A DNA stretch of 64,000 nucleotides, taken from Planctomycetota bacterium. GTDB lineage: Bacteria; Planctomycetota; UBA1135; UBA2386. How positions within the stretch are numbered: the stretch's first letter is position 1; each line of letters begins with the position of its first letter. The stretch covers positions 640,001-704,000 of the forward strand of contig JBKAGP010000001.1 in assembly GCA_046290465.1 (NCBI GenBank). The letters are read 5' to 3'. The position numbers were made by a program, and so were the translations under genes. Positions 1-64,000 of the stretch are shown in pieces. A model generated the notes under the pieces. That model had not been told where the DNA came from. It was given only the letters and a program-made list of their open reading frames with translations, and made no database searches.

Positions 1-319
1 TCTTGCGCGGCGCCAGGATCGGCAGCAGGACGCAGCACGACGCCATCGCGATCGCGAACTTCTTGTGCAGGCCGAGTACCTCGGAGTCGACCTTCTCGGC
101 GGCGAGCACCCAGCCCGAACCGAACGCGGCGGCGGCGGTCAGCGCCGTCATCACCGCGAGCGTCAGCAGCGCACCCTTGGGGATGTTGCGTCGGAAGATC
201 GCGGCGCCGAACTCGAGCACCGCCATCGCCGGGATCAGCCCGATCGGCAGGTGCAGCAGCACGATGTGGAAGCGGCCGAACACTTCCAGCCAGACGGACG
301 AATCGACTTGGAGAACCAT
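1..319 (-). CDS. N-terminal part of a membrane protein (DUF2231-like, typical of planctomycete cytochrome c loci); runs off the window edge
   Basis: My translation from ATG at 319 is MVLQVDSSVWLEVFGRFHIVLLHLPIGLIPAMAVLEF..., with a GRFH..LLHLPIG motif and hydrophobic helices. It lies 13 bp downstream of the DUF1501 gene and is not in the ORF track. Confidence 0.7.
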   Translation of the reverse strand, partial: MVLQVDSSVWLEVFGRFHIVLLHLPIGLIPAMAVLEFGAAIFRRNIPKGALLTLAVMTALTAAAAFGSGWVLAAEKVDSEVLGLHKKFAIAMASCCVLLPILAPRK

Positions 320-332
320 CGCGGGGCTCGTT

Positions 333-1793
333 CTACGCAATCAGCTCGGGAACGACACGTCCGAAAACGTCGGTCAGGCGGTAGTCGCGCCCCTGGTGGC
401 GGTAGGTCAGGCGTTCGTGGTCGAAGCCGAGCAGGTGCAGCAGCGTCGCGTGCAGGTCGTGCACGCTGACCGGATCGCGCACGATGTTGTAGCCGAAGTC
501 GTCGGTCTCGCCGTGCACGTGGCCGCGGTTGACGCCGCCGCCGGCCATCCACATCGTGAAGCAGCGCGGGTGGTGGTCGCGACCGTAGTTGGTCTTGCTG
601 AGGCCGCCCTGGCTGTAGACCGTGCGGCCGAACTCGCCGCCCCAGACCACCAGCGTGTCGTCCAGCAGGCCGCGCCGGCGCAGGTCGGTCAGCAGCGCGG
701 CGATCGGGCGGTCGACGGCCTTGCACTGCTTGCGGATCTCGCTCGGCAGGTTGCCGTGCGCGTCCCAGCCGCGCATGTAGAGCTGCACGAAGCGCACGCC
801 GCGCTCGTTGAGTCGGCGCGCCATCAGGCAGCTCTGCGCGAACGTGCCCGGCTTCTGCGCCTCGTCGCCGTACAGGTCCCAGGTCGCCTGGTCCTCGTCG
901 GCGAGGTCGACCAGTTCGGGCACCGAGGCCTGCATCCGGAAGGCCATCTCCTGCTGCGCGATGCGCGCGTCGATCTCGGCGTCGCCCGTGCGCGCGCGCT
1001 CCTGCTCGGCGAACGCGTGGACCAGGTCGAGCATGCGGCGACGGTCCTGGCGGGTCACGCCGGGCGGGTCGCTGAGGTAGAGCACCGGGTCGCCGCTGCT
1101 GCGCAGCTTGCAGCCCTGGTGCTCGCTCGGCAGGAAGCCGTTGCCCCAGAAGCGCGCCGCCAGCGCCTGCATGTTGCCGAAGCCCTGGGTGATCATCACC
1201 ACGAACGTCGGCAGGTCCTTGTTGTCGCTGCCGAGGCCGTAGCTCGCCCACGAGCCGAAGCTCGGCCGGCCGGGCTGCTGGTTGCCGGTCTGCGCGAACG
1301 TGATCGCCGGCTCGTGGTTGATCGCCTCGGTGTGCATCGAGCGCACCACGCACAGCTCGTCGGCGACGCGGCCGAGGTGCGGCATCAGTTCGCTGATGTA
1401 GACGCCGTCGCCGCCGTTGTCGTGCTTGTCGAAGCGGAACAGCGACGGCGCGACCGGGAACCGCTTCTGGCCCGAGGTCATGCCGGTCAGGCGCTGGCCG
1501 TTGCGGATCGAGTCGGGCAGGTCGGTGTCGTAGAGGCGATGCAGGTCCGGCTTGTGGTCGAACAGGTCGAGGTGGCTCGGGCCGCCCTCCATGTGCAGGT
1601 AGATGACGCGGCGCGCCTTCGGTGCGAAGTGCGGCCCGTCGCCGTCGCCGATCGGCCGCGGCGGCCGGCCGAGGCTCGAGGCGAGCGCGGTCGAACCGAG
1701 CATGCCGGTCAGGCCGGTGGCGGCCGCTCCCTGGAAGAAGCGGCGCCGCGACAGGGACATCAGGTGGTCCCGGAGGAGGTCTTGGTCGGCCAT
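333..1793 (-). CDS. DUF1501 domain protein (sulfatase-like fold), Tat-exported
   Basis: SRRRFF twin-arginine leader and motifs GGPSHLDLFD, GWDAH, WGGEFGRT, GRDHHP, HDLHATLLHLLG, RLTDV. Confidence 0.93.
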   Translation of the reverse strand: MADQDLLRDHLMSLSRRRFFQGAAATGLTGMLGSTALASSLGRPPRPIGDGDGPHFAPKARRVIYLHMEGGPSHLDLFDHKPDLHRLYDTDLPDSIRNGQRLTGMTSGQKRFPVAPSLFRFDKHDNGGDGVYISELMPHLGRVADELCVVRSMHTEAINHEPAITFAQTGNQQPGRPSFGSWASYGLGSDNKDLPTFVVMITQGFGNMQALAARFWGNGFLPSEHQGCKLRSSGDPVLYLSDPPGVTRQDRRRMLDLVHAFAEQERARTGDAEIDARIAQQEMAFRMQASVPELVDLADEDQATWDLYGDEAQKPGTFAQSCLMARRLNERGVRFVQLYMRGWDAHGNLPSEIRKQCKAVDRPIAALLTDLRRRGLLDDTLVVWGGEFGRTVYSQGGLSKTNYGRDHHPRCFTMWMAGGGVNRGHVHGETDDFGYNIVRDPVSVHDLHATLLHLLGFDHERLTYRHQGRDYRLTDVFGRVVPELIA

Positions 1794-1797
1794 CGGT

Positions 1798-4700
1798 TCA
1801 GTCGATGTAGAGGGTCGCGTCGAGGTCGAGGAAGGCGCTGGCCAGCACCGTGAACGCGGCCAGCCGCGCCGCGTCGAGCTCGCCGTCGACGGGCTTCTCG
1901 CCGACCGCCAGCAGCTTGCCGGCGCCGTCGGGATCCTGCTGGTAGCGGCGCTGCAGCTGCCGCAGCGTCTCGCGCGCCATCTGCAGCTGCTCGCCGCGCA
2001 GCGTGCGGCCGGTGGTGCGGCGGTACATGTCGACGAGGCGCGCCTCGTCGTCGGGCGCCGCCCGCATCGATCGGCTCGCCAGTTCGCGGGCGGCCTCGAC
2101 GAACTGCTCGTCGTTCCACAGGACCAACGCCTGCAGCGGCGTGTTGGTGGTCGAGCGCCGGATGGTGCAGAACTCGCGCGTCGGCGCGTCGAACGTCAAC
2201 AGGCTCGGCGGCGGACAGGCGCGCTTCCAGTAGGTGTAGAGGCTGCGGCGCCACAGCGCGTCGCCGTCGTCGCGCTCGAAGATGCGCGTGTTGGACTGCA
2301 GCATCGCGACCTCGCGCCACAGGCCCTGCGGTTGGTACGGCTTGACGCTCGGGCCCCCGGTGCGCTCGACCAGCAGGCCGCCGACGTAGAGCGCCTGGTC
2401 GCGGATCGCCTCGGCGGTCAGGCGTCGCCGCGGGAACCAGCCGAGCAGCCGGTTGTCGGGATCGCGGCCGACGTCGCCGACGCGGCTGCGCTGCCGGAAC
2501 GTCTCGCTGGTGACCATCAGACGCAGCATCTGGCGCACGCTGTGGCCACGGTCGGCGAACTCGAGCGCCAGCCAGTCGAGCAGCTCCGGGTGGCTCGGCC
2601 ACTCGCCCTGCATGCCGAAGTCCTCGCTGGTGCGCACGATCCCGGTGCCGAACACGAACTCCCAGTAGCGGTTGATCGCGACCCGGCGCAGCAGCGGGTT
2701 GTTGTCGGAGACCAGCCAGCGGGCCAGGCCGAGCCGGTTCTTCGGCAGGTCGGCCGGCAGCGGGCCGAACACCTTCGGCAGCTCGCGGATGACCGGGCGC
2801 TGCGGGTCGGCCTTGTCGTACTCGCCGCGCATCAGCACGAACGTCGGCCGCTGCTCGCCGCGCTCCTGCATGACCATCGCCATCGGCACCGACGCCTCGA
2901 GGGCCTCGGCCTGCTGCTGCAGTTCGGCCAGACGTGCGGTGCGCTCGAGGTAGACCGGCGAGCGCTTGCTGCGGTAGGCGTGCAGCAGCTTCTGCTGCCG
3001 TTCGGGGTCGCCGAGCACGTCGGGCACCATCGCCAGGAACAGGTCGTCGCGCAGCTCGCGTTCGCCGGCGACGGTCTGCAGCGCGAAGCCGCCGGCCCCG
3101 CCGGTGTTGACGATCTTGAGCACGACGAAGTGGGCGCCCGCCGTCAGCGTGGCCTTGGCGCGGTCCTGGTCGAGGCGCACGCCGCGCGCGACGCGGCGCT
3201 GCCCGACCAGCTTGCCGTCGACGTAGAGCTGGAAGCCGTCGTCGCTGCCGAGCTGGAACTCGACCTCGCGGCGCGACGGCACCCAGATGCGCTGGCCGAC
3301 GTAGACCGCGTTGACGCCGTTGTTCAGCAGGTTGGTACGGTCGCGGCCGAAGTTCTCCCGGTAGCTCCAGCCCTTGGTCGCCGTCTTCGCGCCTTTGGAC
3401 TTCGCGTGCTGGAAGCGGGCGTCGCGCTCGAACGACGTCGCCAGCTCGGGACCGAACGCGGTCTCGTAGAGCTTTTGCGCGTTCTTGCTCGAGAACGGTC
3501 CGCACGTGTAGTAGCCGCTGGTCCACAGCGGCAGTGCGTGCATGCCGGCGTCGCTGGCGCGGCTGGTGGCGAACCGCACCCGGCCGAAGACGTGCTGGCG
3601 GTAGCGGCTGTCGTACTTGAGGGTGACCCGCAGCTCGGTGCCGCCCTCGAACCCGAACGGCTCGCCGGCGAGGAACCACGCGGTGCGCGGCCCGGTCTGC
3701 TGGTGGCCGGCCGGGGCCCAGCCGATGCCGTCGTCGACCAGCGCGTTGCCGACGCCGAAGTCGCCGTTCTGCTGCTCGATGTCGGCGAGCGCGTAGATCA
3801 GCGGCACCTCGCGCCACGCTGCTTCGCCGTCGCCGCTGCCCTGCAGCGGGCGCGCCTCGAGGCGCAGGTGCTGGAGCACGGTGTTGCCGTGGCTGGCGCG
3901 GCTGGTGCGAGCCTGCGGCAGCGACGCATCCGGCAGGGCCTCGAGGCACAGCCAGCGTTGTGCGGTCGCGTGCGTGCGCAGTTCGTAACGCTGCACGTCG
4001 CGGTCGGGGTTGTCGCCGCTGCCGAGCACCGAGCCGTCGTCGAGCACGGTCAGCGTCGCCCCGCCGGACGAATGCGCGGCTTCGACCCGCGGGCGCGTCC
4101 AGTGCAGCGAGAGTTCGCCGCCGACGCGGGCCAGGAACTCGCCGTAGTTGCGCCGTTCGTCGGGATCGATCTGGTCGCGCAGCGCGCGCGCCGCCTCGAT
4201 CTGCGCCGACAGTTCGCCGCGCCGCTGGTGCTGCGCGTCGGTCGGCACCGACAGGTTGGGTTCGAGCGCGCGGTTGGGGTTGTTGCGCGCCTGGCTGTAG
4301 AGGCCCGGCTCCTCGTTGTTGTTGAAGAACGAGAACAGCTGGTAGTAGTCCTGCTGCGAGATCGGGTCGTACTTGTGGTCGTGGCAGCGCGCGCAGCCGA
4401 GCGTCAGGCCCATCAGCACGCTGCCGACGGTCGCGGTGCGTTCGGCCGCGTACTCGACCAGGTACTCGGCGTTGATCGCGCCGCCCTCGTCGGTGGTGAC
4501 GTGGTTGCGCAGGAAGCCGGTGGCGACCTTCTGCTGGTCGGTCGCGTCCGGCAACAGGTCCCCGGCGAGCTGCTCGACGACGAACGCGTCGAACGGCTTG
4601 TCGTCGCGGATCGCCTGGATCAGCCAGTCGCGCCACAGCCAGGCCTGGCGACCGGCGTCCATGTGGATGCCGCTGGTGTCGGCGTAGCGGCCGGCATCGA

Positions 4701-5394
4701 GCCAGATCGAGGCCAGGTGCTCGGCGTGGCGGGTCGCATACGGCTCCTCGGTCAGCAGCCGGTCGACCAGCCGTTCGTAGCGGTCGCTGCGCGCGTCGTC
4801 GAGGTAGGCCTGCAGCTCCCGCGGCGTCGGCGGCAGCCCGGTCAGGACCAGGAACAGGCGCCGGCACAGGGTCGCAGGGGCGGCGGCGGGGCTGGGCTCG
4901 GCGCCGACGCGCTGCAGCTGCTGCCGCACGAATGCGTCGATCGGGTGGCCGGCGCCGTTCTGTGGCACCGGCTGCGGCTTCGGCGGCTCGAACGCCCAGT
5001 GGCCCTCGTAGGCGGCACCCTCGCGGATCCACTGCGCGAACCTCTCGATCTCGGCCGGCTGTAGCGCCGGCTTGTTGGACGACGGCGGCGGCATGCGCTC
5101 CTGGTCGTCGTGGCTGCGGATGCGCTCCATCAGCAGGCTGCGTTCCGGATCCCCGGGCACGATCGCCGCGGCCCCGTCGCCGAGGTCGGCGATCGCGAAG
5201 CGGCGCTCGTCGAGACGCAGGTCGGCCGCGCGTTCGTTGGCATCGGGGCCGTGGCAGCGGAAGCAGCGATCCGACAGCAGCGGACGGATGTCGCGGCCGT
5301 AGCGGATGGTCTTTTCGACGGGCGCCTGGGCGAGCAGCGCCACACAGGCGGACAGCGCGCCGAGCAGGCGCGGGAGGAGTCTTCTGGGTGCCAT
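1798..5394 (-). CDS. Planctomycete cytochrome c / DUF1549 (PSCyt2) / DUF1553 (PSD1) protein with a PA14-like insert
   Basis: Signal peptide, CFRCHG and CARCHDHKYDP heme motifs, HPIDAF, WLDAGRYADT, PSHPELLDWLA, TNTPLQAL, and an LGSDDG PA14-like motif. Canonical pairing with DUF1501. Confidence 0.93.
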   Translation of the reverse strand: MAPRRLLPRLLGALSACVALLAQAPVEKTIRYGRDIRPLLSDRCFRCHGPDANERAADLRLDERRFAIADLGDGAAAIVPGDPERSLLMERIRSHDDQERMPPPSSNKPALQPAEIERFAQWIREGAAYEGHWAFEPPKPQPVPQNGAGHPIDAFVRQQLQRVGAEPSPAAAPATLCRRLFLVLTGLPPTPRELQAYLDDARSDRYERLVDRLLTEEPYATRHAEHLASIWLDAGRYADTSGIHMDAGRQAWLWRDWLIQAIRDDKPFDAFVVEQLAGDLLPDATDQQKVATGFLRNHVTTDEGGAINAEYLVEYAAERTATVGSVLMGLTLGCARCHDHKYDPISQQDYYQLFSFFNNNEEPGLYSQARNNPNRALEPNLSVPTDAQHQRRGELSAQIEAARALRDQIDPDERRNYGEFLARVGGELSLHWTRPRVEAAHSSGGATLTVLDDGSVLGSGDNPDRDVQRYELRTHATAQRWLCLEALPDASLPQARTSRASHGNTVLQHLRLEARPLQGSGDGEAAWREVPLIYALADIEQQNGDFGVGNALVDDGIGWAPAGHQQTGPRTAWFLAGEPFGFEGGTELRVTLKYDSRYRQHVFGRVRFATSRASDAGMHALPLWTSGYYTCGPFSSKNAQKLYETAFGPELATSFERDARFQHAKSKGAKTATKGWSYRENFGRDRTNLLNNGVNAVYVGQRIWVPSRREVEFQLGSDDGFQLYVDGKLVGQRRVARGVRLDQDRAKATLTAGAHFVVLKIVNTGGAGGFALQTVAGERELRDDLFLAMVPDVLGDPERQQKLLHAYRSKRSPVYLERTARLAELQQQAEALEASVPMAMVMQERGEQRPTFVLMRGEYDKADPQRPVIRELPKVFGPLPADLPKNRLGLARWLVSDNNPLLRRVAINRYWEFVFGTGIVRTSEDFGMQGEWPSHPELLDWLALEFADRGHSVRQMLRLMVTSETFRQRSRVGDVGRDPDNRLLGWFPRRRLTAEAIRDQALYVGGLLVERTGGPSVKPYQPQGLWREVAMLQSNTRIFERDDGDALWRRSLYTYWKRACPPPSLLTFDAPTREFCTIRRSTTNTPLQALVLWNDEQFVEAARELASRSMRAAPDDEARLVDMYRRTTGRTLRGEQLQMARETLRQLQRRYQQDPDGAGKLLAVGEKPVDGELDAARLAAFTVLASAFLDLDATLYID

Positions 5395-5593
5395 CGAGAT
5401 CGAGGGACGGAGGGGTTCGCATTGTGGCGCATGCTTGCCATGCTGTCACGCCGCACGATGCCCCGTTTGCACGCAGCCGAAACGGGGTAACCTGTTGTCG
5501 GCGGCGTTCGTCCCGGAGGACCTTGGCGTTGCCGCACCTGACGTGACCAGTCCTTCTGTCGTGACCACGCAGCCGGCCGACGGCACCGGTCGG

Positions 5594-6541
5594 ATGCGCC
5601 TGCTGCACCGCCTGCTGACCCCGTACGTGCGGCGTGAGCTGCCGGCTTGGGGACGGCTCTACCGCTGGCTGGGCGGCGAGCAGGACGACCGCTTCTCCGA
5701 CAGCGGCTTCGGCGTCGTTCGCGGCAAGGTGCACGGCTTCGAGATGACGCTCGACCTCGGCAACTGGTCGGAGCGGCTGACGTGGTTCCTCGGCCGCTAC
5801 CACGACCTGCCGCTGCAGCAGATGCTGCAGCGCGTGCTGCGGCCCGGGGATCGCTTCGTCGACATCGGCGCCAACCTCGGCATGCTATCGCTGGTCGCTG
5901 CGGCGGCGGTCGGCGAGACCGGCTCGGTGCTCGCGTGCGAGCCCAATCCGCGCATGGTCGAACGTCTGCGTCAGACCCTCGAACGCAACCGGCTGCAGAC
6001 GGTCGAACTGCTGCACACCGCGGTCAGCGACGCGCCGGGCACCGCGGAGCTGCGCGAGTTCGCCGGCCACGCCGGCTGGGGTTCGCTGAGCGCCCAGGGG
6101 CCTGACGGCGCGGCGGCGACGGCGAGCTACCAGGTGGCGTGCCGGGTCGGCGACGATCTGCTGTCGGCGGACGACCCGCAGCAGCCGCTGGTGATCAAGG
6201 TCGACGTCGAGGGGCACGAGGTGCCGGTGCTGCGCGGCCTGCGGCAGACGCTCGCGGCGCGCCTGCCGCTGGTGTTCGTCGAGGTCGTCGACGAGCACCA
6301 GCGCCGCGCCGGCTTCAGCGCCGGCGAGCTTCGCGACGAACTCGAACGGCTCGGCTACCGCGGCTTCGTGCTCGACGCGCAGCGTCGTTGGCTGCGCCAC
6401 GACGTGACGCTGCGGCCGCTGCAGGCGCGCGAGCCGCACGAGGTCGACGTGCTGTTCGTGCCGCCGCGCGGCGCGCTGCGCGAGCGCGTCGCGGCGCTGC
6501 TGGACGCCGGCGCGGGTGGCTGGCCAGACCAGACGGGATGA
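5594..6541 (+). CDS. FkbM-family SAM-dependent methyltransferase
   Basis: FVDIGANLG, ACEPNP and IKVDVEGHE motifs. The start could also be GTG at 5561. Confidence 0.9.
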   Translation: MRLLHRLLTPYVRRELPAWGRLYRWLGGEQDDRFSDSGFGVVRGKVHGFEMTLDLGNWSERLTWFLGRYHDLPLQQMLQRVLRPGDRFVDIGANLGMLSLVAAAAVGETGSVLACEPNPRMVERLRQTLERNRLQTVELLHTAVSDAPGTAELREFAGHAGWGSLSAQGPDGAAATASYQVACRVGDDLLSADDPQQPLVIKVDVEGHEVPVLRGLRQTLAARLPLVFVEVVDEHQRRAGFSAGELRDELERLGYRGFVLDAQRRWLRHDVTLRPLQAREPHEVDVLFVPPRGALRERVAALLDAGAGGWPDQTG

Positions 6542-6570
6542 GCCAGACGAGATGAGCCAGATGAGATGAG
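6529..6570. repeat. Three tandem 14-bp units (ccagaYgRgatgag)
   Basis: ccagacgggatgag / ccagacgagatgag / ccagatgagatgag, overlapping the FkbM stop codon between convergent genes. Confidence 0.8.
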
Positions 6571-6599
6571 AACGGCCCCAGCCCTGGCAGGCCCCGCGA

Positions 6600-7976
6600 C
6601 TAGAACGCGTTGCCGAACGCGATCGTGAAGTTGCTGCCCTCGTCGCCGTAGCCGACGTCGACGCGGAACACCGCTTCGCGCGAGAACGCGAACCGGAGGC
6701 CGAAGCCGTAGCTGTCGAGGTAGCGGCCGTCGTCGAGGCCGTCCCAGTCGCTGGCGACGGTGCCGCCGTCGTAGAACAGCGCGACGCCGATGCGTTCGAT
6801 CCGGATCGTGTCGGTGAACGCCACGCCGCGCTCGATGATGTTGACGCGGTACTCGGCGGTGAAGTGCGCCGCCGCGCGGTCGGTGAAGCGGTTCTGGATG
6901 TAGCCGCGCAGCGTACGCGAGCCGCCGAGGTTCGGCAGGCTGTAGAACGGCAGTTCGCCGACGGTGTCCTGCACGAAGCAGCCGAACGCGAGCACGTCGG
7001 TGGGCGGGTTCTCCTCGCGGCCGCTGGCGCCGCGATGGAACAGCGGCGGCACGGCGAACACCTTCTGCGCGTCGAGACTGACGATCGACCCCCACTCGCC
7101 GCCGCTCTGCCACGCGGTCGCCGCCGAGATGCCGATCCGTTCGCCGCGGTAGGCTTGGGCCAGGCTGTCGCGCGTGTCCCACGCCAGCCGCGTCGTCAGC
7201 CACAGCTGGTCGACGCCGTCGCCGTCGACGAACGCGTCCTGGAACGCCGGCAGGAACTGGTTGGTGCTCGGCACCGTCGAGACCCGGCCGGTCGACAGGC
7301 CGTGGTGCTGCGCGTCGAGGTCGACGCGGGCGAGCCAGTCGCTGCCCTCGTCCGGGATCGGCAGGCGCACGCCGACGCCGAGGTCGCTCAGCTCCTCGGT
7401 GTAGCTGGTCTCGTTGGTCTCGGGCGTGCGGCTGCCGATGCCGAAGAAGCGGCGCGTCAGCGTCTTCGAGTAGCCGCCGCGGCCGTAGATGCGGCCGCGT
7501 TCCTCGCGGATGATGCCGCCGTTGGGCATCGAGCGGTGGTTGAGCCAGCGCGACCAGTTGATCCGGTAGGTCTGCTGGCCCTCCGCCGAGTAGGTCGCAA
7601 CGATGTTCGCGAACTGGCGGAAGTTGTCGTTGAGGAAGTCGATGTCGGTCAGTGCCAGGCCGCCGCCGAAGCCGATGTCCTCCTCGCGGAACACGATCGG
7701 GCTCAGGAACGAGCTGACCCAGAAGCGGTCGATCAGGCCGCCGGGCTTGATCCGGGCCGGCGGCGTGTAGCGCCAGCGTTCGGGCCGTTCGAGGTCGTCG
7801 GGGAACTTCGGCTTCGGGATGCGGCCGCTGAAGTCCATGCCGCGGTACGGGTCGTACGGCTCGGGGCCCTGCACCGGATTCTGCGGGTCCTGCGGCAGCG
7901 GGTCGGCCGGCGCGCCGACCGACTGTTGGGCCAGGGCCAGCGTGGTCGAGAGCAGGACGGCCGCAGGGATACGCAC
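6600..7976 (-). CDS. Omp85/BamA-TamA family outer-membrane beta-barrel (surface antigen domain)
   Basis: Signal-like N-terminus from GTG 7976, LGGSRTLRGY loop motif, EYR, SYGFGLRF, FRVDVGYG and terminal Phe (FGNAF). Start is uncertain. Confidence 0.82.
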   Translation of the reverse strand: MRIPAAVLLSTTLALAQQSVGAPADPLPQDPQNPVQGPEPYDPYRGMDFSGRIPKPKFPDDLERPERWRYTPPARIKPGGLIDRFWVSSFLSPIVFREEDIGFGGGLALTDIDFLNDNFRQFANIVATYSAEGQQTYRINWSRWLNHRSMPNGGIIREERGRIYGRGGYSKTLTRRFFGIGSRTPETNETSYTEELSDLGVGVRLPIPDEGSDWLARVDLDAQHHGLSTGRVSTVPSTNQFLPAFQDAFVDGDGVDQLWLTTRLAWDTRDSLAQAYRGERIGISAATAWQSGGEWGSIVSLDAQKVFAVPPLFHRGASGREENPPTDVLAFGCFVQDTVGELPFYSLPNLGGSRTLRGYIQNRFTDRAAAHFTAEYRVNIIERGVAFTDTIRIERIGVALFYDGGTVASDWDGLDDGRYLDSYGFGLRFAFSREAVFRVDVGYGDEGSNFTIAFGNAF

Positions 7977-8040
7977 GCGGTGAGTGTCGCGATCGGCGCG
8001 GCTCGCGCAATGCTCAGGTGGCGCGCTATCGTGGGCCGAC

Positions 8041-10032
8041 ATGAGGCGAACGCTGCGAGTCGGACTGTGTGGCATCTGGGTCGCGGGCGTGCTGTCGGCG
8101 CAGGTCGATGCGCCGCGGCCAGCCGTGGCCGAGCGGGCGGCGCCGCGCTGGGATCTCGAACACATGTTCTGGCGGTTGTTCACGCTGCACTGGATCTGGC
8201 AGCCGCCGGTCGAGGGCGAGCGCTGCGTGCAGTTCAGCAGCTACGACCGCCGCAGTGACCGCGGTGCGGCCGCGGGCGCCAGCTGGTACGCCAACCAGGA
8301 TCGCGGCCACTACCTGCGCGTCGTCGACGGTGCCAACGGCAAGGAGCACGTGATGGTCGACGTCGAGGGGCCGGGGTGCCTGGCGCGGCTCTGGTCGGCC
8401 AACCCCGAGGGCACGCTGCACTTCGACATCGACGGCGAACGGGTCTGGAGCGTCGACTTCGCCGCGCTGTGTACTGGGCGAGCCGGCGTGCCGGAGCCGC
8501 TCGCGGCGATGCGTTCGCGCGGCGGCAACGTCTACCTGCCGGTGCTGTTCGGCGAGCGGCTGGTGGTGTCGGCCACCGCGGCGGATCTGTACTACCTCGC
8601 CGACGTGGCGCTGGCGCCGCCCGGCACCGAGGTCGAGCCGTTCCGGCCCGAGCAGCTCGAAGGCAAGCGCTCGCGGATGGCGCGCGTGCTGTCGGAGGCG
8701 GCGTTCTGCGGTGGCTGGGTGCGCGAGGTGCCCGAGACGATTCCGGCCGGTCACCTCGTCGACGAACTGTACCTGCGCGTCGAGCGCGACGAGGGCGTTG
8801 AGGTCGCCGAGGTGCTGCGACGCACGCGGCTGCAGGTCACCTGCGGCGACGAACGGCTGGTCGACGTGCCGGTGACCGCGTTCTTCGGCGGCGGTCCCGA
8901 CTGGAAGCCGTGGGCGGGGCGCTGGCTCGGTGTCACCGACGACGGCGACGCCTACTGCAAGCTGCCGATGCCGTTCCCGCGCGACGGCTCGATCCGGCTG
9001 CACACCGAGGGCGCGCGCGAGGGCGTGCGGCTGTCGCTCGGCTGCCAGCTGCCCCGCTCGCAGATGCCCGAGCAGCCGCTGCTGTTCCGTGCCGGCTACC
9101 ACGTGGTCAAGGCGCAGCCGACGCGGCCGTTCTCGGACCATGTGGTGCTCGATGCGACCGGCAAGGGACGCTTCGTCGGCTGTTCGCTGCTGGTGCGCAA
9201 CCCGTCGCGGATCTGGTGGGGCGAAGGCGACGAGAAGTTCCTGGTCGACGGCGAGGCGTTCCCGTCGTGGTTCGGCACCGGCACCGAGGACTACTTCGGC
9301 TATGCGTGGTGCGACCCGACGCCGTTCGTGGCGCCGCTGCACGCGCAGGTGCAGTGCGAAGGGCCGAACAACTACGGCTTCACCCAGCTGCACCGCACCC
9401 ACGTGCTCGACAGCGTGCCGTTCCAGCGCTCGTTCCGGTTCGACCTGGAGCGCTGGCACTGGGTCGAGGACCTCGAGGTCGACTACGAGACGGTCGCCTA
9501 CTGGTACGGCGCCGCAGGTGCCGGGTCGGGACTGCCGGCGGTGCCGCCGTTCCCGGAGCGCCGACTCGAACGGCTGCCACCGCCGAAGATGCTGGTCGTC
9601 GACGGCGCGCTGGAGGGCGAGGGGCTGCGCGTGATCTCGTGCTCGGGCGGCACCCACGAGGTGCAGAACCTGGCCTTCTTCGAGGGCCGCTTCTCGCGGG
9701 ACGCGCACCGCTGGTGGCGCGACGGCAAGGTCGGCGACGCGCTGGTGCTCGGCGTGCCGGTGCCGGCATCGGGCCGCTATCGGATCACGGTGGGGATGAC
9801 CCGCGCGGACGACTTCGCGCGGGTGCAGCTGTCGATCGGCGACACGCTGCTGGGCGAGCCGTTCGACGGCTATGCGGCGCAGGTCGAGCCGAGCGGGCGG
9901 TTGGTGGCCGGCGTCGTCGATCTCGAGGCGGGCGAGCAGCCGCTGCGCCTGCGGCTCGTCGGCAAGAACCCCAAGGCCAAGGACCGCATGATGGTCGGCC
10001 TCGACTACCTGCTGCTGGAGAAGGTGCGATGA
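8041..10032 (+). CDS. DUF2961 / GH172-like glycoside hydrolase, secreted
   Basis: Signal peptide, FSSYDR, GPGCLARLW, WWGEGDEKFLVDGE, FGTGTEDYFGYAW. Confidence 0.85.
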   Translation: MRRTLRVGLCGIWVAGVLSAQVDAPRPAVAERAAPRWDLEHMFWRLFTLHWIWQPPVEGERCVQFSSYDRRSDRGAAAGASWYANQDRGHYLRVVDGANGKEHVMVDVEGPGCLARLWSANPEGTLHFDIDGERVWSVDFAALCTGRAGVPEPLAAMRSRGGNVYLPVLFGERLVVSATAADLYYLADVALAPPGTEVEPFRPEQLEGKRSRMARVLSEAAFCGGWVREVPETIPAGHLVDELYLRVERDEGVEVAEVLRRTRLQVTCGDERLVDVPVTAFFGGGPDWKPWAGRWLGVTDDGDAYCKLPMPFPRDGSIRLHTEGAREGVRLSLGCQLPRSQMPEQPLLFRAGYHVVKAQPTRPFSDHVVLDATGKGRFVGCSLLVRNPSRIWWGEGDEKFLVDGEAFPSWFGTGTEDYFGYAWCDPTPFVAPLHAQVQCEGPNNYGFTQLHRTHVLDSVPFQRSFRFDLERWHWVEDLEVDYETVAYWYGAAGAGSGLPAVPPFPERRLERLPPPKMLVVDGALEGEGLRVISCSGGTHEVQNLAFFEGRFSRDAHRWWRDGKVGDALVLGVPVPASGRYRITVGMTRADDFARVQLSIGDTLLGEPFDGYAAQVEPSGRLVAGVVDLEAGEQPLRLRLVGKNPKAKDRMMVGLDYLLLEKVR

Positions 10033-10292
10033 GCCGCAAGCGCGAGTTCTTCGAGTGCCCCAACTGCGGCGCCGACGTCGCGGTCGGGGCCAAGGCGTGC
10101 CGCGAGTGCGGCAGCGACGACACGACCGGTTGGCAGTCGAGCGAGGAGATCGACTACCACAGCATCGACATCCCCGACGGCTACGGCCCCGAGAACGAAC
10201 TCGAGCACGGCCGCGGCCGATCGTGGTTGGTCCCGATCGTCGCGGCTGTGCTCGCGGTGGCGATGGCGGCGTGGGCGCTGCGGCTGTTCTGA
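10029..10292 (+). CDS. Small zinc-ribbon protein with C-terminal TM helix
   Basis: ATGA overlap with the upstream gene, CPNCG..CRECGSD and a hydrophobic C-terminus. Confidence 0.8.
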   Translation: MSRKREFFECPNCGADVAVGAKACRECGSDDTTGWQSSEEIDYHSIDIPDGYGPENELEHGRGRSWLVPIVAAVLAVAMAAWALRLF

Positions 10293-10311
10293 GCCGCGGC
10301 GCCGGCGGCGG

Positions 10312-12132
10312 CTACTGGAAGTCGACGCGCCAGTAGTTGCTCGGGTCGAACGGCGGGGCCGCCTGGCCGACGTCGACGACCATGCCCTGGAAGTAGTAGG
10401 TGCTGCCGAGCAGCGCAGCGCTCATCGGGCCGTAGGCGAACGAAGCCATGCCGTTCGCGTCGTGGCTGTAGAGCGTCGGGTCGAGCACGAAGTCGGCGAA
10501 GCCGTTGCCGATGTCGAGGCTGGTGATGCCGGGGAAGGCGCTCGGCACCAGCGACTGGCTGATGCCGATCAGCGCCAGGGCCGGGCCGATCACGACGCCG
10601 TGGTGCATGCGGAAGTGCAGCGTGCCCTGCGCTCCGACCTTGGGCTCGGCGTAGAGCACCGGCGTGGTCGGCAGCACGAAGTCGGTCGCGACCGCGTTGC
10701 TCTGGATGGCCGGGTTGTAGACCAGCAGGTTGCGCAGGCCGGCGGCGCCACCGGGCGCGGCGTGGATCTCGACGTGCTGGTTGTCGATGACGCGGAACCA
10801 GCCGTCGACGAAGTCGCTCTCGTCGCCCTTGCCAATCAGGTCGAAGTCGACCGCGGCCAGCTCGACCCAGGCGAGGTTGTCACCCTGCAGGATGACGCCC
10901 TGGTCGCTGACGGTCGGGTGCTGCGGCGGCTGCGCCGGCACGGTCAGGCTCGGGAACGGCAGCACCGGGAACACCGCGGTCAGGCCGAAGATCTCGACGT
11001 CGCCGGTCAGGCTGACGACGCGGTTGGTCGGCTGGTTGACGATGGTCGGTGCGAACGCACCGTAGAGGCCCATGTAGGTGTTGGTGTTGTTGGCGCCGCC
11101 GCCGACCTGCGCGGCGACGGTCTGGGTCAGGTCGATCTGGCCGCCGGCGTTGAGGCCGGTGCCGGTCAGCGTGCCCGAGACAGTGGTGTAGTAGTGCCAC
11201 GAGGCCGGATCCAGGGCGCCGCCGCCGCTGACGTAGGCGGTCGACAGCAGCTGCAGCACCGGGCTGCCGGCCGGCGGGTGGTTGACCTGACCGGGGTCGA
11301 CGCGGTTGTCGAACGTCAGCGCGACGTCCCACGCATCGCTCAGGTCGGCGACGCGGGCGAGCGTGCCGGTCAGCGTCGCCTGGCCGCTTTGGAACTCCTG
11401 GAAGTCGGCGGCCGGCACGAACACGTAGTCGTCGGCGAGCCCCGGCATGCTCATCGCGCGGCCCTCGACCAGCGTCGTCAGGCTCTGGTCGTAGACCTGC
11501 GGGTGGGTCGTGTCCTCGGCGTATTCGTTGACGAACTCGAGCGACAGGGTCGGGTCGCCGGTCAGCGTGATGGTGTTGAAGTTGGGGTTCGACAGCACGC
11601 TGCCGGTGAACCGCCCGAACAGGCCGAAGTTCGCGTTGTGGTTGTTGGCGCCCGAGCCGATCTGGACCGGCGCGTTGGCGGTCAGCGAGATCTTCGCGCC
11701 GGCGAGGTTGCGCACGCCGGTCAGCGTGCCAGTGGCGCCCGTGTAGTCGACGAACGTGTTGGTGTCGATGAAGCCGTTCGGCGCGTACTGCATCGGGTAG
11801 AGACCCTGGATCGGCGCGTTGGCGGGCGGGTAGCCGGGGTCGACCGGGATGATCCGTCCAGTCAGGTGCAGCTCGAGCAGCATCGCGACGTACAGGTTGC
11901 TCTGGCTGAACACGCGGCAGGTGTAGCGCGCGCTGCCGTCCGGTAGCTCGACCCACTGGCCGCCACCGGCGCGCACGAAGTCGGTGGCGAGGCCCGGCAC
12001 GTTGAGGAACGTGTCGGTGGCCGGGCTCATGGCGCCATTGACGGGCGCGTCGTCGGTCGTGCGATAGACCTGCGCGAGCAGCGCAGGCGAAGCGAGGGCG
12101 CAGAGTGCGAAGGTGGCGAGTCGGAGTTGCAT
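10312..12132 (-). CDS. Secreted hypothetical protein with an internally duplicated beta-rich domain
   Basis: Signal peptide MQLRLATFALCALASPALLAQ, two similar halves (QIGSGANNHN vs QVGGGANNTN) and strong coding-like codon bias. Confidence 0.8.
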   Translation of the reverse strand: MQLRLATFALCALASPALLAQVYRTTDDAPVNGAMSPATDTFLNVPGLATDFVRAGGGQWVELPDGSARYTCRVFSQSNLYVAMLLELHLTGRIIPVDPGYPPANAPIQGLYPMQYAPNGFIDTNTFVDYTGATGTLTGVRNLAGAKISLTANAPVQIGSGANNHNANFGLFGRFTGSVLSNPNFNTITLTGDPTLSLEFVNEYAEDTTHPQVYDQSLTTLVEGRAMSMPGLADDYVFVPAADFQEFQSGQATLTGTLARVADLSDAWDVALTFDNRVDPGQVNHPPAGSPVLQLLSTAYVSGGGALDPASWHYYTTVSGTLTGTGLNAGGQIDLTQTVAAQVGGGANNTNTYMGLYGAFAPTIVNQPTNRVVSLTGDVEIFGLTAVFPVLPFPSLTVPAQPPQHPTVSDQGVILQGDNLAWVELAAVDFDLIGKGDESDFVDGWFRVIDNQHVEIHAAPGGAAGLRNLLVYNPAIQSNAVATDFVLPTTPVLYAEPKVGAQGTLHFRMHHGVVIGPALALIGISQSLVPSAFPGITSLDIGNGFADFVLDPTLYSHDANGMASFAYGPMSAALLGSTYYFQGMVVDVGQAAPPFDPSNYWRVDFQ

Positions 12133-12377
12133 AGGATGAGGTCGCGCCGGGAACGAACGTGGAGGCCGTGATGTTGCAGCGGATCTCCCGGTCACCGAAG
12201 AAAATGCTCGGACGCAAGAACCCTAGCCCGACGCGCCGTGTGCGGCTGTCCGAATAAACCCTGAAATGGGCTGGGGAGTGCCCGCACGGCATCCAAGGTG
12301 CCGGTGGCACGGCGGTCTCGCGCCGCGGTCCCGGCGCGGTCTTTTCGCCGATTCGTTCGACCGCGCGACGGCCGCGA

Positions 12378-13520
12378 TCAGTCCTTGATGCGGACGTAGC
12401 GGACGTTCTGCATCGGGAAGCCACGCGGCTTGCCGTCGACCGCGATGACGACCCAGCCGTGCTCTCTCGGCAGGCTGCGCAGCAGCTCGCCGGTGTAGGT
12501 CTGCTCGCCGGCGTAGACGACGACCGTGGTGCCGACGGCCGGCGGCCAGGCGGGCGCGCTCGGTGCCGTGGCGGCGGCCTTCGGCCGTCGCGACAGCGGC
12601 AGCACCTGCGTGGCCGGGCCGCGCGCGAACGTCGCCTGCGGGTCGTCGTCGCCGTTCAGGTCGAGCACCACCGTGCACGGGAAGTGGTCGCTGAAGGTCT
12701 TGCGGAAGGCCGAGCGCTGCTCCTCGCCGTCGACAGCGTGTGCGACCAGCGAGTCCCGCCGGATCTCGGCGAAGCCGCGTCCGACCGCAAACTGGTCGAT
12801 CGGCGTGTCGAACCACAGGATGGTCGGGCTCGGTCGCTGCTGGTCGAGGTACTGCATCGCGCCGTCCTGCTCGAGGATCTGCTCGGGCGCGTCGCCGTAG
12901 GTGCAGTTGAAGTCGCCGAGGATGACGATGTCCGGGTCCTCGTCTGGGTCCCGCTGCAGACGGTCGACCCACTCGCGCAGCGTCTGCGCCTCGGCCCGGC
13001 GCTTCTGCTTGTCGCGGTCCTTGCGGCCGGCCTTCAGGTGCACGACGGCGATCCGGAAGTCGGCGCCGGTGCCGAAGTGGCGCAGGCACGCGGTCACCGG
13101 CTTGCGATGGAACACGTTGACGCCGTCGCGTTCGGACGGGAAGTCGAGCAGTTCTTCGCAGTGCAGCAGCTGCAGCTGGGCGCTGTTGTAGAGCAGGCCG
13201 ACGCCCTGCTGGGTCAAGCCGTCCGACCACTGGCCGGTGGTGCCGAGCACCGCGCGCCAGGTCGGGCCGATCGCCGCCGCCACCTTGTCGAGCGGTTGCT
13301 GGCCGCAGATCTCCTGCACGCCGAGCGCGCTGACGCCGAGCTCGCGGATGAACGCGCCGATCCTGGCGTAGTCCTCGTCGGTTCGCGGCGGGGTGTCGCG
13401 GCGGTACTTGGGGTCGGCGCCGAGGAACTCGAGGTTCCAGGTGCCGATCTTGAGCGGGACGGCCTCCTGCGCCGGGACGGCAGCGAGCAGGAGGGCGAGC
13501 AGGGACAGCAGTCGCAGCAT
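12378..13520 (-). CDS. Secreted endonuclease/exonuclease/phosphatase (EEP, DNase I-like) family protein
   Basis: Signal peptide and catalytic motifs GTWNLE, VQEI, VHLKA, ILGDFN, SDHFP. Confidence 0.88.
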   Translation of the reverse strand: MLRLLSLLALLLAAVPAQEAVPLKIGTWNLEFLGADPKYRRDTPPRTDEDYARIGAFIRELGVSALGVQEICGQQPLDKVAAAIGPTWRAVLGTTGQWSDGLTQQGVGLLYNSAQLQLLHCEELLDFPSERDGVNVFHRKPVTACLRHFGTGADFRIAVVHLKAGRKDRDKQKRRAEAQTLREWVDRLQRDPDEDPDIVILGDFNCTYGDAPEQILEQDGAMQYLDQQRPSPTILWFDTPIDQFAVGRGFAEIRRDSLVAHAVDGEEQRSAFRKTFSDHFPCTVVLDLNGDDDPQATFARGPATQVLPLSRRPKAAATAPSAPAWPPAVGTTVVVYAGEQTYTGELLRSLPREHGWVVIAVDGKPRGFPMQNVRYVRIKD

Positions 13521-13524
13521 GGGG

Positions 13525-17371
<3,847 letters not shown>

Positions 17372-17390
17372 GGCGCCGGCCGGTGCGGCG

Positions 17391-17419
17391 GGCATCCGCG
17401 CGCGGTGCGCGCGGATGCC
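17391..17419. terminator. Perfect 13-bp stem hairpin between convergent genes; putative bidirectional terminator
   Basis: ggcatccgcgcgc-ggt-gcgcgcggatgcc, with no U-tract. Confidence 0.55.
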
Positions 17420-17473
17420 GGGGGAGGTTGCCGGCCGAAGGTTGGAGGATGAACCAGGTACCGTACGGCAACT

Positions 17474-21139
<3,666 letters not shown>

Positions 21140-21536
21140 GCCAGTCCTCCTGAGACCGTGGGGCCGGTGACCAGACCGACCCGTTTCGTGACCTGTCCCC
21201 GTGCCTGCCGCGGGGAACTGCTCTTGCTGACCAAAGCGGCGCGTGGCCTGCCGAGACGTTCCGGACCTCGATGCATGGGCCCCGCGATCGGCGAGGCATG
21301 CATGCCTCACCCGGTGCGGGATCAAGGGACGGGCGCCATGGTCGGGGCCTTGGAGGAGGCCGGGACCACCGGACGGGAAACCACTGCGCTGCGAGAGAAC
21401 GATCCCGGCTCGTGACCAACGAACCGGACCCCACAGGCAACCCGTTTCGCCGGGTCCGGGTTGCGCCCCATGCGCGCCTGGTTCTGCGCAGTGGGGGCCA
21501 ACGACCGGGGACGAAAGCGGCTTACGCCGTAGGGAG

Positions 21537-21584
21537 CCACTATCTATTGGGTGTGCCGGTCAGCTGCAACCCACTAGCTAGTGA
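21537..21584. promoter_or_regulatory. Tandem NrdR boxes upstream of nrdJ
   Basis: ccactatctattgggt (21537-21552) matches 13/16 positions of acaCwAtATaTwGtgt. The weaker acccactagctagtga (21569-21584) starts 32 bp later. Both lie in a relatively AT-rich patch. Confidence 0.75.
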
Positions 21585-21664
21585 AAACCGCCATGTCGGG
21601 GGTGAGCTGGGAGAGGCGGGCGGAATGCTTCGGTTTCGCAAAGAAGCGTGCCGCAGCAGCGAAA

Positions 21665-22273
21665 TCACGGGGCCTTGCGGGGCTCCGGAAGCAGGCAGCC
21701 GACCGCCTTCGGGTGCGGTCCCGGAACGGATCTGCCGTCGAGCGCCCGGGCTACGGCGTCGGCCAGGTCGTGCTGGCTGGCCGCCGGCGCGCGGCTGCCG
21801 AGCTTGCGCCACTGGTCGTCGATGCGACCACGGTACAGCTGGCCCCGCGCGGTGACGACGACGGCCTCCGGCGTGATGGTCGCGCCGCAGGCCGCCGCGA
21901 GCTGCTGGCCGGGGTCCATCAGGATCGTGCCCGGCAGTTCGTAGTCGGCGGCGTGTTCGCGCGCCTGCGCCGGCGTCAGGTCTGGATCGCAGTGCACCAG
22001 GAACAGCCGCACCCGCGGCCGTTGCTGCCAGGCGGCGGCGAGCCGGCCGAGCGTCGGCGCGTAGCCGTTGGCGATCGGGCACTCGTGGCTGGTGAAGATC
22101 AGCACGTGCACGGCGTCGGGCGGCAGCTGCAGCGGCGCGTGCGTGCGGCCGTCGAGGTCCTGCAGGTCGATCGCGCGCTCGGTGCTGGCACAGCCGCCGA
22201 GCAGCAGCGGCATCCCTGCAACGAGCAGGGCCTTGGCGATCCTGGCGTTCGCGAGCTGGCGAGAACGTCTCAT
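21665..22273 (-). CDS. Thioredoxin-like/redoxin lipoprotein
   Basis: LLLGGC lipobox, DLDG, TSHECPIANGY, GATITPEA, YRGRIDDQ, AVGC, and ATGA overlap with the upstream gene. Confidence 0.85.
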   Translation of the reverse strand: MRRSRQLANARIAKALLVAGMPLLLGGCASTERAIDLQDLDGRTHAPLQLPPDAVHVLIFTSHECPIANGYAPTLGRLAAAWQQRPRVRLFLVHCDPDLTPAQAREHAADYELPGTILMDPGQQLAAACGATITPEAVVVTARGQLYRGRIDDQWRKLGSRAPAASQHDLADAVARALDGRSVPGPHPKAVGCLLPEPRKAP

Positions 22274-23733
22274 CGGCGCAACCCGGCCAGGGCTCTGGCC
22301 TCGTCCAGGGTCAGCTGGCCGTCGCCGTCGCGGTCGAGCCGCGCGAAGAAGCGACGCAGCGTGCGCGGGACCTCCTGCTTGCTCAGCGTGCCGTTGCCGT
22401 CCCGGTCGAGCGCGTCGAATCGGCTCTCGACCTTTTGCGCAACGCGGCTCTGGGCACCTCGCCGCGGCTGCTCGCGCACGGCGCGCTGCAGGGTCGCGAG
22501 GTCTGCTTCGTCGGCGGGCGTCACCAGCAGCGTGATGCTGCCCATCTCGTCGGTCGTCTCGCGACCCCAGCGCACGCGCTTGGGCGGCAGGTTGGGATTG
22601 TCCGGGTTCTGCGCGCTGTTGTCGTAGTGGAGTTCGCTGTGCACGACGGCGCCCTTGGGCAGCCGGACCTGCTCGGCGAACGTGTAGCGGCTCTGCCAGT
22701 CGAAGTCCCAGTCCTCGATGTGCAGCAGCGGCACCTCGCGGCCGTCGGGCAGCACCGCGTGCATCTTCATCGACGAGCAGAGCATGTGCGCGTGGCCGCC
22801 GACGGTCACGGCGTCGACGTCGCACGGCAGCTCGAAGTGGTCCTTCAACACCCAGTCGGCGTCGTTCGCCGGGATGTCGATGCCCGCCAGAAAGCCGAAG
22901 AACGCCGGCAGCTGTATGGACACCAGCGACCGCTCGGGCGGCTCTGCGGCGAAGTAGAGGCCGATCGTGGTCTGCTCCTCGGTGGCCTTGCCGCTCGGGT
23001 GCAGGTGGCTCTGCAGCGTCAGGTCGCTGCCCTTGGGGATGCGGATCGCCAGGCCTTGCGGCAGGTGCTCGGGCTGGCCGCCGACGGCCCAGCCGGCCAC
23101 CATCGGCGCGCGCCGGTTGCGTCGGCCGCGGTAGCCGGGCTTGCCGTCGCGGCCTTCGGCGCGACGGCCGGCGCGGTCCTGGTCGACGAACAGCAGGACG
23201 TGGTGCAGCACCTCCCGGTCCCCGGGACGCACCTCGATCGCCGTCAGCCACTTGTCCTCGGGCAGGTCGAGCTGCAGCGAGAAGTTCCGGTAGATGTCGC
23301 GGCCGCCGGCCGGCACGGGGAACGGCGCCGAGGTCTTCACGACCAGGTCCGGTTCGCCGAGCTGCCAGCCGGCGGGGAAGTCGGGCAGCGGCGGCAGCTT
23401 CGCAGCGGGGCCCTCCGGCCTGCCGGCCTCGACCCAGGCGCGGAAGGTCGCGATCTGCTGGTCCGACAGGCGCTGCTCGTTGCGGAACCGGCCGTAGCCC
23501 TCCTTGGGGTGCCACGGCGGCATCAGCCGATCCTCCATCACCGCCAGCAGGTTCGCCGCGCGCTTCTGCACGTCGCGGTAGGTCTGCAGCGGGAACGGCC
23601 CGGCCTCGTTCGGCCGGTGGCACCGCGTGCAGTGCGCGAACACCAGCGGCGCGATGTCCTCGGTGAACGTCGGCGCCTGCTCCTGCGCCAGGGCGCAGGG
23701 GGACGCGAGCAGCACGGCGAGCAGGGAACGCAT
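22270..23733 (-). CDS. Cytochrome c + copper type II ascorbate-dependent monooxygenase-like + EF-hand protein
   Basis: Signal peptide, CTRCH, MPPW, VLHHVL, HAHML, WDFDWQ, TTDEM, and two DxDGxG EF-hands. Confidence 0.85.
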   Translation of the reverse strand: MRSLLAVLLASPCALAQEQAPTFTEDIAPLVFAHCTRCHRPNEAGPFPLQTYRDVQKRAANLLAVMEDRLMPPWHPKEGYGRFRNEQRLSDQQIATFRAWVEAGRPEGPAAKLPPLPDFPAGWQLGEPDLVVKTSAPFPVPAGGRDIYRNFSLQLDLPEDKWLTAIEVRPGDREVLHHVLLFVDQDRAGRRAEGRDGKPGYRGRRNRRAPMVAGWAVGGQPEHLPQGLAIRIPKGSDLTLQSHLHPSGKATEEQTTIGLYFAAEPPERSLVSIQLPAFFGFLAGIDIPANDADWVLKDHFELPCDVDAVTVGGHAHMLCSSMKMHAVLPDGREVPLLHIEDWDFDWQSRYTFAEQVRLPKGAVVHSELHYDNSAQNPDNPNLPPKRVRWGRETTDEMGSITLLVTPADEADLATLQRAVREQPRRGAQSRVAQKVESRFDALDRDGNGTLSKQEVPRTLRRFFARLDRDGDGQLTLDEARALAGLRR

Positions 23734-23788
23734 GCTCGGGATTGTCGCCTCGCGGTGCGCGCGGGGACAGTCCGCCCGCGCCGTTCGT

Positions 23789-23843
23789 GGCGCGGGCCGG
23801 GCGCGGGCCTGGCGCGGTCCTGGCGTGGGCCGGGCGTGGGCCG
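23789..23843. repeat. Five tandem 11-bp G-rich units (ggcgYggKccK)
   Basis: ggcgcgggccg ggcgcgggcct ggcgcggtcct ggcgtgggccg ggcgtgggccg, intergenic. Confidence 0.8.
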
Positions 23844-23861
23844 GGGCCGCTGGCGCGACGG

Positions 23862-26210
23862 CTACTTGCCGTCGTTGGCCTTGGCGGTCTTCTTGTCGTC
23901 GAACGAGATCTTCAGCACGTTCTTGAGCGCCGCGATGTCGCGGATGTCGGCGCCACGCTCCTTCATCAGCACGCGGATCGCCTCCTGCAGCTGGGCGTCC
24001 TCCTGGGCGTCGCCGAGCGCCCGGTTGCCCGGGTAGACGGCGCCGCGCAGGTCGCTGACCTGGTCGCGCACCTCGTAGCGCAGCCAGCGGCGCACGTCGT
24101 CCTTGCTGAGCTTGGTGTCGAGGCTCTCGTAGAACGCGTCGAACTCGGGGTAGCGCTGCGGATCGCCGTCGTCGCCCTCGGCCAGCTGGCGGAACAGCGC
24201 CTCGTCCTTCTGGATGTGCTCGCGCACGTATTCGCGGATCGACCCCTTCTTCAGGATCGCGAACACCGCGCTGTTCTTCCACGCGTCCTCGGGCTTGTTC
24301 TCGAGCAGCTCGAGCTCGACGTCCGGCTTGACGCCCCAGTTGGGATCGACGATGCGGCCTTCCTTGTCGTACTCGCGGTGCGGGCAGCGGCCCGACGGCA
24401 GGTAGTACTTGGCGACCGTCAGCTTGATGTGCGCGCCCGGGTCGTACTTGTTGTTGCCGTTCTTGTCGGTGTAGGGCTCGCCCTCCTGCCAGGTGCGGTC
24501 GCCGTTGAGGTCCTCGAACGGCTCCTCGGGGCTGGTGTTGAGCGGGAACAGGTTCTGCACGCTGCCCTTGCCGAACGAGCGCTTGCCGATGATGGTCGCG
24601 CGGCCGAGGTCCTGGAACGCGCCGGCGGTGATCTCGCTGGCCGAGGCCGACAGGCGGTTGGTCAGCACCGCGAGCGGCAGCTCGCAGACCTTGCGGCGGC
24701 GGCGGTCCGAGGTCGAGTAGGAGCGGCGCGGCTCGTTGGGGCCCTCGGTGTAGACGACCAGCTCGCGGCCCTTGACGAACTGCTCGACGACGTCGCGCGC
24801 CTGCGTCAGGAAGCCGCCGGTGTTGTTGCGCACGTCGAGCACGATGCCCTTGGCGCCCTTGTCGGTCAGGTCGGCGAGCGCGACCTGCAGCTCGGCCGAG
24901 ATGTTGGCGCTGAAGTTGATCAGCTCGATGTAGCCGATCTCGCCGGGCACCATCGTCCAGTTGACGGCCGGCACCGAGATCTGGCGGCGGGTGATGGTGA
25001 TCTCCTGCGCCTCCTGGAAGCCGAGCCGGAAGAACTTCAGGACCACCTGCGACTCCGGGCGGCCCTTGAGCTTCTTGATGATCTCCTCGGTGGTGTGCCC
25101 GCCGGTCTCCCAGCCGTCGACCTCGAGGATCTTGTCGCCGCTGCGCAGGCCGGCCTCGTAGGCCGGGCCCGAGTAGATCGGGCGCACGATCGAGAAGTCG
25201 CCGTCCTGGTCGAAGTTGACGAACGCGCCGATGCCGCCGTACTCGCGGTTGAGGTCGAAGTAGAACTTCTGGAACTCCTGCGAGGTGAAGAACGTGCTGT
25301 GCGGGTCGAGGCCCTGCAGCATGCCCTTGGCCGCGTATTCGACCATCTCGTCGTCGGTGACGTCCGAGCCGTTGATGTGCTGGATGCGGATCCGGTGGCG
25401 CAGCTCGTCGAGCACCGCGTAGTCGTCGCTGCCGGCGTTCTGCTCGGGGCCCTTGCGCTTCAGCAGCTCGGTCAGCGCGCGGTCGAACTCGCGGCGCTGC
25501 TCCTCGCGCTGGATGTAGAGGTTGGCGCGGCGGCCGAAGTCGGTCGGCTGGTCGCGGATCTCGCGCAGGATCTGCCAGGCGCGGCCGCCCTCGGTGTTGA
25601 TCTCGGCGAGCGCCAGCGCGCCGCGCTGCTGCAGCTCGCGATCGCTCGACTGCAGGAACTGCTCGAGCACGGTCTTGGCGACGCCGCGCTGGGTGTTGGT
25701 GCCGATGCTCCACAGCGCCAGGCTCGCCTCGATGCGGACCAGCGGCGCGACGAGTTCGTTCTCGCAGGCGGCCTTGACCAGGTCGCGGACGTCGGGCAGC
25801 ACGCGGGCGTTGAACAGCCGTTCGCGGCCGAGCAGCGACATCGCGACGGCGCGCGGCGCGTCGGAGCCGTCCTTGGCGACCGGCTCGAGCAGCTCGTGGA
25901 TGCTCTTGCCGAAGGTGGTGTCCTCCTTGAGGTCGGCGAGCGCGAGCGCGGCGCACAGGCGCTGCTTCTCGCTGTTGCTCTTGCCGGCCGTGTCCAGGAT
26001 CGCGGTCAGGTAGCCGTCGAGGTTGCGCTCGGGCGCGAGGTCGGCCAGCTCGATCGACAGCGGGTAGAGGGCCGGGACTTCGACGGCGTCGCTCTGCTGC
26101 AGCACGGCCGCGACCTGCTGGCGCAGCTCCTGTGCGGTGCCGGCGCTGCCGAGCGCCAGCAGGAAGAGGGGGGCGAGAACGACGGACAGCGTCGGATGGG
26201 CGTTTCGCAT
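23862..26210 (-). CDS. S41A carboxy-terminal processing protease with N-terminal HEAT-like helical region and PDZ domain
   Basis: Signal peptide, LDPHS, GGIG, AGLRSGDKILEVDG (PDZ), LDVRNNTGG, SASASEI, SFGKGSVQ, LTVAKYYLPSG. Confidence 0.9.
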   Translation of the reverse strand: MRNAHPTLSVVLAPLFLLALGSAGTAQELRQQVAAVLQQSDAVEVPALYPLSIELADLAPERNLDGYLTAILDTAGKSNSEKQRLCAALALADLKEDTTFGKSIHELLEPVAKDGSDAPRAVAMSLLGRERLFNARVLPDVRDLVKAACENELVAPLVRIEASLALWSIGTNTQRGVAKTVLEQFLQSSDRELQQRGALALAEINTEGGRAWQILREIRDQPTDFGRRANLYIQREEQRREFDRALTELLKRKGPEQNAGSDDYAVLDELRHRIRIQHINGSDVTDDEMVEYAAKGMLQGLDPHSTFFTSQEFQKFYFDLNREYGGIGAFVNFDQDGDFSIVRPIYSGPAYEAGLRSGDKILEVDGWETGGHTTEEIIKKLKGRPESQVVLKFFRLGFQEAQEITITRRQISVPAVNWTMVPGEIGYIELINFSANISAELQVALADLTDKGAKGIVLDVRNNTGGFLTQARDVVEQFVKGRELVVYTEGPNEPRRSYSTSDRRRRKVCELPLAVLTNRLSASASEITAGAFQDLGRATIIGKRSFGKGSVQNLFPLNTSPEEPFEDLNGDRTWQEGEPYTDKNGNNKYDPGAHIKLTVAKYYLPSGRCPHREYDKEGRIVDPNWGVKPDVELELLENKPEDAWKNSAVFAILKKGSIREYVREHIQKDEALFRQLAEGDDGDPQRYPEFDAFYESLDTKLSKDDVRRWLRYEVRDQVSDLRGAVYPGNRALGDAQEDAQLQEAIRVLMKERGADIRDIAALKNVLKISFDDKKTAKANDGK

Positions 26211-26476
26211 ATGTGCTTCTGCTTCCGGTTGGTGCGGCCCCGGTCCTTGGGAACGGAGCCAGCTAGCTGGATCGGCGTTCGCCGTCACCGGAGGCAACGG
26301 AAAACGAGCCGTCGAGAACCGCAACAGGGGCACGTGCAGGTCTCGGAGCTGGACCGATTCGCTGGCAAGGTGCCCGACGAGGCACGCCGGGCAGCATTTC
26401 TATACGTGGCGGCGGGCGAGTTGCCGAACGGATTTCGGTTCGCCAGCGCGACGCTTACGGGCGTAGGCTCTGGGGC

Positions 26477-27013
26477 GTGAGCACGAAAGAGCCCGATCCC
26501 TCAACTGCCGCGTCGGAAGCAGGCGGACTTACCCACGTCGACGGCCGCGGACAGGCCAACATGGTCGATGTCGGCAGCAAGCCCGCGACCCAGCGGCGCG
26601 CCGTCGCCGAGGCGCGGATCCGTCTGGACCGGGAGACCTGCGAACTGCTGTTCGCCGGCCGGCTGCCGAAGGGCGAGGCACTGGCCGTCGCGCGCGTCGC
26701 CGGCATCCAGGCCGCCAAGGAGACCTCGCGGCTGATCCCGCTGTGCCACTCGCTGGCGCTGAGCCACGCCGGCGTCACGTTCGAACCGTCGGGCGCCGAC
26801 GGGGTGCGGATCGTCGCCGAGGCGGCGACGGTCGCCGGCACCGGGGTCGAGATGGAGGCGATGGCGGCGGCGAGCGTCGCGGCGCTGACCGTCTACGACA
26901 TGACCAAGGCGCGCTGCCGCGCGGCAGTGATCGAGACCGTGCGGTTGCTGCATAAGAGCGGTGGCAAGTCCGGCACGTTCGACCGGAACCCCGCGGCGGA
27001 GGGCCAGCCATGA
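26477..27013 (+). CDS. moaC: Cyclic pyranopterin monophosphate synthase MoaC
   Basis: LTH..G.ANMVDV..K, LIPLCH, TGVEMEA, YDMTK, KSGGKSG. Confidence 0.95.
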   Translation: MSTKEPDPSTAASEAGGLTHVDGRGQANMVDVGSKPATQRRAVAEARIRLDRETCELLFAGRLPKGEALAVARVAGIQAAKETSRLIPLCHSLALSHAGVTFEPSGADGVRIVAEAATVAGTGVEMEAMAAASVAALTVYDMTKARCRAAVIETVRLLHKSGGKSGTFDRNPAAEGQP

Positions 27014-28008
27014 GCGCGCCCCACGTCGCGATCGTCGGCGCGACCGGCGCGGTCGGCCACGAGTTCCTGCGCGTGCTCGAAGAGCGCGACTTCGAGATGG
27101 CGTCGCTGAAGCTGCTGGCGTCCGAGCGTTCGGCCGGCCGTCGCATCGCGTTCCGCGGCGAGGAGCACGTCGTCGAGGCGGTCGGCGAGCAGGCGTTCCG
27201 CGGCTGCGACGTCGCGTTCTTCTCGGCCGGAGGTGGCACCTCCAAGGCGTTCGCGCGGGCGGCCGTCGACCTCGGCTGCGTGGTGGTCGACAACAGCTCG
27301 GCGTTCCGCATGCACGACGACGTGCCGCTGGTAGTGCCCGAGGTCAACGCGCACGCGCTGCAGGACCACCAGGGCATCGTCGCCAACCCCAACTGCTCGA
27401 CGATCATCCTGGTGCTGGCGCTGCAGCCGCTGCACGCCGCCGCCGGCCTGCGCTCGGTGGTGGTCTCGACCTACCAGGCCGCGTCCGGGGCCGGCCAGCG
27501 CGCGATGGACGAGATGTTCGCCGGCGCCCGCGCGGTGCTCGACGGCGACGAGCCGCCGGCGCCCGACGCGCTGGCGCAGTCGCTGGCGTTCAACCTGTTC
27601 CCGCACGTCGACGTGTTCATGGAGGACGGCTACACGCGGGAGGAGGACAAGATGCTGTACGAGGTGCGTAAGATCCTCGGCCTGCCGGAGCTGCCCGTCG
27701 ACGCCACCTGCGTGCGCGTGCCGGTCGCGCGCTGCCACAGCGAGTCGGTCTCGGTGCACCTGCAGCGCGAGCTGGCCGTCGCCGACGCCCAGCGGCTGTT
27801 CGCCGAGGCGCCCGGCCTGGTCCTCGACGACGATCCCGGTGCGCACCGCTACCCGATGCCGTCGAACTACGCGCACCGCGAACCGTGCGGCGTCGGCCGC
27901 GTGCGCCGGGCGCGCGTGTTCGATCCGGGCCTGTCGTTCTGGATCGTTGGCGACCAGCTCAAGAAGGGCGCCGCGCTGAACGCCGTGCAGATCGCCGAGG
28001 CGCTGTAG
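27010..28008 (+). CDS. asd: Aspartate-semialdehyde dehydrogenase
   Basis: GATGAVG, DNSSAFRM, VPEVN, ANPNCST, STYQAASGAG, TCVRVPV, KGAALNAVQIAE. Confidence 0.96.
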   Translation: MSAPHVAIVGATGAVGHEFLRVLEERDFEMASLKLLASERSAGRRIAFRGEEHVVEAVGEQAFRGCDVAFFSAGGGTSKAFARAAVDLGCVVVDNSSAFRMHDDVPLVVPEVNAHALQDHQGIVANPNCSTIILVLALQPLHAAAGLRSVVVSTYQAASGAGQRAMDEMFAGARAVLDGDEPPAPDALAQSLAFNLFPHVDVFMEDGYTREEDKMLYEVRKILGLPELPVDATCVRVPVARCHSESVSVHLQRELAVADAQRLFAEAPGLVLDDDPGAHRYPMPSNYAHREPCGVGRVRRARVFDPGLSFWIVGDQLKKGAALNAVQIAEAL

Positions 28009-28147
28009 CCGGGCCCGGCGCGTCCGGCAGGGTGGGGCCGGGGACGGCCGCTCGCCGCTTCTGCCCATCGCCACATTGATTCCGCCAGCCGGAAGCCGTT
28101 GACTGTGCGGCCCATTCGGCAGGATTCCCCTGCCCCGATCCCACACG

Positions 28148-28741
28148 ATGGCTGCTAAGCGTTCCTCGAAGAAGAAGTCCACGACGAAGAAGAAGCCGGC
28201 GCCCGCCAGCAGGGTGCCCGCCAAGAAGGCCGCCCGCAAGGCCGCCAAGAAGGCGCCGGCACGCCAGGCCTCGCCGCGCAAGTCGGCCGGCGACGACCGG
28301 CTGAGCCAGCTGGAGCGGCTGGTCGAGATGATGGTCGACAAGGACGTGGTCGAGGTCGAACTGGAGGAAGCGGGCGCGCGCTGGCGCGTGCGTCGCACCG
28401 AGCCGCAGGCGGTGACCTACGCCGCCGCGCCGATGCCGATGGCCGCACCGGCGGCGATGCCGGCCGCGCCGGGCGCCATGCCGGCCGCCGCACCGGCCGA
28501 ACCCCAGGGCGAGGTGTTCAAGTCGCCGATGCTCGGCACGTTCTACTCGTCGCCGTCGCCGGATGCCGAGGCGTTCGTCAAGGTCGGCGACCGCGTCAAC
28601 GCGGACACCACGCTGTGCATCGTCGAGGCCATGAAGGTCATGAACGAGATCAAGGCCGAGCGCGAGTTCGAGATCCTCGAGGTGCTGGTCAAGAACGGCG
28701 AGCCGGTCGAGTTCGGTCAGCCCCTGTTCACCATCCGCTAA
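28148..28741 (+). CDS. accB: Acetyl-CoA carboxylase biotin carboxyl carrier protein with Lys/Ala-rich N-terminal extension
   Basis: [18 protein letters not shown] biotinylation motif, VEFGQPLF and a Pro/Ala linker. Confidence 0.93.
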
Positions 28742-28749
28742 GGCCCCCG

Positions 28750-30096
28750 ATGTTCCATCGCATCCTGGTCGCCAACCGCGGCGAGATCGCGCTGCGCATC
28801 CTGCGCGCGTGCAAGGACCTCGGCATCGAGACGGTCGCCGTCTACAGCGAAGCCGACAAGGACAGCCTGCACCTCCGCTACGCGGACGAGACGATCTGCA
28901 TCGGTCCGGCGCCGTCGGCCGACAGCTACCTCAACATCCCGGCGATCATCGCGGCGGCGGAGATCGCCGACGTCGAGGCGATCCACCCCGGCTACGGCTT
29001 CCTCAGCGAGAACGCCCACTTCGCCGAGGTCTGCCAGAGCTGCAACATCAAGTTCATCGGCCCGTCGGCCGCGGCGATCACCGAGTGCGGCGACAAGGTC
29101 GCGGCCAAGGAACTGGCGGCGCGCGCCGACGTGCCGTGTGTGCCCGGCAGCGACGGCCCGGTCGAGGACGAGCAGAGCGCGCTCGAGATCGCGCGCGAGA
29201 TCGGCTTCCCGGTGCTGATCAAGGCGGCGGCCGGCGGCGGCGGCCGCGGCATGCGGGTCGCGCACAACGAGCCGAGCCTGGTGACGGGCTTCCACTCGGC
29301 GCGCGCCGAGGCCGAGGCGGCGTTCAAGAACTCGACGGTCTACATCGAGAAGTTCGTCGAGAAGCCGCGCCACGTCGAGATCCAGATCATCGCCGACTCG
29401 CACGGCAACGTCGTGCACCTCGGCGAACGCGACTGCTCGCTGCAGCGTCGCCACCAGAAGCTGCTCGAGGAGAGCCCGTGCCCGGTGCTCGACGAGGACA
29501 CGCGCAAGGCGATGGGCGAGGCCGCGGTGCGGCTGGCCAAGGTCGCCAACTACCAGTCGGCCGGCACCGTCGAGTTCCTGCTCGACCAGCACAAGAACTT
29601 CTACTTCATCGAGATCAACTCGCGCATCCAGGTCGAGCACCCGGTGACCGAGCAGGTCACCGACACCGACCTGATCCGCGAGATGATCCTGGTCGCCGCC
29701 GGCGAGCCGCTGTCGTTCCGCCAGGAGGACATCGAGATGCGCGGCCACGCGATCGAGTTCCGCATCAACGCCGAGGACCCGGACCACAACTTCAAGCCGT
29801 CGCCCGGCACGATCTCGACGTTCGTGGCGCCGGCCGGTCCGGGCGTGCGCTGGGACAGCCACGTCTACCAGGGCTACACGGTGCCGCCGCACTACGACTC
29901 GATGGTCGGCAAGCTGATCATCCACCGGAAGACCCGCAAGCAGGCGATCGAGGCCGCGCGCCGCGCGATCGCCGAGATGCAGATGGACGGCATCGCGACC
30001 ACCGCGCCGCTGTTCCTGCGCATCCTCGAGCACAGCGACTTCTGCGCCGGCGACATCGACACCGGCTTCATCGACCGCTACTTCACGCCGAGGTAG
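28750..30096 (+). CDS. accC: Biotin carboxylase
   Basis: [53 protein letters not shown]. Confidence 0.97.
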
Positions 30097-30111
30097 CGCG
30101 GAGGCCCGACG

Positions 30112-30786
30112 ATGGCTGCCCGGCGCCGCTTCTCCGAACGTCTGCTGCTGGTGGTCAACGTCGCGGTCGCCAACGGCGTCGCGGCGCTGTGGATCGCCAC
30201 GTTCCTGCAGCCGCGCGTGCTCGGCAACGACCTCGGGCCCATACCGTCCGAGCACCGCATGCTGCTGATGCCGCTGCAGACGCCGGCGGCGTGGATCGCG
30301 CTGTTCCTGGCCGTCGGGCTGTTGCTGTGGAACTTCGCGTACCTGGTGCGGCGCCGCGAGGACGGCCTGCCGGATCACTGGATCCTCAGCGAGAGTTCGA
30401 CCGGTCCGGTGCGGGTCGCGCGCGAGGCGGTCGAGATGGGCCTGCGGCTGGCCGGCGAGGCCTTGCCCGAGGTGACGCGGCTGCGCGTCCAGGTGCACCG
30501 GCCCAACCAGAAGCGGCTGCGCATCGTCGGCCAGTTCACCTGCGCCGAGGGCCAGGACCACCTGCTCGGCAGCCAGCGGCTGCGCCAGGCGCTGGAGCTG
30601 CGCTTTGGCGAACTGGTGCGGGTGACCGACGGCATGCGGGCCGAGTTCGAGCTCGAGTTCCAGGGGTTCGCCGGCAAGCTGGCCAAGAACGCACCGGAGG
30701 TGCCCAAGGCGACGCCGGCCGAGCCCGAGCCGTTCCGCGGGCCGCAGTATCCGATCGACGAAGACGACGACGAGGACGACCGATGA
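30112..30786 (+). CDS. Membrane protein resembling AmaP/Asp23-type anchor
   Basis: Two N-terminal TM helices followed by G.VRVAREAVE...A..LPEVTRLRV, and an acidic tail. The family assignment is from recall only. Confidence 0.55.
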   Translation: MAARRRFSERLLLVVNVAVANGVAALWIATFLQPRVLGNDLGPIPSEHRMLLMPLQTPAAWIALFLAVGLLLWNFAYLVRRREDGLPDHWILSESSTGPVRVAREAVEMGLRLAGEALPEVTRLRVQVHRPNQKRLRIVGQFTCAEGQDHLLGSQRLRQALELRFGELVRVTDGMRAEFELEFQGFAGKLAKNAPEVPKATPAEPEPFRGPQYPIDEDDDEDDR

Positions 30787-31835
30787 CGATGCGAGTGGGG
30801 GTGCTGACCGGTGGCGGCGATGCGCCGGGTCTCAATGCGGCGATCTGCGGCCTCGGCCGTCGCCTGCTCGAGCACGACGTCGAGCTGGTCGGGTTCGCCG
30901 ACGGCTGGCACGGGCTGATGGAGAACATCACCCGCGAGATCGACCCGAGCAGCTTCCAGCACCTGCTGATCTATGGCGGCACGTCGCTCGGCAGCAGCGG
31001 CGCGTACCCGTACCGCGACCCCGACGTCTCGGTGCCCAAGGTGCTGAAGACGATCGCCGACAACCGGCTCGACGCGCTGGTCGCGATCGGCGGCGAAGGC
31101 ACGCTCGGCGCCGCCAACCGGCTGTTCCAGGAGCAGGGCGTGCCGGTGGTCGGGGTGCCGAAGACGATCGACAACGACCTCGACGCGACCGACTTCACGT
31201 TCGGGTTCTTCTCGGCGGTCGAGGTCGCGACCCGCGCGATGGACGACCTGCGCAGCACCGCCGAGTCGCACAGCCGCGTGTTCTTCGTCGAGTGCATGGG
31301 CCGGCACGCCGGCTGGATCACCGCGTATGCCGGCGTCGCGGCGGGGGCCGAGGGCATCCTGGTGCCGGAGCGGCCTGCGCACATCGAGGCGATCTGCGAA
31401 CGGCTCGAGCAGGTCCGCGCCGACGGGTCGCGCTCGGCGATCGTGGCGGTCGCCGAGGGCACGCGGATCTGGGAGAACGGCGCCTGCCTGTCGACCAGCG
31501 ACCGCGACGAATGGGGCGACTACAAGATCGGCGGCGTCGCGCACGTGCTCGCTGCCATGGTCGAGAAGCGCATGGGCTGGGACGCGCGGCCGCTGGTGCT
31601 GGGCCACCTGCAGCGCGCCGGCCACCCGATCGCCTTCGACCGGATCTTCGCGCTGCGCCTCGGTGCCCGGGCCGCGCGCCTCGTCATCGAGCGGAAGTTC
31701 GGTAGGATGGCAGCCATGCAGGCCGGCGAGATCGTCGACGTGCCGCTCGCCGACGCCGTCGCCGAGCGCAAGGTCCTGACCGACAAGTTCCTCGACAAGT
31801 ACGAGTCGTTCTTCCTGCCGATCGGAGGAATGTGA
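30783..31835 (+). CDS. pfkA: 6-phosphofructokinase (PfkA family, probably ATP-dependent)
   Basis: TGGGDAPGLNA, IGGEGT, PKTIDND, ECMGRHAGW, LGHLQR. Confidence 0.92.
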   Translation: MTMRVGVLTGGGDAPGLNAAICGLGRRLLEHDVELVGFADGWHGLMENITREIDPSSFQHLLIYGGTSLGSSGAYPYRDPDVSVPKVLKTIADNRLDALVAIGGEGTLGAANRLFQEQGVPVVGVPKTIDNDLDATDFTFGFFSAVEVATRAMDDLRSTAESHSRVFFVECMGRHAGWITAYAGVAAGAEGILVPERPAHIEAICERLEQVRADGSRSAIVAVAEGTRIWENGACLSTSDRDEWGDYKIGGVAHVLAAMVEKRMGWDARPLVLGHLQRAGHPIAFDRIFALRLGARAARLVIERKFGRMAAMQAGEIVDVPLADAVAERKVLTDKFLDKYESFFLPIGGM

Positions 31836-33112
31836 GCGCGCAACCGACTGTCTCCCTGATGGCTTCTGGACCGGTGGCGGCCACCGTGCTGGCCCTGCTC
31901 GCGACCACGGCTCCGGCGCAGATCCAGCCGCTGAACCCGCTGAACCCGGGCGGGCAGCAGCCGCAAGGCCCAGCGAGCCAGAATCCGACTGGCCAGAATC
32001 CCGGTGGCATCAACCAGGCCGGCCAGCCGAACGTCAACCTGCCCGGCACCTTCCTGTCGCCGCAGAACCCGTTCGGCAACGGCAGCCAGGGGCCCGACGA
32101 GTTCTCGTCGATCTGGTCGGCGCCGTCGGCGCCGCAGTGGTCGGGCTTCCCGGCGTTCCCCGGCAGGCTGCAGGGCTACGGCAACTACCCGCTGCCGGCG
32201 GATCCCGACGATCCGAACGCGACCGGGCTGGTCGCGCCGCTGCCGGCCGCCGAGCCGGAGCCGGTGGGCTGGCCGTCGTGGGTGCGCCTGCGGGCGCGCA
32301 AGCCGCTGCCGTTTTCGACCGACGTCGGGCTGTTGATCGCGCAGGACGGGCGTTCGTGGTTCCGCGAGACGCCGGACGAGCCGTTCGTGCCGTCAATGCA
32401 GCACGACAAGTTCGCGTCGCTGCCGGTCGGCGCCGAGGCCGAACAGCGCGGCCGCGGCACCTTCGAGGTGCTGCTGCACCAGAGCACCCGCATCGAAGCG
32501 GCTGGCCGCACGCGGCTGCGCGTGGTCGGACTCGACGAGCAGAACGTGTCGCTCGCGTTCGCAGACCTGTCGTGGCTGCGCGTGCACGTCACCGGCCGCA
32601 CCAACAAGGTGCGCCTGCCCGACGGCAGCGAACTCGAGATCGCGCCCGCTGAGGTGCCGGCCGAGATGCAGGGCGCGCTGTCGGGCTTCGGCGCGCTGTT
32701 CGGCACCGCGTCGATCCCGGAGGTCGCGCGGCCGGCGCTGGTCGAGGTCGAGCGCGTCGACGAGCCGTCGTGGTACGGCGGCCGCGCGACCATCACCAAC
32801 CTCGGTTCGCGCAGCGTGCGCTGGCGGCACGCGTTCGGCGAGACCACCATCGAGCCGTCGCAGCGGGTGACGTTCTTCCTGACGCCGCCCGCCGCACCGA
32901 CCCTCGCCGGCCTGCAGCCGGGCGACGCGCGGGTCGAGGACGACGGCGACGCGACCGTCTGCCGCGCCGTCAGCAACACCGAGGTGCAGTGGTGCGGGGC
33001 CAGCATCGCGGTGCCGGCAGGTGGTGCGGTGCGCATCGAGTCGCTGTCGGGACCGCTACGGCGCAGCGACGGCGTCGGCGGCGACGCGGCCGAGACCGCG
33101 ACCGGTGGCTGA
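31832..33112 (+). CDS. Secreted hypothetical protein with Pro/Gln/Asn-rich N-terminus
   Basis: Overlaps both neighbours, has a signal-like segment and coding-like codon bias. Start could be ATG 31859. Confidence 0.65.
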   Translation: MSAQPTVSLMASGPVAATVLALLATTAPAQIQPLNPLNPGGQQPQGPASQNPTGQNPGGINQAGQPNVNLPGTFLSPQNPFGNGSQGPDEFSSIWSAPSAPQWSGFPAFPGRLQGYGNYPLPADPDDPNATGLVAPLPAAEPEPVGWPSWVRLRARKPLPFSTDVGLLIAQDGRSWFRETPDEPFVPSMQHDKFASLPVGAEAEQRGRGTFEVLLHQSTRIEAAGRTRLRVVGLDEQNVSLAFADLSWLRVHVTGRTNKVRLPDGSELEIAPAEVPAEMQGALSGFGALFGTASIPEVARPALVEVERVDEPSWYGGRATITNLGSRSVRWRHAFGETTIEPSQRVTFFLTPPAAPTLAGLQPGDARVEDDGDATVCRAVSNTEVQWCGASIAVPAGGAVRIESLSGPLRRSDGVGGDAAETATGG

Positions 33113-34079
33113 TCCGGGCGACGTCTCGGAGCTCGCCGACGAGGTCGGGCGCGCCGCAGGCCGGCTGCGCGGCCACGTGCTGCACACGCCGCTGGTGCCG
33201 TGCCCGTGGCTGTCGGACGAACTCGGCGCCGAGGTGCGCCTCAAGCTCGAGAACGTGCAGCACACCGGCTCGTTCAAGCTGCGCGGCGCCAGCCACGCGC
33301 TGCGCACGATGCCGGCGGCCGTGCGGGCGCGCGGCGTGGTCGCCGCGTCGTCGGGCAACCACGGCCTCGGCCTCGCCGCGGCCGCGCAGCAGCTCGGGGT
33401 CGACGCGCAGGTGTTCGTGCCGACGACGACGCCGGTGCCAAAGCGCGAGGCGATCCAGCGCTACGGCGCCGACGTGCAGGTGCACGGTGACGACTGTGTC
33501 GTGACCGAAGCCCACGCGCGCGCGGTCGCCGCCGGGACCGGCCGCGCCTACGTGTCGCCGTACAACGATCCGGCGGTGGTCGCCGGCCAGGGAACGGTCA
33601 TGCACGAGCTGCTGCAGGACTGGCCGGACGTCGACGAGGTCTACGTCGCGCTCGGCGGCGGCGGGTTGATCTCGGGCATGGCCGCCTACGGCAAGGCGCA
33701 GCGGCCCGGCGTGCAGTTCGTCGGCTGCTCGCCGCAGGCCTCGCCGGCGATGGCCGAATGCGTGCGCCGCGACGCGATCGTCGACGTGCCGTGCGAGCAG
33801 ACCTGGTCGGACAGCACCGCCGGCGGCGTCGAGCCGGGTGCGGTGACGTTCGGCTGGTGTCGCGAGCTGGTCGACCGGTTCGTCGACGTCGACGAGCCGG
33901 CGATCGCGCGCGCGATGCGCGACGCGCTGGCGCGACAGCACCTGCTGGTCGAGGGCGCGGTCGGCGTCGCGATCGCAGCGTGCCGCGCCGACCGCGACCG
34001 CCGCGGCCAGCGCGCCGCCATCGTCGTCTGCGGCGGCAACCTGCCGTTCGACCTGCTGCAGCGGCTGGTGCGCGGCTGA
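33105..34079 (+). CDS. PLP-dependent threonine/serine dehydratase family protein
   Basis: KLENVQHTGSFKLRGA (PLP Lys), SSGNHG, VAGQGT, LGGGGLISG, CGGN. Confidence 0.9.
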   Translation: MADPGDVSELADEVGRAAGRLRGHVLHTPLVPCPWLSDELGAEVRLKLENVQHTGSFKLRGASHALRTMPAAVRARGVVAASSGNHGLGLAAAAQQLGVDAQVFVPTTTPVPKREAIQRYGADVQVHGDDCVVTEAHARAVAAGTGRAYVSPYNDPAVVAGQGTVMHELLQDWPDVDEVYVALGGGGLISGMAAYGKAQRPGVQFVGCSPQASPAMAECVRRDAIVDVPCEQTWSDSTAGGVEPGAVTFGWCRELVDRFVDVDEPAIARAMRDALARQHLLVEGAVGVAIAACRADRDRRGQRAAIVVCGGNLPFDLLQRLVRG

Positions 34080-34101
34080 GGGCCAGAGGCGCGGGCGCGC
34101 G

Positions 34102-35310
34102 TCAGAGCCTGGCGGCGCGGCCGAGGCGCTGCGTGCACAGCGCGGCGAGCACCACCAGCGCACAGGACGCGAGCAGGCACCAGCCGAGGCCCTGGCCCGC
34201 CGACGCACCCGCGGCGAACAGCGCGCCGGACGCCACCGTGCCGCAGAGCCGTCCCATCGCGTTGGCCGAGTAGTAGAAGCCGACCCGTTCGGGGTCCTTG
34301 TGGTCGTCGTGCATCGCGACGACCAGCCAGCTGTGCAGGCTGCTGGTCAGCGCGAACAGCACCCCGTAGGCGCACAGCGACACGACCAGCGCCGGCACCG
34401 GCTGCTCCAGGTCGGCGAGCGTGCCCGCCATCGGCAGCAGCGGCACCAGCAGGCTCACGGTCCAGCGCAGCGTCGCCGTCACGCCGGCGCGCGGTTCGGT
34501 GGCGCGCGTCAGGCGCGGTGCCGACGCCTGCACCAGGCCGTAGACGATCACCCAACCGGCCAAGAGGGCGCCGATGCTCGCGTGCGGCCAGCCGGCCTCG
34601 ACCAGGAACAGCGGCAGCGCGACCGCGAACCACGCGTCGCGCGAGCCGAACAGGAACATGCGGGCGGCGCTGAGCCACCACATGCGCGCGTCCTGCCGCA
34701 GCACGGCCAGCAGCGAGGCGGTGCGGCGGCCGGGGATGCGCGGCAGCGCCGCGAGCGCCAGCAGCGCGAACGCGGCCAGCAGCACGGCCAGGCCCGCGTT
34801 GGTGTGGCGGAAGCCGACCCAGGCCAACAGCGCGCCACCGACGAAGAAGCCCAGTCCCTTGATCGTGTTCTTGCTGCCGGTCAGCAGCGCCACCCAACGG
34901 AACAGGCCGGCGCTGCCGCCCGGCGGCTGCAGCGCCTTGACGTAGCTCTTGGCGCTGGTCTTGGCGAGGTCCTTGGCGACGCCCGACAGCACCTGGGTGG
35001 CGCCGACGTAGGCGATCGACAACGACGCGGTGTCGACGGCGAGCAGCGCGCACGCGACCGTCTGCAGGCCGAGGCCGAGCACCAGCGTCGCCTTGAGTCC
35101 GAAGCGCGCGCCAAGGTAGCCGCCGAGCAGGTTGGTCAGCACGCCGGCGACCTCGTAGGGCACCAGCAGCAACGCCAGCGCCCAGGCGGTCTGGCCCTGG
35201 TCGTGCAGGTGCAGCAGCACCAGCATGCGCAGCGCGCCGTCGCTGAGCGTGAACGCCTGGTAGCACAGCGCCACCAGCAGGTAGCCGCGGGAGTGCCTGC
35301 CTTCGTTCAT
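34102..35310 (-). CDS. arsJ: Organoarsenical (1-arseno-3-phosphoglycerate) efflux MFS transporter ArsJ
   Basis: AFTLSDGALRMLVL, SGVAKDLAKTSAKS, LTGSKN..KG.GFF.G, ARMFLFGSRD.WF, VGFYYSANA.GRL. Directly follows a gap gene. Confidence 0.92.
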   Translation of the reverse strand: MNEGRHSRGYLLVALCYQAFTLSDGALRMLVLLHLHDQGQTAWALALLLVPYEVAGVLTNLLGGYLGARFGLKATLVLGLGLQTVACALLAVDTASLSIAYVGATQVLSGVAKDLAKTSAKSYVKALQPPGGSAGLFRWVALLTGSKNTIKGLGFFVGGALLAWVGFRHTNAGLAVLLAAFALLALAALPRIPGRRTASLLAVLRQDARMWWLSAARMFLFGSRDAWFAVALPLFLVEAGWPHASIGALLAGWVIVYGLVQASAPRLTRATEPRAGVTATLRWTVSLLVPLLPMAGTLADLEQPVPALVVSLCAYGVLFALTSSLHSWLVVAMHDDHKDPERVGFYYSANAMGRLCGTVASGALFAAGASAGQGLGWCLLASCALVVLAALCTQRLGRAARL

Positions 35311-36305
35311 CGCTGCGCGGCCTGGATGCAGCGCACCAGGTCGGCCATGCGGTTCACGTAGCCCCACTCGTTGTCGTACCAGATCATGACCTTGGCGAGG
35401 CGGCCGTCGACGACGCGGGTGCAGCCGGCGTCGACGACGCCGCTGCGCGGGTCGTTGGCATAGTCGCTGCTGACCAGCGGACGATCCTCGATGCCGAGCA
35501 CGCCCTGCATGCGGCCGGCGGCCGCGGTGCGGATCGCCGCGTGGATCTCGTCGACGCTGGTGGTGCGCTGCATCTCGAACGTGCAGTCGGTCAGCGACGC
35601 GTTCAGCACCGGCACCCGCACCGCGATGCTGTCGAGCCGGCCGCGCAGCTCGGGCACGATCATCGTCACGGCGGTCGCCGAGTTGGTCGACGTCGGGATC
35701 AGGTTGAGCAGCGCCGAGCGCGCCCGCCGCGGGTCCTTGTGCGGCCGGTCGACGACCACCTGGGTGTTGGTCGGGTCGTGCATCGTGGTGATCGCGCCGC
35801 GCTCGATGCCGATCGCGTCGTGCAGCACGCGCACCACCGGCGCCAGGCAGTTGGTCGTGCACGAGGCGGCGGTCAGCACCGGCTCCCCGGCGAAGTCGAC
35901 GTCGGCGTGGTTGACGCCGTAGACGATGTTGGGCACGCCCTGCACCGGGTTGCTGACCAGCACCTGGTGGGCGCCGCGGTCGAGGTGCACGCGGGCGCGG
36001 TCGAGCTGCTTGGCCTTGCCGCTGCAGTCGACGACCAGGTCGACGCCGTGTGCGGCCCAGTCGAGCCGTTCGAAGGTCGCGACCTGGATCAGGTCGACGC
36101 TGCGGTCGGCGACGACCAGCCGGGCGCCGTCGGTCGTCACCGGGGACGCGTAGCGGCCCTGCACGGAGTCGAACTCGACCCCGAGCGCCAGCGCCTCGGC
36201 GGTGCCGTCGGGTTCGTTGATCACGACGACGTCGATGCCGGCCGGCAGCGCTGCACGCAGGAACAGCCGGCCCATGCGGCCGAGCCCGTTGATCGCGACC
36301 CTCAT
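35307..36305 (-). CDS. gap: ArsJ-associated glyceraldehyde-3-phosphate dehydrogenase
   Basis: INGLGRMGR, FDSVQG, AASCTTNCLAP, RVPVLNASLTD, WYDNEWGY. Confidence 0.93.
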   Translation of the reverse strand: MRVAINGLGRMGRLFLRAALPAGIDVVVINEPDGTAEALALGVEFDSVQGRYASPVTTDGARLVVADRSVDLIQVATFERLDWAAHGVDLVVDCSGKAKQLDRARVHLDRGAHQVLVSNPVQGVPNIVYGVNHADVDFAGEPVLTAASCTTNCLAPVVRVLHDAIGIERGAITTMHDPTNTQVVVDRPHKDPRRARSALLNLIPTSTNSATAVTMIVPELRGRLDSIAVRVPVLNASLTDCTFEMQRTTSVDEIHAAIRTAAAGRMQGVLGIEDRPLVSSDYANDPRSGVVDAGCTRVVDGRLAKVMIWYDNEWGYVNRMADLVRCIQAAQR

Positions 36306-37159
36306 CGTTCGGAGCCCGTCTGGTGCAGGACCTCGGGGATCGCGCGCGCACCGCGGCGACGTTCGAGCATCCAGGTGCCGAGCCGGGCGTTGATGGCGTC
36401 GCGCACGGTGCGGAACCGCTGCAGCTGCGCGCTCGGCGACGGCGCCGGCTCGGTCGGGTCGGGGAACGGCCAGAAGTCGACCGACCGCGTGAACGGCACC
36501 ACGTTGGGGCAGTCCTGCTGCGCCTCCGGGCACAGCACGATGGCCTGGTGGATGACGCGCTTGCCGAGCAGTTCGCCGAGGTCCTTGGCGACCAGGCCGT
36601 CGGTCGGCACGTCGATCTCCTGCAGCACGCGCAGCGTCATCGGATGCACGGGCCGCGGCCGCATGCCGGCGCTGACGACGTCGATCTCGCCGGCGGCCCG
36701 GTGGCGCAGCAGCGCTTCGGCCATCTGGCTGCGCGCGGTGTTGTGCGTGCACAGGAACGCGACCGTCGGCCGGTCGCCGGGCTGGTCGGAACGCCCGTCC
36801 ATGGGCCGGTCCTGGGGCTGCGGGGCGCGCAGCTGCTGCTCGATGCGATGGGTCGGCGTGGTCAGCAGGTCGGCGCGGCCCTGGCAGCAGTCCTCGCCGA
36901 GGAACCAGATCAGCTGCTGCAGGGTCTTGGGCTCGACCGCGTAGCGGATCCGGCGGCCGTCGCGCTCGCTCGACAGCAGCCCGGCGCCGGTCAGCTCGTG
37001 CAGGTGGAAGGACAGCGTCGACGCCGGCAGCTGCACCCGTTCGGCGAGCTCGCCGGCGAACAGGCCCGCGACGCCCTCGCGCGCGAGCGTGCGGAACAGC
37101 TCCAGCCGCACGGCGTGGGCCAGGGCGCCGAACACCCTTGCTGCCAACTTCGGTTCCAT
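36302..37159 (-). CDS. ArsR repressor fused to thioredoxin-type arsenate reductase ArsC
   Basis: HTH ASTLSFHL..L..AGL with EDCCQG As(III) site. LMW-PTP fold FLCTHNTARSQMAE, LC..AQQDCP, WPFPDP. Confidence 0.9.
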   Translation of the reverse strand: MEPKLAARVFGALAHAVRLELFRTLAREGVAGLFAGELAERVQLPASTLSFHLHELTGAGLLSSERDGRRIRYAVEPKTLQQLIWFLGEDCCQGRADLLTTPTHRIEQQLRAPQPQDRPMDGRSDQPGDRPTVAFLCTHNTARSQMAEALLRHRAAGEIDVVSAGMRPRPVHPMTLRVLQEIDVPTDGLVAKDLGELLGKRVIHQAIVLCPEAQQDCPNVVPFTRSVDFWPFPDPTEPAPSPSAQLQRFRTVRDAINARLGTWMLERRRGARAIPEVLHQTGSER

Positions 37160-37160
37160 G

Positions 37161-37178
37161 GTTCTGGAATAGTCGAAC
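37161..37178. promoter_or_regulatory. Putative ArsR operator
   Basis: AT-rich imperfect palindrome GTTC-tggaatagtc-GAAC directly abutting the arsR start codon. Confidence 0.5.
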
Positions 37179-37253
37179 GGTCTCTCCCAGGGAAGCGCCG
37201 GTCCGGAAGATCCGATCGGGAGCGTGCCGCGCGCTCAGCCGTAGACTGCCGGC

Positions 37254-38888
37254 ATGAGGACCTCTTCGCTGATCCTGCTGGGGGCGCTCGGCGCGGCCGC
37301 GCTTGGCCAAGACCGACCGAAGCCCAACGTCTCGGGCGGGCCGCTGCGGCCCGACCAGGCCTGCTACGACGTGCGCCACTACACGTTGGTGATCGACGTC
37401 GACCCCGCCGAGCGGGCCATCGATGCGGCGCTGACGATGCGGGCCGACGCCGTGCAGGCGATCGAGACGTTCGCCTTGGACCTCGACATGCACCTGCAGG
37501 TCGGCGAGGTCACCGTGCAGGGCGAGCCGGCGCCGCACCAGCACGCCGACGGCAGGATCGTGATCACGCCGGCGCAGCCGATCGAACGCGGCGCGACGTT
37601 CGAGGTGCGCGTCGCCTACGGCGGCAAGCCGCTGGTCGCGAAGCGGCCGCCGTGGACCGGCGGCTTCACGTGGTCCGAGACCAAGGCCGGCAAGCCGTGG
37701 ATCGCGACGTCGTGCCAGGGCGAGGGGGCCGATCTGTGGTGGCCGTGCAAGGACCACCCGTCCGACAAGCCGGACGGCTTCGACCTGCACGTCACCGTGC
37801 CCGCAGGGCTGATCTGCGCGTCCAACGGCACCTTGCAGGGCGAGCCGAAGACCGCGCTCGGCAAGACCACGTTCCACTGGCGCTCGGCCTCGCCGATCGC
37901 CAACTACAACATCGCGCTCAACATCGCGCCGTACGTGGTGCTCGAGGACACGTTCACGTGCGTCGACGGCACCGAGATGCCGATCGCGTTCTACGTGCTG
38001 CCGAGCAGCAAGCGGAAGGCCAAGCGCTGCATGCCGGCGTTCCTCGACCACATCGCGGTGTTCGAACGGTTGCTCGGGCCCTACCCGTTCCGGCACGAGA
38101 AGTACGGCATCGCCGAGACGCCGCACCTCGGCATGGAGCACCAGACGATGGTCGCCTACGGCAACGGCTTCCGCGAGGAGCAATACGACTGGCTGCACAA
38201 CCACGAGCTGGCGCACGAGTGGTGGGGCAACCTGGTCACCTGCCGCGACTGGAAGGACATGTGGCTGCACGAGGGCTTCGGCACCTACATGCAGCCGCTC
38301 TATCGCGAGGTGCGCTTCGGCCGGAAGGCCTACGACGACGAGATCCACCGGCACCGCACCATGAACCGTTCGCCGATCGCGCCGCGAAAGGTCAAGGACA
38401 GCAAGCAGATCTACTTCGGCGGCGGCGGCGGCAACGACATCTACTACAAGGGCAGCCTGGTGCTGCACTCGCTGCGCTACCACCTCGGCGACGCGAAGTT
38501 CTTCGAGGCGCTGAAGCGGTTCGCCTACCCGACCGAGGCGTCGCGGCAGCGGACCGACGGTAGCCAGGTGCGGTTCGTCGACACCGAGGACTTCGTGAAG
38601 CTGGTCGACGAGATCGCCGGGGTCGACACGCGCTGGTTCTTCGAGGTCTACGTGCGCAGCGCCGGCCTGCCGCGGGTCGTCTACCGGTTCGAGGACGGCA
38701 CGCTGCACCTCGAGTGGCGCACGCCGGGCGACCTGCCGTTCCCGATGGACGTGCCGATCAGCGTCAGCGGCGCCGAGGTGCGGGTCGCGATGGTCGATGG
38801 CAAGGGCGCGATGAAGATCGGCGACGCCGAGTTCAAGATCGATCCGAACCGACGGCTGCTGATGGCGAGCCCCCGTCGTCTGCAGTGA
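37254..38888 (+). CDS. Secreted M1-family zinc aminopeptidase
   Basis: GMEHQT, HELAHEWWGN, WLHEGF, YYKG. Confidence 0.92.
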   Translation: MRTSSLILLGALGAAALGQDRPKPNVSGGPLRPDQACYDVRHYTLVIDVDPAERAIDAALTMRADAVQAIETFALDLDMHLQVGEVTVQGEPAPHQHADGRIVITPAQPIERGATFEVRVAYGGKPLVAKRPPWTGGFTWSETKAGKPWIATSCQGEGADLWWPCKDHPSDKPDGFDLHVTVPAGLICASNGTLQGEPKTALGKTTFHWRSASPIANYNIALNIAPYVVLEDTFTCVDGTEMPIAFYVLPSSKRKAKRCMPAFLDHIAVFERLLGPYPFRHEKYGIAETPHLGMEHQTMVAYGNGFREEQYDWLHNHELAHEWWGNLVTCRDWKDMWLHEGFGTYMQPLYREVRFGRKAYDDEIHRHRTMNRSPIAPRKVKDSKQIYFGGGGGNDIYYKGSLVLHSLRYHLGDAKFFEALKRFAYPTEASRQRTDGSQVRFVDTEDFVKLVDEIAGVDTRWFFEVYVRSAGLPRVVYRFEDGTLHLEWRTPGDLPFPMDVPISVSGAEVRVAMVDGKGAMKIGDAEFKIDPNRRLLMASPRRLQ

Positions 38889-38910
38889 CCGTTGGCGCTA
38901 CGCTGCGCAC

Positions 38911-40170
38911 ATGCTGCGCAGCCCGATCCTCGCGACCCTGACGCTCGCCGTGCCGTCGCTGGCGCAGCGGGTCGTCGAGGCGCCCGAGCCCAACGCCTCC
39001 ACGCTGACCGCGACCACGCTGTCGTGTGGCGAGGAGGCGGCCGGCGGCCTCGGCACGCTTTCCGACGAGGACTGGTACCGGGTGGTGCTCGCCGCGAGCA
39101 CCGACCTGCACGTCGCGACCGGGCCCGGGCTCGGCGGTGCCGTGCGCGACACGGTGGTGACGCTGCTCGACGACACCGGCGGGCCTCTGCAGCAGAGCGA
39201 CGACGGCGTCGAGAGCGGTTGGTACTCGGAGCTGTTCGCGGCGGCGCTGCCGGCCGGCGTCTACTACGTCGCAGTGACCGCCGGCGCCAACGCGGTGCCC
39301 GGCAGCTACGTGCTCGACGTTCGCTGCGGGGCTGCGGCGGGTGCGACCGTGCCGCCGACGACCAACGAGGCGGCCGAGAACAACGACCCGCGCAGCGGCG
39401 GCGTCGCGACCAGCGCGATCGTGCCGATGCGCGGCCTGGGCGCGCTCGGCTCGACCGGCGTCGACGGCGATTGGGACTTCTGGCGCGTGCTGGTGTTCGG
39501 CGACAGCGTGCTGCGCGTGCGGCTGGACGCCACCGGCGCGGTCGCGGGCACGCCGGCGCAGGATCCGGTGCTGTACCTGTTCGACGGTGCCAGCGTGCCC
39601 AACCTGGTCGCCGGTCCGTTCTACGCCAGCGACCGCGATGCGTGGGACCAGGTGCTCGACCTGCGCGTCGCCGGTGGCATCCATCACCTCGCGGTGCGCG
39701 GCGCCGACGGCAGCCAGGCCGGCGCCTACGTGCTCGACGTGACCGCGACGCCGGCGGCCGCGGGCACGGTGTTCGCAGGCGGCTGCGGCGGCCGCACGCT
39801 GTGGCTCGGCACAACCGGGTTCGGTCCCGGCGCGCCGCTGGTGCGCGAACGGCCGCGGCTCGGCAGCAGCTACTCGGTCGACGGCAGCAGCCTCGGCGGC
39901 AACGGCTTCGCCTTCCATGTGGTCGGCCTGCAGGCGACGTTCGTCGACCTGACGCCGTTCGGCGCCGCCGGCTGCGCGCTCGAGGTCAGCGTCGTCGACA
40001 CGGTGTTCCAGTTCGCCGACGCCGTCGGCAACGCCAGCTGGACGATCCCGGTGCCGGACACGGCGGCTTTGATCGGCACCCAGCTGCACAGCCAGATCGC
40101 GGTGCTCGACCTCTCCAACGCGCTCGGCATCACGATCAGCAACCGGGTCGCGGCGACGATCGGCGGCTGA
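38911..40170 (+). CDS. Secreted protein with two PPC-like (pre-peptidase C-terminal) domains and a C-terminal beta domain
   Basis: Signal peptide, EPN / ENND motifs, DEDWY / DWDFW, DTVVTL / DPVLYL, G.YVLDV twice. Confidence 0.75.
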   Translation: MLRSPILATLTLAVPSLAQRVVEAPEPNASTLTATTLSCGEEAAGGLGTLSDEDWYRVVLAASTDLHVATGPGLGGAVRDTVVTLLDDTGGPLQQSDDGVESGWYSELFAAALPAGVYYVAVTAGANAVPGSYVLDVRCGAAAGATVPPTTNEAAENNDPRSGGVATSAIVPMRGLGALGSTGVDGDWDFWRVLVFGDSVLRVRLDATGAVAGTPAQDPVLYLFDGASVPNLVAGPFYASDRDAWDQVLDLRVAGGIHHLAVRGADGSQAGAYVLDVTATPAAAGTVFAGGCGGRTLWLGTTGFGPGAPLVRERPRLGSSYSVDGSSLGGNGFAFHVVGLQATFVDLTPFGAAGCALEVSVVDTVFQFADAVGNASWTIPVPDTAALIGTQLHSQIAVLDLSNALGITISNRVAATIGG

Positions 40171-40187
40171 GCGGCGCGCGAGGCGGC

Positions 40188-41585
40188 TCAGAGCCGCTTG
40201 ATGCGCAGGTTGCGGAACGCGACCTCGTCGCCGTGGTCCTGCAGCGCCATCCGGCCCTGCGTGGCCTTGCCGAACGGCCAGTCCTTGAACTTGCTCGCGG
40301 CGATCATGCGGTCCCACTCGGGGCCGGCGCAGGCGCAGTCAACGACCTTCTGTCCGTTGAGGAAGTGCTGCAGGCGGCCCTTCTGCACCACGATGCGCGC
40401 ATCGTTCCAGCAGCCGGCGGGCCGCGCGCGCTTGCCGGTGGGCGACACCAGGTCGTAGAGCGCGCCGACCGCGTGCTTGGGGCCGGGCTTGCGGGTCAGG
40501 TCGTCGAGCACCTGGAACTCCGGACCGCTGAAGTAGGTCTCGCGGCCCTCGTCGGTCACGTGCCACATGACGCCGGAGTTGCCGCCGCTCGCGATGCGGA
40601 ACGAGAACCGGAAGTCGAAGTCGCCGTACTGCTCGCGGCTGACCAGGTCGCCGCCGCCGCCGCCCGCCTCGTGCACGATCGCGGCGTCGCGCACCACCCA
40701 GCCCTGCTGCGGCAGCTCGTCGCTCTGGAAGCCGGTCCAGTGCTCCATCCGCCTGCCGTCGAACAGCGACACGAAGCCCTGCTGCTCCTCCTTCGCCGAC
40801 AGCCGGTTGAGCGGCGTCGGCGACAGCGTGACGGCGCCGGTCGCCGCCCATTCGCTGCCGCGCGCCAGCAGGTGGCGCAGCTGCGGGTCGTGCCAGGTGG
40901 CGTGGCTCGGCACCCGGTTGCGCCAGACGTGGCCGAGCGGCGTGTGGAACACGCGGCCCTCGCCGAACGTGGCCGCGGTCGCCATCGGTTCGTGGCGGCC
41001 GGTGCCGCCGGTCTTGGGGTCGCTGAACGCGCTCATCAGCACGCGGTACTCCGCGCCGGGCTTGTGCACCAGGCGGTGGTAGAGCTCGTCCGGGTGCATG
41101 CGCAGGTCGCGCATGCCCGCCGTGATCGGGTGGTGGTGGTCGATGCAGTGCACGTCGAACGGGTGGTAGCGGCCGTGGCCGGTGCCGCGGCGCCACAGCA
41201 GCCCGACCATCAGTTCGTAGTCGTGCCAGCCCTCGAACGCGTTGTTGGCCGCGTGCACGACGCTGACCCCGCAGCCGGCGCGCACCGCCGCCAGGAACGA
41301 GGTCTCGGCCGCCTCGCCCCAGCGCGGGCCGTTGTAGTCGAGCACGATCAGGTCGAGCTTGCCGTCGGCGTGCCGTGCCGCGACGTCCTGCAGGTCCTTG
41401 GCAGGTTCGTAGGTGATCTCCACCTCGAAGCGGCCGGTCTCCTCGAGTGCCGCTTTGATCTGCGGCGAGGTCCACTGCCAGTCGTGGTTGTTGGCGCCGG
41501 ACACGACCAGCGTCCGGATCGGCTGCTGCGGAGCCTGCGGCGCGCACAGCGCGAGCAGGGACGACACGAGGGTGGCGGCGAACAT
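40188..41585 (-). CDS. ThuA-like domain + DUF1080 protein
   Basis: SGANNHDW, DELY, GRVFHTPLGH, then LFDG, GNSGV, EFQVLDD, LQDHGDEVAFRNL. Confidence 0.9.
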   Translation of the reverse strand: MFAATLVSSLLALCAPQAPQQPIRTLVVSGANNHDWQWTSPQIKAALEETGRFEVEITYEPAKDLQDVAARHADGKLDLIVLDYNGPRWGEAAETSFLAAVRAGCGVSVVHAANNAFEGWHDYELMVGLLWRRGTGHGRYHPFDVHCIDHHHPITAGMRDLRMHPDELYHRLVHKPGAEYRVLMSAFSDPKTGGTGRHEPMATAATFGEGRVFHTPLGHVWRNRVPSHATWHDPQLRHLLARGSEWAATGAVTLSPTPLNRLSAKEEQQGFVSLFDGRRMEHWTGFQSDELPQQGWVVRDAAIVHEAGGGGGDLVSREQYGDFDFRFSFRIASGGNSGVMWHVTDEGRETYFSGPEFQVLDDLTRKPGPKHAVGALYDLVSPTGKRARPAGCWNDARIVVQKGRLQHFLNGQKVVDCACAGPEWDRMIAASKFKDWPFGKATQGRMALQDHGDEVAFRNLRIKRL

Positions 41586-41665
41586 GGCGAGAACGGTAGC
41601 GCGACGGCGCGCGCGGTGGCCACGTCACGCTGGCGATGCTCGTCGCGTTCCTGTATCCCATCGCC

Positions 41666-43054
41666 ATGCAACCGTGGTCCGTGCCTGCGCTCGTCGTCAC
41701 TGCAGCGCTCGCGACGTCGGTGTGCGCCCAGCGCGACGCGCTGCAGCGCGCCGTCGACAACGCCGAGGCGCGCGGCGTGCGCACCGGCGTCGCCGTCTGC
41801 AGCTCGACCGGCGACGTGCTGTTCCGCCACCGCGCGGCCGAGTCGTTCGCGCCGGCGAGCAACATGAAGCTGTTGACCGCCGCCGGCGTGCTGCAGGGAC
41901 TCGGCGCCGACCACCGGTTCGAGACCGTGTTCTCCCTCGAGGCGGGCGAACTGGTGGTGCAGGCCGGCGGCGACCCGAACTGGATCGCCGAGACCGAGCA
42001 CGACCCGGAGCAGGTGTTCGCGCTGGTCGCGCGCGCGCTCGCCGAGCACGACGTGCACAGCGTGCGCGGGGTCCGCCTCGAGCCGGGGGTGTTCCACGGA
42101 CCGTCGCGACCGAAGACGTGGCCGCAGGACCAGCTCTACACCTACTACTGCGCGCCGACCGGTGGGTTCGTGCTGCAGCAGGGCACGTTCGTGATGGCGA
42201 TCGAGCGCAGCGGCGGCCGCAACGCCCGCGCCACGCTGCTGGCGCCGCCGGCCGGCTACGAGATCCGCGGCGGCATCCGCGAGGTCGCGTCCCAGCAGGG
42301 CGCCACCTACGGCGCCATCGACCAGGGCGGCACGATCCGCGTGCGCGGCAAATTCTACGAGAAGTCGCCGCGGGTCGAGATCCGGACCGCGGTCAACGAC
42401 CCCGACCGGTGGTTTGCCGACGCGTTGGCGCACCAGCTGCGCAAGAACGGCGTGCGCGTCGGTGCCGGCGGGCCGGCGCACCAGCACGGCGAGGTCTACC
42501 GGCACCGGACGCCGCTGCAGCCGGCGCTGCGGCGCATGCTCGAGGACTCGTCCAACTTCGACGCCGAGCAGTGCCTGCGCGTGCTCGGCGCGCGCACGCG
42601 ACGCGACGGCAGCCTGCTGGGCGGCAACGCCGCGCTGCGCGACCGCCTCGCCGACCTCGTCGGCCACGTGCCGGAGGGCGTCGTGATCGCCGACGGCTCC
42701 GGCCTGTCCAAGGAGAACCGGATCACTCCCGGCCTGCTGGTCGTCGCGATGTTCCAGTTGCAGCGCAAGGGGCTGTGGTCGCAGCTGCAGGCGTGCCTGC
42801 CGGTCGCCGGCCGCACCGGCACGCTGCGCAAGCGGTTCGTCGGCAGCGACCTGGTCGACAAGGTGCGCGCCAAGACCGGCTGGATCCGCGGCGCATCGTC
42901 GCTGTCGGGCATGGTCGAGCTGCCCGACGGCGAGCTGCGCTGGTTCTCGATCCTGATGAACTACGACCGCGGTCGCAACGGGCTGAACAAGGAGCTCAAG
43001 CAGATCCAGGAGGACATCGTCGCGGCGGTCGCGGCGATGCAGGTGCAGCGTTGA
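41666..43054 (+). CDS. dacB: D-Ala-D-Ala carboxypeptidase/endopeptidase (peptidase S13, PBP4)
   Basis: PASNMK (SxxK), GGDP, SSN (SxN), DGSGLS, GTLRKR, AKTG. Confidence 0.92.
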   Translation: MQPWSVPALVVTAALATSVCAQRDALQRAVDNAEARGVRTGVAVCSSTGDVLFRHRAAESFAPASNMKLLTAAGVLQGLGADHRFETVFSLEAGELVVQAGGDPNWIAETEHDPEQVFALVARALAEHDVHSVRGVRLEPGVFHGPSRPKTWPQDQLYTYYCAPTGGFVLQQGTFVMAIERSGGRNARATLLAPPAGYEIRGGIREVASQQGATYGAIDQGGTIRVRGKFYEKSPRVEIRTAVNDPDRWFADALAHQLRKNGVRVGAGGPAHQHGEVYRHRTPLQPALRRMLEDSSNFDAEQCLRVLGARTRRDGSLLGGNAALRDRLADLVGHVPEGVVIADGSGLSKENRITPGLLVVAMFQLQRKGLWSQLQACLPVAGRTGTLRKRFVGSDLVDKVRAKTGWIRGASSLSGMVELPDGELRWFSILMNYDRGRNGLNKELKQIQEDIVAAVAAMQVQR

Positions 43055-43875
43055 GCGAGCTGCAGCCGTTCGTCGACGAGGCGGTGCGGTTGGCGCACCT
43101 CGCCGGCGAAGAGCTGCTGCGCCAGCGCCGCAGCCGGGTCGCGTTCGAGACCAAGGGCGCGCGGCGCGAACTGGTCACCAGCGCCGACCGCGCCGCCGAG
43201 CACATCGTCGTCGGCGGCCTGCAGCGGGCGTTTCCGGAGCACGCGGTGCTCGCCGAGGAGGGCGTGCTGACGACCCAGGGCGAGCCGAGCAGCGCGTCGG
43301 AGTGGCTGTGGATCGTCGACCCGCTCGACGGCACCACCAACTTCGTGCACGACGTGCCGTTCTACTGCGTGGCGATCGCGTTGGCGCACCGCGGCGATCC
43401 GGTGGTCGGCGTGGTGCACGCGCCGGCGCTCGGCGAGACCTACGAGGCCAGCCGCGGCGGCGGGGCGCGGCGCACGCTGGCCGACGGTGCGGTGCGCGCG
43501 CTCGAGGTCAGCGCCACCGACGCGTTCGCCGACGCGCTGCTGGCGACCGGCTTCAGCTACAACCGCAACGAACCGGGCTGTGACGACAACTCGGGCAGCC
43601 TCGCCGCGATCCTGCCGCACTGCCGCGACCTGCGGCGACTCGGCAGCGCTGAGCTCGACCTGTGCCTGGTCGCCGCCGGCAGCTACGACGGCTACTGGGA
43701 ACGCTACCTGCAGCCGTACGACGTGGCCGCGGGCTCGGTGGTGGTGCGCGAGGCCGGCGGCCGGATCAGCGACTACCCCGGTGGCGACGACTGGCTGTTC
43801 GGCGACTCGGTGATCGCCAGCAACGGCCGGCTGCACGACGAGCTGCGCGAACGGCTGCTGCGGGCCACGCGGTAG
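43051..43875 (+). CDS. suhB: Inositol monophosphatase family protein
   Basis: TTG start overlapping the dacB stop. LVTSAD, LAEE, WIVDPLDGTTNF, RRLGSA.LDL, PYDVAAG (Tyr where W is usual). Confidence 0.88.
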   Translation: MSELQPFVDEAVRLAHLAGEELLRQRRSRVAFETKGARRELVTSADRAAEHIVVGGLQRAFPEHAVLAEEGVLTTQGEPSSASEWLWIVDPLDGTTNFVHDVPFYCVAIALAHRGDPVVGVVHAPALGETYEASRGGGARRTLADGAVRALEVSATDAFADALLATGFSYNRNEPGCDDNSGSLAAILPHCRDLRRLGSAELDLCLVAAGSYDGYWERYLQPYDVAAGSVVVREAGGRISDYPGGDDWLFGDSVIASNGRLHDELRERLLRATR

Positions 43876-43930
43876 CGCGCGGCCCGCGGCCGACCGATCC
43901 TGGCGGCGGATCGCGCCGGCGCGCGCAGGA

Positions 43931-45193
43931 CTAGAAGTAGAGCGTCGCCTGCGCGTAGCCGACCTGACGCTGGTCGTCGTCGATCGCGTAGCCGGCGCCG
44001 ACGTGCAGGCCGGGCCGCACCATCTTGCCGACCAGCAGGTCGAACTCGAGTTCGCCGAGCTGGGTCGCCGCGCCGTCGCGGTCGAGGGTCAGCACGGTCG
44101 CGGTGCAGTCGAGGTCGAAGCCCGGCGTGAACTGCGCGCTCAGCTGGTTGGTGTCGAGGTCACTGCGCCAGATGCCGCCGTACTGGTGCAGCAGGCCGGC
44201 CGAGTTGAAGTCGGCAGGGTTGATGTGCAGCGCGCCTTCACTGTCGGTGCGGGTGAACGCGACCGCGCGCAGGAAGCCGCAGCAGGGCTCGTCGAAGGTG
44301 TATTCGAGGCGCGCGCGGTAGGCGGTGACGTCGTCGCCCATGTCGACCGAGCGGTGGGCGAACTGCGCCTCCCATTTGAGGTTCTCGGTGAAGTGGCCGA
44401 CGCCTTCGAGGCCGGCCCAGTTGTCGTTGGCGTTGCGCTGCACGTCGCCGTCGTTGGTGCCGGTCATGAAGTAGGCGTTGAGGGTCTCGAGCAGTCCGTC
44501 CTCGCAGGCGTTCCAGCGCGCGGTGCCGCCGGCGTAGCGTTCGCCGCCGCCGACCAGCTGGCTCTGCAGCGGACCGTAGTTGTCGAACGCGAACGCCTCG
44601 ACGTCGATGTCGCCGAAGCTGCGCGACACCCAGATGCCGGTGAACGCACCGGGGTACTGCAGGAAGTCACACGAGCCGAGCACCATGCCGTTGGCGAGGA
44701 AGTAGTTGCTGCGGCCGATGCGGATCCGTTCGTCGAAGCCGAACGCGTCCTCCAGCTGCATGTAGGCCTGCGCGATGCCGTTGAAGTTCTCGCGGGACAG
44801 GATGCCGTTCGGTCCCTGCTGGAACGGCGCGGCGTCCGAGTAGCCCTCGGCACCGGCCCAGACCTCCGAGTAGTTGAACTCGACGTAGGCCTGCGCCCAC
44901 TCGTTGACCTCGTAGTCGAGCTGCAGGCGCGTGCGCGTGCTGTAGTTGTCGTTGGCGTTGTAGGGGGCGTCGTCCGGGGTCTCGGCGAAGCGACCGCGCA
45001 GGCGGGTGTCGCCGGTGAACCGCAGCTTGTCGGAGCGCAACGTCAGGCCGGTGTCGACCCGTTCGACCTCGTCGCCGGGAGGGGCGAAGCTGAAGCAACG
45101 GTTCTGCGGTGAGTAGCACTGCTGCGCCACCGCGACCTGGGACACGCAGAGGACCGCAGCCACCGTGGCTGCGGTCGAGAGGAGCTTGATCAT
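43931..45193 (-). CDS. Outer-membrane beta-barrel (alginate-export-like porin)
   Basis: Signal peptide, GDTRLR, RTRLQLDY, QAYMQL, IRIGR, alternating beta strands and terminal Phe (ATLYF). Confidence 0.75.
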   Translation of the reverse strand: MIKLLSTAATVAAVLCVSQVAVAQQCYSPQNRCFSFAPPGDEVERVDTGLTLRSDKLRFTGDTRLRGRFAETPDDAPYNANDNYSTRTRLQLDYEVNEWAQAYVEFNYSEVWAGAEGYSDAAPFQQGPNGILSRENFNGIAQAYMQLEDAFGFDERIRIGRSNYFLANGMVLGSCDFLQYPGAFTGIWVSRSFGDIDVEAFAFDNYGPLQSQLVGGGERYAGGTARWNACEDGLLETLNAYFMTGTNDGDVQRNANDNWAGLEGVGHFTENLKWEAQFAHRSVDMGDDVTAYRARLEYTFDEPCCGFLRAVAFTRTDSEGALHINPADFNSAGLLHQYGGIWRSDLDTNQLSAQFTPGFDLDCTATVLTLDRDGAATQLGELEFDLLVGKMVRPGLHVGAGYAIDDDQRQVGYAQATLYF

Positions 45194-45516
45194 CTGGCTT
45201 GCTCTGCTGTGAGAGAGTGGCGGCCGATGCCGCGGAGCAAGTCGATGACGTGGAAGCTGGAGAGCGCCGTGAACTCTTGGCTCAGAAGTTCAGGGGGAAC
45301 CGACCGGCTCCCCGGCTCTCCACGGAACCTGCTCCGTGGATCAGCCAGGGGTTGCTTCACGTGTATGGAAGCAATGGGGTCTGGATCGGTCGGTCGATCA
45401 CGCGACGAACCATATCGCGCAGCCGCGACGGCGGACGTCGCGAATTGTCGCGAAGTTGTCCGGCAAAGCCTGCGTTGCCGTGCAGCGCTTGGGTTTGCCA
45501 TTGCATCGCCGCGCCG

Positions 45517-45533
45517 CTGGCAGGTTCAATGCG
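45517..45533 (+). promoter_or_regulatory. Possible sigma-54 (-24/-12) promoter for the dsrE operon
   Basis: CTGGCAGGTTCAATGCG has exact GG-N10-GC spacing and lies about 280 bp upstream of dsrE. Confidence 0.45.
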
Positions 45534-45814
45534 CGCTGTCCCGGAACGCGCACCCGCCGATGAACCACCCCCGCAGACATTGACACCCCTGAGCCCGGCC
45601 CGGGCGGGGTGCGGTCTGCGCCCCTCATCGGCCTCTCGCTGCCGTTCCGACGCAGGCGTAGCGCATCGCGCTCGCACGGCTTGGGGCGGGCGGGGTCGTG
45701 TGCCTTGGTCAGGCTCTCGGACGGACACGCGCCGTTCCGCTGGATCGATCCACACCGAGCCCCTTGACCCGAACCCTGAGCCCCGAACCCCGAACCCCGG
45801 GGCAAGCCGAAGCC

Positions 45815-46180
45815 ATGAGCAACACATTCTGCGTCACCATCACCGAGTGCAAGACCAACGAGGACAAGGCCACGCTCGGCTTCGTCGTCGCCAACGCCGC
45901 GGTCGGCAGCGAGAAGGAGACGATGGTCTTCCTGAGCGCCGACGGCGTCTGGGCCGCCGTGCAGGGGGAGATGGACAAGGTCGCGGCCGGCGAGCCGTTC
46001 GTGCCGCTGAAGGAGCTGGTCGACAAGTTCGTCGCCAACGGCGGCAAGATCCTGGTCTGTTCGCCGTGCATGAAGAAGCGCGGCATCACCGAGGACCAGC
46101 TGGTGGCGGGTGCGACCCCGGCCGGCGGTGCCGCGCTGGTCGAGTGGCTCGCCAACGGTTCGCCCAGCGTCGGCTACTAG
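45815..46180 (+). CDS. DsrE/DsrF-like family protein
   Basis: ATLGFVVANAA, VFLSADGV, GGKILVCSPCMKKRG. 121 aa. Confidence 0.88.
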   Translation: MSNTFCVTITECKTNEDKATLGFVVANAAVGSEKETMVFLSADGVWAAVQGEMDKVAAGEPFVPLKELVDKFVANGGKILVCSPCMKKRGITEDQLVAGATPAGGAALVEWLANGSPSVGY

Positions 46181-46190
46181 GGAACGGTCC

Positions 46191-46946
46191 GTGCTGACCC
46201 CCGAACAACTTGCCGGACTCGAGCCCGACCGCGTCTTCGACGGCGGCGCGCTCGACTGCGGATCGGGTCTGGTGCTGCTGATCCGCGAGAACATGCTGCC
46301 GGTGCCCGACGCCGGCGTGCTCGAGATCCGCAGCGTCGAACGCAGCGTGCGCGACGACCTGCCGCCGTGGTGCCGGATGGTCGGCCACGAGTTCCTCGGC
46401 GCGCTGCCGGGGGCGAGCCCCGAGCAGGCGCGCTACTTCGTGCGGCGCGGCGGCGGCGCGGCGATGCAGCAGGAGGCGGCCGCGCTCGAGCAGGACAAGC
46501 AGCGCGCGCGCGACTACCAGTGGCGGCTGCGGGCCCGTTCGTCGGCGCCGCTCGAGACGTCGGTCTACTGCCGCAACTTCCAGTGGCGGATCGGGCAGCC
46601 GGCCAGCTTCGAGGAGCAGGACGCCAACCCGTCGGCGATCGAGTCGCTGGTCGGAGCGCTGGCGGGGGACCTGGTGACCGGGTTCGCGGTCGCCGCATCC
46701 CGGGCAGGCCTGCAGGTCGACGACATCGAGTTGACCGCGCGGGCCCGCCTGCACGACGTCACCGCACACCTCGGCCTGGTCGAGGGCGACCCTTCGATCG
46801 AGTCGATCGAGGCGCGTCTGTTCGCGTCGACGTTCGACGACGAGGCGCGGGTGCGGGCGGTCTGGGACCAGACCGTGCGCCGGTCGCCGCTCGCTGCGAC
46901 GCTCCGCAAGGCCACCCGGCTCCACATCACCCTGGCAATCGTCTGA
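46191..46946 (+). CDS. TusA/SirA-like sulfur carrier fused to an OsmC-like domain
   Basis: FDGGALDCGSGL..IR, G.LEIRS, DLPPWCRMVGHE, YFVRR. C-terminal OsmC-like NPSAIESLVGALA...RRSPL. Confidence 0.82.
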   Translation: MLTPEQLAGLEPDRVFDGGALDCGSGLVLLIRENMLPVPDAGVLEIRSVERSVRDDLPPWCRMVGHEFLGALPGASPEQARYFVRRGGGAAMQQEAAALEQDKQRARDYQWRLRARSSAPLETSVYCRNFQWRIGQPASFEEQDANPSAIESLVGALAGDLVTGFAVAASRAGLQVDDIELTARARLHDVTAHLGLVEGDPSIESIEARLFASTFDDEARVRAVWDQTVRRSPLAATLRKATRLHITLAIV

Positions 46947-46960
46947 CCGAGGAGAGGCCG

Positions 46961-48115
46961 ATGTTTTCCGTTACCCAGGTCGGCAGCTGGCCGCGTTCGC
47001 GCAAGCTGCTGCAAGCCCTCCGCGACAAGCAGCAGGGGCGTGCGAGCCGCGCCGAGTTCGAGGCCGTCGCCGACGAGGAGGTGCGTCGCTGCGTCGCGCT
47101 GCAGGTCGAGGCCGGGGTCGACGTGGTCGTCGATGGCGAGCATCGACGCGACAACTTCTACTCGTTCGTCACCGACAAGCTGTCCGGCACCCGGCTGATG
47201 TCGCTGGCCGAGATGCTCGAGTCGATGGAGGACAAGGCGGCGTTCGAGGAGATGCTCGAGACGCTCGACGTGCCGGCGTCGGCGATCCGCAACCCGACCT
47301 GCACCGGCAGGCTCGAACGGCGTGAACCGCTGGCGACCGAGGAGCTGCGGTTCGTGCAGCAGCTGACCGACAAGCCGGTCAAGGTCTCGCTGCCCGGGCC
47401 GTACCTGCTGACCCGTTCGATGTGGGTCGGGGCGTTCTCGCGCGCCGGCTACGACGACAAGACCGAGATGGGCGACGACGTGGTCCGGATCCTGCGCGAG
47501 GAGCTGATCGAACTGCGCGACGCGGGCGTATCGTTCGTGCAGTTCGACGAACCGGTGCTGACCGAGGTCGTGATGAGCGACGACAACGACCGGCGAACAT
47601 TCATGTGAGCCACCCTTGCTACCCGCCGTGATGCGGGTGCCGAACTGGAATACGCCGCGACGCTGCTCAACCGGGTCGTCGACGGCGTCGACGGGGTGCG
47701 TACGGGGGTGCACGTCTGCCGCGGCAACTGGAGCCGCCAGGAGGACGTGCTGCTGACCGGGGACTACGAACGGCTGCTGCCGGCCTTCCGCGCGATGCGC
47801 GTCGACCAGTTCGTGCTCGAGTACGCGACGCCACGCGCCGGCGAGCTGTCGGTCGTCGGCCGTGCCCTCGCCGATCGCGAGCTGGGGCTCGGCTGCGTCA
47901 ACCCGCGCACCGACGAGGCCGAGGATCCGGCGACGATCGTGGCGCGCGCCGAGGAGGCGCTGGCGTACTTCCGCCCGGAGCAGGTGTTCCTCAACCCGGA
48001 CTGCGGCTTCGGCTGCTTCGCCAATCGCTGCGTCAACGTCGAAGACCACGCGGTCCAGAAGCTGCGCAGCATGGTCGCGGCGGCGCGGCAGCTGCGGGAG
48101 CGGCACGGCGGATGA
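46961..48115 (+). CDS. Cobalamin-independent methionine synthase (MetE C-terminal/core-type) family enzyme with in-frame TGA at codon 216, probably selenocysteine
   Basis: SD GAGGAG. Motifs VGSWPRS, DGEHRR, VSLPGP, VQFDEP, then TGA 47606-47608, then the same frame continues through HVCRGNW, LEYATPRAG and NPDCGFG to 48115 (384 aa in total). SECIS-like hairpin at 47618-47640. Confidence 0.85.
47618..47640 (+). promoter_or_regulatory. Candidate bacterial SECIS element
   Basis: GC-U(bulge)-ACCCGC / loop CGUGAU / GCGGGU-GC. The loop starts 19 nt after the UGA and has G as its second base. Confidence 0.7.
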
Positions 48116-48726
48116 GCGCGTCGGCCGACGACGACGACGAGACGGGCGATCCGCGCACGGTGGCGGCGCTCGCCGACGCGGCGGCGTTGACCGGTGCTCC
48201 GTGCCGGCGCTGCAGCAGGGCGCTGTGCGGCCACGAAGCGGTCTACTGCCTGGTGCTCGGCTACAAGGGGGCACCGCACTGCCTGCCGTGCATCGCCGCG
48301 CACATGGGCGAAGCGCTCGCACCGCTGCGCGAACGTGGCTTCGAATACGTGCGGCACCACGACTGCTTCCTCACCGCGTGGCGGCACGCCGGCGACCTCG
48401 AGGGCCATGCCGGAGTCGATCGGCCGCCGTGCGTGTTCGCGCTCGACGAAGATCCCGCCGCTGCGGCGCAGGCGGGCGCAGGGCGCGATGCGGTGGCCGA
48501 GGCCCAACCGTCCGGGCATGCGAGCTGGGACGCCGGCGGCATGGGCTGTGGCGACCTCGTGCTCGAACTGCGCCAGCGGCTGGCGAAGCTGCCGCCGCGC
48601 GGCCTGCTGCACCTGATCGCCACAGACCCTGGTGCGCCGACCGACCTGCCCGCCTGGTGTTCGATGACCGGGCACACGCTCGAGTCCGCCGAGCACCCGG
48701 ACTATCGCATCCGCCGCCGCCCCTGA
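48112..48726 (+). CDS. Cys-rich putative metal-binding domain fused to a TusA/SirA-like domain
   Basis: ATGA overlap. CRRC....C, HCLPC, HHDC, then WDAGGMGCGDLVLELR, ATDPGAPTDLPAWCSMTGH, YRIRR. Confidence 0.85.
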   Translation: MSASADDDDETGDPRTVAALADAAALTGAPCRRCSRALCGHEAVYCLVLGYKGAPHCLPCIAAHMGEALAPLRERGFEYVRHHDCFLTAWRHAGDLEGHAGVDRPPCVFALDEDPAAAAQAGAGRDAVAEAQPSGHASWDAGGMGCGDLVLELRQRLAKLPPRGLLHLIATDPGAPTDLPAWCSMTGHTLESAEHPDYRIRRRP

Positions 48727-48758
48727 ACGGCCGGCGGTCGCCTGCACGCGGGCTCGGC

Positions 48759-49121
48759 TCAGAGCCGCACGTTCTCGCGGCGCATCTCGCCGTCGTCCTG
48801 CTCGACCAGCCGCACGAAGTGCGCGCCGCGCGCGAGCGACGAGCGCTGCAGCAGCGGCCGCAGCACGCCGAGCAGCTGGTCCTCGTCGGGGCCGCAGAAG
48901 AACAGGATGCACTCGCCGCCGCCGAACTCGTCGCCGTCGTACTCGCCGACGCCCGCGTCCAGCACCGCCGCCTCGAGCTGCTCGGCCAGCAGTTCGATCT
49001 GGGCACGCTCTTCGTGCGTGCCCATGTTGCGGTTGCTCAGCCGGAGCACGACGAGCAGGTCCCGCTCGTCGGCGGGATCCTCGTCGTCGAAGCCGAAGTC
49101 GGGCAGGTTCTGGTCGCTCAT
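48759..49121 (-). CDS. Small acidic hypothetical protein
   Basis: MSDQNLPDFGFDD...GVGEYDGDEFGGGECILFFCGPD, 120 aa with coding-like codon bias. Confidence 0.7.
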   Translation of the reverse strand: MSDQNLPDFGFDDEDPADERDLLVVLRLSNRNMGTHEERAQIELLAEQLEAAVLDAGVGEYDGDEFGGGECILFFCGPDEDQLLGVLRPLLQRSSLARGAHFVRLVEQDDGEMRRENVRL

Positions 49122-49159
49122 CGCGAGCAAGTCTAGCCCGACGGGGGCCGGCCGCGCGA

Positions 49160-50296
49160 CTACGGGTCGAGCGTCAGCGTGTCGGCGGTGGCGACGATCG
49201 CGAAGGTCGTCGGGTCCTGGCTGACGGCGCTGGCGTAGGTCGTGATGCCGAGCAGGGCGGTGGCGCTGGGCAGGCCGAAGTAGACCGCGTCCCGGTCGTT
49301 GTCGACCGTGCCGTAGGCGAGCGGCAGCGACGCGACCGCAAGCGTCAGGCCGTCGACCGTGAAGTTGCTCTGCCAGCCGTTGGCCGGATCGATCTGGAAC
49401 GCGCCACACGCCGGCGCGGTGAAGCCGATCAGCAGGATGTTGGAGTCGCCCGGCTCGCCGGCGTTGCGGCACACGTAGCCCGGCAGGTTGGGGTCGTACT
49501 CGACGTAGGTCACGCGCAGGCCACCCGCGAACAGGTTGTTGTTGGCGTTGCCGCCGTTGCGGTCGTCCATCCAGGTGACGACCACGTCTCCGCGGGTGGT
49601 GACGGCGACCACCGCGTCGGCGTCGGCGTCGATCGCCGCCGGGTCGACCAGTTCGCAGTAGGTCCAGGTCGTGCCGAAGTCGTAGGTGAACGCGACCGCC
49701 GCCGGGTCGGCGCCGGCGATGTTGTCGACGAACGTCACCGCCGCGTAGCTGCCGTGGCAGTCGAGCAGCGGCGTGCTGGTGTTGCCCTGCGAGATCAGCG
49801 TCTCGGTCTGCAGGCCGGCGAGGAAGTCCGCGCCGCCGTTGGGGTCGGTGACGACGAACGTCTGGTTGGCGCCCGAGCGGTCGTCCTCGTAGCTGACGTA
49901 GAGCGCGCCCTCGGGCGTGCAGCCGACGGCCATGCCGTCCGAGTCGACGCCGGCGGGCGACATGCTGACCACGACCGGCGGCACGAACGTGCCCGGCGCG
50001 CCCGAGGTCGTGCTGAGGTAGAGGTAGCAGTCGTCGTCGCCGCCGCGGGAGTCCTCGGTGAACACCGCCACCGAGTAGTTCGGCGCCTGGCCGAACACGC
50101 ACAGCTGGCTCTCGCGCTGCGCGGCGAACGTGGTCGGCGCGGCGAACGAGGTCAGGTTCTGTTCGGCGCCGAAGGTCGCGCCGTCGTCGGTCGACACCCG
50201 GATGACGGTGTCGTTCCAGTTGTTGTTGCCGACGCCGGCGGCGGCGCGGTCGTCCTGCCAGCCGACCACGACCAGGTCGTCGACGCAGGCCACCAT
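49160..50296 (-). CDS. BNR/sialidase-like beta-propeller protein, apparently lacking its N-terminus
   Basis: Asp-box-like STDDGATF and TYDFGTTW, repeated W.DDR / EDDR / EDSR blades. No signal peptide at ATG 50296. Confidence 0.65.
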   Translation of the reverse strand: MVACVDDLVVVGWQDDRAAAGVGNNNWNDTVIRVSTDDGATFGAEQNLTSFAAPTTFAAQRESQLCVFGQAPNYSVAVFTEDSRGGDDDCYLYLSTTSGAPGTFVPPVVVSMSPAGVDSDGMAVGCTPEGALYVSYEDDRSGANQTFVVTDPNGGADFLAGLQTETLISQGNTSTPLLDCHGSYAAVTFVDNIAGADPAAVAFTYDFGTTWTYCELVDPAAIDADADAVVAVTTRGDVVVTWMDDRNGGNANNNLFAGGLRVTYVEYDPNLPGYVCRNAGEPGDSNILLIGFTAPACGAFQIDPANGWQSNFTVDGLTLAVASLPLAYGTVDNDRDAVYFGLPSATALLGITTYASAVSQDPTTFAIVATADTLTLDP

Positions 50297-50555
50297 CGGG
50301 CGGCGAGATGGCTCCAGAACTCGGGGAGTGGAAGATGGCTCCACTGCTCGGCCGGCAGCCGGGGCGTTCCGTGAGCGGTGCATGAAGGTCGCGACCGGCG
50401 CTGGATCTGCGTGCGATCTTGTCCGTTCGTTGGCCGTCGGCTGCGCAGCAGGGCCCGGGCCGGGGGCGGGCGACAAAGCCTGGTGCGCGGCGCCGCAACA
50501 ACCGTCGCGACGCTGGCCAAGCGGACCCCACCCGCTATGCTGCGGGGTTCGAAAC

Positions 50556-53500
50556 TTGGCCACGAACTCGAAAACCACCTCCCGCAGGGCCGCTCCGGCG
50601 GCGCCGAAGCGGGCCCGCAAGAAGGCCCGCAAGAAGGCCCGCAAGAAGGCAGCTGGGGCGCCGGCGCAGGCGCCACAAGTCGTGGTGCGGGGGGCGCGTG
50701 AGCACAACCTGAAGAACGTCGACCTGGCGTTCCCGCGTGATTCGCTGACGACCTTCACGGGCGTCTCGGGCTCCGGCAAGTCGAGCCTCGCGTACCACAC
50801 GATCTACCAGGAGGGCCAGCGGCGCTTCCTGGAGAGCCTGAGTTCGTATGCGCGGCAGTTCCTCGGGCGCATGGAGAAGCCCAAGGTCGACCACGTCGAA
50901 GGCCTGTCGCCGACGGTCTCGATCGACCAGAAGTCGACCAGCCACTCGGCGCGCTCGACGGTCGGCACGCTGACCGAGGTGATGGACTTCCTGCGGCTGT
51001 GCTGGTCGCGGCTGGGCGAGCCGAGCTGTCCCGAGTGCGGCGCGGCGATCGAGTCGTGGTCGCCCGATCGCATCGTCGACGCGATCGTCGCCGAACACGA
51101 CGGCCAGGCCGCGATGGTGCTGGCGCCGGTGGTGCGCGAGCGCAAGGGCGAGTACCGCAAGGAGCTGGTCGAGTGGGCGCAGAAGGGCTTCGTGCGGGCG
51201 CGCATCGACGGCGTCGTGCGCCGCCTCGACGAGGACATCCAGCTCGAACGCTACGTCTAGCACACGATCGAACTGGTCGTCGATCGCCTGACGATCAAGC
51301 CGGAAGTGCGGTCGCGGCTGGCCGAGGCGGTCGAGCAGGCGGTGCAGCTCGGCTGTGGCCTGTGCACGCTGGTCGACGGCAAGGGGCAGGACGACCGGCT
51401 GTTCTCGACCCAGCGCAGCTGCCCGGACGGCCACGGCGCGCTGCCCGAGATGGAGCCGCGGCTGTTCTCGTTCAACAGCCCGATCGGCGCGTGCCCGAGC
51501 TGTGACGGCATCGGCGAGACGTTCGGTTTCGCGCCGGAGCTGTTGGTCCAGGACGAGAACAAGTCGATCCGCGACGGCGCGCTGCACGTGTTCACCGACC
51601 AGGGCCGGCTGGTCTACGGGCGGTTGACGATCGAGCACCTGCAGGGCGTGCTCGAGGCGTTCGGCGGCGACGTCGACACGCCGTGGAAGAAGCTCGGCAA
51701 GCGGGTGCAGAAGGTCGTGCTGCACGGCTCGGGCAAGAAGAAGTTCGAGTTCAAGTGGCAGCGCAAGACCGCGATGTTCACGACCTCGGGCAGCGACAAG
51801 GTCGCGTTCCCCGGCGTGCTCGGCCACCTGGAGAAGGTCTACCGGCCGTCGCGTGCGCGGCACCTGGATCGCTTCCGGGCCGCCACGCCGTGCGCCGAAT
51901 GCGACGGTTCGCGGCTGTCCGCGGCGGCGCGGGCGGTCACGTTCTGCGGCCGCACGTTGCCCGAAGTGCTGGCGATGTCGGTCGACGACGCGCTGGCGTG
52001 GGTGCGTGCGATCGAACTGAGCGGCAACGACCTGCGCATCGGCCGCGACATCCTCAAGGAGATCGACCGGCGGTTGACGTTCCTGGCGGACGTCGGCCTC
52101 GGCTACCTGACGCTGGCGCGCCGCGCCGCGACGCTGTCGGGCGGCGAGTCGCAGCGGATCCGGCTGGCGGCGCAGGTCGGTGCCGGCCTGCGCGGCATCC
52201 TCTACGTGCTTGACGAGCCGAGCATCGGCCTGCACGCGCGCGACCAGCAGCGGCTGCTCCGCACGCTCGAAGCGCTGCGCGACCGCGGCAACACCGTGGT
52301 CGTCGTCGAGCACGACGAGGAGACCATGGAGCGCAGCGACTTCCTGGTCGACGTCGGCCCCGAGGCGGGCGCGCACGGCGGCCGGGTGGTGGCGGCGGGC
52401 ACGCCCGACGAGGTCAAGGACAACCCCGCGTCGATGACCGGCCGCTACCTGCGCGGCGACGTGCAGGTGCCGATGCCGGCCGAACGCCGCCGCGAGGATC
52501 GCGGGGCGCTGCGGGTCCGCGGCGCGCGCCACCACAACCTCGACGGCCTCGACGTCGACCTGCCGCTCGGCCGGCTGACCGCGGTCACTGGGGTTTCGGG
52601 TTCGGGCAAGTCGACGCTGGTGCACCACGTGCTGGTGCCGACGATCAAGGATCACCTCGCCGACAAGGGCGTCGCACCGGCGCACTGCAAGGCGGTCGAC
52701 GGCATCGACCAGATCGACAAGCTGGTCGAGATCGACCAGAAACCGATCGGGCGCACGCCGCGCAGCAACCCGGCGACCTACACCGACGTCTGGACCCACG
52801 TGCGCGACCTGTTCGCGATGCTGCCCGAGTCGCGGCTGCGCGAGTACAAGAAGGGCCGGTTTTCGTTCAACGTCGCCGGCGGCCGCTGCGAGGAGTGCCA
52901 GGGGGCCGGCGTGAAGACGCTGGAGATGAACTTCCTGGCGCCGGTCGAGGTCGTCTGCGAGGAGTGCGCCGGCGCGCGCTTCCACGCCGACACGCTGGCG
53001 ATCCGCTTCAAGGGCAAGAGCGTCTACGACGTGCTCGAGATGACCGTCGAGGATGCCGCGGCGTTCTTCGCGGACCTGCCCAAGATCGCGCGCGGCCTCG
53101 ACGCGCTGCTGGCGGTCGGCCTCGGCTACCTCAAGCTCGGCCAGCCGTCGACGACGCTGTCGGGCGGCGAGGCGCAGCGGGTCAAGCTGGCGACCGAGCT
53201 GCAGCGTCCGGCCACCGGTCAGACGCTCTACATCCTCGACGAGCCGACCACCGGCCTGCACTTCCAGGACGTGGCGCGCCTGCTCGACGCGCTGCAGCGA
53301 CTGGTCGACGCCGGCAACAGCGTGCTGGTCATCGAACACAACCTCGACGTCGTGCGCGCCGCCGACCACCTGATCGACCTCGGCCCGGAGGGCGGCGTCG
53401 GCGGAGGCCGGCTGGTCGCGACCGGCACGCCCGAGGAGGTCGCCGACCTCGACGACTCGCACACCGGCAGGGCGCTGCGCGCGATGGGGCTCGGCAAGAA

Positions 53501-56500
53501 GCGCCGCCGCAAGGCCGCCAGGAAGGCCGGCAGCCAGGAAAGCGACAAGGGTGGGGCCGCGAGCGCGCGCAGCGCGCCGCCCGAGGCGATCTCGGTGCGC
53601 GGCGCGCGCACGCACAACCTGCAGGCGGTCGACTGCGACGTGCCGCTGGGCAGCTTCACGGTCGTCACCGGTCCGTCGGGGTCGGGCAAGTCGAGCCTGG
53701 CGTTCGACACGATCTTCCAGGAAGGGCAGCGCCGTTTCCTCGAGAGCATGTCGACGTACGCGCGCCGCTTCCTCGGCCGCATGGACCAGGCGCCGGTCGA
53801 CAAGCTCGACGGGCTCGGCCCCGCGATCGCGATCGACCAGAAGCGCACCGGCCGGAGTCCGCGCTCGACGGTCGCGACGACCACCGAGATCCACGACTAC
53901 CTGCGTCTGCTCTACGCGCGCACCGGCCGGCACCACTGCCCGACGCACGGCCAGGAACTGGTCGCCTGGTCGCCGAGCAAGGCGGCCGCGCACCTGGTGC
54001 AGCAGCACGCGGGGGCGCGCGCCTACGTGCTGGCGCCGGTGACCGTGCCCGTGCTGAAGGGCAAGGCGGCGGTGCAGTGGCGCGACGCGCTGCTCGAGCA
54101 GTGGCGCACGGCCGGCTTCGTGCGCGCGCTGGTCGACGGCGAAGAGCGGCGCCTCGACGACGACTGGGGGCGCAAGCTGCCCGGTTCGCTCGACCTGGTG
54201 GTGGACCGCACCACGCTGAAGGACCGCACCCGCCTGGCCGACGCGATCGAACAGGCGCAGGCGCAGACCCGCGAGCACGACGGCCAGGTCGCCGCGGTCG
54301 TGCAGGTGGTGCCGAAGGACGCCGAGCCGGAGCGGCACTGGTTCGGGGCCGAGCCGAGCTGCGAGCACTGCGACTACCGCGCGCCCAACGACCCGCACCC
54401 GCGCTGGTTCTCGTTCAACCACCACAGCGGCGCGTGCAGCAGCTGCCTCGGTCTCGGCAAGGTCGTGCTGTGCGCCGAGGAGCTGCTGGTCAACCACCCG
54501 CACAAGCCGGCGTTCGGCGGCGCGATCTCGCACAGGGGCGGCCACTTCACGTTCCTGACCGGGACCGACGGTTACTACCACGAGGTCGCGTCGGCGGTCG
54601 CCGAACGGTTCGGCTTCGAGCTCGAGCAGCCCTGGAACAAGCTGAGCAAGCAGGCGCGCGAGATCCTGCTGCGCGGCGCCGGTGACGAGCGGTTCGAGGT
54701 CGTCTTCAAGAAGGACGACGGCGGCCGCAAGCGCGAATGGCGCATGAAGGTCGCGTGGAAGGGCTTCGCCAGGCAGGTCGAGGACTGGTTCCACGGCCGC
54801 GACGCCGACCACGAGGACGGCGACGATCGGCTGGCCGCGGTGATGCGCAGCGAGCTGTGCCCCGTCTGTGAGGGCGATCGCCTGCAGCCGGGACCGCGGC
54901 ACGTGCGGGTCGGCGGCGTGCGCATGCCGGAGGTGCTGGCGCAGACGGTCGACCAGGCCAGCGAGACGCTGGCGAACCTGCAGCTCGACCGCACCGAGCA
55001 GCGCATCGCGGCCGACGTGCTCAAGGAGCTCGAGCACCGGCTGTCGTTCCTGCGGGAGACCGGCCTCGGCTACCTGTCGCTGGACCGCTCGGCGGCGACG
55101 CTGTCGGGCGGCGAGGCGCAGCGCATCCGGCTGGCGACGCAGCTCGGCAACAAGCTGGTCGGCGTGCTCTACGTGCTCGACGAGCCGACCGTCGGCCTGC
55201 ACCCGCGCGACACCGAGCGGCTGCTGAAGACGCTGCTCGACCTGCGCGACCTCGGCAACACGGTGCTGGCGGTCGAACACGACGAGGTGATGGTGCGCGC
55301 CGCCGACCACGTGCTCGACATCGGGCCGGGTGCCGGCGTGCGCGGCGGCAAGGTCGTCGCCAGCGGCAAGCCGGCCGAGATCGCCGGCAGCGGCACGCTG
55401 ACGGGCCAGTGGCTGAGCGGCACGCTGCCGATCGAACGGCGCGAGGCGCCGCGCGAAGCCGCCGGCTACGTCGAGCTTCGCGAGGTGTCGGTGCACAACC
55501 TCGACCGCGTCGACGTCGACGTGCCGCTCGGCGTGTTCACCGCGATCACCGGCGTGTCCGGCTCGGGCAAGTCGTCCTTGGTGATGGACGCGCTGGTGCC
55601 GCAGCTCAAGGACGGCAGCGTCGACGTCGTCTGGAACGACGAGGAAGAACGGCACCACCAGCTGATCGTGGTCGACCAGTCGCCGATCGGGGTGTCCCCG
55701 TCGAGCAACCCGGCGACCTACACCAAGGCGTTCGGGCCGATCCGCGAGCTGTTCGCGGCGACCCCGCTGGCGCGCCAGAAGGGCTTCGGCGCCGGTCGGT
55801 TCTCGTACCACGTCGCCGCCGGCCGCTGCGCCAACTGCGAGGGCAAGGGGCAGATCCAGGTCGAGATGCACTTCCTCGCCGACGTCTGGGTGACCTGCGA
55901 GATCTGCCGCGGCAAGCGCTACAACCAGGAGACGCTGACGGTCGAGTACCGCGGCAAGAACATCGCCGACGTGCTGGCGATGGACGTCGACGAGGCGCTG
56001 CAGTTCTTCGGCAACCACAAGAAGATCGTGCGGCCGCTGCAGCTGCTGCACGACGTCGGCCTCGGCTACCTGACGCTCGGCCAGCCGGCCAACACGTTCT
56101 CGGGCGGTGAGGCGCAGCGGATCAAGCTGTGCGCCGAGCTGCAGCGCCGGCCGAGCGCGCACACGATCTACGTGCTCGACGAGCCGACCACCGGCCTGCA
56201 CGCCGACGACGTGCAGAAGCTGCTGCGCGTGCTGCAGCGGTTGCTCGATCGCGGCGACTCGGTGATCTGCATCGAGCACCACCTCGACGTGATCGCCGCC
56301 GCCGACCACGTGATCGAGATGGGGCCCGAGGCCGGCGACGGCGGTGGACGCTGCGTCGCCGCGGGAACCCCCGAAGCGCTCAGCAGGATCCAGGCCAGCC
56401 ACACCGGCCGGTTCCTGAAGGACCACCTGCAGGCGCTCGCCACCGCGGGCGCAACGGCCAGCGAGAAGGCGGCGCCGCGGAAGAAGGGCGCTCGGAAGAC

Positions 56501-56705
56501 GGGCGCGACGAAGAAGGCGCCCGCGAAGAAGGCCCCCGCGAAGAAGGCCCCCGCGAAGAAGGTCCAGAAGAAGAAGGTCCAGAAGAAGAAGGCCCAGTCC
56601 AAAAAGGCCCAGACGAAGAAGGCCCCGAACACCACGGGGCAGCAGCAGAAGGCTCAGGGAGCGCGGCGCAGCGCGTCGCGCAAGACCCGAGAGGAGATCG
56701 GATGA
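50556..56705 (+). CDS. uvrA: Double-length UvrA (two complete UvrA units in tandem) interrupted by an in-frame TAG at codon 235
   Basis: Four Walker A G.SGSGKS motifs, four [LF]SGGE signatures, four LDEP Walker B motifs and several CxxC pairs. ORFs ending at 51260 and resuming at 51306 are in the same frame across the TAG at 51258-51260. TTG start assumed. Confidence 0.88.
56481..56630 (+). repeat. About ten 15-bp coding repeats encoding a histone H1-like [10 protein letters not shown] tail of UvrA
   Basis: aagaaggcccccgcg and aagaaggtccagaag units in tandem. Confidence 0.85.
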
Positions 56706-58387
56706 CGGAACCCCCTCTGATCGTTCAGGCCGACGGCGCGGTGCTGCTCGAGACGCAGCACCCTCAATACGAACCGGCGCGCGAACGGCTGGCCAGCTTC
56801 GCCGAACTGGAGAAGTCGCCGGAGTACGTGCACTTCTACCGGATCACGCCGATCAGCATCTGGAACGCCGCGGCGCTCGGCGAGTCGGCGGACGAGGTGC
56901 TGCGCTGGCTCGAGGACCACGCGCGGTTCCCGATCGCCAAGGAGGTCACCGAGCGCATCGCCGAGTGGTTCCGCCGCTACGGGCTGCTGCGCCTCGAGCG
57001 GGTCGACGACGAACAGCTGCACCTGCGCAGCCGCGACGCCGAGCTGCTGCAGGAACTCGCCGAGCATCCGCGGCTCGAAAAGCTGGTCACGTTCGACCAG
57101 CGCGGCCGCGCGTTCGTCGCCGCGGGCCAGCGCGGCGAGGTCAAGCAGGAGCTGGTGCGGCTCGGCTATCCGGTCGACGACCGCGGCGGCTACCGCACCG
57201 GCACCGACCTCGCGTTCGGGCTCGCCGACCGCGACGGCTTCGCGCTGCGCGACTACCAGTCGGCGGCCGCCGAGGCGTTCCACATGGGCGGCACCGATCA
57301 GGGCGGCTGTGGCGTCGTGGTGCTGCCGTGCGGTGCCGGCAAGACCGTCGTCGGCATCGCCGCGATGCACCTGCTGCAGACCAATACGCTGGTGCTGACC
57401 ACCAACACCGTCGCGGTCCGCCAGTGGGTGCGCGAGATCCTCGACAAGACCGGCCTCGCCGCAGACCAGGTGGGGGAATACACCGGCGAGAACAAGCAGA
57501 TCCGGCCGGTGACGGTCGCGACCTACCAGATCCTGACGCACCGCAAGGGCAAGCTCGACGGCTTCACGCACCTCGACCTGTTCGACCGCGGCGACTTCGG
57601 CCTGATCGTCTACGACGAGGTGCACCTGCTGCCGGCGCCGGTGTTCCGCGCCACCGCGGGAATTCAGGCGCGCCGTCGGCTGGGGCTGACCGCGACGCTG
57701 GTGCGCGAGGACGGCCGCCAGGACGAGGTGTTCTCGTTGATCGGCCCGAAGCGCTACGAGCTGCCGTGGAAGCACCTCGAACAGCAGGGCTTCCTGGCGG
57801 TCGCGCGCTGCCACGAGGTGCGGGTGCCGCTCGGCGACGAACGCCGCCAGCGCTACGACGCGGCCACCGCGCGCAACCAGATCCGGATCGCCGCCGACAA
57901 CGAGCGCAAGCACGATGTCGTCGGCCGGCTGCTGCGCGTGCACCAGGACGACCGGGTGCTGGTGATCGGGCAGTACCTGGAGCAGTTGAAGCAGCTGTCG
58001 ACGCTGTTCGGGATCCCGCTGATCACCGGCCAGACCAACAACGCCGAGCGCGACCGCCTCTACGCGGCGTTCCGCAGCGGCGAGGTGCCGCACCTGATCG
58101 TCAGCAAGGTCGGCAACTTCGCGGTCGACCTGCCCGACGCCAACGTCGCGATCCAGGTCAGCGGCACGTTCGGCAGCCGCCAGGAGGAGGCGCAGCGGCT
58201 CGGTCGGGTGCTGCGACCGAAGGCGGACGGCGGCACCGCGACCTTCTACACGCTGGTCAGCGAGGAGACGCGCGAGCAGGAGTTCGCACGCAAGCGGCAG
58301 CTGTTCCTGACCGAGCAGGGCTACGCCTACGAGATCCTGGCCAGCGGGCAACTGCCGGACGCGAACGGTCGCGAGGTGCGCGCATGA
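56702..58387 (+). CDS. Bacterial XPB/Ssl2/Rad25-family SF2 DNA helicase
   Basis: PLIVQADG, ELEKSPE..H.YRIT..S.WNA, LRDYQ, LPCGAGKT, DEVH, LGLTAT, GSRQEEAQRLGRVLRPK. ATGA overlap with uvrA. Confidence 0.93.
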   Translation: MTEPPLIVQADGAVLLETQHPQYEPARERLASFAELEKSPEYVHFYRITPISIWNAAALGESADEVLRWLEDHARFPIAKEVTERIAEWFRRYGLLRLERVDDEQLHLRSRDAELLQELAEHPRLEKLVTFDQRGRAFVAAGQRGEVKQELVRLGYPVDDRGGYRTGTDLAFGLADRDGFALRDYQSAAAEAFHMGGTDQGGCGVVVLPCGAGKTVVGIAAMHLLQTNTLVLTTNTVAVRQWVREILDKTGLAADQVGEYTGENKQIRPVTVATYQILTHRKGKLDGFTHLDLFDRGDFGLIVYDEVHLLPAPVFRATAGIQARRRLGLTATLVREDGRQDEVFSLIGPKRYELPWKHLEQQGFLAVARCHEVRVPLGDERRQRYDAATARNQIRIAADNERKHDVVGRLLRVHQDDRVLVIGQYLEQLKQLSTLFGIPLITGQTNNAERDRLYAAFRSGEVPHLIVSKVGNFAVDLPDANVAIQVSGTFGSRQEEAQRLGRVLRPKADGGTATFYTLVSEETREQEFARKRQLFLTEQGYAYEILASGQLPDANGREVRA

Positions 58388-60252
58388 GCCGGTTGAGCCT
58401 GCGAGTGTTGCTGCGCGACAGCGAGGCCGAGGTGCAGACCGAGTGCCTGCGGCGCTGGTGCAGCGACCAGGACGAGAAGAAGCTGGTCGGGCGCACCGGC
58501 AAGCCGGTGCTCGGCAGGGCCAGCACCGCGATGGAGGACGAAGGCCTGGTGCTGCAGCGCATCGGCACGCTGCCGCGCAAGCTGCAGGACCTGCTCGAGG
58601 TGTTCTTCGCCGACGCCGGCGCGGTGCGCACCGTGCAGGCGCTGTTCGCCGACTTCGGCAAGAACTTCAAGAGCCGGTTCGACCTGGAGGCGTCGCTGGC
58701 GGCGCTGCACCGCGAGGCGTTCGTGTGGCCGGTCAAGGACAAGCGCTGGGCGCACTACGACAGCCCGGCGTGGGCGGCGCCGAGCGAGCTGGTCGAGTGC
58801 GTGCGCAGCTACCGCGAACGTCGCCAGCGGCAGCTGCCCGACACGTTGACGCTGCAGGGCTTCCTCGAGGCGCGGTACTTCCAGAAGCACAAGCAGGACA
58901 AGGGCACGCAGAAGGAAAAGGAGCAGAAAGCCGCCGACCACGCGCGCAAGATCTACAAGCTCTACACGCTCGAGAGCGCGATGCAGCAGCGCCTCGACAA
59001 GCTCCCCGAGCACGTGCGCGAGCTGGTCGACGTGACGCTGCACACCCACGGCGGCATCGCCAGCTACGAGGATCTGACCAGCGAGGTCGACCTGAAGTCA
59101 CCGCCCGACTTCGAACTGCTCGGCAAGAGCCTCGAGGAGGCGATGCTCGGCACCACCGCCAACCTCGACCTGGCCCGCGTCGGCATCCAGCCGTACGAGC
59201 ACGGCGTGGTGGTGTTCCACGAGGTCGCGCTGTGGGCGATCCGCAAGCGCGGCGAGGAGCACCGGCCCGAGGTCGAGCAGGAGCTCAGCGCCAAGAGCGA
59301 CCTCAGCAGCAACGTCTGCCGGTTCCTGCGCGAACTGCAGCAGAGCAAGGTGCTGTTCACCGCCGAGGGCGAGCTGTTCAAGGCGTCGGCCAAGCGCATC
59401 GCCGGCACGCTGCTGTCGATCCCGGGCGGCTTCCTGCCGGCGGACTCGATGCTCGAGATGATCTACCGGTTCTGCCTGCAGCGCCGGCTGATCGACCGTC
59501 GCGGCGAACGTTCGCTGCGGCCGACCCCGACCGGCCTGCAGTTCGAGCGCGCCACGCTGACCGACCAGCTCAAGCTGCTGCTCGGCCACTTCGTCGAGGA
59601 CCGCACGCTGCCCGGCGAGGCGTTCCACCACACGCGCATGCGGCGCGTGCTGCTGCGGCTGCTGCGCCGCGCCGAGCCGCTGCTGTGGCAGGACGTCGCG
59701 GTGCTGCCGTTCCTGACGCGCAACGCTTACCTGTCGCAGCTCGATTCGCAGGCGGCCGAGGAGTTCTTCGCGGCGCGCTTCCAGGGCGGCGCCTACACGC
59801 CCAGCGAGTCGCTGCAGCAGATGGCCTGGAACCTGCTCATCTGGATCAAGAAGCGGCTGTTCCCGCTCGGCCTCGTCGACGTCGCGATGACCGGCGGCCG
59901 GGTGACCGCGCTGCGGCTGTCGCAGCTCGGCGCCGAACTGCTCGACGCGGAGCCGGCGACCAAGGTCGGCGGCACGCGGTGCTCGGTGATCGTGCAGCCG
60001 GACTTCGAGATCCTCGTATTCCCGGGCGACGACGTGCACGACGTGCTGCACCTGTTCGACCGGTTCGCCACCCGCACCAAGAGCGACCACGTCTACCAGT
60101 TCACGATCGATCGCGAGAGCGTCGAAGCCGGCATCGAGGATGGCCTCACCGGAGCGCAGATCGTGCAGGAGCTGACCGATCGCGCGCGCGCGCCGCTGCC
60201 CCAGAACGTGCTCTACAGCCTCGAGGACTGGTCCGACAAACCCTCGCGCTGA
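58384..60252 (+). CDS. Protein with C-terminal XPB-associated (Helicase_C_3) domain
   Basis: ATGA overlap. C-terminal IVQPDFEI...DHVYQFTIDRESV..G..G...L.....PLPQNV.YSLEDW. Confidence 0.8.
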   Translation: MSRLSLRVLLRDSEAEVQTECLRRWCSDQDEKKLVGRTGKPVLGRASTAMEDEGLVLQRIGTLPRKLQDLLEVFFADAGAVRTVQALFADFGKNFKSRFDLEASLAALHREAFVWPVKDKRWAHYDSPAWAAPSELVECVRSYRERRQRQLPDTLTLQGFLEARYFQKHKQDKGTQKEKEQKAADHARKIYKLYTLESAMQQRLDKLPEHVRELVDVTLHTHGGIASYEDLTSEVDLKSPPDFELLGKSLEEAMLGTTANLDLARVGIQPYEHGVVVFHEVALWAIRKRGEEHRPEVEQELSAKSDLSSNVCRFLRELQQSKVLFTAEGELFKASAKRIAGTLLSIPGGFLPADSMLEMIYRFCLQRRLIDRRGERSLRPTPTGLQFERATLTDQLKLLLGHFVEDRTLPGEAFHHTRMRRVLLRLLRRAEPLLWQDVAVLPFLTRNAYLSQLDSQAAEEFFAARFQGGAYTPSESLQQMAWNLLIWIKKRLFPLGLVDVAMTGGRVTALRLSQLGAELLDAEPATKVGGTRCSVIVQPDFEILVFPGDDVHDVLHLFDRFATRTKSDHVYQFTIDRESVEAGIEDGLTGAQIVQELTDRARAPLPQNVLYSLEDWSDKPSR

Positions 60253-60371
60253 TCCGAACTGAGACGCATCGATGAAGCCCATGCAAAGGGCTTCACGGTC
60301 CGCTGCTTCGGTTTTGCCGATGCACCGTCTGCCGATGATGGTAATTGTTCGCTGCCGCCGCGCGCCTCTCC

Positions 60372-61835
60372 ATGCCGACCCCCAAGTTGAACGAAGCCCC
60401 CGAGATCCTCGTGCTCGGAGCCGGCCCTGCGGGCCTCGCCTGCGCGATGGAGCTGTCGCGCAAGGGCAAGACGTGCACCGTCGTCGAACGTGACGAGCAG
60501 ATCGGTGGCCTCGCCAAGACGCTGACCGTGCGGGAGGGCGACGACGTCTTCCTGACCGACATCGGCCCGCACCGGTTCTTCTCCAAGAACCAGTACCTCT
60601 ACGACTTCATCGAGGACCTGCTCGAGGAGGAGTGGCGGCGCGTGCCGCGCCTGACCCGCCAGTTCGTCGACGGCAAGTACTACAACTACCCCGTCAACTT
60701 CGGCCAGGTCGTCAAGAACCTCGGCTTCTGGAAGAGCGCGCGGGTCGGCATCGACTACTTCGTGGCGCGGCTGCGCTACGACGTGTTCGGCAAGCCGCTG
60801 AAGACGTTCGAGGACTACGTCGTCGCGAACTTCGGCCGCACGCTGGCCGAGTTCTCGATGATCAACTACAGCGAGAAGATCTGGGGCATCCCGTGCGCCG
60901 AGATCCACCCCGACTGGGCCAAGCAGCGCATCAGCGGGCTCAACCTGTGGAGCGTGCTGCAGAAGGCGATCGGGCTCGGTGGCAAGAAGGGCCCGAAGTC
61001 GCTGGTCGACGAGTTCTACTACCCGCAGTTCGGCACCGGCCGGATCTACGAGGAGATCGGCAAGCACCTGGTCGAGACCGGCACCGAGATCAAGACGCAC
61101 AGCCGACCGATCGCGGTCCGTCACGACGGCAAGCGCGTTCGTGAGGTCGACATCGAGACACCCGAGGGCGTGCAGACCGTCAAGCCGCAGAGCGTGGTCG
61201 AGTCGGTGCCGCTGACCGCGTTCCTCGACCTGCTCGATCCGAAGCCGCCGCAGCAGGTGCTCGACGCCGCCAACAACCTGCGCTGGCGCAGCCAGATCTA
61301 CCTGTTCCTGACGCTCGACAAGGAGCAGGTCACCGAGGACAACTGGATCTACTTCCCGCAGAAGGACATCCCGTTCGGTCGCACCTCGGAGATGAAGAAC
61401 TTCAGCAAGGACATGTGCCCCGAGGGCAAGACGTCCTTCTTCATCGAGTTCTTCGCGTTCGAGACCGACGAGCTGTGGACGATGTCGAAGGAGCAGATCC
61501 TCGACATGGTGATGCCGTACTTCGAGAAGTGGGGCTTCTTCACGCGCGACGAGATCCGCCAGACGTACCTGTGGAAGCGCAGCCACGTCTACCCCGTCTA
61601 CGACACGACCTACAAGGGCAACGTCGAGACCATCCGCGACTACCTCGACCAGATCGAGAACCTGATCTACGTCGGTCGCCCCGGCCGCTTCCGCTACACC
61701 AACCAGGACCACAGCCTGGAGATGGGCATCATCGCCAGCCGCATGATCCTCGAAGGCCGGCGCTACGACATGGACACGGTCGGCGCCGAGAACGAGTACT
61801 TCGAGAAGGGCCCGATCTACGAGAAGCGGATCTGA
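60372..61835 (+). CDS. FAD-dependent oxidoreductase (amine oxidase / UDP-galactopyranose mutase-like)
   Basis: GAGPAGL, E....IGGL, DIGPHRFFSK, YSEKIWG, YPVY, GR.GRFRY.NQDHSL. Confidence 0.85.
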   Translation: MPTPKLNEAPEILVLGAGPAGLACAMELSRKGKTCTVVERDEQIGGLAKTLTVREGDDVFLTDIGPHRFFSKNQYLYDFIEDLLEEEWRRVPRLTRQFVDGKYYNYPVNFGQVVKNLGFWKSARVGIDYFVARLRYDVFGKPLKTFEDYVVANFGRTLAEFSMINYSEKIWGIPCAEIHPDWAKQRISGLNLWSVLQKAIGLGGKKGPKSLVDEFYYPQFGTGRIYEEIGKHLVETGTEIKTHSRPIAVRHDGKRVREVDIETPEGVQTVKPQSVVESVPLTAFLDLLDPKPPQQVLDAANNLRWRSQIYLFLTLDKEQVTEDNWIYFPQKDIPFGRTSEMKNFSKDMCPEGKTSFFIEFFAFETDELWTMSKEQILDMVMPYFEKWGFFTRDEIRQTYLWKRSHVYPVYDTTYKGNVETIRDYLDQIENLIYVGRPGRFRYTNQDHSLEMGIIASRMILEGRRYDMDTVGAENEYFEKGPIYEKRI

Positions 61836-61861
61836 GGCGATTGGCCTGGCATGCGCGGCGC

Positions 61862-62518
61862 ATGGGCGATCCGCGGCTGCGACTGATCTTGGTGAGCGAT
61901 GGCGTCGGCGATCCGCGCCGCATCGAAGAGGTCGTGCAGGCGGCTCTGCGCGGCGGCTGTCGCTGCGTGCAGCTGCGCGAACCGCGCTGGTCGGCGCGCG
62001 CGATGCTGCGCGCCTGCGAGGCGCTGCGGCCGATGCTCGACGCCGTCGACGGCCTGCTGCTGGTCAACGACCGCGTCGACGTGGTCGCCGCCGGCGTCGC
62101 CCACGGCGCCCAGGTCGGCCACCGCTCGCTGCCGCCGGCCACCGCGCGCGCGGTGCTCGGTCGCAACCTCGTGCTCGGCTACTCGGCGCACGACGAACAG
62201 GAACTCGACGAGGCCGCCGACGGTGGCTGCAACTTCGCGCTGCTGTCGCCGGTCTGGCGCACCACCAGCAAGCCCGACGCGGCCTTCCTCGGGGTCGCGC
62301 GCGCTGGTGCGCTGACCGAGGCGGCACGCCTGCCGGTCGTCTGGCTCGGCGGCGTCGACGTCGCCACGATGGCCGAACTCGTCGACGTGCCGGCGGGGCA
62401 GCGGCCGGTCGGGGTCGCGGTGCGCAGCGCGATCATGGCGACCGCCGATCCCGAGGCCGCGACGCGGGCGCTGCTGCAGGCACTGCCCGAACGCAGCGCG
62501 GCGCCGAGCGGCGACTGA
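61862..62518 (+). CDS. thiE: Thiamine-phosphate synthase (ThiE/TenI family)
   Basis: VQLRE, LVNDRVDV, GYSAH, SPV..T.SKP, PVVWLGG. Near thiL. Could be TenI-like. Confidence 0.75.
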   Translation: MGDPRLRLILVSDGVGDPRRIEEVVQAALRGGCRCVQLREPRWSARAMLRACEALRPMLDAVDGLLLVNDRVDVVAAGVAHGAQVGHRSLPPATARAVLGRNLVLGYSAHDEQELDEAADGGCNFALLSPVWRTTSKPDAAFLGVARAGALTEAARLPVVWLGGVDVATMAELVDVPAGQRPVGVAVRSAIMATADPEAATRALLQALPERSAAPSGD

Positions 62519-62559
62519 GGACTGGACCGCCGACGTTCGCGGCGTGATGCTGCTGGGGC

Positions 62560-63012
62560 ATGACCGATTCCGCAGCCGAACCACGACCGGACGACGGCAG
62601 CGCGCCGGAGGTGGACGCGCGGCCCTTGTTGCCGCAGCGGCTGGCGCGCATCGCCCGTCGCGCCACGCTGGTGCTCGGGTTGGTCGCGGTGGCCTGGTTC
62701 CTGCTCAAGTTCGAGACCCGCTGGGTTCCGCCCGGCATGAACACGATCACCGAGGTGCCCGGCGGCTCGTGGGTGATCCTCGACCGGTGGACCACCGGCC
62801 TGCGCGTTGGCAGCGACGTGTTCGTGCGCACGCCGCACGGCGAACAGGTGTCGCGCGTCAAGGCGCTCGACGCCGAGACCGTCACGATCGAGCATCCCAA
62901 CCCAGACGCGACCTGGGGTGACAGCCGCGTGTTCGGGCCGCTGCCGCGCGAGCAGATCCTCGGCACCATCGTGGTCGTGTTCGCACCCGATCGGGAGCAG
63001 CGAGGCGGCTGA
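62560..63012 (+). CDS. Membrane-anchored S24/S26 peptidase-fold protein with degenerate catalytic motifs
   Basis: One TM helix, G.DV, GDSRVFGPLPREQILG. Confidence 0.65.
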   Translation: MTDSAAEPRPDDGSAPEVDARPLLPQRLARIARRATLVLGLVAVAWFLLKFETRWVPPGMNTITEVPGGSWVILDRWTTGLRVGSDVFVRTPHGEQVSRVKALDAETVTIEHPNPDATWGDSRVFGPLPREQILGTIVVVFAPDREQRGG

Positions 63013-63929
63013 TGGCGACCGAACGCGAACTGACCGCGCGGCTGCGCGCGCTGTTCCCGTCGCGCCGCGACGTGGCGGTGCCGCTCGGCGACGATGCCGC
63101 GGTCGTGCGCACCGGCGGCGAACGCACGGCGATGTGCTGCGATCCGGTGGTGGCGGGCGTGCACTTCGAGGCCGCCACGCCGCTGTCGTTGGTCGGCCGC
63201 AAGGCCGTCAACCGCAACCTCAGCGACCTCGCCGCGATGGGCGCCGACGCCGACTGGCTGCTGGTGTCGGTGGTGTGGCCGGCTCGCCGCAGCGCCGCCG
63301 AACTGCTGCAGCTGCTGCGCGGCGTGCGCAGTGCCGCCAGCGCCGCCGGCGCGGTCGTGGTCGGTGGCGACGTCGCCAGCACCCGTGGCCCGCTGGTGGT
63401 CACGGTCTCGGCATTCGGGCGCGTTCGCGGCCGCACGCTGACCCGTTCGGCCCTGCGGGTCGGCGACGCGCTGCACGTGACCGGTGCGCTCGGCGGTTCG
63501 ATCGCCGGCCACCACCTGCGCTTCCGGCCGGCGCTGGCCGAGGGCCGCTGGCTGGCCAGGCAGGACGGGGTGCGCGCGGCGATGGACGTCAGCGACGGCC
63601 TGGTGCTCGACCTCGCGACGATGCTCGAGGCCAGCGGCGGCCTCGGCGCCGAACTCGACGCCGCCGCGATCCCGGTCCGCGCGGCGGCGCGGCGGCTCGC
63701 CCACGGCGACCCCGACGAGGCGCTGCGCCGGGCCCTGCACGACGGCGAGGACCACGTGCTGCTGTTCGGGGTGCGCCGCGGCCACCAGCTCGGCAGCGGC
63801 GGCCCCCTGACCGCGCGGGCGCGGCGGCCGATCGGGCGCGTCGTGCGGCAGCCGGGCATCACCCTGTCGCTGCGCGGCCGCAAGGACGTGCTGCCGGCGC
63901 GCGGTTTCCAGCACCGGGTGGACGGATGA
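63012..63929 (+). CDS. thiL: Thiamine-monophosphate kinase
   Basis: LGDDAA, GVHF, NLSDLAAMGA, VGGD, MDVSDGL, GEDH. Confidence 0.93.
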   Translation: MATERELTARLRALFPSRRDVAVPLGDDAAVVRTGGERTAMCCDPVVAGVHFEAATPLSLVGRKAVNRNLSDLAAMGADADWLLVSVVWPARRSAAELLQLLRGVRSAASAAGAVVVGGDVASTRGPLVVTVSAFGRVRGRTLTRSALRVGDALHVTGALGGSIAGHHLRFRPALAEGRWLARQDGVRAAMDVSDGLVLDLATMLEASGGLGAELDAAAIPVRAAARRLAHGDPDEALRRALHDGEDHVLLFGVRRGHQLGSGGPLTARARRPIGRVVRQPGITLSLRGRKDVLPARGFQHRVDG

Positions 63930-64000
63930 GCGACGCCGTGGCCTTCGACCTGCCCGACGATCCGGCCGCCACCGAACGCCTCGGCGAACGGATCGGCCGC
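63926..64000 (+). CDS. tsaE: Probable TsaE (t6A biosynthesis ATPase), N-terminal fragment at the window edge
   Basis: MSDAVAFDLPDDPAATERLGERIGR resembles the TsaE N-terminal helix. ATGA overlap with thiL, and thiL-tsaE adjacency is common. Confidence 0.55.
   Translation, partial: MSDAVAFDLPDDPAATERLGERIGR

Follow-up and report, generated by a model that had tools for sequence, protein, structure and literature searches.

Methionine synthases of the MetE type, such as those of T. maritima (1T7L/1XDJ) and E. coli, have a catalytic barrel (PF01717) with His/Cys/Glu/Cys zinc ligands and three homocysteine-binding residues. The roles of these residues are taken here from excerpts of Price et al. 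2021 (PMC7857596), in which MesA-MesD are described as single barrels that keep the zinc and homocysteine residues, and in which MesD with MesX provides an example of a single-barrel MetE-like enzyme requiring an extra part. The algal 'MetE-fusion' of Phaeocystis antarctica joins a MetE-like barrel to a PP-binding swinging arm and an FAD disulfide-oxidoreductase domain; according to excerpts of Rao et al. 2024 (PMC10861871), it was named a B12-independent methionine synthase from its low-B12 induction in exchange with MetH, not from an assay.

The locus described here sets a MetE-like enzyme beside carriers that have Pfam families and carrier-position cysteines in common with the TusA/DsrE relays (Tus tRNA thiolation, Dsr and sHdr), and beside a protein with the fold and Pfam family of the OsmC/Ohr thiol peroxidases. 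Carriage of persulfide is well established for both the TusA and the DsrE family, with CPxP as the canonical TusA motif, and to our knowledge they are known for carriage of sulfur rather than of methyl groups or electrons. A MetE-like end-user is present here, whereas none is described for those relays in the literature that we searched. Four coupled genes occupy positions 45815-48726 on the plus strand of the window, by which we mean the whole 64-kb stretch of DNA analysed (Planctomycetota bacterium GCA_046290465.1 JBKAGP010000001.1:640001-704000):

45815-46180, plus strand: DsrE-like carrier (PF02635), 121 aa, with CSPC at residues 82-85
46191-46946, plus strand: TusA-like::OsmC-fold fusion (gene 2), GTG start, 251 aa, with DCGSG at residues 22-26 and PPWC at 58-61
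Residues ~9-87 of gene 2: TusA-like domain, with C23 in DCGSG and C61 in PPWC
Residues ~105-251 of gene 2: OsmC-fold domain (PF02566, Foldseek)
46961-48115, plus strand: MetE-like enzyme (PF01717; gene 3), 384 aa with readthrough of the TGA at 47606-47608
47606-47608, plus strand: in-frame UGA, predicted Sec216, in the context RTFM-U-ATLA; Cys in homologues
47621-47638, plus strand: SECIS-type hairpin with a 6-bp stem (ACCCGC/GCGGGU) and loop CGUGAU, starting 12 nt past the UGA
48112-48726, plus strand: Cys-rich::TusA-like protein (PF01206; gene 4), 204 aa, with GCGD at residues 145-148 and PAWC at 180-183
Cys-rich N-terminal domain of gene 4: seven invariant Cys and one His (C31, C34, C39, H41, C57, C60, C85 and C107) in 11 aligned long forms
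TusA-like domain of gene 4: C146 in GCGD and C183 in PAWC

The tight, co-directional spacing reported in a preliminary description can be read directly in the sequence (10 and 14 bp separate the first three genes, and the start of the Cys-rich::TusA-like gene overlaps the stop of the MetE-like gene in an ATGA), and the cysteine motifs that it had listed for the DsrE-like protein and both TusA-like domains are all present. An Rfam scan of 44800-49200 (E ≤ 1) matched no family, a promoter scan found no sigma-70-like site, and the single terminator-like site found, at 45472, is no more than chance would give. Only short, imperfect pieces of RNA run X20 aligned to the stretch, which gives no reading on expression. 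A search for riboswitches (B12, SAM or other) upstream of the host locus and 13 related loci found none, returning one tRNA match only.

Standard gene callers end the MetE-like gene at 47608, and the TGA at codon 216 could be a true stop, which would leave a broken or split gene and three carrier genes beside a pseudogene. The hairpin region could be cited to the same end, given that it folds no better than shuffled sequence (z = -0.70). This reading is, however, already close to refuted, and we regard it as extremely improbable: all 59 full-length homologues have Cys at the aligned position, 72 of the 80 closest loci from species genomes carry the TGA with the frame open and conserved through it, and contigs from three further runs, belonging to three studies, keep it unchanged. 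Residue 216 is thereby confirmed as a genuine Sec/Cys position, as had been suspected earlier.

Conservation of the hairpin points the same way. Its stem is paired in 96.1% of cells across 73 sequences, with 2 compensatory changes, and its loop G is kept in 70 of the 73; at third codon positions the stem shows an entropy of 0.00-0.29 bits, versus 1.5-2.0 at neighbouring four-fold sites. By a reading of the unfolded sequence, all 8 Cys-type loci depart from the ACCCGCCG(T/G)GA(T/C)GCGGG core at hairpin positions. The case for the hairpin thus rests on conservation, not on folding energy, and its spacing from the UGA presumably matches that of E. coli fdhF. The host genome also encodes SelA (367.9 bits), SelB (353.7 bits), SelD (352.1 bits, itself carrying one TGA) and tRNA-Sec (72.8 bits); both this machinery and the retention of the hairpin at synonymous sites count against a true stop. 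The features by which a bacterial selenoprotein is recognized, namely a UGA aligned with Cys, a downstream stem-loop with a conserved loop G, and selA, selB, selC and selD in the genome, are all found here, and on these grounds the operon very probably encodes a Sec216 selenoprotein within a conserved cassette.

The enzyme matches Meth_synt_2 (PF01717) at 114.1 bits against a Pfam cut-off of 21, and Foldseek places its AF2 model (pLDDT 87.2) on the catalytic barrel of T. maritima MetE (1T7L) with TMq 0.76 and E 1e-20 at ~21% identity. The zinc ligands H251, C253, E287 and C348 and the homocysteine-binding residues S9, E60 and D196 are invariant in an alignment of 60 sequences. The N-terminal MetE barrel (PF08267) is absent: its match covers 57 residues and scores only 21.6 bits, below the cut-off of 27. 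Together with the fold comparison, this upholds the earlier proposal of a single catalytic barrel. Judged by its sequence, gene 3 is a MetE-family catalytic barrel in which the zinc site and the residues for the amino-acid end of homocysteine are kept and the folate barrel is gone. The intact homocysteine-binding residues make homocysteine or methionine chemistry the leading candidate, in place of the methanethiol or organosulfur assimilation that had at first been offered as an example.

By profile, the protein falls outside canonical two-barrel MetE (TIGR01371, 97.7 bits against a cut-off of 929.95), and none of the ten NCBIfam models of methionine-synthase type reaches its cut-off (best, 177 bits against 406); for the models that we take to represent the MesA-D-type families, the scores are 82-177 bits against cut-offs of 258-406. 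Its model resembles 3RPD (MesD) with a Foldseek TMq of 0.73, and it is like MesD with MesX in having a dedicated partner protein. By sequence, however, it lies outside all of MesA-D, and the partner has an OsmC fold rather than DUF1852 (MesX), for which none of the four operon proteins gave a match (Pfam, E ≤ 0.01). It has in common with MesA-MesD the single barrel, the retained zinc and homocysteine residues and, probably, a donor other than folate, but the excerpts of PMC7857596 describe neither a Sec/Cys residue nor thiol carriers for any Mes family. Compared with MetE, the operon enzyme adds an invariant Cys/Sec and has obligate-looking partner proteins. In the AF2 model, the DEP strand leads into a long loop of low confidence (residues 197-224, pLDDT about 57-69), and residue 216 lies on this loop.

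Besides MetH (1688.6 bits), the host genome encodes three Cys/Met PLP enzymes and has a MetX-like gene; a second PF01717 gene was not found in it. There is no pathway hole, and a role as the sole route to homocysteine or to methionine is ruled out, because these other enzymes are encoded. Of 151 genomes from the phylum, 20 have the enzyme family, 9 have canonical MetE and 1 has both; canonical MetE accompanies the family in 1/20 genomes versus 8/131 of the rest. The two neither avoid nor seek each other, so the idea of a MetE substitute gains nothing from their distribution.

Of the related loci of Sec type, 66 extend 1.6 kb or more upstream; TusA::OsmC lies directly upstream in 63 of them and a DsrE gene in 62, an arrangement far beyond chance. 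Going by their record titles, these loci come from Planctomycetota, Acidobacteriota, Desulfobacterota, Bacteroidota, Gemmatimonadota, Calditrichia, Eisenbacteria, Krumholzibacteriia and Armatimonadota, and their recurrence bears out the conserved neighbourhood, and the single four-gene unit, that had been predicted. In two Verrucomicrobiales genomes the Sec-type enzyme has no adjacent carriers, and a TusA-DsrE-TusA::OsmC trio stands at another genomic site. All-against-all clustering of flank ORFs of 80 loci gave no conserved neighbour beyond the four genes, with high-GC shadow ORFs contaminating the clusters. A search for long fused relatives returned P0122 (758 aa, with an extra C-terminal part that has no Pfam match), P0123 (a natural TusA::MetE-like fusion) and P0124 (a canonical MetE with a third barrel), but no fusion of the algal type; the rest were canonical MetE.

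What stays constant beside the enzyme family is the OsmC-fold protein, an association that is new here: of 79 loci whose flanks reach at least 3 kb upstream and at least 2 kb downstream, 77 have an OsmC-fold gene or domain. TusA and DsrE together are one of three alternative add-on modules. Many Cys-type relatives have neither of them, and are accompanied by a flavoprotein and an SBP-like protein or by nothing further; TusA and DsrE are therefore not part of the core chemistry. The sulfur-relay operon of the preliminary description holds as a conserved TusA/DsrE linkage in the Sec lineage, but not as the defining partnership of the family, where OsmC takes that place. The algal MetE-fusion, compared by description only and from excerpts of its source, parallels the pairing of enzyme with thiol carriers or with flavoprotein, although its accessory folds are ACP and Pyr_redox and those here are TusA, DsrE, OsmC and ACAD-like.

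These alternative contexts also bear on whether the system handles selenium, with carriers that bind Se and an enzyme that methylates or transfers it for detoxification or for salvage of Se amino acids. The Sec-type enzyme is restricted to Sec-decoding genomes, but this is so by necessity, and the OsmC domain has a weak similarity to the NCBIfam 'OsmC-related (seleno)protein' model (22.5 bits; cut-off, 95). In flavoprotein and OsmC-only contexts, however, there are close relatives of Cys type, and one Cys-type member belongs to an archaeal genome (G005, completeness not given) in which no SelD was found, making the selenium-specific pathway proposed earlier less likely. Further, no selenium gene was found near the operon within the 64-kb stretch, and Sec is inserted co-translationally, for which a relay is unneeded. 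We consider selenium handling most unlikely.

The OsmC domain of gene 2 matches PF02566 at 30.7 bits (cut-off 27.5), and its best Foldseek hit is the OsmC-like protein 1lql (TM 0.85 on target), followed by 2onf, 1ml8 and 1qwi (gene 2 AF2 model, pLDDT 91.4). It differs from OsmC/Ohr thiol peroxidases in the two columns that we take to be catalytic, which read Asp and Ser, so it is not a two-Cys peroxidase. The second of these columns is Ser in nearly all partners in the family. The first is Cys in 12/12 Cys216 loci of the fusion context and in 21/22 solo-OsmC loci, in none of 69 Sec216 fusion-context loci (Asp 29, Ser 27, Ala 13), and is Asp in 22 of 24 loci with an acyl-CoA-dehydrogenase-like flavoprotein. 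This covariation with residue 216 hints at a redox step; it reflects few evolutionary events and follows mostly two main clades. For locus L197, a predicted complex of the natural Cys-type enzyme with the TusA::OsmC encoded beside it scored 0.28 (mark, 0.32), which gives no reading either way. A literature search on Rv1679/Rv1680 found nothing functional.

A redox step could take the form of thiol repair, in which Sec216 attacks an oxidized sulfur (a mixed disulfide or S-oxide) of a homocysteine- or methionine-type substrate at zinc, and the OsmC-fold protein and Cys-pair carriers reduce the resulting selenenic acid or selenenyl-sulfide. This would suit the thiol-peroxidase fold of OsmC, the covariation of its first Cys with residue 216 and with flavoprotein presence, and the CxPC motif of the DsrE-like protein, but the OsmC domain of gene 2 lacks either catalytic Cys and we know of no reductase with a MetE fold. 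Excerpts of PMC13188914 present Sec/Cys pairs as typical of redox-active residues, whereas a His-Cys-Glu-Cys zinc site is the thiolate-alkylation site of MetE in those of PMC7857596. Repair of this kind appears distinctly unlikely.

The carriers are themselves well conserved. The DsrE-like protein (PF02635, 56.2 bits against a Pfam cut-off of 22.7) has homologues in 64 of 80 related loci; in a 64-row alignment (the host protein and 63 homologues), C82 and C85 of CxPC are invariant, C6 is kept in 97% and C12 in 86%. The TusA domain of gene 4 matches PF01206 at 37.1 bits (cut-off 28.6), and hhalign identifies the N-terminal gene 2 domain as its homologue (probability 98.4%, E 5e-15), with both Cys aligned; C23 and C61 of gene 2 do not vary across 66 sequences. 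Gene 4 itself is replaced in most related loci by a short TusA-like gene, which lies upstream of DsrE. The CPxP motif is not found at the carrier Cys, which lies in DCGSG in gene 2, in GCGD in gene 4, and in GCG(D/E) or TCG(R/E) in 11 short upstream TusA-like genes. In contrast to the known TusA relays, the operon domains have C-G-x-(G/D/E) with an invariant second Cys, and one is fused to an OsmC fold. A Cys pair is kept in every carrier, and such pairs would suit a dithiol/redox relay no less than one that carries persulfide.

If the relay carries persulfide, TusA and DsrE could load sulfane sulfur onto Sec216 as Se-S(-), and the zinc site could make or modify a four-carbon amino-acid thiol, for example yielding homocysteine persulfide, or converting an activated homoserine to homocysteine with no need of free sulfide. 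The established role of both carrier families, the close linkage of the relay to the Sec-type enzyme, the natural TusA::MetE-like fusion P0123 and the conserved amino-acid-binding residues all suit such sulfur insertion. Yet we know of no precedent for it in the MetE family, the genome encodes MetX-like and PLP sulfhydrylase-type genes, relatives in the flavoprotein and OsmC-only contexts have no sulfur carriers, and two Cys per carrier, including CxPC, resemble a redox motif more. In excerpts of PMC13188914, Sec takes the place of the carrier Cys in predicted sulfurtransferase selenoproteins, both rhodanese-like and DsrE-like UxxC (PF02635); the operon CSPC matches the latter motif with Cys for Sec, in a comparison of motifs whose positions are unaligned. 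On balance, sulfur insertion seems rather doubtful.

Our preferred reading, tentative and held at a little short of even confidence, is a carrier- or redox-coupled step at zinc-bound homocysteine that proceeds via a covalent Sec216 intermediate and is probably of a folate- and B12-independent, methionine-synthase type. Zinc would activate the thiol of homocysteine or of a near-identical amino acid, and Sec216, on a mobile lid, would bind the group being moved onto or off sulfur in a short-lived covalent intermediate, Se-S or Se-C. The OsmC-fold domain would dock onto the MetE-like enzyme, and the Cys pairs of TusA, DsrE and TusA would supply the group, or two electrons to resolve a selenenyl-sulfide, and so reset the enzyme. 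The net outcome would be a carrier- and redox-coupled S-alkylation of homocysteine that needs neither folate nor cobalamin. Such an S-alkylation is the most likely net reaction, and it would make the enzyme a fifth kind of 'core' methionine synthase.

In one specific form of such a synthase, zinc-bound homocysteine would take up a formaldehyde-level C1 unit (from formaldehyde or methylene-folate), Sec216 would form S-CH2-Se, and a partner thiol would attack Se to release S-methyl, by analogy with the selenoether step of glycine reductase; this form we hold to be very unlikely. Were it true, the Cys-pair carriers, the flavoprotein of aerobic relatives and the FAD domain of the algal MetE-fusion would all give two electrons, and it would explain why one enzyme core has three unrelated redox modules and why selenium is favoured in the Sec-type clade.

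A literature search of incomplete coverage found no published description of the MetE-like/OsmC/TusA/DsrE cassette, which is widespread in bacteria and whose chemistry is undescribed in the literature found. The predicted enzyme would add a widespread selenoprotein family that is absent from the table of the May 2026 prokaryotic selenoprotein review, as excerpted here (PMC13188914), and would correct a systematic mis-annotation, in which the gene is called a truncated or split methionine synthase. Its two-protein core, a MetE-like enzyme and an OsmC-fold partner, recurs with three accessory modules in bacteria and archaea, and therefore suggests a redox- or carrier-dependent reaction of homocysteine that is absent from current maps of methionine and sulfur metabolism. 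If this reaction is a B12- and folate-independent methionine synthase, it would bear on the vitamin B12 dependence of marine and sediment microbes.

The four genes at 45815–48726 lie in the arrangement proposed in the preliminary description, with gaps of 10 and 14 bp followed by an ATGA overlap, all present in the sequence:

45815–46180, plus strand: gene 1, DsrE/DsrF-like protein (Pfam, 56.2 bits)
46191–46946, plus strand: gene 2, TusA-like domain fused to OsmC in the C-terminal half (Pfam, 30.7 bits)
46961–48115, plus strand: gene 3, single-barrel MetE-like enzyme (catalytic domain Meth_synt_2; Pfam, 114.1 bits)
48112–48726, plus strand: gene 4, Cys-rich domain fused to TusA in the C-terminal third (Pfam, 37.1 bits)

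The cysteine motifs reported earlier were all found (CSPC, DCGSG, GCGD and the second cysteine in PPWC and PAWC) and are invariant among relatives. A second TusA-like domain forms the N-terminal third of gene 2; profile–profile comparison matched it to the gene 4 domain at 98.4% probability, with both cysteines aligned. The AlphaFold model of the gene 2 product (pLDDT 91.4) matches OsmC-like structures (1lql, TM 0.85 on target), and none of the four products reaches the threshold of an NCBIfam model. The N-terminal half of gene 4 (48112–48530), for which no Pfam match was found, encodes a Cys-rich domain with seven invariant cysteines and one histidine that could bind zinc or an iron–sulfur cluster; this long form is found in 11 of the 81 sequences compared, namely the window itself and ten from the set of 80 genome loci. 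Among related loci, the DsrE homologue of L029 and the TusA::OsmC homologue of L053 each carry one in-frame stop within an otherwise full-length match.

The MetE-like frame spans 46961–48115 solely with readthrough of a TGA at 47606–47608, the codon for residue 216, which aligns to a cysteine invariant in 13 and then in 59 full-length homologues. In the 80 best loci, taken from contigs of one genome per species, this codon is TGA in 72, TGC in 6 and TGT in 2. A hairpin with a 6-bp stem and a 6-base loop starts 12 bases 3′ of the TGA. Across 73 sequences, 96.1% of its pair cells are standard pairs, with two compensatory and five G–C to G–U changes, and the loop G is retained in 70. Third-codon positions in the stem have entropies of 0.00, 0.29 and 0.18 bits, compared with 1.5–2.0 bits at adjacent four-fold sites outside, and all eight Cys-type loci depart from the conserved core at the same place, as read from the sequence without folding. 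Folding energy alone is unremarkable, and no Rfam family matched the hairpin. The TGA is unchanged in contigs from three other runs belonging to three studies, with two synonymous differences just 3′ of it.

The organism's own genome contains SelA, SelD, SelB and tRNA-Sec. Its selD gene, outside the window (contig C1, 1309619–1311717), directly adjoins selA on the same strand and contains one in-frame TGA, and so SelD is probably itself a selenoprotein. SelD was detected in three of five genomes tested; the two without a match were an archaeal genome with the Cys type and a metagenome-assembled genome with the Sec type, and completeness is given for neither. In the phylum sample, two enzyme-family matches (G007:C206 and G061:C54) have one TAG inside the matched frame, which could mean either that the match runs past the end of a gene or that the frame is broken.

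The AlphaFold model of the enzyme (pLDDT 87.2) matches the catalytic barrel of Thermotoga maritima MetE (TMq 0.76) and the single-barrel structures 3RPD and 1YPX; by Pfam, the folate barrel is missing. Price et al. 2021 (PMC7857596) name four zinc ligands of MetE and three residues binding homocysteine by its amino-acid end. Their equivalents here (H251, C253, E287 and C348, and S9, E60 and D196, respectively) are all invariant in 60 sequences. Sec216 is modelled on a short helix in a 28-residue loop running from the DEP strand to the next barrel helix. Because this loop is the lowest-confidence part of the model (about 57–69), we read it as a putative mobile lid above the active site. A database protein of 1143 aa (P0124) joins a canonical two-barrel MetE to a C-terminal third, YxjG-like single barrel.

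The neighbourhood, on whose conservation the earlier operon reading depended, is retained: where at least 1.6 kb of upstream sequence was available, the TusA::OsmC fusion accompanies 63 of 66 Sec-type loci and DsrE 62 of 66. Across all 80 genome loci, DsrE was found in 64, a TusA-like gene in 66 and an OsmC-containing match in 75. The commonest order is short TusA, DsrE, TusA::OsmC and enzyme. The Cys-rich long-form TusA replaces the short form in the window and in 10 of the 80 loci. Eight of these ten share the window's position for it, 3′ to the enzyme gene, and the other two (L027 and L034) have it ahead of DsrE; no further conserved genes were found around the four-gene unit. In two Verrucomicrobiales genomes the Sec-type enzyme has no adjacent carriers, and the TusA–DsrE–TusA::OsmC trio lies elsewhere in the genome. 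The trio at L103 (G003:C176) and L104 (G001:C91) is solitary: the next 1.5 kb or so downstream contains no MetE-like gene, and a Sec-type enzyme is encoded elsewhere in both genomes. In the database entry P0123, a TusA domain of the DCGGG type is naturally fused to the enzyme. It is very probable that the gene 3 enzyme is a selenoprotein and that its cassette is conserved, taken jointly.

A second scan covered 80 loci around Cys-type relatives on metagenome contigs (74 Cys codons and 6 TGA) and distinguishes three contexts. Context A is the TusA–DsrE–TusA::OsmC cassette, which occurs with a Cys216 enzyme at 12 loci of the second scan. In context B, a stand-alone OsmC-fold gene is joined by an acyl-CoA-dehydrogenase-like flavoprotein and an SBP-like protein, whose nearest NCBIfam models, both below cut-off, are the Rv1679 and Rv1680 families, respectively; operons including the Cys-type enzyme were seen at L099 (2331–6149), L092 (2100–6146), L127 and about 20 further loci. 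This context is common to Verrucomicrobiales and Nitrososphaerales, which suggests that the whole unit was transferred between domains. Context S has a stand-alone OsmC-fold gene and no other module.

An OsmC-fold partner was present in 133 of 161 loci, counted within the stretch available for each, and in 77 of the 79 whose flanks extend to 3 kb or more upstream and 2 kb or more downstream. Since this partner is near-constant whereas TusA and DsrE vary, we take the core of the system to be the enzyme and the OsmC-fold protein, with TusA and DsrE as one of several modules. The preliminary description had proposed a sulfur or selenium relay to or from the MetE-like enzyme, an interpretation that these results partly support. 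Sulfur insertion by a persulfide relay, the main rival to a methionine-synthase-type reaction, seems to us unlikely.

Three flanking features are as follows:

43931–45193, minus strand: outer-membrane-like gene, divergent from the operon
45194–45814: roughly 620 bp lacking a convincing gene, between the outer-membrane-like gene and the operon
51306–56705, plus strand: 1799-aa ORF, reading as two end-to-end fused UvrA-type ABC ATPases with a lysine-rich tail

No Rfam match or sigma-70-like promoter was found in 45194–45814, and no riboswitch upstream of the operon in the window or 13 relatives. A 1963-aa shadow ORF lies opposite the UvrA-like frame. The genome encodes MetH (1688.6 bits), a MetX-like gene adjoining a PLP sulfhydrylase-type gene and two more such enzymes, and the operon thus closes no obvious pathway hole; no second MetE-family gene was found in the genome. 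Among 151 phylum genomes, the enzyme family was detected in 20 and canonical MetE in 9, with a single genome having both, which speaks neither for nor against a role as MetE substitute.

A literature search of main texts found no description of a selenoprotein combined with a MetE-like enzyme and TusA, DsrE and OsmC. Term searches in the text and table of a May 2026 review of the prokaryotic selenoproteome gave no entry for PF01717, methionine synthase or homocysteine, and terms of this type are likewise absent from the deep-Sep paper. What the present analysis contributes is the enzyme–OsmC core, the three contexts, the covariation of residue 216 with an OsmC cysteine and the synonymous-site test of the hairpin.

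We tentatively outline, at slightly less than even confidence, a mechanism in which zinc-bound homocysteine would react via a covalent intermediate on Sec216 and the enzyme would be reset by its OsmC-fold partner and the Cys-pair carriers; the net result would most likely be a methionine-synthase-type reaction needing neither folate nor B12. The precedents that matter for an enzyme with partner parts are MesD, which requires MesX and oxygen (PMC7857596), and the algal MetE-fusion, in which a single MetE-like barrel is linked to a phosphopantetheine arm and to an FAD disulfide-oxidoreductase domain, and which swaps with MetH by B12 supply (PMC10861871).

The first of two OsmC alignment columns that we take to be catalytic is Cys in all 12 context-A Cys216 loci and in 21 of 22 context-S loci. 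It is never Cys in 69 context-A Sec216 loci (Asp 29, Ser 27, Ala 13; Asp in the window). In context B it is Asp at 22 of 24 loci. The second column is Ser nearly throughout. The enzyme tree has two main clades, one all-Cys and containing contexts A, B and S, the other mostly Sec with Cys lineages nested within it, and the pattern is therefore a lead from few events and not a statistic. It suggests that a reactive OsmC cysteine may cooperate with residue 216, and may be dispensable once that residue is Sec or a flavoprotein is present, which would mean that the catalytic cycle includes a two-electron or covalent exchange step.

Follow-up and report, generated by a model that had tools for sequence, protein, structure and literature searches.

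A probable selenocysteine in a MetE-like enzyme encoded with sulfur-carrier proteins in a Planctomycetota bacterium

Within the window analysed here, a stretch of 64,000 nucleotides from a Planctomycetota bacterium, the MetE-like (PF01717) enzyme gene at 46961..48115 on the forward strand very probably encodes a genuine selenoprotein, with selenocysteine (Sec) predicted at UGA codon 216 (47606..47608). Sec had been proposed at this residue in an initial annotation, and the proposal is supported by the Cys found at the same column in homologs, by orthologs that share the TGA, by conservation of a hairpin, by the Sec machinery of the genome and by independent assemblies. Taken together, Sec decoding in a MetE-type Zn enzyme, with an inferred part in a sulfur relay, is the explanation that we favour with considerable confidence. 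Its functional components are graded lower: Sec216 is likely to be a catalytic or relay residue, whereas sulfur-relay chemistry specifically is a tentative proposal.

The gene comprises 384 codons followed by a terminal TGA (48113-48115), and the sequence reads a Shine-Dalgarno-like AGGAGAGG at 46950..46957, 3 nt ahead of the ATG at 46961. The in-frame TGA lies in the context DRRTFM-*-ATLATRRD, and reading through it yields 384 residues that match PF01717 from end to end (residues 3-376, E 1.1e-32), with a score of 114.1 bits against a cut-off of 21. The residues H251 and C253 (HVC), E287 and C348 (DCG) are all C-terminal to UGA216. As the frame and the Zn-ligand motifs are intact downstream of the TGA, coding constraint continues past the UGA. 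The Shine-Dalgarno motif, the single in-frame TGA, the 384-aa read-through product and the MetE motifs and Zn ligands after the stop, all of which had been described at the outset, are thus borne out on the sequence. Gene callers nevertheless split the gene, and translation of a second ORF, corresponding to the C-terminal piece, could begin at a GTG (47696). The N-terminal piece is matched by 2222 public proteins at E <= 1e-40; the best 120 of these 2222 all end at the same codon and are 213-222 aa long, 100 of the 120 being exactly 215 aa, and public sources label such fragments methionine synthase II. The apparent stop is almost certainly read as Sec, and the MetE-like family so defined is widespread and entered in public databases as a truncated gene. 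Since it is this common, a corrected annotation would touch many genomes and metagenomes.

With regard to the residue itself, codon 216 aligns with the nearly invariant Cys that full-length homologs have in an RTFM-C-A motif. As had been expected, Cys occupies column 216 in the homologs: it is present in 26 of the 27 homologs of alignment A1, and at the DNA level all 120 orthologs lacking the TGA carry TGC or TGT there. The FMC motif that had been suggested for related proteins is real. Other genomes also have TGA at exactly this column, in 80 distinct orthologs that fall into two clades of the tree (75 in clade 1 and 5 in clade 2) and whose record labels span at least 11 phyla. By source, TGA was found at column 216 in 7 of 19 matching relatives, in 5 of 30 phylum loci, in 74 of 80 loci from the genome collection, and in 2 of 79 readable metagenome loci. 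Between the TGA and the GTG at 47696, the encoded protein sequence is conserved and can be aligned with the Cys-form homologs. An assembly error, which had been raised as a possible cause of the TGA, was checked against contigs from four other studies that cover 47606-47608; these independent assemblies keep the TGA unchanged, and two of them carry synonymous substitutions (at 47611 and 47617) in the interval that separates the TGA from the core stem of the hairpin.

The SECIS-type hairpin lies at 47618..47640, on the same strand. Its geometry is as it had been described: the strands GC-U-ACCCGC (47618-47626) and GCGGGU-GC (47633-47640) enclose the loop CGUGAU (47627-47632), and the RNAalifold consensus places the core stem at C47622-C47626/G47633-G47637. 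The A47621-U47638 pair and the lower GC/GC pairs, with the bulged U47620, are less conserved than the core. The 5-bp core stem (CCCGC/GCGGG, loop CGNGAY) is intact in all 75 clade-1 TGA forms, each of which has G as the second loop base. In contrast, none of the 43 Cys forms has all five stem pairs, the maximum being 3 of 5, so the expectation that TGA-bearing homologs conserve the hairpin holds. Distance and loop-G criteria for bacterial SECIS elements are reportedly given in the bSECISearch literature. When third-position entropy was ranked over 123 conserved fourfold-degenerate columns, the five lowest values fell on codons 221, 222, 223, 225 and 226, all within the hairpin, against a gene-wide median of 1.44 bits. 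The four core-pair substitutions observed in clade 1 are all wobble-compatible, and no double compensatory change was found in the stem among the 75 sequences of this clade. The support for this short (5 bp) stem is one of silent-site conservation rather than covariation. A single-sequence fold of 47600-47660 is no better than chance for such G+C-rich DNA (z -0.47; 56 of 200 shuffles as good), and the hairpin gains significance only from the comparison of orthologs. The A/T-ending codons around the site had been taken as a sign of RNA-level selection. This view stands for CGT, GAT and GGT, which end in T in 62, 54 and 68 of 75 orthologs, respectively, but was rejected for CGA-ACA and CTT-GCT, whose third positions take all four bases among the orthologs and are without sign of constraint on the RNA.

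The genome, a single contig that is 94% complete, contains selA, selB, the tRNA-Sec gene (selC) and selD, so the search for the four components that had been suggested was successful. Its selD has a TGA of its own at SSAG-U, which is followed by a hairpin. SelA was found in all 10 other genomes tested that carry the Sec form and also in all 5 tested that carry the Cys form; its presence was therefore rejected as a discriminator between the two forms and is used for consistency only.

By profile match and predicted fold, the enzyme belongs to the MetE catalytic-domain superfamily as a single-domain, presumably Zn-dependent protein. The first two presumed Zn ligands, in His251-Val-Cys253 (47711..47719), align with the H-x-C of MetE (4ztx), and Glu287 (47819..47821, motif LEYATPRAG) and Cys348 of NPDCGFG (48002..48004) likewise align with 4ztx. 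All of them are invariant in A1, C253 being present in 75 of 75 clade-1 sequences, and we take the H-x-C, E and C positions to be the Zn ligands of MetE. Two further cysteines after C348, Cys352 and Cys357, are invariant in clade 1. The residues that hold the amino-acid part of homocysteine in MetE are kept as well (G8-S9, E60 and D196). The AlphaFold model of the enzyme (pLDDT 86.6, pTM 0.89) superposes on Thermotoga maritima MetE (1T7L) with a TM-score of 0.74 and a Foldseek probability of 1.00. The Sec/Cys residue is carried by an insertion of about 13 residues after the DEP strand, and in comparisons with 4ztx, 1ypx and 3rpd the RTFMC segment either stays unaligned or falls in a gap. In the model, this loop runs between the strand 192-196 and the helix 225-240, with pLDDT values of 52-66 that drop below 50 at residues 209-213, and it adjoins, within the limits of its low confidence, the strand bearing H251 and C253. 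Sec216 is thus predicted to lie in a subfamily-specific flexible loop on the catalytic face of the barrel.

The enzyme is encoded within a conserved module of four genes on the same strand, comprising a DsrE-like protein, a TusA-like/OsmC fusion, the Sec enzyme and a Cys-rich TusA protein. The first gene (45815..46180) encodes a small DsrE-like sulfur carrier of 121 aa with a CxxC near its C-terminus (PF02635, E 4.9e-15). The second (46191..46946) encodes a fusion of a C-terminal OsmC-like domain (PF02566, E 5.5e-7) to an N-terminal domain with a weak resemblance to TusA and a DCGSG motif. This N-terminus falls below family thresholds (Pfam TusA, E 0.08), and the NCBIfam matches of the fusion to TusA (E 3.7e-4) and to the OsmC-related (seleno)protein (E 8.9e-5) are both far under their cut-offs. 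The ATG of the last gene (48112..48726) overlaps the stop codon of the enzyme gene (ATGA). Its product combines a Cys-rich N-terminal domain with a TusA domain (PF01206, E 2.9e-9, residues 140-199) that bears an active-site-like Cys146 in GCGD. Residues 1-129 matched no family in the family search; the invariant columns in the alignment of 13 orthologs (A2) are C31, C34, C39, H41, C57, C60, C85 and C107. Of 67 distinct Sec loci, 58 have a DsrE homolog next to the enzyme and 62 have an ORF cluster that contains TusA; every other sense-strand gene family is found in 8 of the 67 at most. Matches to DsrE, TusA-OsmC and TusA adjoin 66 of 78 loci of the Sec form and 25 of 43 of the Cys form. Upstream of the DsrE gene there is an untranslated stretch of 620 nt that matches no Rfam riboswitch or known RNA family; the Rfam scan covered 45000-49000 and gave no match at E <= 1.

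TusA and DsrE proteins carry sulfur as persulfide in the thiolation of tRNA and the oxidation of sulfur. As in these sulfur-relay systems, DsrE and TusA domains with conserved Cys are encoded here beside the enzyme. The differences are that the proposed acceptor is a MetE-like Zn enzyme rather than DsrC, MnmA or Hdr-like complexes, and that the carriers include a fusion to OsmC and a fusion to an unassigned domain with seven Cys and one His. Canonical MetE (PDB 1T7L/1XDJ from T. maritima and 4ZTX from N. crassa) shares with the enzyme the TIM barrel of its C-terminal catalytic domain (PF01717), and the GS-x-P, DGE, DEP, H-x-C, E and PDCG motifs align, but identity is only 18-22%. The enzyme has 384 aa against about 750 aa for the two-domain MetE, lacks the N-terminal folate-binding domain (PF08267, 21.6 bits against a cut-off of 27) and falls far below the cut-offs of TIGR01371 (97.7 against 929.95 bits) and PRK05222 (106.4 against 541 bits). 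In addition, only the enzyme has the Sec/Cys insertion and is encoded with sulfur carriers. The short core MetE-like proteins (MesA-D, Shewanella 3RPD and the Listeria YxjG-like 1YPX) are also single-domain members of the superfamily, of about 340-390 aa, but the enzyme stays well short of the cut-off of every NCBIfam model for these groups (the best score being 177 bits where 406 are required). These models, together with a neighbourhood in which neither a corrinoid protein nor a MesX partner recurs in the 67 loci, may set the enzyme apart from MesA-D. A term search for selenocysteine, TusA and DsrE in the available text of Price et al. 2021 (PMC7857596) on core methionine synthases returned no mention.

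SelB together with a hairpin 3' of the UGA constitutes the standard mechanism of bacterial Sec decoding. In this way Sec-tRNA(Sec) and SelB would decode UGA216 under the direction of the hairpin, which begins about 12 nt downstream of the codon, and Sec would replace the subfamily-specific Cys. The selenol, or the thiol in the Cys forms, could then act as a mobile covalent relay: residue 216 would take sulfane sulfur from, or form Se-S bonds with, the co-encoded TusA/DsrE/OsmC-type cysteine carriers, and would hand the sulfur to a Zn-activated homocysteine-like thiol. More speculatively, the four genes may form a self-contained, selenium-enhanced pathway, previously undescribed, in which the carriers load sulfane sulfur on the selenol of the lid loop and the enzyme transfers it to, or removes it from, homocysteine or another amino-acid thiol related to it; we regard this pathway as rather doubtful. 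If true, the MetE fold would have gained a new enzymatic use, S- or Se-transfer instead of folate-dependent methyl transfer, and its first selenoenzyme.

The enzyme could be a real selenoprotein and perform another chemistry, namely folate- and B12-independent methyl (alkyl) transfer, with Sec216 as a Se-methyl intermediate or as the binder of a methyl-Se or methyl-S substrate; a methionine or selenomethionine synthase or demethylase would possibly fall under the same reading. The superfamily fold, the presumed Zn ligands and the retained homocysteine-holding residues are all consistent with this, as is the public naming of the fragments. A preprint, in its accessible part, assigns MetE and MtaA-like enzymes to one superfamily and shows methylcobalamin:selenide methyl transfer by an MtaA-like enzyme, and the available table of a 2026 review lists two methyltransferases, the methylated-DNA-protein-cysteine and arsenite methyltransferases, in which Sec replaces an acceptor or ligand Cys. 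We nevertheless consider methyl transfer unlikely, as no corrinoid protein, methyltransferase or other candidate methyl-donor or MesX-type gene recurs near the enzyme in the 67 loci, the conserved partners being sulfur carriers; moreover, a full-length MetH is already present in the genome (1688 bits), and all NCBIfam methionine-synthase equivalogs are far below their cut-offs.

It is less probable still that Sec216 is a metal or metalloid ligand, either as a fifth or alternative Zn ligand or as a binder of a soft metal or organometal, instead of a covalent relay. The modelled proximity of the loop to the H251/C253 strand and the extra invariant Cys352 and Cys357 beside C348 would fit such a role, and the portion of the 2026 review at hand discusses several newly reported families in which Sec serves as a metal ligand. 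However, the four canonical ligand positions are all retained, with none missing, and the partners are sulfur carriers rather than metal transporters or chaperones. As to decoding, insertion of Cys, Trp or another standard residue at UGA216, by near-cognate suppression or by Cys carried on tRNA-Sec at scarce selenium, is very improbable: Cys forms exist and are presumably active, but the conserved hairpin at SECIS distance and the full Sec machinery point to SelB-dependent decoding, and TGA is not generally reassigned in this genome, because it terminates the enzyme gene itself. Finally, a true stop, with a pseudogene, a sequencing or assembly error or a split gene giving products of 215 and about 139 aa, would suit the split gene calls, the lengths of the best 120 public matches and the GTG at 47696, but it was rejected as having a negligible probability in view of the 80 distinct orthologs that keep the TGA at the exact column, the downstream stretch conserved as protein, the silent-site constraint that marks the hairpin right after the TGA, and the agreement of independent assemblies.

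The reading of UGA216 as Sec has parallels in established bacterial Sec/Cys families such as SelD of the same genome, in which the UGA likewise aligns with Cys, a downstream hairpin has an early loop G, and decoding depends on selABCD. Sec usually marks a chemically critical residue. In the present case it points to the family-specific loop as the probable reactive centre of an uncharacterised enzyme, and would open a direct way to study an unknown step in the metabolism of sulfur or selenium amino acids. In contrast to established selenoproteins, Sec216 is placed in a flexible loop and not in a thioredoxin-like CxxU or UxxC motif, and the MetE-type Zn barrel is absent from the family table of the 2026 review, as far as it is available. 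In agreement with the initial annotation, no Sec-containing MetE-type family was found in the selenoprotein literature searched (selenoproteome reviews of 2026 and 2022, the Haft 2022 preprint and Price 2021, in their accessible text), although subscription-only papers and supplementary tables might hold one. The enzyme would add a selenoprotein family in a MetE-type zinc barrel that is absent from current prokaryotic selenoprotein lists.

This family, with its natural Sec/Cys pairs and two distinct SECIS solutions, also offers material on the origin of Sec sites. The second solution is a different conserved hairpin in clade 2, which rests on five sequences, two of them from the metagenome scan; the order searched to enlarge this clade holds a single genome. 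All 5 Sec forms of clade 2 share the codon string AGCCCGGAGGGY, which is seen in none of the 25 Cys forms with the same encoded peptide, SPEG.

The initial annotation had described this locus as one MetE-like frame split by a single TGA, and this description holds. The gene lies on the plus strand, with an ATG at 46961 preceded by AGGAGAGG, and the TGA at 47606-47608 is the sole interruption of the reading frame before the TGA stop codon at 48113-48115. The read-through product is a complete protein of 384 residues, of which residues 3-376 correspond to the cobalamin-independent methionine synthase catalytic domain (PF01717, E 1.1e-32). A credible N-terminal folate-binding domain is absent (PF08267, 21.6 bits for a cut-off of 27), and no NCBIfam methionine synthase model reaches its cut-off, the top one scoring 177 bits vs 406. 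This gene is the only PF01717 member in the genome, which also encodes a full MetH.

The column of the TGA (residue 216) is occupied by a cysteine in 26 of the 27 full-length public homologs, which are 58-72% identical, within a nearly invariant RTFM-C-A motif. This bears out the FMC motif that the initial annotation had cited. The sole homolog of this alignment lacking the RTFMCA hexapeptide is P0009 (377 residues, otherwise 71% identical), where a six-residue gap is observed; this could reflect either natural loss of the loop or an artefact of gene calling. Codons were counted by reading the DNA of each ortholog locus directly. Among 61 related genomes, 19 carry the gene, with TGA at the exact column in seven (the window's own genome and six others, representing seven genera of the family) and TGC or TGT in 12. 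A phylum sample of 401 genomes gave 60 matches, the best 30 of which comprise five TGA and 25 Cys forms. The best 80 loci of a species-representative genome collection comprise 74 TGA and six Cys forms, and a metagenome scan with a member of a second Sec clade as query gave two TGA and 77 Cys forms among 79 readable loci. After de-duplication, 80 distinct TGA forms are known (78 plus the loci L141 and L142), and the TGA first seen in the window is thus present in many other genomes. Their records carry the labels of 11 phyla, including Planctomycetota (24), Acidobacteriota (8), Pseudomonadota (7), and Krumholzibacteriota (5), these being depositors' metagenome-bin labels, some of them doubtful.

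With the 215-residue N-terminal piece as query, 2222 proteins were found at E ≤ 1e-40. The best 120 of these are 79-100% identical to it and 213-222 residues long, 100 of them having exactly 215 residues; those that have a name are annotated as methionine synthase II, 5-methyltetrahydropteroyltriglutamate-homocysteine methyltransferase, or hypothetical protein. The search with the full-length protein returned no full-length Sec form, the top matches being Cys forms of at most 72% identity. As orthologs of up to 87% identity exist as DNA, the family is systematically truncated in public gene calls.

An assembly error at the TGA is ruled out, since in four further studies, none of them the likely source, the run contigs are identical to the window at 47606-47608. 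Two of the four runs (X2 and X5) exhibit strain differences at two silent positions, 47611 and 47617, located after the TGA and before the core stem of the hairpin discussed below, and no difference inside the core stem and loop is observed in any of the runs' contigs. The window's genome, a single contig that is 94% complete, contains all four Sec genes that the initial annotation had listed: selA, selB (scoring above cut-off), the tRNA-Sec gene with anticodon TCA, and selD. The selD and selA genes are adjacent on the minus strand, outside the window (positions 1309619-1311717 of that contig). As the known Sec/Cys site of selD itself (SSAG-U) is encoded by an in-frame TGA, with a hairpin after it, the genome encodes at least one further selenoprotein. 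SelA was present in all ten other Sec-form genomes examined and also in all five Cys-form genomes examined; its presence is therefore consistent with Sec decoding and not discriminating.

In bacteria, a hairpin of the SECIS type recruits SelB with Sec-tRNA to the UGA. The SECIS-like hairpin proposed after the TGA was found at 47618-47640, and this single sequence folds no better than shuffled sequence (z -0.47). In the 75 distinct sequences of the main Sec clade (clade 1), the four codons directly after the TGA (Ala, Thr, Leu, Ala) exhibit all four bases at their third positions. The third position is C in 71 and T in three of 74 sequences for Thr221, C in all 75 for Arg222, G in all 75 for Ala225, and T in 68 of 75 for Gly226, and only T or G is observed for Arg223. 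The gene has 123 columns that are fourfold degenerate with a conserved amino acid, and these five codons have the lowest entropies among them, the gene-wide median being 1.44 bits. Consensus folding gives a 5-bp stem (CCCGC/GCGGG) capped by a CGNGAY loop. All five stem pairs are present in 75/75 TGA forms, whereas they are present in 0/43 Cys forms; six Cys forms nested within clade 1 keep one to three pairs. The outer A-U pair is missing in seven of the 75 sequences. Only four substitutions fall within the core pairs, each leaving a G-U pair, and no double compensatory change was found among the 75 TGA forms. The case for the hairpin is one of silent-site conservation and coupling to the TGA, not of covariation. 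Judged from this pattern, the clade-1 hairpin is under selection as RNA.

A second Sec clade comprises five sequences (L051, L059, L060, L141, and L142), which share about 52% identity with the window protein and have TGA at the same column, within the motif THTFM-U-GVLAAKASPEGE. Their shared hairpin, GCCC-GGA-GGGY, differs from that of clade 1; it has three outer pairs except in L142, which has two. The SPEG codon string is AGCCCGGAGGGY in all five Sec forms; the 25 Cys forms encoding SPEG use 20 other codon strings and never AGCCCGGAGGGY. In a FastTree tree of 121 rows, clade 1 is starred and comprises 75 Sec and six Cys rows (81 in all), and clade 2 forms a starred group of three Sec forms within a group of Cys forms. 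Four Sec/Cys state changes are needed, at least two of which are forced by the starred branches; as the tree is unrooted and was built by a fast method, no direction is assigned to them.

Comparison of the orthologs shows that, in genomes capable of Sec decoding, this UGA is conserved under selection and coupled to a hairpin in the RNA, and the enzyme is almost certainly a genuine selenoprotein. The family appears to be undescribed, in line with the initial annotation. No MetE-type or PF01717 selenoprotein family was found in the open-access main texts covered, including the tables of a 2026 review of prokaryotic selenoproteomes. Likewise, no Sec-containing MetE-type family was found in a 2022 selenoproteome review, in Price et al. 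2021 (PMC7857596), or in the preprint by Haft from 2022.

The AlphaFold model of the enzyme is a confident barrel (pLDDT 86.6, pTM 0.89), which matches the fold of Thermotoga maritima MetE (TM-score 0.74) and also short proteins from Shewanella and Listeria. In a profile alignment, the GS-x-P, DGE, DEP, H-x-C, E, and PDCG motifs of Neurospora crassa MetE, which we take to be its homocysteine-holding residues and zinc ligands, align to the enzyme, and G8, S9, E60, D196, H251, C253, E287, and C348 are invariant in the 27 homologs. The family is a predicted variant within the zinc enzymes of MetE type. The Sec segment (RTFM-U-ATLA) is gapped against the N. crassa (4ztx) and Listeria YxjG-like (1ypx) structures and falls between two aligned pieces of the Shewanella protein (3rpd); on these alignments, it is an insertion specific to the subfamily. 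The model shows it as a beta-alpha loop between strand 192-196 (VQFDE) and helix 225-240, on the catalytic face and next to the strand ending in H251/C253. Its confidence is low, with block pLDDT values of 66 and 52 and values below 50 at residues 209-213, and it is read as a mobile lid. In clade 1, C352 and C357 are invariant beside the ligand C348, and C44 and C114 are near-invariant. The first two follow the predicted zinc ligand within the sequence DCGFGCFANRC, where more distant Cys forms exhibit DCGFGTFANRP.

As the Sec/Cys at position 216 is nearly invariant and lies in a family-specific putative lid over the zinc-thiolate site, and as Cys and Sec have been exchanged twice, we infer that it is the reactive residue of this subfamily. 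The neighbouring genes, all on the plus strand, encode a DsrE-like protein (45815-46180), a weak TusA-like domain fused to OsmC (46191-46946), and, after the enzyme (46961-48115), a TusA protein (48112-48726) whose start overlaps the enzyme stop codon. The N-terminal half of the latter (48112-48500) has no Pfam match and exhibits seven cysteines and one histidine invariant in 13 orthologs (C31, C34, C39, H41, C57, C60, C85, and C107); it looks like a metal- or cluster-binding domain. In a tblastn search with the window's proteins as queries, the full set of three neighbours was detected at 66 of the 78 distinct Sec loci and at 25 of the 43 Cys loci, in flanks of 1.5-3 kb, with some loci at contig ends and with cross-hits between TusA domains. 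Clustering of all ORFs of 67 Sec loci with 3-kb flanks recovered a DsrE family at 58 loci; a TusA-containing family, represented by about two ORFs per locus, was found at 62, and no other sense-strand family at more than eight. As the only constant partners are carriers of the cysteine-persulfide type, we tentatively favour a sulfur (or Se-S) relay, in which Sec would pass sulfur to or from a homocysteine-like thiol at the zinc site. Methyl relay or methyl-chalcogen chemistry is a less probable second reading, for which a preprint describing action on methyl-selenium compounds by MtaA-like enzymes, members of the same superfamily, provides a lead. No recurrent corrinoid protein, methyltransferase, or transporter was found in the same 67 loci. 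That Sec is instead a metal ligand, ranked third, is improbable.

The sulfur-carrier genes occur in at least two arrangements: many Sec loci (such as L075, L087, and L106, at about positions 1550-1810) have a small TusA gene upstream of DsrE, and the window, L061, L067, and L103 have instead a longer Cys-rich TusA gene downstream of the enzyme. The gene is found in only one of 14 other genomes of the window's genus (71-94% complete). Considered with identities of 67-87% among records of many phylum labels, this suggests that the module is accessory and transferable. Upstream of DsrE, about 620 nt without a convincing ORF (45194-45814) separate it from a divergent porin-like gene on the minus strand (43931-45193, weak Alginate_exp match). 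Nothing in Rfam matches this interval at E ≤ 1, and the module's promoter or regulatory sequences may lie here. Further downstream, a 1799-residue ORF on the plus strand (51306-56705) exhibits, by eye, repeated ABC-ATPase and zinc-finger motifs with a doubled UvrA-type likeness.
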